A stretch of DNA of 33,395 bases from an uncultured archaeon. GTDB lineage: Archaea > Asgardarchaeota > Thorarchaeia > Thorarchaeales > Thorarchaeaceae. Of the stretch, positions 1-33,395 are shown one piece after another. Positions within the stretch are counted from its first letter, which is position 1. Each line of letters starts with the position of its first letter. The notes below the pieces were generated by a model, which was not told where the DNA came from, made no database searches, and saw only the letters and a list, made by a program, of their open reading frames with translations. The DNA is taken from positions 1 to 33,395 of the forward strand of contig CAZSWP010000039.1 in the NCBI GenBank assembly GCA_964610875.1, in the 5' to 3' direction. A program made the position numbers and the translations under genes.

Positions 1-91
1 ACCCTTCTCTCAGATACTTCCGTCTGATTGAAGTCTTACCAACGTAACCATCACCAATCAGGCAGACTTTAAACTGTCTTCCTCTGATCAT
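1..91 (-). CDS. Ras-superfamily (Rab-like) small GTPase, N-terminal part; runs off the window
   Basis: Reverse strand from ATG at 91 reads MIRGRQFKVCLIGDGYVGKTSIRRKYLREG, containing a G1/P-loop GxxxxGKT after a KVCLIG strand. GAAGGAG RBS upstream. Not in the ORF track. Confidence 0.9.
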   Translation of the reverse strand, partial: MIRGRQFKVCLIGDGYVGKTSIRRKYLREG

Positions 92-310
92 CCTCAAACA
101 CTCCTTCGTAGCGAACGAAGGCGGCGCATATGAATCATTGAAAATTTCCTTATAGCGCTTTTTTCGATGTTACTAAGATATGTTTTTTCTATTGCACATA
201 TAATTGAAAGAATAATCCAAACTTTGAGAAAAAACAAGAAGACAAAAACTGGTTATTTTACTACTCTCTTTTTGGGAATCCATATAACGATGAAATTCTA
301 AGTCCATGGT

Positions 311-1108
311 ATGTCACTAGAGCTACAACAAACAGTTTCATTGGTGATATGTACTAATGCTAAGTTGCAAGGTCATGAACTAGATTACGGGCCAGACCTA
401 TGTACCATAAAGTTCGCTGAGAAAGTACCACTGCCAGATGGTGTTCCATCTGATGTGGCATATGATGATAGAAAGATGCTTGCGCTTAACCCTTCCAGTT
501 GGTTTGAGATTTTGAAACAACGAGAAGTGACTCGACTAAAACTTCACTACGTTTCTTCTTCACAGGAACTCCCTGATAGAATTGGAGCTGCTTTTGTTGG
601 CGGTGGAGGGAAATGGATAGTTGAGGCTGTTCATGGATCTAAGAGTGATATATACGAAAAAGGAGAGAGAGCATCAAGAGTATCCGGAAGTACTTTCTTA
701 GGATTTCATTTTCTTTTGATTGAAAAGGATGTAAATCCATCCGAAGAAACCGCGATTTCAATTGATACAGCTCACGAAAAGCTGGAAACTGTTCTAAAGA
801 AAGCTGAGGAATTCGCACGGGGTCAAGAATATACTCTTCACTGGGCTGAGAACTTTGAATCCTATAGAGAAATATTAACAGATGAAGTCCCAATAGCCTA
901 TGATGAGCTGTTCCCATCAGATATCATTGAAGATAAAGTACGACATCTACTAGCTGGTGCCTTCAGTAGTTGGGTATTTGGCGGAATGGGGTCTTGGAAT
1001 GACTTGAGCTTTGATGAGGAATCACAGAAAGAGTATGAAGCAATATCAGATGAACTCTTCAATGCGATTCATCAGGCAATCATTGCCGGAGTCAATAACT
1101 CTCGATAA
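311..1108 (+). CDS. Hypothetical protein with C-terminal FGGMGSWND motif
   Basis: 265-aa ORF. The GGMGSxND motif recalls DUF6966-like proteins; function unknown. Confidence 0.7.
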   Translation: MSLELQQTVSLVICTNAKLQGHELDYGPDLCTIKFAEKVPLPDGVPSDVAYDDRKMLALNPSSWFEILKQREVTRLKLHYVSSSQELPDRIGAAFVGGGGKWIVEAVHGSKSDIYEKGERASRVSGSTFLGFHFLLIEKDVNPSEETAISIDTAHEKLETVLKKAEEFARGQEYTLHWAENFESYREILTDEVPIAYDELFPSDIIEDKVRHLLAGAFSSWVFGGMGSWNDLSFDEESQKEYEAISDELFNAIHQAIIAGVNNSR

Positions 1109-1546
1109 TTTGTCTGCTGCTAGAATTGAGTATATTGACGAAACCTAGCTCGAATATTGTTCTGTTGACACTTCGCCGTAGTTATCTTGAATCCAATGAC
1201 TGTTAGTAGTTATAAGAATCCAATGAATATAATGATATCATGACTGGAGTGGAGGTTATTCGAACAGAGTTCACTTCTGACGAGGAAATGATTAGAGGTG
1301 CATTTATCACTCCTAAAAGTGACGGTCCCTTTCCGGGTATATGCAAATTTCATGGTCTTCCTGGTGGTCCAGATCAAATTGGAGGAATTGCTACACTATT
1401 AGCAAAAGCAGGTTTTGCGGTGTTGACATTTGATTTCAGAGGTTTTCGAAAGAGTGAAGGAATATTTTCATTGTCCGGAGAAATCAAGGATGCTCAGGTA
1501 GCTATCACACATCTCCTTGATACTGAAATCACTCTGGAAGGTTGGG

Positions 1547-1733
1547 TTTCGTACAGCTCCCAGAATTCCAGACAGACCTAGACATCAGTGTATAGGTACT
1601 TATATACTCCTGACAAGAACAACTTGGTGAGGGTGTATTGACACACGAACGTGCTCTCACAAAGCCATTCCCAGTACCGCTCCTGGGAGGACAATGCTTT
1701 GGTGTCCAGAATTGTCCAGCTTACAATGAACGG
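1547..1733 (+). mobile_element. Non-autonomous IS607-like mini-element (MITE), copy 1
   Basis: 187-bp insertion at TGGG|T with GGT junction microhomology (1545-1547 and 1732-1734). Ends in ...CAATGAACGG. CYRGACA-like subterminal repeats at about 10-bp spacing, inverted between the two ends. Homologous to 26730-26916. Confidence 0.88.
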
Positions 1734-1750
1734 TAGGTTTCTATGGTGCA
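1626..1750 (+). ncRNA. Putative TnpB omega-RNA-like scaffold plus flanking guide
   Basis: Stems 1627-1636/1651-1660 and 1660-1665/1696-1701. Pseudoknot GACAC 1640-1644 with GTGTC 1702-1706. Compensatory changes relative to copy 2. TTATATA box at 1600-1606. Confidence 0.65.
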
Positions 1751-2365
1751 AGCTATGGTGGGGCTGTAGCTACTTGTACTGCTGCACGTGATTCCCGAAT
1801 AAGCGCTGTTTGCTTAAGAGCTCCTGTATATGACACACTTTGGTTTGCAAAATCACCGATGATTCGCCCTGCAATAGAACACATCATTGAAACTGACCCT
1901 TCACAAGTTCGAGGAATTGAAGACCCTGCCATTCAGAAGAGGTTTCTCCAACAGATGATTGATGAAGCTCATGAACACAATCCTATGAATGAGGTGTCAA
2001 AGATTTCTCCTACGCCCTTACTCATTGTCCATGGCACTGATGATACCGGTATTGACCTAGCTGGTGTGAAACGACTCTATGAGCTTGCTGGAGAACCGAA
2101 AGACTTCACAGTTATAGAGGGTGCTGACCATGAACTGTCTGACCCTCGGACATACAATATTACAATGAACATCATTACTGATTGGTTTGCAAAACAATGG
2201 TCAGAATTTCAATCCGGTCGTCTAACCTGAGAAGTGGACTTGGATTCTAAAAAATTTCTAAAATTGTGTGAATTATTCTTGTGATTAACCTCTTAATTTA
2301 TAACAAAGAGATTTTCTGATATGTTCGAGAACTTTTCAGTTCTTTCGTAATTGGAGGTATACGTA

Positions 2366-5300
2366 TTGAATCGAAGAAAAGTAGGTATGCTTATTCTTGT
2401 GTCAATTTTCATGTTTAGTGCTCTCTCATCCACTGCATCTGCTTGCAGGTTTGGATGGTGGTGGAAGTGGGATTTCACGCCCCCAGTGGTTACCATAATC
2501 GGTCCAAGTGATGGTGATTCTGTATCTGGATTAGTGAACATCTCCTTCTCAGCTGAGGATGAGAGTAGAATCATTAGAAGGTTCATTCTGATTGATGGAA
2601 AAATACGTTCTCATTCTACCTCCTATCTCTGGAATACCTCTTTCGATATGGATGGAGAACACGATATAACTTGCTTAGCCATGGACAGATATTGGAATTG
2701 GGGTTGGGATACTATTGAGGTTATTGTGTCTAACACAGTGCCAAATTATCCTCCCATCGTGAATATTGCTACTCCTTCTGATGGGTCCGTGGTATCAGAA
2801 ACCTCCAACATAGCAATAACCGTGTCTGACGAAGAATATTTGATTCCTGACATATATATTGATGGAGAATTTGTGGCTTCTGCTTTGAACTACTCCTGGG
2901 ATACTGCAGGCTATTCAAATGATGTCCATTCAATTCACGTAGAAGCTATTGATAGCGATTCACTCGTGGGCTCCGATAACATATCTGTCATCGTTGACAA
3001 TGCTTTAGGAACTCCTGGCGCCATCAAAGTCATGAGCTATAACATTGAGGCATCCGGTACAAATCCTGATTGGATACAGGTTGTAAAGGAAGAGAATCCT
3101 GACATATTAGTCCTCATCGAAACAGGTACCTGGGATGACAACGGCAACTATACCCTCAATCACGTTGTCAACGAACTCAATGCATACTTCCTGGATGAGT
3201 TACCATATAGTGGCTTCTGTGCACAGGATATAACCTACTCTACTAGTGGTGCTGCCATTCTTAGCCGTGCGCCAGTGATTACATTCAATCAGATTCCAAT
3301 AGTACCACTTGATGATGGAACAGATTATGATGTGACACATGATTTTGTTGAAGCAGTTGTTTCTATTGATGGTGTTGATGTGCATATACTTGGTTCACAT
3401 TTGAAAGCAATGTCAGGTGCTGAAAATGAATATCGTAGGGAACGTGAAACCGAGGGTATCATAAATTACATGGATGCTTTAGGGAACGTACCGATCATGT
3501 ACATGGGCGACCTTAATTCATTCTCGCCTGATGACACTGGTGATCTTGCTCCAGTAGGTGATCTTGGTTATGGGCCAATGACAATGAAACTCTATCCCAA
3601 TGACACGGTATATGGTGAATATTCATCAACTGTACATTCATTCATTGATGTGTTTCGTACCCTTAATCCGACCGATCCTGGATATACCTATGGGCATCAA
3701 GATACTCAATACCTATCAAGAATCGACTTCATTGTGGTCAACTCATTCTTCGAAGACAGATTGATCAACTCAACATGTGGTGATACAGCAACCGCAAATA
3801 CAGGTTCTGACCACTATTGTGTTGATGTGTTCATCGTATTGAATACGACTTTTATTCCTGATACTGTTCCTCCAATACAAGTTACCGGACTCAATGCCAC
3901 AGTGATCAGTATGTCACAAATTGACTTGTCTTGGAATACAAACCCAGAAACCGATATTTCCCATTATCGAGTATATCGTGATAATGTCCTAATAGCACAA
4001 GTTCTCGGGACATCGTTCAGTGATGTGGGTCTGACTCCATTGACAACTTACACCTACGAGGTGTCTGCTGTTGATACAAGCATCAACGAGGGACTCAATT
4101 CCGAACCAGTAAGTGCCACAACCGAAGATGGTGGAAATCCTGACCTTGTGATAATCAATGAGTTCCTTCCTGACCCTAATACACTCTATACAGAAGAATG
4201 GGTGGAATTCTACAACCCCCAGCATCTTGCTGCGGATCTATCTGGATACATTCTAGATGATATTACCACTGGTGGGACAAATCCCTATTCTATTCCTGCA
4301 GGTACCGTAGTACCAGCATATGGGTTCCTCGTCCTATATCAGGGTGCTACTGGTGTTGGACTGAATAATGCTGGTGATACAGTAAACCTTCTGAAGCCTG
4401 ATGGAGTCACTGTTATTGATTCCTACACCTATTCTTCATCATCTGATGATGTGAGTTATGGGCGAGAGTCTGATGGCTCATCCACTTGGATCACTTTCGA
4501 TGTACCAACTCCCGGAGCTTCAAACACTGTCATAATGCCAAATGGTGATTCGGTTCTCATCAACGAGTTCCTGCCAGACCCCAACACATTGTATACTGAG
4601 GAATGGATAGAACTCTACAATCCAACAGATAAGACAGTAAATGTCTCTGGATATGTACTGGATGATATCACTACTGGTGGTACAAATCCATTTGTAATTC
4701 CGATGAGTACATACATACCTGCATTCGGATTTCTTGTCCTTACTCAGACCAACACAAGTATTGGGTTGAATAACGCTGGTGACACAGTGAATTATCTTGC
4801 ACCCGATGGTGTAACATTGCTCGACTCCTATACTTACACCTCCTCCTCAGATGATGTGAGCTACGGTCGCGAAACTGATGGTTCCACAATCTGGACCACT
4901 TTTGATACACCTACACCGGGTGAATCCAATACGGGATCATCGAATAATGCAGACTCAATTCTGATTAATGAGTTCCTCCCTGATCCGAACACACTCTACT
5001 CAGAAGAATGGATCGAGCTCTACAATCCCCTTGACGTTGATGTAGATATATCAGGATACATCATAGATGATATCACAACGGGCGGAACAGCTCCGTACAC
5101 AATACCTGCTAGTACAATCATCTCTGCCCATGGATTCTACCTATTATTCCAGAGTAATACCAGCATCGCACTGAACAATGCAGGTGATACGGTGAACTAC
5201 ATTAAGCCAGATGGGACAACTATTCTTGACTCATATACTTACAGCAGTTCTGCAGATGACATAAGTTATGGGAGAGAAACAGATGGGTCATCTGTGTGGA

Positions 5301-6289
5301 TCACCTTTGACTCTCCAACACCTGGTGCATCAAATGCTGGGGCCATGCCCAATGGGGATGCAGTATTGATCAATGAGTTCTTGCCTGATCCCAACACTTT
5401 GTATTCTGTTGAGTGGATCGAGTTGTATAATCCCCTTGATGAAACCGTTGACATATCTGGTTACATCCTTGATGACATTATCTCGGGTGGTACTGGACCA
5501 TTCACCATTCCTGTTGGAACGACCATCCCTGCTCATGGTTTTGTTGTCTTCTATCAGAATGTGACGGGAATCGCTCTGAATAATGCCGGAGATACGGTCA
5601 ACTATCTCATGCCTGATGGAATTACAATCCTTGATTCATATACCTACAGTAGCTCTGCAGATGATATCAGTTATGGACGAGAAACAGACGGCTCCTCTAC
5701 CTGGGTGACCTTTGATACTCCTACACCTGGAGCTTCCAACATTGGCACTATCGCAAATGGGGATTTAGTCCTAATCAACGAGTTCCTGCCGGATCCAAAC
5801 ACACTCTATGCTGAGGAATGGATTGAACTGTACAACCCACTGGATGTGGATGTTGATATCTCAGGATACATCCTCGATGACATCACCACCGGTGGGACGT
5901 CACCTTACAAAATTCCTGATGGCACGATAATTCCAGCTCATGGGTTCATAGTATTCACACAGAGTAACACAAGTATAGCTTTGAATAATGCTGGAGATAC
6001 CGTGAACTACATCAATCCTGATGGTGTCACAGTTCTCGATTCATACACATATACAAGCTCGAGTGATGATGTCAGTTATGGCCGTGAAATGGATTGTGGG
6101 TCAGTATGGGTCACCTTCTCTTCACCCACTCCCGGCTCTGCTAATGAGGGTGCAAGTGGAACCATGAGTATTGGGTTGACTCACGTTCTATTCAAACGAA
6201 TAGACTCAGAACATATCATTCACAGTGAACATCCTGACATATTCACAGAGGAACTCAGAAATTTTGTAGAGGAATTCAATCTGAGATGA
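2366..6289 (+). CDS. Secreted endonuclease/exonuclease/phosphatase (EEP) protein with 2 Ig-like, FN3 and 5 lamin-tail domains
   Basis: Signal peptide; EEP motifs SYNI, PDILVLIE, HLKA, MGDLNS, RIDFI, GSDH; FN3 (LSW...Y.V.R...YTYEVSAVD); 5x INEFLPDP...EW[IV]ExYNP...SYGRE.DG...PTPG..N. TTG start chosen after GGAGGT. Confidence 0.9.
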   Translation: MNRRKVGMLILVSIFMFSALSSTASACRFGWWWKWDFTPPVVTIIGPSDGDSVSGLVNISFSAEDESRIIRRFILIDGKIRSHSTSYLWNTSFDMDGEHDITCLAMDRYWNWGWDTIEVIVSNTVPNYPPIVNIATPSDGSVVSETSNIAITVSDEEYLIPDIYIDGEFVASALNYSWDTAGYSNDVHSIHVEAIDSDSLVGSDNISVIVDNALGTPGAIKVMSYNIEASGTNPDWIQVVKEENPDILVLIETGTWDDNGNYTLNHVVNELNAYFLDELPYSGFCAQDITYSTSGAAILSRAPVITFNQIPIVPLDDGTDYDVTHDFVEAVVSIDGVDVHILGSHLKAMSGAENEYRRERETEGIINYMDALGNVPIMYMGDLNSFSPDDTGDLAPVGDLGYGPMTMKLYPNDTVYGEYSSTVHSFIDVFRTLNPTDPGYTYGHQDTQYLSRIDFIVVNSFFEDRLINSTCGDTATANTGSDHYCVDVFIVLNTTFIPDTVPPIQVTGLNATVISMSQIDLSWNTNPETDISHYRVYRDNVLIAQVLGTSFSDVGLTPLTTYTYEVSAVDTSINEGLNSEPVSATTEDGGNPDLVIINEFLPDPNTLYTEEWVEFYNPQHLAADLSGYILDDITTGGTNPYSIPAGTVVPAYGFLVLYQGATGVGLNNAGDTVNLLKPDGVTVIDSYTYSSSSDDVSYGRESDGSSTWITFDVPTPGASNTVIMPNGDSVLINEFLPDPNTLYTEEWIELYNPTDKTVNVSGYVLDDITTGGTNPFVIPMSTYIPAFGFLVLTQTNTSIGLNNAGDTVNYLAPDGVTLLDSYTYTSSSDDVSYGRETDGSTIWTTFDTPTPGESNTGSSNNADSILINEFLPDPNTLYSEEWIELYNPLDVDVDISGYIIDDITTGGTAPYTIPASTIISAHGFYLLFQSNTSIALNNAGDTVNYIKPDGTTILDSYTYSSSADDISYGRETDGSSVWITFDSPTPGASNAGAMPNGDAVLINEFLPDPNTLYSVEWIELYNPLDETVDISGYILDDIISGGTGPFTIPVGTTIPAHGFVVFYQNVTGIALNNAGDTVNYLMPDGITILDSYTYSSSADDISYGRETDGSSTWVTFDTPTPGASNIGTIANGDLVLINEFLPDPNTLYAEEWIELYNPLDVDVDISGYILDDITTGGTSPYKIPDGTIIPAHGFIVFTQSNTSIALNNAGDTVNYINPDGVTVLDSYTYTSSSDDVSYGREMDCGSVWVTFSSPTPGSANEGASGTMSIGLTHVLFKRIDSEHIIHSEHPDIFTEELRNFVEEFNLR
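4145..6150 (+). repeat. Five tandem 405-bp coding repeats (lamin-tail domains)
   Basis: The Glu codon of EFLPD falls at 4160, 4565, 4970, 5375 and 5780, an exact 405-bp period. Confidence 0.95.
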
Positions 6290-6890
6290 TATCGAGGAAT
6301 AAATCTACGGCAAGATCTACAAAATCGCTATCTTTGCCAAAGAAACCAGGGAATATTATTTGATATGTCATTAGAAGACCTACGACTTTCAGGATTCGAT
6401 CCGTTCCATCTTGGATATCACCAAGACTTACATTATCCCTTTCTGCTACTTTGATTATTACCTCTGATAACACATTCATGCCCTGTTGTAGTCCGTCGGT
6501 CGTTTGGTAGCCTTTCACTAGATCAAGATAGCCATTAGGATTTGCAAACATCTCACTTTGAATTGCTGCAAGAAACTGACGGTCAGTTCTTCGTAACTCA
6601 ATAATCTTATAAAACAGCCAACGTAGTATGTCCTCAAGATTCATTCCTTTATCTAAAATCTTATCGTCTTCTATAAGCTGTGACCCTTTACTCACAAACC
6701 CTTCTGTTTTGCGCGACATTATCTCTGCTAGAACGTCAACCTTCCCCTTTGGGAAGTGATAGTAGAGAGTACCCACACTCACTTCAGCTAAGTATGCCAA
6801 CTCATTGACATTGAGGTTTGAGTATCCCTTCTCTTCGATCAGCTGCTGCGCTGTGGTAACTATTGCTTCTTTAGCTTTGGATTCTCTCAT
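6276..6890 (-). CDS. TetR/AcrR family transcriptional regulator
   Basis: N-terminal HTH: IVTTAQQLIEEKGYSNLNVNELAYLAEVSVGTLYYHFPKGK. Start taken at MRESK. Confidence 0.92.
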   Translation of the reverse strand: MRESKAKEAIVTTAQQLIEEKGYSNLNVNELAYLAEVSVGTLYYHFPKGKVDVLAEIMSRKTEGFVSKGSQLIEDDKILDKGMNLEDILRWLFYKIIELRRTDRQFLAAIQSEMFANPNGYLDLVKGYQTTDGLQQGMNVLSEVIIKVAERDNVSLGDIQDGTDRILKVVGLLMTYQIIFPGFFGKDSDFVDLAVDLFLDIISD

Positions 6891-6999
6891 TTGAAAAGGA
6901 ACAGGTTGTTCCGAGATATAAGTATTTGAATTCGAGTTGTATTCGAAATATTGATGACACAACCAACACAAATTCTAAAAACTATCAGGAAAAATCGAC

Positions 7000-7326
7000 T
7001 TGGAGGCGGATCTCGTGAGTACCAAATCTGGTCAGCATTGGGATGAAGTTGCGAAAGAGAGAAGAGCTGCACAGAGAAGAGAGAACAATATCGTCATTGT
7101 AAATTTAGCAGTAGGCACCTGTTGGACCATTACTATCCTATATGGTCTATTTCTCTATACACACAATCGCTATGCGGACCTTCTTGGTCCAATGCCAGAA
7201 GTTCCTGTGTCTTGGACATTATTTACGTATGGAATGATTGGGAACCTTATCACATTCTCAGTCGTTGTCACAATATTGTACTTGGTGGTAAGAATTCATT
7301 ATATAAAAGAGAATATGAATCCGTGA
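7000..7326 (+). CDS. Small two-TM membrane protein divergent from TetR
   Basis: 108 aa with two hydrophobic segments. Confidence 0.65.
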   Translation: MEADLVSTKSGQHWDEVAKERRAAQRRENNIVIVNLAVGTCWTITILYGLFLYTHNRYADLLGPMPEVPVSWTLFTYGMIGNLITFSVVVTILYLVVRIHYIKENMNP

Positions 7327-7418
7327 ATGAACAACTAAATATTTACGTGTTTCTAGGTATGAATCATGGACAGAACCTGAAGTGGTGCTGGTTCCAAGAA
7401 CCTAAACAGGTGTTTCAA

Positions 7419-8120
7419 TTGAGGGGCTCAAAGTTATTCATATTTCTAGTAATCTGTTTCCTGCAAATACCTACCGTTCAAGCACAGCAATACGACAATC
7501 TTGTATGGGGTGTTCAGGATAATACGGTTCTACACTATTCTGTAACTCAGACTGGACGATTCACAAATTCATCTAATTATGATGTGTATATGTACAATCA
7601 GTTTGATGTGACTGCAACGATAGTCCTGTTTGAAGGGTACATTGTAACTGGAGATCGTTTGGAATTCTCAAATGGGTCTTCAGCTAGGGATGCATTAGTT
7701 GGAGGAGTTATATTTGCATTTCCTATTGGCAATTGGTCTATGGTAGAGAACGAAATTTATGAAGAAGATTCTGATAGGTCCTATACCTTCTTTGAGGATG
7801 AATCCACTTGGGGATATGGCTTTACATTTTCAGCTCTAGTTTCGTATTTCTCCATGGAAAATGTTCGGATGGATGCAAATGTAACCTACATCATGGTCTA
7901 CACAAAAAACGATGGAGCTCTTAGAACACAGGAAATCATCTATGATTATTATGATGATGATTTCGAGGGGTTTGATTTTGGTGTCTTCACACAGATTGTT
8001 GATAGAGTAGAAGATTCAATTCCCATTTCCTACGTTCCACTGATTATTGGAGGGACCGCAATAGGAACAATTGCTATCATACTTGTGATCCATTGGTATC
8101 AAAAAAGTAGAAATAACTAG
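7419..8120 (+). CDS. Secreted, C-terminally anchored beta-rich protein
   Basis: TTG start after CAGGTG. Signal peptide MRGSKLFIFLVICFLQIPTVQA, then LVWGV motif, C-terminal TM helix and basic tail. Confidence 0.75.
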   Translation: MRGSKLFIFLVICFLQIPTVQAQQYDNLVWGVQDNTVLHYSVTQTGRFTNSSNYDVYMYNQFDVTATIVLFEGYIVTGDRLEFSNGSSARDALVGGVIFAFPIGNWSMVENEIYEEDSDRSYTFFEDESTWGYGFTFSALVSYFSMENVRMDANVTYIMVYTKNDGALRTQEIIYDYYDDDFEGFDFGVFTQIVDRVEDSIPISYVPLIIGGTAIGTIAIILVIHWYQKSRNN

Positions 8121-8213
8121 CATTTCCTACATCCTGAATCCCAAAATCCCCCCTGTTGTGTGGACTATATCAATATATTTAACTATGGTTAATATCATTG
8201 TTATTTGATTACA

Positions 8214-8957
8214 ATGATTACTGTTCGTGGACCAGATGATCTGTATCATGCAGGTGGAAGAACCAAACGAGGCCACTTTGAAGGTCTGTGGCACTTTTCT
8301 TTTGACAGATATCGGGACCCGGACTGGATACACTTCGGGACCCTTCGGGTTTATAATGATGACATAATCTCTCCTGGTGGAGAGTGGGGGATCCATCCCC
8401 ATAAACGCAATGAGGTTCTTACCTATGTCATGAAAGGTGAGTTCACACATGAAGATGAGAGAGGAGTAGGTGAGACCATGACAAAGGGTGCTATGCAGCA
8501 CACCACTGTGGGAACCGGCATGTGGCACAATGAGATTAACTCTAGGGATGATGAGGAGATGCGATTCATCCAGATGTGGTTCTTCCCGGAAGAAGAGGGA
8601 TTGACTCCCTCTTACACTCAAGTTGAGGTTTCAAAGGATGACCGCAGAAATAAACTACTACTCCTAGCCAGTAACGATAAAGATGCGCCTCTTAGAATTC
8701 GATCTGATGTGAATGCCTATGTCAGCTATCTTGAAGATGGAGAAGAAATCACATTTGAGATGCGTGAAGGATGGGGTGTATATCTAGGAGCTCTTGAGAG
8801 TGGTAGTCTTGAAGTCCTCGGCAAAGATATACCTGAGAGAGGTGCAGCGAAGATTACAGGCAACTACAATCTCACCATCCGAGCAAAAGGTGCTGTCGAC
8901 CTATTATTGTTAGAAGTATCACTGAATGCTCCATATATTTCAAAATACACTAACTGA
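8214..8957 (+). CDS. Pirin family protein (YhhW-like)
   Basis: HFSFDRYRDP..IHFGTLRVYNDD, HPH...E, H.D..G, GTGMWHNE, FIQMW motifs. Confidence 0.93.
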   Translation: MITVRGPDDLYHAGGRTKRGHFEGLWHFSFDRYRDPDWIHFGTLRVYNDDIISPGGEWGIHPHKRNEVLTYVMKGEFTHEDERGVGETMTKGAMQHTTVGTGMWHNEINSRDDEEMRFIQMWFFPEEEGLTPSYTQVEVSKDDRRNKLLLLASNDKDAPLRIRSDVNAYVSYLEDGEEITFEMREGWGVYLGALESGSLEVLGKDIPERGAAKITGNYNLTIRAKGAVDLLLLEVSLNAPYISKYTN

Positions 8958-9115
8958 AGTGAAAACAATTCATTCAAATATCATTATCACATCTCTTACG
9001 CTAAGCGCTCTGTTATGGCCACCTAGTCTGGGAGGACGAGTGTAATTTGACATCATACAGCTGTCTTATGTGCTTCCCCGTAATTATTGACCTATAACAT
9101 ATTGGAGAATCTTCA

Positions 9116-9817
9116 ATGGGATTTCCTGATGAATTGAGGTCAGCAGAAGAAATGGTGCTACAGGTTGAGAATGAATTCCTCTCTGGAGTTGATGGAGTTG
9201 TGGATGTATTATTGAAAAGACTGTCCTCCGGACCATTTTCTTCCGATGTCGAAACTGCCAAAGAAAGAATGCTAAATCTAGATGAATCACGCTATGTAAA
9301 ATGGGAGCGATGGGAACAACAATACGAATTCTCAGGCTCACACTGGAAGGACGAAGGATATCCGAGTATTGATGCAACCACACATCTGGCGAGTAACCCA
9401 GATTGGTATTCAAAACGAACCGGAACTAGTAATTTCGTGAGAGACATGATGATTCATAGAACCATTGTAGCCCCGACACTTGATGGTGAGAGAAGAGGTA
9501 CACCGACATCTCTTGGTAATCCAGCAAACAAATGGTTACTGGATTTTGTAGCTCTCTCTAGCCTGCGACTCTCACTCAAAAATCATTGGGAGAAACTAGT
9601 TCGAGATATTGTGAACAAACGTTCTCAGACCAGTCTGAGACTTGTTGCTGAAAGACTTGGTCTGACAATCCACGAAATTGTTGACATCGCCAATAAAATT
9701 AGAGACTTGGACGACCGTGTGGTGGAACATGATGTGAGTGACTCTAGTAAAGATCTACTCTATTACTGTAGAAATCCAAGTCCTGATATTACTCCACTAG
9801 TTGACATAGACTTGTAA
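9116..9817 (+). CDS. Hypothetical protein
   Basis: 233-aa ORF with protein-like composition; no family recognised. Confidence 0.65.
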   Translation: MGFPDELRSAEEMVLQVENEFLSGVDGVVDVLLKRLSSGPFSSDVETAKERMLNLDESRYVKWERWEQQYEFSGSHWKDEGYPSIDATTHLASNPDWYSKRTGTSNFVRDMMIHRTIVAPTLDGERRGTPTSLGNPANKWLLDFVALSSLRLSLKNHWEKLVRDIVNKRSQTSLRLVAERLGLTIHEIVDIANKIRDLDDRVVEHDVSDSSKDLLYYCRNPSPDITPLVDIDL

Positions 9818-10017
9818 AACATCATAATTCATGTAATGTATCATTGTGTCTAATAAAAGTAGCAAAATCGCTCTTCATCAGATCATATTCATTACTCTTT
9901 TTGAAAAGTTCCATATTCTCATTAGAGTAACAATCCCAAGTAATACTATGACGACTTGGAATTGGTTATTACTCCTAGTCTCTCCTGAATGCTATCAAGA
10001 GAGCAATGAAGCAAGTT

Positions 10018-10413
10018 CTAGAATCTTCTTGAACTGCTATTGTGAACTTCAGCTGACATATCAACTTCTGTCTTCACTTCATCTATCGATTCTTCAGCAG
10101 TAGCAATAGAACCATACTTTCCTAATTGAAGTCTTAGATTATTCCTGAAGAGACCTGTGTATCCATTTGTAAGGATGTAGGTTTCGCCTTCTTTTATGGA
10201 TTCGATAGTTTCGTTCCAAATAGGCATTATGACAGTTGCTGTGGAATCGCCAACTACTGCATCCACTACACGGTATGTTTCATCATCCTTTCTTGATTTC
10301 ACTTCTCTTTCTTCACTGGTGCTTATGACCTTGAAGGTAACTTTGACACTTTTCATTCCGGGTTTAAGCTCATCAATTGTAGCCTCGATGGGCTCAGATT
10401 TATTATCAATCAT
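10018..10413 (-). CDS. Single OB-fold ssDNA-binding protein (SSB/RPA-like)
   Basis: IDELKPGMKSV.VTFKV, VGDSTA, IWNE, NGYTGLFRNNLRLQLGKYG. Confidence 0.9.
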   Translation of the reverse strand: MIDNKSEPIEATIDELKPGMKSVKVTFKVISTSEEREVKSRKDDETYRVVDAVVGDSTATVIMPIWNETIESIKEGETYILTNGYTGLFRNNLRLQLGKYGSIATAEESIDEVKTEVDMSAEVHNSSSRRF

Positions 10414-10731
10414 TTTTATTCTCTCGTTAATACGAATTCAGGACATTCAAAACTAAGATAATCTTCATGTGGAAGTACCAAAAGGTTGTCAATCTTCAAT
10501 AAAACCAGTTTGAAAGGTCTGCATAGTTGCTATGCCTGTACCTTACAGCTACGGGAATTTGCTTATATCAATTTACATAACACCAAACAACATCTTATTT
10601 TGCATAGTATGAAACGAAAACACTGTTTAGCAGCCCAAATGAAAAATCCTATTATTATTGGGATTATACATAGTATCCATAATTTAGCTTTTATCAATGC
10701 CAAAAATCGGCAATTCGCAGAGGCTATTAAA

Positions 10732-10983
10732 ATGAGAAGAGGCAGTCTAAAAGGATATATCGGTGAAATTACAAGAGTGGTCAAAATTCAAGGTACGAAA
10801 AAGGAATTCTTCATCAAAGGAAAGGAAGAATCGACTTATGAAGAAGTCCTTCGCAATTCTTGGCAACTTAAAGATCATGATGTCAATGGTAATTGGAGAG
10901 TTCTCTCAGCATCAGGTGATGACCTGACAAAAAGCAAGCTTTCCAGCTATGAAGGTACTGTCTTGCTTGAGTTCATTGAGTAA
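10732..10983 (+). CDS. Small protein, possible ubiquitin-like beta-grasp fold
   Basis: 83 aa from ATG 10732. Spacing resembles ubiquitin (ESTYEEVL; RVLSASGDDL..SKLSSY; TVLLEF). No C-terminal GG. Confidence 0.55.
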   Translation: MRRGSLKGYIGEITRVVKIQGTKKEFFIKGKEESTYEEVLRNSWQLKDHDVNGNWRVLSASGDDLTKSKLSSYEGTVLLEFIE

Positions 10984-11066
10984 GGGCCGTGAAAAGCAAG
11001 TCGAATCAATTTTGATAAATTGTAAAAGTTCTACAACCTGTAATCAGGAAATATACGATTAGAATT

Positions 11067-12323
11067 TCACTCCTTCCGGTAATACGCTAAAATGACCAGC
11101 GAAATTGTCCCAACTATAATTATTGTTAGTAAAATCGAGCAATCAGAATCATCCCAATCCTCTGAAAAATCAAAAGCTGAAATAGCCTCATTCCAAAATG
11201 GAGCATTCTCATCTCCAGAGAGAGTTGTAATCAGTACATCGTCATTGTTGTTCGGTTCTCCAAATTCAAAAATACTAAATCCGGTGATACTGTGCTCTCT
11301 CCCATACTGGATCTTCTTGACAATCTCTTCTGCTACCTGCTGTTCGGTCCAATCTTCATCCTCCCATACTCCCGAGTACCATCCCACTCCCATGAAGACT
11401 CGGTCAACAACATCATTGGGAAATGTGTTCCAGATATCCACTTCTCCTTTCCACCAGCTCGTTTCGTAGCAATATTCCATCGAGATGTGGAAATCCAAAC
11501 CCATGTCGGACAACCACATTACTGGATCTTGCTGAACACCAAAACATGTTGGATATCCGTTATAGTCGTAACCTTCCTTTGCCCACCGATTGATGGGATT
11601 GGCTTCAAATTCCTCAAACCATTCATTGTACCATTCAGGTAATTCATCTTGAGGTGTCCGAATTTCTCCTGAGAGCGGCCAACCTGCGGTGGTAAGGAAT
11701 TTATCTGGTACTTGAGAATTCATTCTAGCTTTCGTTTCTCTAATGAGCTCGCTGATTGCATCCATCTTTGTTTCATTGACAGGTTCTAGCTCCTCTGTAC
11801 GAAGATAATCGAAATGGATTCCATCCAATTGAGGATAGGTGTTCAATAGAGAAATTGCCCAATCGACCTGCTCTGAACGTTCAGTATCATTAGTGAAGTC
11901 AGCGATGTGTCCTACTCGTCTGTATAGATTAGCCACCCAAACATGCACACTCACTCCAACTTTATTCAGTGCATCAAGTGTTATTGCGAAGTCATCTTTG
12001 CCGGACCAACCTTTGTTATCTTCAATTGGTGGGGCAATAAGGAAGACTGTGTTCAGATTGGCTGCTTGCATCTTAGATATTGTGGCATTTCTTGCAGCAA
12101 TGCTATTGAAAGCGTAGTCATTAAGCCATACTGCACGTGTTTCTACTAGTAAACCTGAATCTTCCATTGAAATCATGTTAGAGAAAAAGCATCCTTGGTT
12201 GAGAAAAAGTACTAGTATAATGAAGTGTGTCATCAACTTGCTCTGAAAGGCTGAATTTCTGATCTCCATTGTTGTTATACTAACAATGATTCGAATTAAA
12301 AATCCTAGTCTCATAGTGCACAA
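11067..12323 (-). CDS. Membrane-anchored glycoside hydrolase-like family 10 (GHL10/YddW-like) protein
   Basis: ETRAVWL, ANLNTVF, VHVWV, LDGIHFDYLR; C-terminal TM. The true start is probably downstream of 12323. Confidence 0.82.
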   Translation of the reverse strand: MCTMRLGFLIRIIVSITTMEIRNSAFQSKLMTHFIILVLFLNQGCFFSNMISMEDSGLLVETRAVWLNDYAFNSIAARNATISKMQAANLNTVFLIAPPIEDNKGWSGKDDFAITLDALNKVGVSVHVWVANLYRRVGHIADFTNDTERSEQVDWAISLLNTYPQLDGIHFDYLRTEELEPVNETKMDAISELIRETKARMNSQVPDKFLTTAGWPLSGEIRTPQDELPEWYNEWFEEFEANPINRWAKEGYDYNGYPTCFGVQQDPVMWLSDMGLDFHISMEYCYETSWWKGEVDIWNTFPNDVVDRVFMGVGWYSGVWEDEDWTEQQVAEEIVKKIQYGREHSITGFSIFEFGEPNNNDDVLITTLSGDENAPFWNEAISAFDFSEDWDDSDCSILLTIIIVGTISLVILAYYRKE

Positions 12324-12355
12324 AAAAGAATTGGGTGTTGTTTAGCTGCCTAATC

Positions 12356-12715
12356 TCATCTAAGGTGTTTATTGTCAATATACCTACCTGCATGAGGTAC
12401 CGCAAAAACAAACACAATGATATACCAAATCAATACGATCACTGCAACTGCAATCCATGAGGGATTGCCTGGGTCTACAACTCCAATACACGCTTCCAAA
12501 GTGTATTGTCCAAACAACAAAATCAGAATGGGAAGTAAAATGAAAATAACTAGAATCACTGTCTTCATCAATAGTTTTCTGAATACATCTATATTCATCT
12601 TGACGGTGTATTCTGAATTATCGTCATTCACTTCAAAGACCCCCATATCTGATTGCGAACCTGTCTTCAGAGTCAGAAAGAATTGTTTTAGGGACAAGAT
12701 GAAATTTCCGGGCAT
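12356..12715 (-). CDS. Small two-TM membrane protein
   Basis: Two hydrophobic helices; divergent from the 12789 precursor gene. Start uncertain. Confidence 0.6.
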   Translation of the reverse strand: MPGNFILSLKQFFLTLKTGSQSDMGVFEVNDDNSEYTVKMNIDVFRKLLMKTVILVIFILLPILILLFGQYTLEACIGVVDPGNPSWIAVAVIVLIWYIIVFVFAVPHAGRYIDNKHLR

Positions 12716-12788
12716 AAAATTTATTTATGCATCTAAAAATGGAAAATCAGACAAAATGTAGTTTTGTCTAGTGGATTGTGATTGGGGA

Positions 12789-13787
12789 ATGTATAAACAG
12801 TCTAAAATGAAAATATTGGTTCTCTACATAGTTCTTCCATTGATATTATTTACAATTGCACAGCCTGCAATGGCATTGATGCAAAATAACAATGATGAAA
12901 TAGAACACGCCAACATAATGACTTTAGCAAAAGTTGGACTAATGAGTAGAAGTTCAAGTGCAGATTACTACGATGTTTATCTTGGTGCCAAGGACGCATT
13001 TGATACCTACAACGATTTCTATGGTGATCATAGTAGCTCTCTAAATATGCCAATTGAAATAAAAAGTGCCGTTGGTAGTTTAGCTACAATATCAAAATTG
13101 AAATCCTATCTTAGTACTACTGATAGAGTACATATCAGTAGTCATGGCGAATGGAGTAGTTATGGACCTATAATTGATATGTACGGAAATGAGTTGACAG
13201 TCACTAATGTCAACTACTGGACCGCAATAAACAGCAACTGCTATGTGGTATTCCTTTCCACATGTTATTCATTAGGTCGTGGAGATGGTGATGTAAGCAC
13301 AGTATTGGCAAACGCAATCAAACAAAAGACATCTGTACGATTGGTGCTGGGATACTCTGGAGAAGTCGAACTCAGTGCTGCTGTATTTTTAGCAATGAAT
13401 TTCTGGTGGGAACACATTGCAGGATTGCGAGTTACAGGGAGTTATGGTGGGCGTAGCGGCGAATCGTCGTTTAGCAGAGCCAGATATTTGCTGACCAAAG
13501 CTATCGATGATCTTGAAGATAGTTTTGGTGTAGGAGCAAGTGTACTTGGTGGTTTGATTGGCGGTTGGATATTCGGTCCTCTTGGAGGCATTGCTGGCGC
13601 TGTGTTTGGTGAATTATTAGGAGACATTCTTGGTAATGCCATGAGTGAAGCAGCGTTTGGTGAATGGATACAAGCTTGGGAAGATGCATATGATGCTTTT
13701 AGAAAAGTAGATGATGGCGAGTATGTTCCAAGTTTGACGCCTGTATATTCGGGTGGCGGGAAAAACTACGTTGTCACAATAGATTAA
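12789..13787 (+). CDS. Secreted caspase/CHAT-fold protein with C-terminal glycine zipper
   Basis: Signal peptide; VHISSHG and VFLSTCYS His/Cys dyad; LVLGYSGEV; tail GVGASVLGGLIGGWIFGPLGGIAGAVFGELLG. Confidence 0.75.
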   Translation: MYKQSKMKILVLYIVLPLILFTIAQPAMALMQNNNDEIEHANIMTLAKVGLMSRSSSADYYDVYLGAKDAFDTYNDFYGDHSSSLNMPIEIKSAVGSLATISKLKSYLSTTDRVHISSHGEWSSYGPIIDMYGNELTVTNVNYWTAINSNCYVVFLSTCYSLGRGDGDVSTVLANAIKQKTSVRLVLGYSGEVELSAAVFLAMNFWWEHIAGLRVTGSYGGRSGESSFSRARYLLTKAIDDLEDSFGVGASVLGGLIGGWIFGPLGGIAGAVFGELLGDILGNAMSEAAFGEWIQAWEDAYDAFRKVDDGEYVPSLTPVYSGGGKNYVVTID

Positions 13788-13812
13788 GGGGGAACTAATC
13801 CCCCTCTTTTTT
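13787..13812 (+). terminator. Hairpin plus U-tract after the precursor gene
   Basis: AGGGGGA-actaa-TCCCCCT followed by CTTTTTT. Confidence 0.75.
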
Positions 13813-13828
13813 CTTGAGGTCGAAAGTC

Positions 13829-15157
13829 ATGATACAAAAAAGGATTATTGTTCTCTCGCTAATAATTCTATTATCAATCACAAGTATCAATACATCCTTT
13901 GAAGTATCATCTCTATCCACAATGCTTGATATTAGTACCGAATTCAGTCAATCTCTGCATACTATTACAAGAAAACAAGCTTTGCTAGATTATTTAGACG
14001 CTTTGTATATACCTGAAGAAGGGGCATTCTATGGCTATCTGAAAGATTGGCCCACAGACATTAGAATTGAGTCATGTCATTCAATATTCGACGTTTATTA
14101 CCCTTTTCAGATTTTTTCATATCTTGACCATGAAGATGTGTTTGATTGGAGTAACTCTACAAGTTTCTTGCTTGGTCTGACTAACGATGAAATTGTTCAT
14201 GATATATACGGTCCAATAAATGCCTCCGTAGTTACACCATGTTCAGTAATTACAAGTAGAGTGGCTGTAGAATTATTTTCTGAATTATATATTGATGATG
14301 AACTTGACATCACAGCGATTAAGGGGTTTGTCAGAGATTGTCAAGGCTCATCGGGTGGTTTCACATTAGGTATTTGGGATGAAACTGAGGAGGATTTGAT
14401 ATCCACACAATGTGGACTTTATACAATGAGATATCTAGAGTCCATTAATCAAATTGATGTAGAATCATCTTTGAATTTTATACTCTCCTGTTATTCTGAT
14501 GGAGGATTTTCTTATACTCCAGATAGTGACGTTGATATTTCCGCAACTCCGCTTGGTCTTCTTTCTCTGATTTACTTGGACAAACTTGAACAAATCGATA
14601 TTGATGATACTGTATCATTTGTATTTTCAAATTTCAATAATGAATCAGGATTTTTTCCAGATGGGACACTGGTAGATACTGAAAGAATTGTATGGTCATT
14701 ATATTTGTTAGATGCATTAGATGCATTGAATAAGGCGGCAGTAATAGAATGGGTTCTCTCTTGTCAATCTGTTTCTCACGGTGCGTTTTTGCCTTATCCT
14801 GGTGCTGACTCCATTGATGAGAGATTAGAATGGACTAGGGCTGCTCTTCATATTCTTTATTTTCTCGATGAAATGGATGTTTTAGATGATGAGTTTACTG
14901 TTCTTGAATATCCCCAACATACTATTCCAGAGGGTTACTATGATTTTATCGAAGAAAATATTGGAACAAGTACTATACCAAATGTGCCATGGAATCCATT
15001 ACCTCGCATAGATATTCTTAGTGTCATTTCCAATTTTGCTCCCACACTCACAATAATCGGTATAATTCTTCTACCAATTGGCTACATCTACTATTCTGAC
15101 CGAAAAAAACGAGAACAAAGAATACTAGAGAAAAAAAGAAGGAAGAAACGGCTATGA
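13829..15157 (+). CDS. Secreted, membrane-anchored prenyltransferase/squalene-cyclase (PFTB) repeat protein
   Basis: Repeats FVRDCQGSSGGF, FILSCYSDGGF, WVLSCQ...GAF; N-terminal signal; C-terminal TM and K/R-rich tail. Confidence 0.85.
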   Translation: MIQKRIIVLSLIILLSITSINTSFEVSSLSTMLDISTEFSQSLHTITRKQALLDYLDALYIPEEGAFYGYLKDWPTDIRIESCHSIFDVYYPFQIFSYLDHEDVFDWSNSTSFLLGLTNDEIVHDIYGPINASVVTPCSVITSRVAVELFSELYIDDELDITAIKGFVRDCQGSSGGFTLGIWDETEEDLISTQCGLYTMRYLESINQIDVESSLNFILSCYSDGGFSYTPDSDVDISATPLGLLSLIYLDKLEQIDIDDTVSFVFSNFNNESGFFPDGTLVDTERIVWSLYLLDALDALNKAAVIEWVLSCQSVSHGAFLPYPGADSIDERLEWTRAALHILYFLDEMDVLDDEFTVLEYPQHTIPEGYYDFIEENIGTSTIPNVPWNPLPRIDILSVISNFAPTLTIIGIILLPIGYIYYSDRKKREQRILEKKRRKKRL

Positions 15158-15263
15158 GTATTTTATTGAATTATGACAAACCCTGTCATGTATTTGAAAA
15201 TCCAACGATGAATGTAAGTAGGAGTTTCTATAAACATAACCATGACAAGTGAAGGTGAAATAA

Positions 15264-15689
15264 TTGCAGATAATATTTGTCTATACTTTAGCATTTCTTG
15301 TAATCACATTGCTGCTTGTTCTAGCACCATTTTATGTTTTACAGATTGCAGAAAAAAGAACATACGCATTTAGAATTAAATTCGAAAAGGGCGAAATCCC
15401 CTTAGATTCAAATGAACTACCATTCCTTCTGAGGTTATATGGTAATTATATCGAATCGAAGAAAAACATCGCAATTCTGAATTTTGCTGGATTAATATAT
15501 ATATATTTCATCTCATACATTATTCTTGGGATACTTGGAGCTGATATCTCATATATGTATAGCATCATTTTTCTTTTTCTTATCGCAATTTCACTTCATA
15601 TCATTTTCAAACGTCCTGATGAAACTCGTGGATTAGGAATTTCATGGATGAAAGGTATTAAGAAATTGAAAGAAATGGGAAAACGGTAG
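15264..15689 (+). CDS. Small three-TM membrane protein
   Basis: TTG start after GAAGGTGA; three hydrophobic segments and a basic C-terminus. Confidence 0.7.
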   Translation: MQIIFVYTLAFLVITLLLVLAPFYVLQIAEKRTYAFRIKFEKGEIPLDSNELPFLLRLYGNYIESKKNIAILNFAGLIYIYFISYIILGILGADISYMYSIIFLFLIAISLHIIFKRPDETRGLGISWMKGIKKLKEMGKR

Positions 15690-15917
15690 ACCATAATCGC
15701 CATCACACCACTACGCAAATAATAATCCTGAAAGACAATAATCGCGCATGAATGCGATATTTTTCTAATATAATTAGTTAATCAGAAACTTATATAGGGT
15801 TAAGCTTGTACTATTCATGTCTAAGCGAGAGAGAAAGGACATCTTAGAACATCTACAAGGATGTTGCCATAGCCACCGTTCTTTGATAACATCTGTCCCG
15901 CTGAAGGAGTGTTGGCT

Positions 15918-18900
15918 ATGATAAAAAAGAGTAGTACTCAATTTTCCCTTTTGACTTTAGGGATTACTGTTTTTCTGGTTTGCTTGTTATTCTATGCGTT
16001 TCCTACCGCCATCAATTCAAACTCTACATTCTCATATGAACAGACATCATCAAATGACTGTGACAGTAATAGAGTATCATTTACCATATCATACACTCCC
16101 AGTTATTTCGCAGCCGATGATGAATATAGTACCAATGAAGACATGGTTCTTATTGTGGATGCTCCTGGCGTCCTAGAAAATGATGCTAGTATGGACAGTA
16201 CTGCTTCTCTGGGATCAGAACCAACCCATGGTACAGTAGAGCTTCAAGCTGACGGAGCTTTCACGTATTACCCCGATTCAGATTGGTATGGTATCGACTC
16301 TTTTACCTATTACTTGACTCTCGAGTCTGTGGTTGTGAGTGATGAAGCTACCGTTACAATAGAGGTTATAGCCGTAAATGATCCTCCAGTTGCTGTTGAT
16401 GATAATTATGAAGTTGGCAAGGGCTCAATATTGAATGTCGAAGCTCCTGGAGTCTTGTCAAATGACTACGATGCCGAAAACGATGCTCTCAGGTTTTACG
16501 TTGTGAAATGGCCATCAAACGGTTCAGTGGAGATATCTCGTGATGGTGGCTTTGTCTATGCGCCTGACACAGGATTCTGTGGTACTGATAATTTCACATA
16601 CCGTGTTTATGAGTCAGCTACAGAATTAGAGGGAAATATTGCCACTGTCTACATCGATGTACTGGATACAGAAGCACCAACTAGTTCGTACACCTTGGAT
16701 CGACCTCCTGATCAGAATGGCTGGTATTCATCAAGTGTCACTGTGACTCTGACTGCTAGTGACTCTTGTAGTGGTGTCGACGCAATATACTACAGTCTTG
16801 ATGATGAAACATGGCTTGAATACTCGGAGCCGTTCCCCCTCTCCGCTGAGGGTTATAATACAGTCTTCTATTATGCAATCGATATTGCTGGTAATGTTGA
16901 ATCATCTCATGTTTTTACAATAGCGCTTGACAGTGTTGCACCATCCACAACTGTCACTCTCGAAGGTGATGTTGGCACTGATTTTTGTTATCGATCAGAT
17001 GTGAGTGTGACCCTCTCCAGTTTCGACCAGCACTCAGAAACAGCTAATATCGAGTATTCTTTTGACTCTGAAACATGGTATATTTACACAGGAAAAGTCA
17101 CTCTTGAGGGAGAAGGTGAGTTCATATTTTATTATCGTGCTTATGACTTTGCAGGCAATCAAGAAGATATGCATACTCAATGGCTGTGTATTGATAAGAC
17201 ACCACCTGAAACTTCTCTAACTTCCTCAATAGTAAGTGGAGTTGGAATGGTTGTCACTCTCGATGCAACCGATACTCTGTCTGGAGTGAATTATATCAAC
17301 TATAGTTTTGATGGTACAAATTGGCTTACATATACTGAACCATTTGTCTTGGAAACAGGTCCTATTGCCACAGTATTCTTCTATGCTACAGACAATGCTG
17401 GAAATATTGAAGGAATAAAGTCTGTCACAATTGAAGTGGACGTGACACCTCCGGAAACGACTGTTAGTCTTGAGGGTTCACTCGGACTTGAGGACTGGTA
17501 CGTTTCAGATGTCAATGTGAGTTTGACTGCGATTGATGACTTTTCAGACTCTGTGACGACAGTCTATAGCTTTGATGGGAACACATGGATTGCTTATACT
17601 GGAAAAATACTGATCTCAGAAGAAGGGATAACAACTGTATACTTCAATTCTACAGACTCATTCGGCAATGTAGAATCTACAAAAAGCATTGATATTAAAA
17701 TAGACAAAACGGCTCCTGAAACCTATCTAACAATCTGTCCTGAACCTATTGGAGGCGACCCTGTCTATGTGTCTTCAACTTCTCAATTCTCTCTGGTTGC
17801 TACAGATAATCCCTCTGGTTCGGGGTTGGACAGAATTGAATATCGAATTGATTCTGGTGACTGGGTGCTATATCAGAACACTTTCTACCTGCCAGAGATT
17901 GACAGTCATATTCTCTACTACAGATCTTTCGACATTGCTGGGAACGAAGAAGTCATGAAGTCACTATCTGTAATAGTGAATGCATCTTCGTTGAGCTATA
18001 CTGGTCAAACCAGTGGTGTCTATTCCGATCCCGTTTTTCTTGAGGCTGTCCTCATAGATTTTGCAACACAACTGCCACTTGAAGGAAATATGATAACCTT
18101 CACTCTTGCTGGTAAAACAGTTTCTTCAATTACAGATTCCAATGGTGTTGCAAATGCAACAATGATCATGAACTCCCCTGAGGGTGCATATATCTTGTCG
18201 GTAGTATTCACCGGTGACTCTACTCATACCGCATCTTCAAATTCTTCTGACTTCACGGTATGGAAGGAGGATGCCATGCTACAGTATACTGGCTATACTG
18301 TTATTTCTGCAGAGCTTGAATCATTCCTCTTGAGAGCCACTGTTTTCGATGATCCGGACGGATATTTGGGTGACTTGACGAGAATCAATGTCACCTTCAC
18401 AATTTGCCTTGTGGGTACTCAACCAAGTGAAGCGATACAAGTACTAGGCCCATACGCAGTTGAGTTAACAGATATTCCTGGGATTGGAGTTGTGGCGCTA
18501 GAGGTTGCAACATTACCTGCAGGTGAATACTATGTTGTGACCAGTCTGAATGCATCTACTAATATCTACTACAAGAGTGTTGCAACTAGTCAAGATATCA
18601 TTATAGTAGATCCAACCCGTGACTTTGTAACTGGTGGTGGATGGGTCTGGGATTCAAGTGGTGGCAAAGGCATCTTTGCTTTCGTGGTCAAGTATCACAA
18701 GAAAGGTCATCTCATCGGGAATGCACTATATCTGTATCGAGAAGGTGACTGGTGGTATGGTATCAAGAGTGATAGTTGGATTGGACTAGCAATCGATGAG
18801 AATCATGCTTACTTTGAGGGTATTGGTGCAATGGGACGGGTTAATATAGAAACGGAAGAGTTCGAGTGTCTTGGACGTGAGTTTCTATTTAGAATTGATA

Positions 18901-19097
18901 TAGTGGATTCAAAGAAGGATGATCTCTTCCAGATTTGCATCTATGACGATAACGGATTAGTATTTCATAAAGCAAGTTCAGAACCGTATGTTTCTGTATT
19001 TCGTGGAAACATCCGAATACATACACACAAAGTTTGGTCACATTGTATCTGCAATAAAGGAAAGAAGAGTGGGATGAATAAATATCAGAAACCATGA
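15918..19097 (+). CDS. Large secreted Ig-repeat protein (cadherin-like/Big_9 repeats, OmpL47-like repeats, C-terminal FVTGGGW domain)
   Basis: APGVLxND...GxFxYxP...GxDxFTY twice; repeated D.TxP.T...YS.D...W..Y...DxAGNxE units; signal peptide. Confidence 0.85.
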   Translation: MIKKSSTQFSLLTLGITVFLVCLLFYAFPTAINSNSTFSYEQTSSNDCDSNRVSFTISYTPSYFAADDEYSTNEDMVLIVDAPGVLENDASMDSTASLGSEPTHGTVELQADGAFTYYPDSDWYGIDSFTYYLTLESVVVSDEATVTIEVIAVNDPPVAVDDNYEVGKGSILNVEAPGVLSNDYDAENDALRFYVVKWPSNGSVEISRDGGFVYAPDTGFCGTDNFTYRVYESATELEGNIATVYIDVLDTEAPTSSYTLDRPPDQNGWYSSSVTVTLTASDSCSGVDAIYYSLDDETWLEYSEPFPLSAEGYNTVFYYAIDIAGNVESSHVFTIALDSVAPSTTVTLEGDVGTDFCYRSDVSVTLSSFDQHSETANIEYSFDSETWYIYTGKVTLEGEGEFIFYYRAYDFAGNQEDMHTQWLCIDKTPPETSLTSSIVSGVGMVVTLDATDTLSGVNYINYSFDGTNWLTYTEPFVLETGPIATVFFYATDNAGNIEGIKSVTIEVDVTPPETTVSLEGSLGLEDWYVSDVNVSLTAIDDFSDSVTTVYSFDGNTWIAYTGKILISEEGITTVYFNSTDSFGNVESTKSIDIKIDKTAPETYLTICPEPIGGDPVYVSSTSQFSLVATDNPSGSGLDRIEYRIDSGDWVLYQNTFYLPEIDSHILYYRSFDIAGNEEVMKSLSVIVNASSLSYTGQTSGVYSDPVFLEAVLIDFATQLPLEGNMITFTLAGKTVSSITDSNGVANATMIMNSPEGAYILSVVFTGDSTHTASSNSSDFTVWKEDAMLQYTGYTVISAELESFLLRATVFDDPDGYLGDLTRINVTFTICLVGTQPSEAIQVLGPYAVELTDIPGIGVVALEVATLPAGEYYVVTSLNASTNIYYKSVATSQDIIIVDPTRDFVTGGGWVWDSSGGKGIFAFVVKYHKKGHLIGNALYLYREGDWWYGIKSDSWIGLAIDENHAYFEGIGAMGRVNIETEEFECLGREFLFRIDIVDSKKDDLFQICIYDDNGLVFHKASSEPYVSVFRGNIRIHTHKVWSHCICNKGKKSGMNKYQKP

Positions 19098-19165
19098 CAC
19101 GGATAAATGTCACAAGAATGATTGATCAGTATCTTACAATTTGATTGATTGAAAAAAATGAGATT

Positions 19166-19189
19166 TGACATCCCTATGTGAGATGTCAT
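19166..19189 (-). terminator. Hairpin terminator downstream of SSB paralog 2
   Basis: TGACATC...GATGTCA inverted repeat next to an A7 run, which is a U-tract on the minus strand. Confidence 0.55.
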
Positions 19190-19218
19190 ATTACTTTGGA
19201 TTGAAGGCGCAAATCGAA

Positions 19219-19686
19219 CTAATAACGTCTGCCGCCACTACGACTTCTGCCGCCATAGCTCCTGCTGCCACGTCGATCTCTACCACCGCCGCCATAACTA
19301 CGACGACGAGGTCTCTCATGTGTTTCAGCAGACATGTCGTTTTCAGTATCGACTTCTTCAATATCACTATCTGTATCCTTGAGTTCTCCATATCTTCCGA
19401 TATTGAGTCTTAGGTTACCTTTGAACAGACCTGTGTATCCATTCTCAAGTTGATAGGTTTCTCCAATCTCTACTTGGTCAATCTTGCCATCCCATAATGG
19501 GACTGCTACTGTACCAGTTGTATCACCGACTATTGCTTCTGCAATACGGTGTGTAGAATCATCTCGTCTTGATGTGACTTCACGTTCTTCTCCTAGTTCC
19601 ATGACCTTGAAAGTAATGGATAGGTTTTTCATTTGTGGCCTAAGTTCAGCCACTGTTGCCTCAATGGGCTCTCTTTCGTAACTCAT
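19219..19686 (-). CDS. Single OB-fold SSB/RPA-like protein with Arg/Gly-rich tail
   Basis: Paralog of 10018-10413 (VGDTTG, LWD, NGYTGLFKGNLRLNIGRYG) with tail RRSYGGGGRDRRGSRSYGGRSRSGGRRY. Confidence 0.9.
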   Translation of the reverse strand: MSYEREPIEATVAELRPQMKNLSITFKVMELGEEREVTSRRDDSTHRIAEAIVGDTTGTVAVPLWDGKIDQVEIGETYQLENGYTGLFKGNLRLNIGRYGELKDTDSDIEEVDTENDMSAETHERPRRRSYGGGGRDRRGSRSYGGRSRSGGRRY

Positions 19687-20068
19687 GTGTATCACTCAGT
19701 TATGCCTAAGCATAATTGATTGCAGGCTGCGAAAAAAAGGCGAAATTGTCTGGGGGAGTATGAATGTGGTTTCCAATCAGGAACTCGTTCTAAAAAAACG
19801 CATCTTGCTTCTATATCCTGCACCTACTCATCAGTTATGGACCCTTATAGAGATGTGCATTCAGCAGTCTAATATCACTAAGCGGAATTGAATAATAGAA
19901 AAGACTCTAAGAAGAGAAAAGGTCGAAATGTACAAAGGAATCTCACAATAAGAAACCATTTGTACGGGGTGTGGAAGTTCTTTCAATAAAAACCAACTTA
20001 ATTTAAGAAGATAGTTATCGATTCCAAGATACAATCAAATCTGGAGCCAACAGAAGGGGTTGAACTAA

Positions 20069-20896
20069 CTGAACAAGGATAAGAAGTTAAACGAGTTGTT
20101 CAATGCGATATCACACCCCGTAAGAAGAAAAATCATCAATATGATAGGAGATTATGGATCAATAACATATACTGACATGACCACTCTGAAATTGGAGCCT
20201 GGGACACTCTATTTTCATATTGATGTGCTTTCAAAATCTAATGAACCGCTAGTAAAACAGATTGATAACAAACATTACATACTGACTACTGCAGGCCGCA
20301 CAGCTTTTGAAATAATCCAGAGAGGCGAAGATGGTATAGCTTGGATTATGAAGGACGAAGACCCCTCTTCAACTTCTGCCATTGTAAGAGCTCTTTGTAT
20401 CTATCCGATTGTCAGAAGAATTCAATCTGACCCATGGAGGTTTGCAATAGATATTTTATTGTTCGTTGGAATTTACGGATATTTATCATTCAGAGTCAGT
20501 TTACTTCCCATATTGCTATTCTTTATTGAAGGCACATTCGATATTGGCATCACAATTCTAGCTGCATTATTTGCATGGCTATCGACATATGTGCTATTGG
20601 AATTACTGTCATTACTCATACTAGGCAGACGCAAATTTAATCCTGGACTGCTCATGTCAATTCCAATTTCATTTCTTCCTTTTATCCTCCTCGAACTAGC
20701 ACTAGTATTCATAAATGAAATAATTGTTATAACTGGACTACCACTGACCTTAGTTTTAATTTGTGCAATTGCTTGGAGTACATATATTCTAACTCACTCG
20801 TTAGCACGTGCCAAAGTTGTTAGACCTCTTCAAGCTGCCATTGTGACTCTTCTGGTAACGAATCTAAATCTGTTAATTTTAGCTCTTGTTACCTAA
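20069..20896 (+). CDS. ArsR-like winged-helix regulator fused to a multi-TM domain
   Basis: FNAISHPVRRKII...GTLYFH...YILT..G followed by several TM helices. The frame is open back to a CTG at 20069; TTG at 20096 is the alternative start. Confidence 0.82.
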   Translation: MNKDKKLNELFNAISHPVRRKIINMIGDYGSITYTDMTTLKLEPGTLYFHIDVLSKSNEPLVKQIDNKHYILTTAGRTAFEIIQRGEDGIAWIMKDEDPSSTSAIVRALCIYPIVRRIQSDPWRFAIDILLFVGIYGYLSFRVSLLPILLFFIEGTFDIGITILAALFAWLSTYVLLELLSLLILGRRKFNPGLLMSIPISFLPFILLELALVFINEIIVITGLPLTLVLICAIAWSTYILTHSLARAKVVRPLQAAIVTLLVTNLNLLILALVT

Positions 20897-21042
20897 TGCG
20901 CAATACGATTTGTCAACTATATGTAAAAAGATTCATTTGGCACCTTTCGAAGTGACCTCGACTGGAATCGAACTGATGATTCAACACCCCTCGAATACAA
21001 ATATTATATACTATTCAAAACAAATACTTTTACTGTGATACA

Positions 21043-22023
21043 ATGAAAACTAACATACTAAAACTGATGTCGGTTGTCACTATGGTAATGCTTCTGGCTA
21101 CAATGCCAGCTGCAGCAGCCCAAAATGGTGGCATTGCATATCAGTACAGTACAGGCATGGCAAGTTTGACAACAGATGATATTGGTGTCAAGGTTACTGC
21201 CTATAATCAAGTGCCGCATTTCCATTGGTGGAATGTGACTTCTAATGAAACTGATTATCATGTAATGTTCCTCAAACTCTTTGAGGCTAACGATACTGAT
21301 AATGACGGAGTCTTTGATCCTGAAGTAGATAAACTCGTTGGAGTTCCTTATCTCCTACCCGCAGGTAACTGGGATTTCAGCGGATTTGATGCTGTAGAGG
21401 AAGATTCTGTTGTGACTGAGGTTCATTTCAACTTCACAACCACAGAAACCTTTACTCCGCCAATCCCTGAAATACCTGGGACTCCTGCACAAATACCTGA
21501 ATCCTTTGACGTCACGATTCAGATTCGAGTACATATAGACACTGCGAACCCTAATGAGATGAAGTTTGACCTCATTCTAGATGGATGGGTTTGGACATAC
21601 GAAGACTCAATCCTTGTCTTTCAGTTCACTGTGACCGAGAGTAATCATGGAGAGGATCAAGGTAATAATGTCCCTCCAGAATTTGCTCAGGATGAGAACC
21701 GTTTCCAATTCGGAGAAGGATATCTAGAGTTTGCAGAAGAAGCCAAAGCAGGAAACGCTAATGTTCCTGTTGCAGGTGCCTATGGCGAAGGTACTGGTGA
21801 TGAAGCCGGACAGTCTGTCTATCTCGCATTTGAATACTTTGGCAATGAAACACTGGAGTATGATCCGACCATTGGAATATCATCAACTTCTGGTGATGAT
21901 GGAACCTCTGGTGATGGTGGTACAGGCGACCTGTCAGATCTGTTTGACAATCAGTTCATTCTCTTAGCTGGTGGTATTTTCGTAATAGTACTAGTTATTG
22001 CAGTTGTGAAACTGAGAAAATAG
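21043..22023 (+). CDS. Secreted, C-terminally anchored acidic surface protein (paralog 1)
   Basis: Signal peptide, DTDNDG Ca-binding-like loop, KFD, YDPTIG, Gly/Asp linker, TM. Confidence 0.8.
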   Translation: MKTNILKLMSVVTMVMLLATMPAAAAQNGGIAYQYSTGMASLTTDDIGVKVTAYNQVPHFHWWNVTSNETDYHVMFLKLFEANDTDNDGVFDPEVDKLVGVPYLLPAGNWDFSGFDAVEEDSVVTEVHFNFTTTETFTPPIPEIPGTPAQIPESFDVTIQIRVHIDTANPNEMKFDLILDGWVWTYEDSILVFQFTVTESNHGEDQGNNVPPEFAQDENRFQFGEGYLEFAEEAKAGNANVPVAGAYGEGTGDEAGQSVYLAFEYFGNETLEYDPTIGISSTSGDDGTSGDGGTGDLSDLFDNQFILLAGGIFVIVLVIAVVKLRK

Positions 22024-22050
22024 TCTTGATTGATTAGTATAACATGCGCG

Positions 22051-22086
22051 GGGCTGGATTGAGTAATCTGGCCCTTCTATTTTTTT
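22051..22086 (+). terminator. Intrinsic terminator
   Basis: GGGCTGGATT-gagt-AATCTGGCCC followed by a T-rich tract. Confidence 0.75.
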
Positions 22087-22187
22087 GACATTTTGTAGTT
22101 AATCAATATTTATCATGATGTCCATCTATTGAAGGCATAGGAAATTAAAATAAAAGAAGAATCTAGTAATTATTGTATGGTGGTCAG

Positions 22188-23216
22188 ATGCGTCTGCTGA
22201 AAAAAATGTCCTTATTATCAGTGATGTTGTTGATTGTCCTGCTATCAGTGCCTTTGACAAATGCCCAAAATAACGGAATTGATTATGGCTATTCTTCTGG
22301 TTTTGTCAGTTTGACCACTAACGACATAGACGTCAGAGTCACTACATATAATCAAGCTCCACGTTTTCAATGGTGGAACACATCATCACAAGGTCTTGCA
22401 TACAATATCATGTTCCTGAAGATGTTTGAGATCAATGATGTCAATGAGAATGGTGCATATGACTTGGGAACAGATACTCCTGCAGGAGCACCTTCATTCC
22501 TACCTTCAGAAGGTTGGACATTCAGTGGTTTTGAAACGATAGAAAGAAATTCCGTTGTGGAGTTTGTTACATTCAACTATACCGCCTCTGTTAACTTCAC
22601 ATCTCCTACCACAATAACAGGTCCTCCCACTACATCAACTCCTGCGCCAATATCGGATTCGAATCATAATGAAGTCAATCTACGTATCAGTGTCCATCTG
22701 AATATCAGTAATCCCTCCCAAATCAAATTTGATGTCTACTTATCCAATTGGGAATGGACAGCTGATGATTCCATCTTAGTTTTCCACTTCATTGTAACGG
22801 AGAGTCTTGTAGGTCAGGACGTTGGCAATACTGCTCCTCCGAATTTTACTAGTGATGACAATCGCTTTGAGTTTGGTGCAGGGTACTTGGAATATGCAAA
22901 ATCTGCAATCGCTAATGATTCGTCTATCCCTGTAGCAGGGACATTTCAGCAATCACAAGATGAGGGGGCCACTGCAATCTATCTGGCATTCAGTAATTTT
23001 GGAAATGCTAGTCTTGCGTATGATCCAACTATTGGGATATATGGTTCTACTTCAACGACATCTTCTACTATTACCACAGCAACATCTCCCACTACATCAA
23101 GTACTATACCTGGAACCAATATTGAATATGAAGAACTCCTGTTAGTTTTTGGCGCTTTGAGCCTGATCGTCATTGTTGTAAGCTTGTTAAAACGAAGTAA
23201 GAATGGAACCATCTAA
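22188..23216 (+). CDS. Secreted, C-terminally anchored surface protein (paralog 2)
   Basis: Colinear with 21043-22023 (LTT.DI.V.VT.YNQ.P.F.WWN, MFLK.FE.ND, KFD, YDPTIG); Ser/Thr linker; TM. Confidence 0.8.
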   Translation: MRLLKKMSLLSVMLLIVLLSVPLTNAQNNGIDYGYSSGFVSLTTNDIDVRVTTYNQAPRFQWWNTSSQGLAYNIMFLKMFEINDVNENGAYDLGTDTPAGAPSFLPSEGWTFSGFETIERNSVVEFVTFNYTASVNFTSPTTITGPPTTSTPAPISDSNHNEVNLRISVHLNISNPSQIKFDVYLSNWEWTADDSILVFHFIVTESLVGQDVGNTAPPNFTSDDNRFEFGAGYLEYAKSAIANDSSIPVAGTFQQSQDEGATAIYLAFSNFGNASLAYDPTIGIYGSTSTTSSTITTATSPTTSSTIPGTNIEYEELLLVFGALSLIVIVVSLLKRSKNGTI

Positions 23217-23359
23217 TTGTGAATTGAAATCTTCCGAGAACTCTGAAAAGAAAATCGAGGCTGTCTTGGAGTCCTATCATATGCTATTACGACCTTTGGA
23301 GATAACTATTAATTACAAGAACATACCTCATTGTAGTTTGAGGTGAATTGGAACTGAGG

Positions 23360-23845
23360 ATGCAGAAGATACATTTCTGCCCAAATTGAGGTTCCAAATC
23401 CCTATCGACCAATAACAAATCACATACTGCATGGTACTGTATTGAATGCGGTCATAAGGTACATATCAATCCAATTCCCGTTGTTGGGGCGATTGTAGAA
23501 GTCGAGAATAAGGTTGTAGTTGTACGTCAGAAGAGAGACCCTTCCTTTATTGGGATTCCCGGTGGTTTCATTGAACCCTATGAGAGTATCAGTCAGGCAA
23601 TTGTGAGAGAAGTCAAAGAAGAAACCAACTTAGATTTTATTTTTAAAGGCGTGATAGACTCATACCCGTTCCAAATTGATGATGTGCATTACATATTCAT
23701 TGTACTCTATGGACAAGCGGATATTGATGAATTAAGAGCTGGTAGTGATGTGCAAGAAGTCATGCTATTGTCACCCAATGACGCATATACACGAATTACC
23801 GGAAAGCATGCAAAACAGGCATTGAAAAGATGGATGATAAGATAG
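23360..23845 (+). CDS. Zinc-ribbon NUDIX hydrolase with in-frame UGA (pseudogene or recoded)
   Basis: MQKIHFCPN*GS...YCIECG...NPIPVVGAIV...PGGFIEPYESISQAIVREVKEETNL. TGA at 23387-23389. Confidence 0.85.
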
Positions 23846-24155
23846 TATACAAATTAGAAACTGCTCAAGCCAACTAGTAACTCCCATAGCGAATGCTGAT
23901 ATGTGAATTACTGATAAGACAGCAATTTCGCTTTCTGCTGTGTTGAATTGCCTCAATTGAAAAGCAATCATCAACAAAGTATCAATGAACTAACTTCCTA
24001 CATCCAATAAATCATCAAAGAACGAGATGACGCCTACGGTTTGTTTATTGCTCTAGCAAACGATGAAGGTCCGATTTGAACCTTCAAGATTTGATGTCAT
24101 CCTCATCTCCCTTTCGAATTCATTCTAGCTATAAATAATTGCATATTCCAAGTAT

Positions 24156-25685
24156 TTACCAATTATTGACCAATGGAATTCTAGCATCTGTTGTGAGGTT
24201 TAGTCCCAATTCTTTCAACGCTCTCTCACATCCACGACTCATCAGATGAGTGCTGTGCATTTCGCAACCTTGGAGATTAGTCAATACATTGATACATTCG
24301 GCGGCATTGGGATTGAAGACTGCACTGACTGCAAGTGCATCAAGAACCTCTTTTACATCAAGGCTAGTATCCAGTATGCCCATCTGTTTTTTTAGTTTCA
24401 TAATACTCTCAATGATGATGGGTGAGAGAACATCAATCTCTCCTGGAATACCTGCAAGATGCTTGACTGCATTGAGGAATGCAGCAGATTCTGAGTTGAG
24501 AATTCTTGAGCGACTTCCAGTCAAGATTACCGGTCTACTCTCATCTGGATAGACCTCGATAGCTGCTCCAGTATGCATCTCCTTTGGTAGAAGCTTGGAA
24601 CCGTTCATGCTCTTCTCTAGAGATTCTTTAGCATGAATTGCGACGGTACGATCTTCTGGTCTTACACCTACTCGTTGCATAATTTTGTCTATGCGGTCCA
24701 GTGTGTTATGGGTGACGTTACCTTCAACAAAGTCTCTATGATATTGGTAATATCTTCGCACTATCTCGTCCTTGCTTGCTTGTCGTACAATACTGTCATC
24801 GATTATACCCACGCTAGCCATGTTGACTCCCATGTCTGTTGGGCTCCTAAAGTCTGCTAAGGGGTCTCCAGGCGGTGTAATTTTCTCGATGATTTTCTTG
24901 ATAATAGAGAAATTCTCCACATCTCGGTTATAGTTAGTGACCTCTATTCCATAGGCTTCTTTGTGATGAATGTCAATACAATTGTAATCACCAATATCTG
25001 CCGTTGCTGCTTCGTAAGCAATGTTTACGGGATGGTCAACAGGCAGGTCCCATACTGGAAATGTTTCGAACTTGGCAAAATTACTCATTATGCCAGCCTT
25101 TCTATCATGATAGATTTGACTCATGGCAAAGCTCATCTTGCCACTCCCAGGGCCTGGGGCTGTGATAATGACGATTTTCCTCTCAGTGTCAACATAGTCG
25201 AATTTTCCATAGCCCTCATCGCTGACCACCTTCTCTGGGTCTGTCAGATAGTCAGCAATCTCATGAGTGGTGAAGACCCTGATGCCTCTGTTTTCAAGGC
25301 GTTGTCTGAACTTGTCAGATGTAGGTTCTCCACTGTAACGACTGATCACTACGGCTGATACATCTAGTCCTAGCTGGTTCAAATCACTAATGTCTTTGAG
25401 AATCTGGTCGTCGTATGTCAGACCAAAATCTCTGCGTATCTTGCGTCGTTCGATGTCCTTAGCACTGATACAATGGATTATTTCGACATCCTTTCCTAGC
25501 CGCTTTAGCATCTGTACTTTAGTGTCCAGTGCAAAACCGGGGAGAACTCGTGTTGCATGATGGTCATATCGAAGCTTTCCTCCAAATTCCAAATAGAGCT
25601 TGTCGAACTGATTCACTCGTTCCATAATTCGTTTGATCTGGGCAGTGAGGTATTTGACCGTATCAAAGCCTTTCTTTCTTATCAT
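24156..25685 (-). CDS. DUF1846 / UPF0371 family protein
   Basis: KLYLEFGGKL, TAPGPGSGK, AKFETFPVW, NYNRDVE, SPTDMGVN, GCEMHSTH. Confidence 0.93.
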   Translation of the reverse strand: MIRKKGFDTVKYLTAQIKRIMERVNQFDKLYLEFGGKLRYDHHATRVLPGFALDTKVQMLKRLGKDVEIIHCISAKDIERRKIRRDFGLTYDDQILKDISDLNQLGLDVSAVVISRYSGEPTSDKFRQRLENRGIRVFTTHEIADYLTDPEKVVSDEGYGKFDYVDTERKIVIITAPGPGSGKMSFAMSQIYHDRKAGIMSNFAKFETFPVWDLPVDHPVNIAYEAATADIGDYNCIDIHHKEAYGIEVTNYNRDVENFSIIKKIIEKITPPGDPLADFRSPTDMGVNMASVGIIDDSIVRQASKDEIVRRYYQYHRDFVEGNVTHNTLDRIDKIMQRVGVRPEDRTVAIHAKESLEKSMNGSKLLPKEMHTGAAIEVYPDESRPVILTGSRSRILNSESAAFLNAVKHLAGIPGEIDVLSPIIIESIMKLKKQMGILDTSLDVKEVLDALAVSAVFNPNAAECINVLTNLQGCEMHSTHLMSRGCERALKELGLNLTTDARIPLVNNW

Positions 25686-26055
25686 AGTATCAACCAAGGA
25701 GAATAGGTAAATTGTATGACTCCCGATTCATCTGAGTGTGGTTTTATTCCTTCTGATATATCTGACTGATTGAAAAGAAAAAAGCCCCCTCTCTACATCC
25801 CTACTCCATTAGGAAACCTCAACAATTCAAATCTGAATTGGCTAACTCAAATCATTCTTTTTCATGACCAGCTATGCAACAGAAGAATCTCCTACCACGG
25901 AAGTGTAAGAAACAAAACCTTGAAATGAATCATCAATCCAGCTCAATTGTATGGTGGGATGAGATGAGTCATTTCGAGAATTATAGGGAAGAAATTTTGG
26001 GTTCTACTCTCTAGAGATAGGAAATTGAACAAAGGGAGCTCAGACCTCTCTTAGT

Positions 26056-26475
26056 TTACTTTATTCCCCACCAGTCTGGAACATCATGGTCAACCCAAAC
26101 GGGGTCGGGTGTGATCTTTTCCTCAGTGTCTTTCCCACGACTATCATGGATCACGGAGTTGAATTCTTCACTCACACTCACTGTCATATCATCTTCTACT
26201 AACACCTGACAAGAAAGGAAGACAGCTGGATGATCGAATTGTGGTTGACCAGATTTTATCAATTTTTCAAAGAGGTCCTGTTGCGCTTTTGTCTTCTTTG
26301 TTGGTACTCCTTTGTGAATGGTGACCCTACAAGTAGTGCACTTGACACGCCCTCCACAGGAATGGACTATGTCAACCCCATTATCGATGAGAGCTTTAAG
26401 GAGTTTTGTCCCGCTTACAACTTCGAACTCCTTTTGCACCTCGCCCATGAAATCGACAACTGTTACTTTTGGCAT
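26056..26475 (-). CDS. 2Fe-2S ferredoxin-type protein
   Basis: HSCGGRVKCTTC...LSCQ. Confidence 0.92.
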   Translation of the reverse strand: MPKVTVVDFMGEVQKEFEVVSGTKLLKALIDNGVDIVHSCGGRVKCTTCRVTIHKGVPTKKTKAQQDLFEKLIKSGQPQFDHPAVFLSCQVLVEDDMTVSVSEEFNSVIHDSRGKDTEEKITPDPVWVDHDVPDWWGIK

Positions 26476-26569
26476 AGTCCTAAGACCGTATACACTCTCT
26501 AAAATCTCTTGTGTGAGGATGTTATTTGAGAAAATTGTGCTATATAGTACAGGAAGCCACGGATTTATC

Positions 26570-27020
26570 TCAATCTCCCGGTTCTCTCTGCATCACAATT
26601 GACTGAAACATGACCGTGGCATCAAGTGGCTCCACGACACCATTTTCAAAACGCTTTAGGGAATCAGAATAAGTTTCCTCAAATTTTTCCAAGAATCGTC
26701 GCTCAAGCACTCTCGCATCATATGTATCACCGTTCATTGTAAGCTAGATAATTCTGGACACCAGAGCATTGTCCTCCAAATGACGGTACTGGGAATGGCT
26801 CTGTGAGGTCATAGTACGTGTCAGGATGACCTCCGTACTCTGGTATATTGTCTGAGCATATCACCTCGTCCTGAAACATGTCTAGGATTGTCCAGGTTTT
26901 TGGCGGCTGTTAACAACCCTCTTGGCGTACGGCACAAGTCGCATTTATGCCATATTCAAGAAGAACTGCAAGGTCTTAATGAAAAACAGCCCGTATATTT
27001 TTCGTTGTATTTTGGTTAAT
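26570..27020 (-). pseudogene. Decayed Asgard longin-like domain gene interrupted by mini-element copy 2
   Basis: After removing the element the frame reads IRAVFH*DLAVLLEYGINATCAVRQEG-DTYDARVLERRFLEKFEETYSDSLKRFENGVVEPL... with a TAA at 26976-26978. Confidence 0.6.
26730..26916 (-). mobile_element. Non-autonomous IS607-like mini-element, copy 2
   Basis: Same 187-bp length as copy 1; inserted at AGGG|T on the minus strand; right end nearly identical (...GGTGTCCAGAATTATCTAGCTTACAATGAACGG). Confidence 0.88.
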
Positions 27021-27090
27021 CTAACCTTACATATATCAGGTTTTAAAAACCCGCTTTCGAATTCTTCCTTGTTGACGCGATTGTGAGAAA

Positions 27091-27594
27091 ATGAATGAAG
27101 TAGAAAAACCAAATCAAGAAGCCACTGACATGGAGATTGAATCACTAACAGAAAACAAAGATTCTTCGGACAAAGAAATCAAGTCAAGGATTGAATACAC
27201 GCTTCTCTTGAGTCCCTACATAGAACATGATACTATGGATATCGATGTTTCAAAAGGACATGTTACACTAAATGGTTCTGTAGATGCCTTTTGGAAGAAA
27301 CGAGAAATTAAGGTCATTGCAGCAAACACGAAGGGAGTAGTTGACGTGATTGATGAGATTGACATCGTACCATCACGAGAGTATACAGATAAGGAGATCA
27401 CTCGCGAACTTAAGAAGACCATAGACCGTAGACCTGGTGTATCACAGGAGGATGTCGATGTGAACGTTTCTGATGGCGAAGTGACAATTGAAGGCACTGT
27501 TCCCAATTGGTTTACATACTCGCGAATCAAAATTTCCTCTGAGAATACCCTTGGTGTTGTTGATGTTGTTGACAAAATAAAAATTGAGAGCTAA
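27091..27594 (+). CDS. BON domain protein (two BON repeats)
   Basis: IDVSKGHVTLNGSV...GVVDVIDEI and VNVSDGEVTIEGTV...GVVDVVDKI. Confidence 0.9.
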   Translation: MNEVEKPNQEATDMEIESLTENKDSSDKEIKSRIEYTLLLSPYIEHDTMDIDVSKGHVTLNGSVDAFWKKREIKVIAANTKGVVDVIDEIDIVPSREYTDKEITRELKKTIDRRPGVSQEDVDVNVSDGEVTIEGTVPNWFTYSRIKISSENTLGVVDVVDKIKIES

Positions 27595-27855
27595 TGATTT
27601 CAGCTTTCAACAGCAGAACCTGTAAATCAATAACCAGAGAATCTTACCAAATGACTGCGACAATGAACATATCTCTCAATTTCAAGAATTAAAGGTCTGA
27701 CCATCTGTAAAGAGAGATATGTCTTTAGTAGATGTTGTAAAGGGAGAACGAAGAAGTCCGCATTGTTAGCACAATGCTACTAACGCTTAGCACCATAATC
27801 TTTCTGACTATCGAAATTGATTAATGGTTGAACTCACAAAATCGAAGGAGGTTGT

Positions 27856-28152
27856 ATATTCATTCAAGTCCTTCAAGCTGAACTCATTACTGCCGTAATT
27901 GTAGTTGTTGGTGTTCTATTCTTTATGATTCTGCTTGGTTGCATACTTTCTATTCGTGAGCGATTGAGTAATCGCATAATTTCTATAACACAACTAGTTT
28001 TCATTTTCGTCATGTTTATTTCTATCTTCTATTACTTCCTTATCAGTGTTTTATCATTCAGTGATTTTGTTCTCTTGCTGGCAATTGCATTATTACCAGT
28101 CTTGTGCTTTGACTGGTCAAAAATAAAGTCTGATGAAATAAAAGAAGAATGA
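27856..28152 (+). CDS. Small three-TM membrane protein
   Basis: The frame of ORF 27925-28152 stays open and hydrophobic back to an ATA at 27856, just after GGAGGT. Start uncertain. Confidence 0.55.
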   Translation: MFIQVLQAELITAVIVVVGVLFFMILLGCILSIRERLSNRIISITQLVFIFVMFISIFYYFLISVLSFSDFVLLLAIALLPVLCFDWSKIKSDEIKEE

Positions 28153-28193
28153 AGAGAGAGAACGGACCTCAGTTGAATGATACGGTAACATCT

Positions 28194-28955
28194 TTATCTT
28201 TCTGGTAGTGCCTTGAGAGCTCTTTCAATCTCAATGAATTTAGTTTCTCCAAAAATTGGTTCGGGGGGTTGAATGTTTTCTTTGGAAAGATATTTTTCGA
28301 CGTCTTCTATATGTCCTTCTACAATAATCTTGTTTTCATGTAGCAAAACAAGTTTGATTGGGATATGTTTAGTAAGAGCATGTGCAAACTTATAGCTGGG
28401 TGTATAAGATACAACGCACGATCCTTTATTGAGTAGAAGATTGAGCTCGTTAATGATTTTTCTGAAATATGATGTAGAAACGGATGCAGTAAAGTCTGAA
28501 AGAACGAAATATCTCGGTTGTACAAGGAGAGCTTCAAGTATCTCAAACTCCCTGATAGTTTCACTTCCTAGCTCTGAAGATTTAGTATCCAAAAACTCAT
28601 GTATGAGTAATCTCTTCGCATGTCTGTATAGGTCTTTTATTACTGAGTTCTCAATTCCTCGAAGTTTCAGATAATAAGTCAGGTTCTGACGCGGTGTCAG
28701 ACTTTGATTCATCACTGGTTGTTGAAGTAAGAACATCACCCTTTGCTTTGCAGCATCAAGATGTGCAGGAATTCCATCAACCTCAATATTCCCCTCCACT
28801 GGAATAATTAAGCCACAGATGGCATTTAGAATCCCTTGTAACACTAAGCCATCAGATCCCACAAGTAGTGTCATATCCCCTCTTCCCATTGAAAGACATA
28901 CATTGTTGATTTGCACTCCTTCGGAAAAAATACTGACATTATTCATTGCAATCAT
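28194..28955 (-). CDS. Degenerate ABC ATPase-like protein
   Basis: ABC scaffold (ICGLIIP.EG.I.VDG, LTPRQNL.YY) with Walker A GSDGLVLQ, signature LGSET and Walker B FVLSDF all degraded. Confidence 0.82.
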   Translation of the reverse strand: MIAMNNVSIFSEGVQINNVCLSMGRGDMTLLVGSDGLVLQGILNAICGLIIPVEGNIEVDGIPAHLDAAKQRVMFLLQQPVMNQSLTPRQNLTYYLKLRGIENSVIKDLYRHAKRLLIHEFLDTKSSELGSETIREFEILEALLVQPRYFVLSDFTASVSTSYFRKIINELNLLLNKGSCVVSYTPSYKFAHALTKHIPIKLVLLHENKIIVEGHIEDVEKYLSKENIQPPEPIFGETKFIEIERALKALPER

Positions 28956-28990
28956 TGTTTATCACCATCGCTAAATCAGAAAACGATCAA

Positions 28991-29734
28991 TTAACCAATT
29001 GATTTCCACGAATCATTCCACATTATAATTGATAGGATGACATTGAATGCGAGAGATACCATCGCTACCACTGCGGGATCTAATAAGCTATCCCCTTGAG
29101 TAGATGTAATTACTGTCTGTATAATAAGACCAAGGAGAACTGACCCTATCACTATGAGAATAATTACTAGGAAAAACCTTGGAGACACAAATCCCTCAAG
29201 TTTGGCTAGTTCTTCGCTACGTGAGGTAATAGCTATCTTGGATTGTGAGAAGACCCATATAGCAAATCCTGTAAAACAGACGTAAAAGGATAAATTACAT
29301 GCAATGAAGAGGAAGAGAGTAAGTATGTTTGGTGTATAATCAATTGCAGGAAGGGTCTGAGCAATTGTTTCAACAAGAAAGTCTCTTAGTAAAAATGTCA
29401 TTATTTCAAATAATGTATTCAGTATCAGACCAATGGTAATCGCAACTATTGCATGTCCTATGAGTGTTTTACGAATTCCTCCGGGTATAGTGTTCAGCTT
29501 TTGTAGATTCATATTCTCAGCGCGAATTAGTATTATTAAGATCAGGAATATAATGATTGCATTGAACATGGGAAATGATACCAGAATGAGGTACAGATTA
29601 AGCCGTCCATATGCGATTGCCATCCATCCCATCATTATGACAACTAAAAGCACTGCGAAACCAAGTCCTCCCCGTGCTTCCTTGTTTGAACGAAATAGAT
29701 CTACTGCATGCTTAATAGGCATCTGATTGACCAC
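28991..29734 (-). CDS. ABC-2-type permease-like membrane protein
   Basis: About six TM helices; IRAE...L.TIP segment typical of ABC-2 permeases; directly upstream of the ABC ATPase-like gene. Confidence 0.65.
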   Translation of the reverse strand: MVNQMPIKHAVDLFRSNKEARGGLGFAVLLVVIMMGWMAIAYGRLNLYLILVSFPMFNAIIIFLILIILIRAENMNLQKLNTIPGGIRKTLIGHAIVAITIGLILNTLFEIMTFLLRDFLVETIAQTLPAIDYTPNILTLFLFIACNLSFYVCFTGFAIWVFSQSKIAITSRSEELAKLEGFVSPRFFLVIILIVIGSVLLGLIIQTVITSTQGDSLLDPAVVAMVSLAFNVILSIIMWNDSWKSIG

Positions 29735-29789
29735 ATCCGTATTTTTCTCTGAATAATTTGTCTTATATCAGTTATTTTAAACATGTGTG

Positions 29790-29834
29790 AAAGAAAGGGT
29801 CAGGAGTGCTCATAATTGAGAACTGTCCTGACCC
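29790..29834 (-). terminator. Hairpin terminator after the second precursor gene
   Basis: GGGTCAGGA (29797-29805) pairs with TCCTGACCC (29826-29834), followed on the minus strand by TTTCTTT. Confidence 0.75.
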
Positions 29835-29848
29835 ACTAATCACAAATG

Positions 29849-30811
29849 TTACCCAACCCATGTGTTTGCGTCAGTGTAGTCTAAACCAAGCCCAATCAGA
29901 AAAGCTAGGCCTGCTGTGATTGCAAGAAGGATTTTAGCGGCTGCTAATGCTCCTCCTGATGCGGTATACATTGCAACAGTTGCAAGAACACAAGATGCAA
30001 ATATTGCATATGCAAAGATGTTTCCTGCCAGGATAGCAGCCATAGCTCCAACCATAGTTCCGAAGATGAATCCAACAATCTTTGCTGCAGCAGTAACTGG
30101 ATCAATCCATCCTCGCCAAAGCCAAACTAGTGTGACTAATATTGAAAATTGACCAATGCTTATTAGACTGTAACCCAAGGTTGTCCAGAATCCCATGTCA
30201 CTGTAATAATTGAAAAGGATTCCAGCTAATGTCAAAGTAGAAATCGCTAGCCAATAGCATGCTTCTACATCTGATAGCTGACCAATCAAATATAGAGAAT
30301 CAATGGGTTGTGTTCCGTCTATGACTGCTTGTGCATACTCCCCCAGTTTTTGTACTGTATCCATTGATTTGGTTACAACTACTGAGGCTAATAACGCACC
30401 CATGACTGAATCTATGGGTCCTGAAAAGGTAATTGCATCATTGCTTTCAATGTAGTCATTAATCGAGCTTGAATGACATGCTAATACAGTATCCTTTGAA
30501 GGTGTTATCTGTATCATCGGTGTGATATTGTTCCAGTTCACTTCCTGTGTTCCTAGTTTCACATTTTCTTCTGAACCATGTGAGATCCAAGTAACACCGC
30601 CATATGCTCGATGAACAAGCATACTGTAATCAAGTGAACCGTATTCCACAACAATTACATCTGGAATTTCTTGCTTCATGACATTTGCCGCTCTATCAAC
30701 AGAGGCATCAGGTGTCATTATCACAACCATGTGGTTGAATATTGGCACTGAAAATGGCATGATGAATAGCATTGAAACTGCCAAAAATACTCCTATGCAT
30801 GCGAACTTCAT
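29849..30811 (-). CDS. Secreted minimal caspase/CHAT-like domain fused to a long hydrophobic Ala/Gly-rich C-terminus
   Basis: Signal peptide; VTWISHGS and TVLACHSS dyad; ITFSGPID; about 140 aa of multi-helix hydrophobic tail. ATG after GGAGG. Confidence 0.72.
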   Translation of the reverse strand: MKFACIGVFLAVSMLFIMPFSVPIFNHMVVIMTPDASVDRAANVMKQEIPDVIVVEYGSLDYSMLVHRAYGGVTWISHGSEENVKLGTQEVNWNNITPMIQITPSKDTVLACHSSSINDYIESNDAITFSGPIDSVMGALLASVVVTKSMDTVQKLGEYAQAVIDGTQPIDSLYLIGQLSDVEACYWLAISTLTLAGILFNYYSDMGFWTTLGYSLISIGQFSILVTLVWLWRGWIDPVTAAAKIVGFIFGTMVGAMAAILAGNIFAYAIFASCVLATVAMYTASGGALAAAKILLAITAGLAFLIGLGLDYTDANTWVG

Positions 30812-30970
30812 TTTAGTTCCTCCATCCACGAGTGATTATTCGTTATGGTGAATCGGTATAAGTCATGTGTTTCTAGGTATGCTTTCGCATTTGCCGGAGA
30901 TAGAAAATGGGGTGCGAGGAAGGACCTCTCTCAGTTGAACTAGAATTAGATCTATTTCTCCTGAATAATC

Positions 30971-31003
30971 AAAAAGAAAGAGAAAGAGGGCTCATAGGCC
31001 CTC
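30971..31003 (-). terminator. Hairpin plus U-tract terminator
   Basis: Minus strand reads GAGGGC-ctatga-GCCCTC then TTTCTCTTTCTTTTT. Confidence 0.65.
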
Positions 31004-31306
31004 ACTTCTAAAAATAAATCTACATTTGCTTCTCTTGTCTGTAGGGCAAATACTCAGGTCCGAAGATATCCCGTGCCATGACAATCTTTGTTAATTCTAC
31101 TACATTTCTTTAACTCAAGCAACCTAGTTGTTCTAGGTAGGACGAGCTCTCCTTCTCTGCGTTTCACGATTTTCCTCGTTATCACTTATTCTACCAGAAG
31201 AAGACAATATCAGAACAGTTGCTCAAACTCATACAGAAACTTGATGGTATCACAATGAACCCCCTTAGGTCAATATTCATATGTTCGTTCCAACTACCAT
31301 CAACTC

Positions 31307-31873
31307 ATGAACCTACTCTCTGAGATAAAGAACAGAAGGAGCATCATAGTATTCCAAGATCGAGATGTGGAACAAGAGAAGATTCATCTACTCATTGAAG
31401 CAGCTCGCTGGGCGCCATCGTGCTTCAATAAGCAGAAATGGAACTATGTCTTTGTGAGCAAAAGCGATGAAACGAGGGAGTCATTTGAAGATGCTCTCTC
31501 TTTTGGGAATGGCTGGGCTAAGTCTGCACCGTATCTAGCGGCTGTTAGTGCTAATCCTGATCAAGCTTGCAAAACAAACAGCATTCCTTACTATGGATAT
31601 GACCTCGGCCTCAGTGTCATGAGTCTTGTCATAGAAGCAGAGCATCTGGGACTACGTGTTCACCAGATGGCCGGTTATGATGAAATACGAGTGAAAGCGG
31701 CTCTCAGTATCCCCGATTCTCACAGAGTCGTTGTGATATTTGCTCTGGGATATGAAGGGGATGTAGAGAAGATGAAAGACAAAATCACTGAAAAGGTCAA
31801 GGAGAAAATAACACGGGCAAGAACACGAAAAGACCCTGAGGAGAACTTCTTCTTTGGAAGATTCTCAAGTTGA
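31307..31873 (+). CDS. Nitroreductase family protein
   Basis: IKNRRSI..F, EAARWAPS..NKQ.W, DLG, A..LGL..HQMAG, ALGY. Confidence 0.94.
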   Translation: MNLLSEIKNRRSIIVFQDRDVEQEKIHLLIEAARWAPSCFNKQKWNYVFVSKSDETRESFEDALSFGNGWAKSAPYLAAVSANPDQACKTNSIPYYGYDLGLSVMSLVIEAEHLGLRVHQMAGYDEIRVKAALSIPDSHRVVVIFALGYEGDVEKMKDKITEKVKEKITRARTRKDPEENFFFGRFSS

Positions 31874-31922
31874 TATGCCAAAAATCAAAGCCAATTCAAC
31901 TGACATCTCAAGTAATGTATAT

Positions 31923-32227
31923 TCATTCAGATTCCTTGATTCTCTCCCACTCATCTCTTGCTTTTTCTGCAGCATCCATATCGCCGCATTCCAGATAGAG
32001 CCTTACAATGACCTCATAGACTCTCGTAAAGTCACTGATATAATGCCCGGGATTGTTATTATTTAACTCAATAAGATAATCCAACGCTTTGTGAGGTATA
32101 TTTCTGATTTCGAATATTCTCTCAACGTCTTGTACAGACTTCCTAAATTGAAATGAATTGTTGCATAAGTCCGAAGATGAATATGTTTAGACTCCTCCGT
32201 CAGACCATCCATTATCTCTCGAGCCAT
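31923..32227 (-). pseudogene. Frameshifted TPR-like gene remnant
   Basis: ATIHFNLGSLYKTLREYSKSEIYL / ALDYLIEL...RVYEVIVRLYLECGE / DAAEKAR spread across shifted frames. Confidence 0.5.
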
Positions 32228-32258
32228 AACGAACTAGTTACACAAGAACCTTGAAGGA

Positions 32259-32459
32259 CTATTCCTCCTCGGATTTCTTCGTTCCTACTAAAGTGAGTCC
32301 GATAGGTTTGCCCTCCTTATACCGTACCACAATGCCATTCGGAAGCATCTCGGAATCATCCGCTTCTTGTATTGGCCCGAAACTAACATACACTACATCA
32401 TTCTCAGGATCGTATCGAACATCCATGTTCTCCAAGTCTATCACTATTTGGGCCATATC
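32259..32459 (-). CDS. DUF2283 family protein
   Basis: VRYDPENDVVYVSF...GIVVRY..GKPIGLTL. Start approximate (MAQIV). Confidence 0.85.
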   Translation of the reverse strand, partial: DMAQIVIDLENMDVRYDPENDVVYVSFGPIQEADDSEMLPNGIVVRYKEGKPIGLTLVGTKKSEEE

Positions 32460-32500
32460 ACACCTCTCCTCTTGAATGAGTCCGGTTTCGAAAGCAATTA

Positions 32501-32935
32501 TCAGCTTGTAGGTATCCAACCATCATCGGTTCTGACTAAGTTTGATGTTCTCACTCTATCTGTAGTAGATCTCTGTAGATCCTCAAAAACAGCCAAACCA
32601 TCATACAGACAAGTTCCACGTATCAATGCATCGATAACAATGGTGTTGAATCTCTTTACCTCTCCATCTATCTCATCTACAAGGTAACAATGCAAATCTA
32701 TCACTATCGCTTCTAACATCTGTCTAATGTCATCGCATTGAATCTTTCTCTCTAACAAGATAAGGAGATCATAATCACTCATGTAGTTAGCACGTTTCTC
32801 AGCTCGTGACCCAAATAGAACAATGACAGTTCGTGGATACTGTTCTTTTAATTGATGCATGAGACGTTCAAATTCGTTTTTCGTATCTTCTTCTTTCTCA
32901 CGTAGTTTCTTTACGAATTCTGCGAAGGAAATCAA
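32501..32935 (-). CDS. Minimal nucleotidyltransferase (MNT)
   Basis: VLFGSRA......SDYDLLI. TTG start after GGAGGTG, overlapping the HEPN gene. Confidence 0.92.
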   Translation of the reverse strand: MISFAEFVKKLREKEEDTKNEFERLMHQLKEQYPRTVIVLFGSRAEKRANYMSDYDLLILLERKIQCDDIRQMLEAIVIDLHCYLVDEIDGEVKRFNTIVIDALIRGTCLYDGLAVFEDLQRSTTDRVRTSNLVRTDDGWIPTS

Positions 32936-33281
32936 GACACACCTCCATACAATCAATTGCTTCTTTTGCTTCGTCATCTGTGTACTCTGCCACCCTTGCA
33001 TCTGGGTAACGAGCTTGTAGGTAATGCTCCCCTAGTTCACGAATACATCTCATGATATCATCAGGAATATCAGAACCTGTTGTGGCAAGAGATTCCATCA
33101 ATTGCACAAGGGAATGAGAATATGCCTTTGCACCAACTCGCATGATGAGTAGGCCTTTCAGATAGAACTCAACAGCCTGCTGAGCTGTGAATGATGCGAA
33201 ATCAAATCGGTTTTTCCGGATTGATTCTATTGCCACATCTCGAAACATGTCTGCTTTTTCGAACCTTGTCTCAGTATGCAA
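32898..33281 (-). CDS. HEPN domain protein (sacsin/COG2250-like)
   Basis: ASFTAQQAVEFYLKG, HSLVQL, YLQARYPD. Confidence 0.92.
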   Translation of the reverse strand: MHTETRFEKADMFRDVAIESIRKNRFDFASFTAQQAVEFYLKGLLIMRVGAKAYSHSLVQLMESLATTGSDIPDDIMRCIRELGEHYLQARYPDARVAEYTDDEAKEAIDCMEVCLDFLRRIRKETT

Positions 33282-33342
33282 AGCATTAACCTCATCACTA
33301 TAGTATAGATAGACTTGATATATCTATGGCAACCGTTCTCAA

Positions 33343-33395
33343 CCGTTGATTGTAAACTGGACAAACCTGGACATGGAGTCTAGGCAGTCCGCCCA
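33343..33395 (-). mobile_element. Right end of a third related IS607-like element; runs off the window
   Basis: Minus strand ...TGTCCAGGTTTGTCCAGTTTACAATCAACGG|T matches the copy 1 end TGTCCAGAATTGTCCAGCTTACAATGAACGG|T. Confidence 0.8.

Follow-up and report, generated by a model that had tools for sequence, protein, structure and literature searches.

Two adjacent genes of an uncultured Thorarchaeaceae archaeon, here called gene A and gene B, are best explained as a conserved two-gene operon that encodes a resident cell-surface protease and a toroid-shaped binding partner, a reading to which we give a probability of about 0.5. The locus comprises positions 12,356 to 15,689 of contig CAZSWP010000039.1 (assembly GCA_964610875.1), within a stretch of 33,395 nt (the window) that belongs to a 3.75-Mb, 95%-complete genome. 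The sequence features named in a preliminary description of the locus were all found where it had placed them, and its impression of an AT-richer region was borne out by a GC content of 0.362 against a genome mean of 0.407 (sd 0.022), corresponding to the 2.3rd percentile. This low value is due to gene B (0.353) and to a downstream gene for a protein of 141 aa (0.312), whereas gene A is average (0.399). The following features were distinguished:

12356..12715, minus strand: protein of 119 aa with three hydrophobic segments (open reading frame and hydrophobicity), divergent from gene A and outside the conserved cassette
12789..13787, plus strand: gene A, CHAT-family (caspase-fold) cysteine protease, predicted to be membrane-pinned and outward-facing (homologues, profile, AF2 model)
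12810..12878, plus strand: N-terminal hydrophobic helix of gene A, residues 14–36 (conservation and model)
12924..13532, plus strand: CHAT/caspase-fold core of gene A, residues 52–254 (AF2 model, structure matches)
13530..13640, plus strand: Gly-rich hydrophobic segment of gene A, residues 254–290, probably a membrane-inserted helical hairpin (sequence)
13647..13784, plus strand: conserved C-terminal segment of gene A (conservation, model)
13787..13813, plus strand: intergenic G/C hairpin and T-rich run between genes A and B, terminator-like or attenuator-like
13814..15157, plus strand: gene B, 447-aa prenyltransferase-beta-like alpha/alpha toroid (profile matches)
15264..15689, plus strand: protein of 141 aa with three hydrophobic segments (open reading frame and hydrophobicity), outside the conserved cassette

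In the Thorarchaeia, 17 of 19 loci have gene B downstream of gene A on one strand, the two being separated by −8 to 49 nt. A-like and B-like genes of very divergent sequence are also neighbours in three further genomes, which represent two other families of the phylum; one of these pairs has the reverse order. The pairwise identities of the two proteins are correlated (r 0.74; Mantel 0 of 2000), and the two genes co-evolve. The recurrent linkage of gene A to a prenyltransferase-repeat gene is thus confirmed. The cassette is present in 13 of the 85 genomes of the family, in one to three copies each, a patchy distribution that would fit a conflict system too. In one genome gene B is retained with a gene A reduced to a stub of 67 codons, which suggests that B may work without A.

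The intergenic region contains a G5/C5 hairpin (7-bp G/C, 13787–13805) followed by a T-run, in agreement with the strong terminator that had been reported after gene A. This motif occurs at only about seven sites in the 3.75-Mb genome, five of the six others lying directly past the end of an ORF, and a comparable hairpin is found downstream of the gene A stop codon in about ten orthologous loci, with weak formal covariation. A search of Rfam returned no credible match for it, only one below-threshold match to SraG (E 0.55). In the operon proposed here, the hairpin and T-run would probably stop a share of the transcripts, leading to more A than B; no RNA run was found to contain the locus.

Across the 19 loci only A and B recur, and neither further conserved genes nor conserved defence genes were found around them. 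Small transmembrane genes do flank the pair at this locus, each with three hydrophobic segments, and they had been proposed to encode immunity factors. This role is not supported by their distribution: homologues of the 119-aa gene were found in 12 other Thorarchaeia genomes, on contigs other than that of the cassette or in genomes devoid of it, and in none of the 18 other cassette loci, while those of the 141-aa gene are present in five other genomes, likewise on contigs other than that of the cassette. The 141-aa protein itself shows no similarity to the small transmembrane genes near other cassettes.

The modelled fold identifies gene A as a cysteine protease of the CHAT (caspase-fold) type, and its His-Gly/Cys dyad is intact. 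The protein is 332 aa long when read from the ATG at 12789, a start with which the N-termini of the homologues agree, or 338 aa from an alternative GTG at 12771, from which residues are numbered here. The dyad consists of His125-Gly126 (13143–13148) and Cys165 (13263–13265; codons checked), and is kept in 18 of 18 close genomic homologues, its His being kept in three of four distant copies. An AF2 model, built from 29 homologues by a method that takes no account of membranes, reached a pLDDT of 78.5, with values above 90 in the core (residues 52–254), and places His125-Gly126 after strand 119–123 and Cys165 after strand 159–163. Structural comparison with VIA-align matched this model to SAVED-CHAT (8tl0) with a Z of 16.0 (rmsd 2.7 Å over 182 residues), to the periplasmic CHAT of DdvA (8rw5) with a Z of 13.7 and to separase with a Z of 13, and gave Z values of 10–15 for gingipain, DdvA, separase, Csx29, legumain, metacaspase and caspases; Foldseek against CHAT and caspase-fold structures yielded an E of 4e-7. 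At the profile level, ten of the 29 family members match Pfam CHAT (PF12770) at E below 0.1, the best with 3.8e-12 (46.7 bits). Relatives P0021, P0025, P0006, P0018 and P0007 score 46.7 to 25.2 bits, and the protein of this locus 11.4 bits (E 0.22; gathering threshold 24 bits). Because the Pfam matches in ten of the 29 members coincide with fold matches of Z 16 to 10, the dyad in caspase/CHAT spacing described earlier is not a product of chance. The family comprises 25 cluster representatives among 1.8 billion and, in the databases searched, is confined to Thorarchaeia and a small number of further Asgard lineages.

Like the known CHAT proteases (PF12770, clan CD; SAVED-CHAT 8tl0, separase, Csx29/TPR-CHAT and DdvA 8rw5), gene A has the caspase-haemoglobinase fold (Z 16–11), with His-Gly past one strand and Cys past the next, and several of its relatives match the profile. 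On the other hand, it is a small protein of about 330 aa, devoid of TPR, SAVED or other sensor domains. It is also set apart by its N-terminal membrane helix and by a Gly-rich hydrophobic hairpin, which according to the model lies within the fold, as well as by the conserved Gly-run tail at its end and by the pairing with a prenyltransferase-like toroid. To our knowledge, no such hairpin insertion occurs in other CHAT proteases.

The N-terminus of gene A, earlier described as a signal peptide, does have this character, with a Lys-rich stretch followed by a hydrophobic segment of 22 residues. The helix (residues 6–37 in the model) carries a conserved Y-x-x-L-P-L motif, of which Y19, P23 and L24 are invariant in the close homologues and LPL is retained family-wide. 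It is predicted to act as a signal-anchor or signal peptide, with an N-in orientation according to the positive-inside rule. From this topology and the model, the catalytic domain would face outward and lie on the membrane, with the N-terminal helix as one anchor and, as the other, a glycine-zipper hairpin that interrupts the fold immediately ahead of its last helix and strand. The CHAT of DdvA is extracytoplasmic too and offers a precedent for such a location (PMC11506125).

The GxxxG-rich segment that had been noticed after the dyad is present as well, its repeats running from G261 to G288 in this copy. As a sequence, GxxxG is loosely conserved; the hydrophobic character is conserved, the homologues having one or two hydrophobic windows of 19 residues at this segment, and glycine-zipper membrane families gave weak profile matches. 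Within gene A, both conservation and model confidence are lowest in this segment (pLDDT about 50). It is followed by a helix (293–309) and a strand (310–313), modelled together at a pLDDT of about 90, and then by a tail motif and a run of Gly; the protein closes with a short hydrophobic peptide. The tail, G-E-Y-V-P-S-L-T-P plus the Gly run, is invariant in the closest homologues and still discernible throughout the family, its pattern being present in 18 copies; residues G316, E317, Y318, V319, S321, T323, P324 and V325 are invariant in the close homologues, and the C-terminal 45 residues rank among the best-conserved parts of the protein. Over residues 301–320 the pLDDT is 94 and 89, the alignments of the model to its targets extend to residues 314–336, and those to separase, caspase-7 and metacaspase-9 reach the C-terminal ends of these proteins. 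Since the segment after the zipper is modelled confidently back into the protease fold, the zipper is probably a membrane hairpin internal to a resident protease, as opposed to a releasable peptide. In the best-matching relative, the Pfam CHAT profile is nearly spent ahead of the hydrophobic segment, having reached position 284 of 289, so that the position of the last strand after the zipper comes from the AF2 model alone. If the segment formed a single span instead of a hairpin, the conserved tail would be cytoplasmic and the packing in the model wrong.

These results bear on the mechanism put forward in the preliminary description, in which gene A would be secreted as a precursor and set free a glycine-zipper archaeocin by self-cleavage, gene B would modify or bind the product and the small membrane proteins would provide immunity. 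An intact protease dyad does stand beside a true GxxxG zipper in this copy, and the combination of a clan-CD-type protease and a glycine zipper in one polypeptide recalls the autoprocessing cysteine proteases of MARTX and polymorphic toxins and the glycine-zipper bacteriocins. However, gene A has no variable C-terminal toxin module and the cassette no conserved immunity gene, and where variable C-termini had been expected the tail is conserved and not polymorphic. The zipper, expected to be released as C-terminal cargo, is internal to the modelled fold: it is the least conserved element, and its neighbours on both sides are conserved and form part of the protease in the model. The conservation of the N-terminal helix is that of a functional anchor. 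Other circumstances favouring a toxin are an attenuator-like hairpin downstream of gene A, a feature of many operons that begin with the precursor, the patchy, multi-copy distribution typical of conflict genes and the mild AT-richness of the region. Against these, the flanking transmembrane genes show no linkage to the cassette. Of the PADLOC models, none fits A, B or the 141-aa gene, and for the 119-aa gene there is only a weak match to a 2-TM membrane protein (E 0.031). No viral copies of the cassette were found, and prenyl transfer would require a Zn-ligand Cys that is missing from gene B and a His that is probably missing as well. A self-releasing archaeocin is therefore considered improbable. 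A polymorphic or self-processing toxin locus likewise found no support, the C-terminal part being conserved and no immunity gene being recurrently linked among the 19 loci.

The resemblance to DdvA raises another option, namely a surface sensor or abortive-defence switch, in which an outside signal bound by B would trigger autoproteolysis of the CHAT domain, and the zipper hairpin, once freed, would form oligomers that make the membrane of the cell itself permeable. For DdvA, an anti-sigma factor with a periplasmic CHAT, autoproteolysis in response to a signal has been proposed (PMC11506125), and the structural likeness to this extracytoplasmic domain (Z 13.7) and the accessory, patchy, multi-copy nature of the cassette agree with such a switch. 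Nevertheless, we regard it as highly unlikely, given that A and B have no cytoplasmic output domain, no known defence model is matched, no conserved defence genes are located nearby and no phage association was seen.

According to its profile matches, gene B (start at TTG 13814 or ATG 13829) is an alpha/alpha toroid built of prenyltransferase-beta repeats. It scores 63.2 bits against Pfam Prenyltrans (PF00432; E 3.5e-17, cut-off 26.5), and a PDB profile search retrieved RabGGTase beta (5e-26) and GGTase-I beta (1.7e-8). Hydrophobic segments are located at residues 4 and 399: the former is signal-like, and the latter belongs to a C-terminal TM helix (about 15011–15091) that is followed by a Lys/Arg-rich tail, which upholds the previous reading as a secreted, membrane-anchored PFTB-repeat protein. 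Judged by these segments, gene B would face outward on its C-terminal anchor. The Q-x-x-x-G-G-F helical-hairpin repeats are shared with the beta subunits of RabGGTase/GGTase-II, GGTase-I and FTase (PF00432), which differ from gene B in lacking a signal-like N-terminus and a C-terminal anchor, in their zinc ligands and in having an alpha subunit where gene B has a protease as partner. The VDTCYSFW motif of GGTase-I beta aligns in register with v-e-t-e-r-l-v-W of gene B, so that the Zn-ligand Cys is replaced by Glu290 (14681–14683), and by our own extension of this alignment the Zn-ligand His appears to be Arg337. No invariant Cys or His was found at the zinc-ligand positions among 16 family members, nor was there an above-cut-off match to the PPTA alpha subunit (PF01239) in the 95%-complete genome, its weak matches being as in control prokaryotes. 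Because the Cys is Glu and the His apparently Arg, canonical prenyl transfer by gene B is unlikely; of the earlier suggestion that B modifies or binds the product of gene A, modification by prenyl transfer is thus improbable, and binding of A is plausible.

The conserved motifs D/E-T-E-R and E-R-x-E, with the invariant Arg291 and Arg337, are located where prenyltransferases bind zinc and diphosphate. Toroids related to this fold include glycosidases and terpene cyclases. Gene B could accordingly be an (alpha/alpha)6-barrel enzyme whose conserved carboxylates act on a glycan or an isoprenoid diphosphate, with gene A serving only as its maturation protease or chaperone. Beyond the shared repeat, however, gene B resembles none of the glycosidase or cyclase families, and we give this possibility little credence.

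The end of gene B has a conserved juxtamembrane Pro-x-[IV]-D-I, then the TM helix and a basic tail of 20 residues, an arrangement resembling a tripartite sorting signal. This leads to the possibility of a sorting or anchoring pair, in which gene A, like GPI8/PIGK or PorU, would remove the C-terminal anchor of gene B, the latter being cargo that is shed or moved to a surface lipid or glycan. Like the caspase-fold transpeptidases (PIGK/GPI8, 8imy_K and 7w72_K; legumain-type ligases; PorU of type IX secretion), gene A would be a membrane-tethered, extracytoplasmic Cys/His fold (Z 10–11), with matches to PIGK of the GPI transamidase (Z 10.2–10.5; 10.5 for 8imy_K) and to legumains (Z 10–11). CHAT proteases clearly outscore these, with Z values of 12–16, and no other GPI-T or T9SS subunit is encoded nearby. 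The strict one-to-one, co-evolving pairing of A and B and the failure to detect the exosortase/archaeosortase family (PF09721) in the 95%-complete genome would agree with sorting, whereas the basic tail is long for a sorting signal, one genome has B with A reduced to a stub, and the absence of the cassette from most genomes of the family means that it cannot be a general sorting machine. Overall, a sorting pair appears unlikely. We hold it a little less likely that the pair forms an archaeal surface-anchoring or shedding machine, with A as a transpeptidase on the anchor of B, and B possibly bearing an isoprenoid; Asgard archaea would then have a counterpart of the "lipid plus protease" logic of the eukaryotic GPI-transamidase or CaaX type. 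By analogy with the way in which prenyltransferases hold the CaaX tail, a variant is that the toroid may capture the Gly-linked C-terminal peptide of gene A.

In the preferred reading, that of a resident surface protease with a binding partner, the toroid would be displayed outward and serve as a subunit for binding or regulation. Its ligand would be an isoprenoid, a glycan or a peptide, the flexible, Gly-linked C-terminal peptide of gene A being one candidate. The protease would cleave a juxtamembrane target, possibly gene B itself or its own tail.

A literature search found no paper on the A–B cassette. CHAT/separase-type proteases and prenyltransferase beta subunits are hallmark eukaryotic machines whose prokaryotic roots are poorly understood, and the Asgard cassette couples small, predicted outward-facing versions of both in one conserved operon. 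In a published BLAST survey, homologues of Rab geranylgeranyltransferase were not found in Asgard archaea (PMC10933270). If the cassette is a surface processing or anchoring system, it would represent a new kind of archaeal envelope biogenesis, and could give context to how toroid recognition of peptides and lipids arose before protein prenylation. If it is only a niche protease, it would still provide a new membrane-embedded architecture of the CHAT family, and a false archaeocin lead would have been removed.

The stretch flagged in the preliminary description carries four genes, of which a candidate CHAT/caspase-fold protease gene (A) and a downstream gene for a prenyltransferase-beta-like toroid protein (B) form the pair referred to here as the cassette. 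All the sequence features listed in that description (hydrophobic N-terminus, His/Cys dyad, GxxxG segment, hairpin with T-run, PFTB-repeat gene and small transmembrane (TM) genes) are present. Their positions are as follows, with residues of A counted from the GTG at 12771:

12356-12715, minus strand: 119-aa protein with three hydrophobic segments
12789-13787, plus strand (alternative GTG start at 12771): gene A, CHAT-type protein
13143-13148, plus strand: His125-Gly126 of the catalytic dyad of A (codons checked)
13263-13265, plus strand: Cys165 of the catalytic dyad of A (codons checked)
G261 to G288 of A, plus strand: GxxxG run, read from the sequence
13787-13805: 7-bp G/C hairpin followed by a T-run, between the A stop codon and the B start
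13814-15157, plus strand: gene B, prenyltransferase-repeat protein
15264-15689, plus strand: 141-aa protein with three hydrophobic segments

The impression that the region is AT-richer holds for the region as a whole (GC 0.362 versus a genome mean of 0.407, sd 0.022; 2.3rd percentile) and is mild; it is caused by B and the 141-aa gene and does not extend to A itself (0.399). The cassette has surface-protein genes as neighbours: a 418-aa protein with hydrophobic segments at its N- and C-terminus and no Pfam match (11067-12323, minus strand), and one of 1062 aa that contains cadherin-like and Ig-like domains (PF17803, PF17963, PF17892; 15909-19097, plus strand). This surface-protein gene block of ~9 kb is flanked by a paralogous pair of SSB-like OB-fold genes (PF21473, 56% identical; 10018-10413 and 19219-19695, both minus strand), and in another locus, L037, a third SSB-like relative precedes the cassette by ~5 kb. 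Two DNA sequencing runs from one microbial-mat study contain the locus; no RNA run is among those listed.

The N-terminus of A consists of Lys residues followed by a 22-residue hydrophobic helix. At 11.4 bits (E 0.22) the protein encoded in the window falls short of the Pfam threshold for CHAT, while CHAT was matched by 10 of the 29 aligned family members, the best at 46.7 bits. The family is small: it forms seven clusters at 90% identity, and a set of 1.8 billion proteins contained 25 of its representatives at 50% identity. An AlphaFold (AF2) model built with seven sequences reached a pLDDT of 40; with 29 sequences it reached 78.5, with the core above 90. Comparison of the latter by Foldseek and VIA-align with caspase, CHAT and gingipain folds, as had been suggested for 12789-13787, gave matches at Z 10-16: SAVED-CHAT 8tl0 (Z 16.0, rmsd 2.7 Å over 182 residues), gingipain RgpB (15.3), the periplasmic CHAT domain of DdvA (13.7), separase (about 13), Csx29 (12), and legumain, metacaspase, PIGK and caspases (10-11). 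In the model His125 comes after strand 119-123 and Cys165 after strand 159-163, matching a caspase-type fold, and the dyad residues are retained in all 18 close genomic copies. These structural matches, together with the placement and conservation of the dyad, confirm the central observation of the preliminary description: A is a CHAT-type caspase-fold protein with an intact His/Cys dyad and a predicted protease. Other searches were less informative. The A profile found among PDB sequences only a compositional match to an MscS membrane region (E 0.08), NCBIfam gave nothing beyond a weak, below-cut-off pdsO match (E 0.0044), and the ESM Atlas returned unnamed clusters. Fused or longer forms were looked for, which is weak evidence, and none was found apart from P0025, a 460-aa family member carrying an extra domain of ~130 residues after the Gly run, where the others end.

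A toxin precursor would be expected to vary at its C-terminus, and this expectation is contradicted by the tail of A. The motif G-E-Y-V-P-S-L-T-P is invariant among the closest homologues, and across the family the tail repeats a pattern of motif, Gly run and short hydrophobic peptide with an aromatic or acidic last residue; the least conserved part is the Gly-rich hydrophobic stretch itself, the glycine zipper (residues 254-290). Model confidence is ~50 across the zipper and rises to 94 and 89 at residues 301-320, a segment covering helix 293-309 together with strand 310-313. The alignments to known structures span about residue 49 to 314-336 and extend to the C-terminal ends of separase (2120), caspase-7 (303) and metacaspase-9 (325), and we read the modelled tail as supplying the last elements of the protease fold. 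In the best-matching relative the Pfam CHAT profile is nearly exhausted ahead of the zipper (position 284 of 289), and searching Pfam with the last 50 residues of nine A copies brought up no CHAT signal, so that sequence alone does not confirm the tail as the last strand. Within the N-terminal helix Y19, P23 and L24 are conserved, as is seldom the case in signal peptides that are cleaved off, and in the homologues one or two 19-residue hydrophobic windows fall at the zipper. Given the non-variable C-terminus, the position of the tail within the fold as modelled by AF2, which takes no account of membranes, and the conserved N-terminal helix, the zipper probably serves as a membrane hairpin within the protein, not as cargo. 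If it were a single span, the tail of A would be cytoplasmic.

The small TM genes beside the cassette had been proposed as immunity factors, and this role is not supported, as neither gene is recurrently linked to it. The 119-aa gene has homologues in 12 other genomes and the 141-aa gene in five, in both cases on non-cassette contigs or in cassette-free genomes, and neither resembles the small TM genes near other cassettes. Of A, B and the two small TM genes, PADLOC matched just the 119-aa gene, weakly, to a 2-TM membrane protein (E 0.031); for this gene NCBIfam likewise returned only a weak, below-cut-off ElxI1 match (E 0.26). A self-processing archaeocin, as first proposed, has the dyad and the GxxxG segment in its favour, and with a constant tail and unlinked flanking genes we regard it as quite unlikely. 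A surface sensor or abortive switch resembling DdvA (PMC11506125) draws on the match to the CHAT domain of that protein and, with PADLOC silent on both A and B, seems very improbable.

B matches Pfam Prenyltrans (E 3.5e-17), and its family profile matches, by way of the repeat units, RabGGTase beta (5e-26) and, in register, GGTase-I beta (1.7e-8). The in-register alignment pairs V-D-T-C-Y-S-F-W of GGTase-I beta with v-e-t-e-r-l-v-W of B, which places Glu290 at the position of the zinc-ligand Cys; from a manual extension of the alignment, Arg337 may correspond to the ligand His. Neither Cys nor His occupies the zinc positions in any of 16 family members, whose invariant residues include Arg52, Gln177, Gly-Gly-Phe 181-183, Cys226, Arg291, Gln318 and Arg337. 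By sequence, B is thus a predicted prenyltransferase-beta-like toroid without the zinc-ligand Cys. Two other assignments were ruled out: a thioester (TED) domain, as the C-G-E-Q motif is absent, and a LanC-like cyclase, as the invariant residues do not include the Cys/Cys/His set. A PPTA alpha subunit was searched for in the window's genome, with no match over the cut-off, and one paper reported that BLAST found no RabGGTase homologues in Asgard archaea (PMC10933270). Toroids of B type are related to that subunit at the level of the repeats, but have a predicted outward orientation and no zinc-ligand Cys. A reading in which B is the actual enzyme and A serves to mature it we consider distinctly doubtful. 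The N-terminus of B is signal-like, and a TM helix near its C-terminus is followed by a tail of 20 residues rich in Lys and Arg, so by the positive-inside rule its toroid should face outward, as should the CHAT domain of A. Two of the five toroid proteins of B type in the window's genome adjoin an A-type gene. The anchor of B could also be the target of A in a dedicated sortase- or transamidase-like pair, an unlikely arrangement in our view.

The association of A with a PFTB-repeat partner, noticed at a single locus, recurs. Matches were found in 20 of 400 genomes of the phylum and, within the window's family, in 13 of 85 other genomes (one to three copies each); the genome of the window itself carries a further, divergent cassette on a different contig. 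When all ORFs of 19 fetched loci were clustered, A was present in 18 and B in 17, the exceptions being contig ends, and no other gene family recurred. B lies immediately downstream of A on the same strand, the two being separated by -8 to 49 nt. In two other families of the phylum, three highly diverged A-like genes likewise have a diverged B-like gene next to them, in one case with B preceding A. Across cassettes, the pairwise identities of A track those of B (r 0.74; as high in 0 of 2000 permutations), so paralogous cassettes keep matched partners. A and B are strictly adjacent and co-evolving. No relatives were found in viral contigs or, with the sequence patterns used, in JGI metagenome contigs.

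Some cassettes are broken. In L061:3440-3660 (G317:C49) an N-terminal stub of 67 codons is all that is left of A; it leads directly into the conserved hairpin with its T-run, and B downstream is intact, a state that suggests a clean deletion within the protease gene. Frameshifts split both genes in L049:7609-10061 (G320:C33), A into 217 + 132 aa and B into 116 + 332 aa, and A in L048:9026-9987 (G347:C64), into 86 + 244 aa; these two cassettes are either decaying or assembly errors.

The terminator described after A is upheld by its recurrence, though folding statistics are weak. A G/C hairpin with T-run follows the A stop codon in about ten orthologous loci, where the stems differ in sequence and each still self-pairs, and the motif is rare in the window's genome (about seven sites). 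The other G4-6/C4-6 sites there are C17:52039, C20:7804, C23:14736 and, on the minus strand, C35:9436, C49:17739 and C68:421; five of these six lie within about 35 nt of an ORF end (including pyruvate phosphate dikinase-like and solute-binding-protein-like ORFs), and no long ORF precedes the C23 site. Hairpin-type terminators seem to serve a few genes in this archaeon. Folding energy was no better than that of shuffles (z -0.74), RNAalifold covariation was weak and Rfam gave nothing credible, so the support comes from recurrence and rarity. The hairpin may be a partial terminator setting A above B in amount.

The window encodes a second membrane protein with the motif order of A, P0030 (29849-30829, minus strand), in which I-S-H-G and then L-A-C-H-S are followed by a strand-helix like residues 190-211 of A and about five hydrophobic helices. 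The family of P0030 occurs in scattered multiple copies: one related genome gave 13 matches, of which two lie no more than 6 kb from a cassette (G313:C2); hhalign of the A family against P0030 was not significant.

CHAT proteases and prenyltransferase-like toroids are already known kinds, and no description of the cassette was found in the searched literature on Asgard CHAT, caspase or geranylgeranyltransferase proteins or on CHAT with a toroid. The modelled combination of a small CHAT domain, membrane hairpin, conserved Gly-linked tail and fixed toroid partner appears to be novel. We favour, at a probability of about 0.5, a general reading in which A is a resident surface protease and B its binding or regulatory partner, or its substrate. 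A would lie flat on the membrane, held by its N-terminal helix and the zipper hairpin, with both proteins facing outward; partial termination at the hairpin would yield more A than B, and cleavage by A would take place near the membrane.

What the first reader, a model, noticed from the sequence alone, without database searches (positions are those of the whole stretch)
26730..26835. Covariation and a pseudoknot indicate the element's right half is a structured RNA
Seen: stem CAAAGC/GCTTTG in copy 1 becomes CAGAGC/GCTCTG in copy 2, a compensatory A-U to G-C change. The upstream stem differs in sequence but still pairs (GTGAGGGTGT/GTGCTCTCAC versus GAGGTCAT/ATGACCTC). Its loop keeps GACAC, complementary to a conserved GTGTC near the end. 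Established: a pseudoknot is a hallmark of TnpB omega-RNAs. Inference: selection acts on RNA structure in a compact scaffold of about 105 nt, despite loss of all ORFs.
Basis: partly seen in the sequence, partly recalled or inferred. Interest (0 to 1): 0.75.

Follow-up and report, generated by a model that had tools for sequence, protein, structure and literature searches.

The report
Gene-less IS607 mini-transposon carrying guide-RNA scaffold
The flagged 105 bases are the folded scaffold of a TnpB-type guide RNA carried by a 191-bp protein-free IS607 mini-transposon that litters Thorarchaeota (Asgard archaeal) genomes; the covariation and pseudoknot are real, but this is a lineage-specific example of a known kind of selfish element.

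Summary
Observation confirmed and interpretation supported. Window 26729-26919 (sense = minus strand) and 1544-1734 (sense = plus strand) are two of at least 45 copies of a 181-221 bp ORF-less element. Its left end matches the left ends of IS607-family elements on another contig. These carry a serine transposase, a giant ORF and a 731-aa TnpB-like nuclease. Its right end matches the 3' end of the large tnpB gene, in the tnpB sense.

The ends read GGG...CGG(T), as for ISXfa1. Removing copy 1 restores a conserved hydrolase motif seen intact in relatives.

A covariance model finds the RNA in 42 of 61 genomes of the same family and in 0 of 125 genomes from other families of the phylum. On 100 sequences, 23 of 31 proposed pairs show compensatory changes (0 of 500 shuffles). 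Four stems are supported; stems 2 and 4 cross. A second, canonical guide-adjacent pseudoknot is weakly supported. G-U outnumbers A-C about 3:1 on the tnpB-sense strand, and a TATA box sits 22-30 nt upstream of stem 1.

Expression and use by TnpB are inferred. The flagged copy is itself decayed. Earlier follow-ups of this scan reached the same reading on other copies in this genome.

The parts
26729..26919 (-). Copy 2 of the mini-element (191 bp, no ORF); reads GGGTTGTTAACAGC...TTACAATGAACGGT on the minus strand
   Evidence: Sharp ends shared by 41 complete copies with unrelated flanks. It is the most diverged copy of its cluster, holding 14 of 32 private substitutions.
26729..26833 (-). Guide-RNA (omega/reRNA) scaffold of copy 2, 105 nt = the finding. 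Stem 1 26826-26833/26805-26812; loop GACAC 26818-26822; stem 2 26798-26803/26762-26767; stem 3 26789-26793/26776-26780 (one mismatch); stem 4 26768-26774/26746-26752 (one mismatch, one G-U); GUGUC 26757-26761; terminal AACGGU 26729-26734
   Evidence: Model R1 scores 116.9 bits here. Coordinates. Covariation.
26857..26863 (-). Degenerate TATA-like box (TGATATG) of copy 2, 24-30 nt upstream of stem 1
   Evidence: The family has TTATATA (at least 6 of 7 matches) at -30 to -22 in 62 of 99 sequences and nowhere else upstream. Two private substitutions hit this box in copy 2.
26861..26919 (-). Left end of copy 2, with GGG at the boundary and two direct repeats: CTGGACA 26889-26895 and CTAGACA 26879-26885
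   Evidence: An nhmmer profile of the left ends also hits the left ends in front of the two IS607 transposase genes on contig C18 (E 1.7e-8 and 2.8e-5).
1544..1734 (+). Copy 1 of the mini-element (191 bp), inserted in an alpha/beta-hydrolase gene
   Evidence: The gene halves are 1240-1543 and 1735-2230. Removing the element with one GG gives ...LEGWVGFYGASYGG. Uninterrupted orthologues read [SG]-W-[VM]-G-V-Y-G-A-S-Y-G-G over a TGGGT site.
1627..1734 (+). Scaffold of copy 1. Stem 1 1627-1636/1651-1660; GACAC 1640-1644; stem 2 1660-1665/1696-1701; stem 3 1670-1674/1683-1687; stem 4 1689-1695/1711-1717; GUGUC 1702-1706; AACGGU 1729-1734
   Evidence: Model R1 scores 120.0 bits. Coordinates.
1600..1606 (+). 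TATA box TTATATA of copy 1, ending 21 nt before stem 1
26709..26728 (-). Presumed guide of copy 2 (host DNA next to the right end; length assumed about 16-20 nt by analogy)
   Evidence: Position is by analogy with ISXfa1 reRNA, which has a 17-nt guide beyond the boundary (10.1101/2023.08.09.552727, section 23). No second genomic match beyond chance was found.
1735..1754 (+). Presumed guide of copy 1 (hydrolase coding sequence next to the right end)
   Evidence: Same reasoning as for copy 2. Only chance-level matches elsewhere.
33342..33395 (-). Right end of a related full-length-type element (ends ...TTTACAATCAACGGT), cut off by the contig end
   Evidence: Partial R1 match, 29.1 bits, model positions 65-119. 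The same end sits at contig ends of C35 and C86.

Best explanation
The region is the guide-RNA scaffold (omega RNA, also called reRNA) kept by a protein-free miniature derivative of an IS607-family transposon of Thorarchaeota.

Shown:
- The element has IS607-type ends and many copies at unrelated sites.
- It made a clean insertion at a GGG site.
- Its right half is homologous to the 3' end of a large tnpB gene.
- It has a covarying fold of four stems with crossing helices.

Inferred mechanism:
- The serine transposase TnpA, encoded elsewhere in the genome, moves the element by recombination at a GG dinucleotide, using the TGTCYAG repeats near both ends.
- An internal TATA box starts transcription at about the base of stem 1.
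- The transcript runs about 105 nt to the right end and on into host DNA. Each copy therefore makes a scaffold plus a guide equal to its own flank.
- The 731-aa TnpB-like nuclease, supplied in trans, binds this RNA.
- After an excision it cuts the restored empty site (GGG followed by the guide match). Repair from a filled sister copy then puts the element back.
- In the filled state the guide match is preceded by CGG, so the element does not attack itself.
For: Identity of the element:
- 41 complete copies of 181-221 bp, plus others at contig ends, have sharp ends GGGT...AACGGT and unrelated flanks.
- The left end matches the left ends in front of two serine transposase genes (NF033518, 183 bits against a cut-off of 110; MerR HTH plus Resolvase).
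- The right end matches the sequence just after the stop codon of the 731-aa TnpB-like ORF (PF07282). GADRG, FENLK and HADVNAARNI motifs are visible in its translation.
- R1 hits the 3' end of all 6 full-length tnpB loci tested, in the tnpB sense (27-60 bits).
- The empty site of copy 1 is reconstructed in frame and matches orthologues.

Structure:
- (23 of 31 pairs compensatory; 0 of 500 shuffles; slid controls 9-18 pairs but a covariation score of 0.04-0.10 against 0.293).
- Stem 4 covaries with the second TGTCC repeat only. It does not covary with the first repeat or the left-end repeats.
- Pseudoknot A: 82 of 100 sequences fully paired, with 10 fully compensated variants from at least 4 lineages. 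Full-length parents carry ACAU/AUGU.
- Pseudoknot B: 93.5% of cells paired, with A-U, G-U and G-C at its end pair.

Strand and promoter:
- G-U 102 against A-C 36 in the core stems.
- A TATA box at a fixed distance.

Link with TnpB:
- All 33 genomes with the TnpB have the RNA, and 19 genomes have neither.

Precedent:
- GGG TAM and CGG at the right end of ISXfa1, and a required pseudoknot (10.1101/2023.08.09.552727, sections 23-24).
- Stand-alone mobilised omega RNAs that work in trans (PMC10691335, citing Altae-Tran 2021).
Against: - There is no transcript data. Promoter, RNA ends and guide length are inferred.
- No binding or cleavage test exists.
- Nine RNA-positive genomes, one with 38 matches, showed no large TnpB at E<=1e-20. 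Copies can therefore persist without the nuclease, or the gene is unassembled.
- Private substitutions in 27 copies are no rarer in stems (0.0055 per site per copy) than in the left end (0.0079) or unpaired scaffold (0.0058). This rests on 32 events only.
- The flagged copy has a damaged TATA box and weakened stems 3 and 4.
- The G000 parent on contig C18 scores only 39.8 bits and lacks a recognisable stem 2, so it is not the direct source.
- GACAC and GUGUC both resemble the transposase-type repeat. Part of their complementarity could therefore come from inverted protein sites.
- Folding energies are not exceptional.
Confidence: 0.72

Rival explanations
1. Hitch-hiking relic. The right half is kept only because the transposase needs right-end sequences. 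The RNA fold is inherited from the tnpB-bearing parent and has no role in the mini-element.
For: - Transposase-type repeats (TGTCYAG) lie inside the scaffold.
- Private substitutions are spread evenly over stems and non-stems.
- Nine genomes have copies but no detected TnpB.
- The flagged copy is decaying.
Against: - Stem 1 has been rebuilt in at least five different sequences that all pair, while in the parents this stretch is coding sequence.
- Compensatory changes occur across 13 genera.
- A serine recombinase acting on double-stranded DNA has no need for a conserved TATA box at a fixed distance.
- It also has no need for G-U-tolerant pairing on one strand.
Confidence: 0.15
2. The pairings act in DNA, as single-strand hairpins or cruciforms used during transposition, as in IS200/IS605 ends.
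For: Covariation by itself cannot tell RNA from single-stranded DNA. The paired segments overlap the subterminal repeats.
Against: - No Y1 transposase (PF01797) was found in a genome that is 95% complete.
- The associated transposase is an IS607 serine recombinase. Established knowledge of that family says it works on double-stranded sites.
- Crossing helices and a loop-to-3'-end pairing are typical of folded RNA.
- There is a promoter-like box upstream.
Confidence: 0.04
3. A small RNA used by the host or by another protein, independent of the large TnpB. Examples would be a regulator acting on the neighbouring gene or a guide for a different TnpB-derived protein.
For: - It has its own promoter-like box.
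- It persists in genomes without the large TnpB.
- Other TnpB families exist in the genome.
Against: - Insertion sites are unrelated and include a disrupted conserved gene.
- Presumed guides match nothing else beyond chance.
- The scaffold is homologous to the large-TnpB 3' end specifically.
- Copies are not conserved at orthologous positions. Hydrolase orthologues in the relatives with a match read as one open frame of 263-316 aa, and three were read across the site and lack the insert.
Confidence: 0.06

Closest known systems
reRNA/omega RNA of IS607-family TnpB, e.g. ISXfa1 of Xylella fastidiosa (10.1101/2023.08.09.552727)
   Same: - It lies at the right end in the tnpB sense, and the guide is the flank.
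- The element begins at a GGG site and ends CGG.
- Transposase repeats are embedded in a stem-loop.
- A pseudoknot joins an apical loop to nucleotides next to the guide.
   Different: - There is no sequence similarity and no Rfam family.
- The scaffold is about 105 nt instead of 144 nt.
- It has an extra loop-to-internal pairing and a stem 2/stem 4 crossing.
- It is carried by an ORF-less element with its own archaeal-type TATA box.
- The cognate nuclease is 731 aa and scores below the curated TnpB cut-offs.
Stand-alone, mobilised omega RNAs that act in trans (Altae-Tran et al. 2021, as summarised in PMC10691335)
   Same: [quoted passage not shown]
   Different: - Those were described for bacterial OMEGA systems, and trans activity was shown experimentally.
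- Here the host is an Asgard archaeon and the element is IS607-type with defined ends.
- Copy number is dozens per genome across 13 of 16 genera sampled.
- Trans activity is untested.
ISDra2 TnpB omega RNA (PMC10097598)
   Same: It has a 116-nt scaffold with four stems and a pseudoknot formed by guide-adjacent nucleotides, plus a 16-nt guide. Size and helix count are similar.
   Different: - That is an IS200/IS605 element with a Y1 transposase and a TTGAT TAM.
- There, the pseudoknot partner is near the 5' end rather than in an internal loop.
- There is no sequence relationship.
MITEs, and palindrome-associated elements derived from IS200/IS605
   Same: They are short, ORF-less and multi-copy, mobilised in trans by the parent's transposase, and can disrupt genes.
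   Different: - This element has no terminal inverted repeats.
- It makes no target duplication.
- Its ends are asymmetric, with GG crossover sites.
- It carries a promoter plus a structured RNA.

Membership tests
IS607-family non-autonomous element | Ends homologous to those of an element encoding an IS607 serine transposase (MerR-type HTH plus resolvase domain) | tested here: met
   - A left-end profile hits C18:16148 and C18:60599, directly upstream of transposase genes.
- NF033518 scores 183 bits against a cut-off of 110.
- Pfam finds Resolvase plus MerR/HTH_17.
IS607-family non-autonomous element | GG crossover dinucleotide at both boundaries, with no target-site duplication | tested here: met
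   - Of 41 copies, 37 begin GGGT and 37 end CGGT.
- The copy 1 site is restored exactly by removing the element plus one GG.
- An apparent 5-bp AGGTT duplication was shown to be coincidental.
IS607-family non-autonomous element | No coding capacity; many copies at unrelated sites | tested here: met
   The elements are 181-221 bp. 41 complete copies and further contig-end copies lie in distinct flanks.
IS607-family non-autonomous element | Mobilised by the transposase in trans | not testable with these tools
   Only indirect evidence exists: two intact transposase genes in the genome and an insertion absent from orthologous sites.
TnpB omega RNA / reRNA | Encoded at the right end in the tnpB sense, overlapping the gene's 3' end, and ending at the transposon boundary | tested here: met
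   The model built from mini-elements hits the 3' end of all 6 full-length tnpB loci on the tnpB strand, and the hits end at the shared ...ACAAT[GC]AACGGT.
TnpB omega RNA / reRNA | Conserved multi-stem scaffold supported by covariation | tested here: met
   Each of the four stems has 3-8 pairs with changes on both sides in the 100-sequence alignment.
TnpB omega RNA / reRNA | Pseudoknot between guide-adjacent nucleotides and an apical loop | tested here: inconclusive
   - Stem-3 loop ACCGUU pairs with the terminal AACGGU in 93.5% of cells, but both are nearly invariant.
- Only 3 cells in 2 pairs are compensated, and 1-21 of 500 shuffles reach the observed values.
- The other pseudoknot (stem-1 loop x GUGUC) is better supported, but it is not guide-adjacent.
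TnpB omega RNA / reRNA | Transcribed, bound by TnpB, and directs TAM-dependent DNA cleavage | not testable with these tools
   Only a conserved TATA box, strand-biased G-U pairs and co-occurrence with the TnpB gene are available.
IS200/IS605 (Y1 transposase) derived element | Y1 HUH transposase in the genome, a fixed 4-5 nt target motif 5' of the left end, and subterminal hairpins | tested here: not met
   PF01797 was not found in the 95%-complete genome, while the control genomes were positive. The left flank shows only an A/T preference at positions -1 and -2.
Any curated Rfam family | Match at the gathering score or at E<=1 | tested here: not met
   No match in the window at gathering thresholds. 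No match on the two copies or the parent end at E<=1.

The most novel reading that the evidence does not exclude
Each mini-element may be a self-promoted guide-RNA gene that borrows both proteins of its parent: the transposase to move, and the large TnpB to cut its own vacated site. A protein-free element would then enjoy RNA-guided homing. The dozens of copies would together give the nuclease a genome-wide set of guides.

A bolder version is that in lineages that lost the large TnpB the RNAs serve another TnpB-derived partner.
Probability: 0.4. Interest if true: 0.6.

Novelty: new member of a known kind. Interest (0 to 1): 0.4.

Why it matters
Asgard archaea are the closest known relatives of eukaryotes, and IS607 TnpBs are the proposed ancestors of eukaryotic Fanzor nucleases (10.1101/2023.08.09.552727).

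This family offers hundreds of natural variants of one compact guide scaffold (about 105 nt). It comes with a defined TAM-like site (GGG), a built-in archaeal promoter and a matched 731-aa nuclease. That is a ready-made data set for working out the RNA fold, and for testing whether non-autonomous elements are retained by RNA-guided homing.

For annotation, it explains many contig breaks and at least one disrupted gene in these genomes. It also supplies a covariance model for an RNA that is missing from Rfam.

Tried and rejected
- Rfam gave no family at gathering thresholds on the whole window, and none at E<=1 on both copies and the parent end.
- Single-sequence folding of both strands of both copies gave z-scores from +0.35 to -0.94, so there is no thermodynamic signal.
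- An IS200/IS605 origin was rejected. No Y1 transposase was found, there is no fixed target motif, and a serine transposase is present.
- A 5-bp target duplication (AGGTT on both sides of copy 1) was rejected. Other copies show none, and orthologues show that the site is TGGGT within ...G-W-V-G....
- A first candidate full-length element, at C23:32237, turned out to be a truncated right end next to ordinary genes.
- A search for second genomic targets of 58 presumed guides found only chance-level matches. The best was 20 nt with 1 mismatch, E 0.006 for one of 58 queries.
- A test for purifying selection on individual copies had too few events (32) to decide. The first run mislabelled one stem and was repeated.
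- The model-fitted alignments put the stem-1 loop of one subfamily one column out of register. As a result the tool under-counts pseudoknot A on A5 (73% paired). I re-registered the loop by script. I also ran the tool on a 35-sequence subset chosen by register, not by pairing (95.2% paired).
- The body of the multi-copy element whose right end sits at window 33342-33395 could not be found. It is unassembled.
- The giant ORF of the parent gave no Pfam or NCBIfam match for its C-terminal 1326 aa. Its N-terminal 512 aa were not scanned.

Full report
WHAT IS AT THE COORDINATES
Window 26730-26835 lies inside a 191-bp repeat at 26729-26919. Its partner at 1544-1734 is in the opposite orientation, and the best-conserved 79 nt are 89% identical.
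- CAAAGC/GCTTTG in copy 1 against CAGAGC/GCTCTG in copy 2.
- An upstream hairpin of different sequence that still pairs.
- GACAC in its loop, and GTGTC further on.

The motifs are written on the plus strand for copy 1 and on the minus strand for copy 2.

THE REPEAT IS A MOBILE, GENE-LESS ELEMENT
- The window is contig C39 of a 3.75-Mb, 95%-complete assembly.
- A housekeeping-type gene in the window has its closest relatives (78-86% identity) in Candidatus Thorarchaeota genomes.
- BLAST and profile scans find 41 complete copies of 181-221 bp, plus further copies at contig ends. They fall into several subfamilies.
- All have the same sharp ends, GGGT...ACAATGAACGGT, and unrelated flanks.

THE PARENT IS AN IS607-FAMILY ELEMENT
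- The left end matches the left ends directly upstream of two serine transposase genes on contig C18. These have a MerR-type HTH plus a resolvase domain, and NF033518 scores 183 bits against a cut-off of 110.
- The right end matches the sequence just after the stop codon of a 731-aa TnpB-like ORF. Pfam finds PF07282, and GADRG, FENLK and HADVNAARNI motifs are visible.
- Left end, transposase, a 1,838-aa antisense ORF, tnpB and right end together form an 8.6-kb unit, C18:16148-24729. A second, diverged unit starts at C18:60599 and runs off the contig.
- No Y1 transposase was found. The parent is therefore IS607-type, not IS200/IS605.

INSERTION CHEMISTRY
The element begins GGG and ends CGG(T). 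Copy 1 splits an alpha/beta-hydrolase gene. Relatives carry this gene uninterrupted, reading [SG]-W-[VM]-G-V-Y-G-A-S-Y-G-G across a TGGGT site.

Removing the element together with one GG restores ...L-E-G-W-V-G-F-Y-G-A-S-Y-G-G in frame. This is what recombination at a GG dinucleotide predicts, and there is no target duplication.

The arrangement is the one described for the IS607 element ISXfa1 (10.1101/2023.08.09.552727, section 23):
- insertion into GGG, which is also the TnpB TAM;
- CGG next to the guide in the filled state, so the element does not cut itself.

THE RIGHT HALF IS A STRUCTURED RNA OF THE tnpB STRAND
A MAFFT alignment of 34 right halves from this genome shows 12 of 26 proposed pairs with changes on both sides. 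Slid controls give 2-5.

A covariance model built from it (R1) gave these distributions:
- It finds the RNA in 42 of 61 genomes of the same family (13 of 16 genera).
- It finds none in 125 genomes of 26 other families of the phylum, under the stricter filters used for large searches.

On 100 sequences from about 30 genomes:
- 86.8% of cells pair.
- 23 of 31 pairs carry compensatory changes.
- The covariation score is 0.293, against 0.132 in shuffles (0 of 500 as high) and 0.04-0.10 in slid controls.

Four stems are supported:
- Stem 1 is rebuilt in at least five different sequences.
- Stem 3 is CCCAG/CUGGG.
- Stem 4 is GGACAAU/AUUGUCC.

Stem 4 starts before stem 2 closes, so the two cross. Its 5' strand covaries with the second TGTCC repeat only, not with the first repeat or the left-end repeats. 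This argues for base pairing rather than coordinated protein sites.

In the core stems G-U cells outnumber A-C cells 102 to 36, which points to the tnpB-sense strand.

These counts carry caveats:
- The sequences are related.
- The larger alignments were fitted to a model.
- The shuffle counts are not probabilities.

THE PSEUDOKNOTS
After putting the loop motif in register, 82 of 100 sequences pair at all five positions.
- The variants include GACAU/AUGUC (6 sequences, in two genera), GACAG/CUGUC (3) and AACAC/GUGUU (1).
- A further 14 sequences have wobble-compatible single changes.
- About 13 sequences have one mismatch.
- Full-length tnpB loci carry ACAU with AUGU at the same place.
- On a 35-sequence subset with a consistent register, the tool gives 95.2% pairing with two compensated pairs.

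I regard pseudoknot A as supported, with one caveat. Both partners resemble the transposase-type repeat in opposite orientations.

Pseudoknot B is a second pairing that I found. The stem-3 loop ACCGUU is complementary to the last six nucleotides, AACGGU, next to the guide. This is the position of the pseudoknot shown to be essential in ISXfa1 and seen in the ISDra2 structure (10.1101/2023.08.09.552727, section 24; PMC10097598).
- It pairs in 93.5% of cells.
- Its end pair shows A-U, G-U and G-C.
- It is too conserved for a strong test.

PROMOTER AND LINK TO THE NUCLEASE
- A TTATATA box (at least 6 of 7 matches) lies at -30 to -22 from stem 1 in 62 of 99 sequences, and nowhere else upstream. 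From general knowledge of archaeal promoters, this places the start of transcription at about the base of stem 1 and gives a scaffold of about 105 nt.
- R1 hits the 3' end of all six full-length tnpB loci tested, on the gene's strand.
- Across 61 genomes, 33 have the TnpB and all 33 have the RNA. Nine have the RNA only and 19 have neither. This is partly built in, because each tnpB carries its own copy, and the genomes are kin.

WHAT REMAINS INFERRED, AND WHAT SPEAKS AGAINST FUNCTION IN EVERY COPY
- There are no expression, binding or cleavage data.
- Folding energies are unremarkable.
- Presumed guides are simply the flanks and match nothing else beyond chance. This fits homing or retention, not regulation or defence.
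- Private substitutions are spread evenly over stems, loops and the left end (32 events). Selection is therefore visible for the propagating lineages, not for single insertions.
- The flagged copy 2 holds 14 of those 32 substitutions. It has a degenerate TATA box (TGATATG) and mismatches in stems 3 and 4. Copy 1 is the better preserved of the two.

COMPARISON WITH WHAT IS KNOWN
- Stand-alone, mobilised omega RNAs that work in trans with compatible effectors are already described (PMC10691335, citing Altae-Tran 2021).
- IS607 reRNAs with embedded transposase repeats and a required pseudoknot are described too (10.1101/2023.08.09.552727).
- New here: the host lineage, the particular fold (no Rfam family), the fusion of an archaeal-type promoter to the scaffold in an ORF-less IS607 derivative, the scale of the family, and the large divergent nuclease.
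- No paper in the searchable library combines Thorarchaeota, transposon and TnpB.
- Earlier follow-ups of this scan reached the same reading for other copies in this genome. I had reached it independently before reading them, and I took from them the lead to the ISXfa1 preprint.

VERDICT
This is a new member of a known kind, of moderate interest.

Noticed in passing
window 1240-2230: Copy 1 disrupts a conserved alpha/beta-hydrolase gene (nucleophile elbow GASYGG). Hydrolase orthologues in the relatives with a match read as one open frame of 263-316 aa. The N-terminal frame runs into the element and stops at 1581.
   Followed up: yes
window 33342-33395: This is the right end of a different, full-length-type element (ends ...TTTACAATCAACGGT), cut by the contig end. 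The same end sits at ends of contigs C35 and C86, so a multi-copy element is probably unassembled.
   Followed up: partly
G000:C18:16148-24729 (L045, L047) and C18:60599 to contig end (L046): An 8.6-kb IS607-type unit carries a serine transposase, a 1,838-aa antisense ORF with no Pfam or NCBIfam match in its C-terminal 1326 aa, and a 731-aa TnpB-like gene. A second unit has a giant ORF that is 34% identical.
   Followed up: partly
G000 contigs C78, C3, C37, C25, C16 (L034, L036, L038-L040): A second TnpB family has a different 3' region ending in ...GGTGGAACACAGAAG...GTTCACTCA. This resembles the conserved GTTCACTCA described downstream of Asgard Cas1-associated TnpBs (PMC10691335).
   Followed up: no
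G000:C13:57417-57883 (L052, L072): Two mini-elements of different subfamilies sit left end to left end, 57 bp apart.
   Followed up: no
genomes G010, G053, G050 and six others: The RNA model finds 12-38 matches in G010, G053 and G050 and 1-7 in the other six, but the large TnpB was not found at E<=1e-20. Either these are relic copies or the gene is unassembled.
   Followed up: no
window 10112-10188 and 19388-19464: A 77-nt direct repeat at 73% identity, 9.3 kb apart, was reported by the repeat finder. It is probably paralogous coding sequence.
   Followed up: no
L045:2614-2730 and L182:1475-1582: In full-length elements the counterpart of stem 1 and its pseudoknot loop is encoded by the codons of the RuvC-III motif (...NAARNIIDV...). 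Protein and RNA constraints therefore overlap there.
   Followed up: partly
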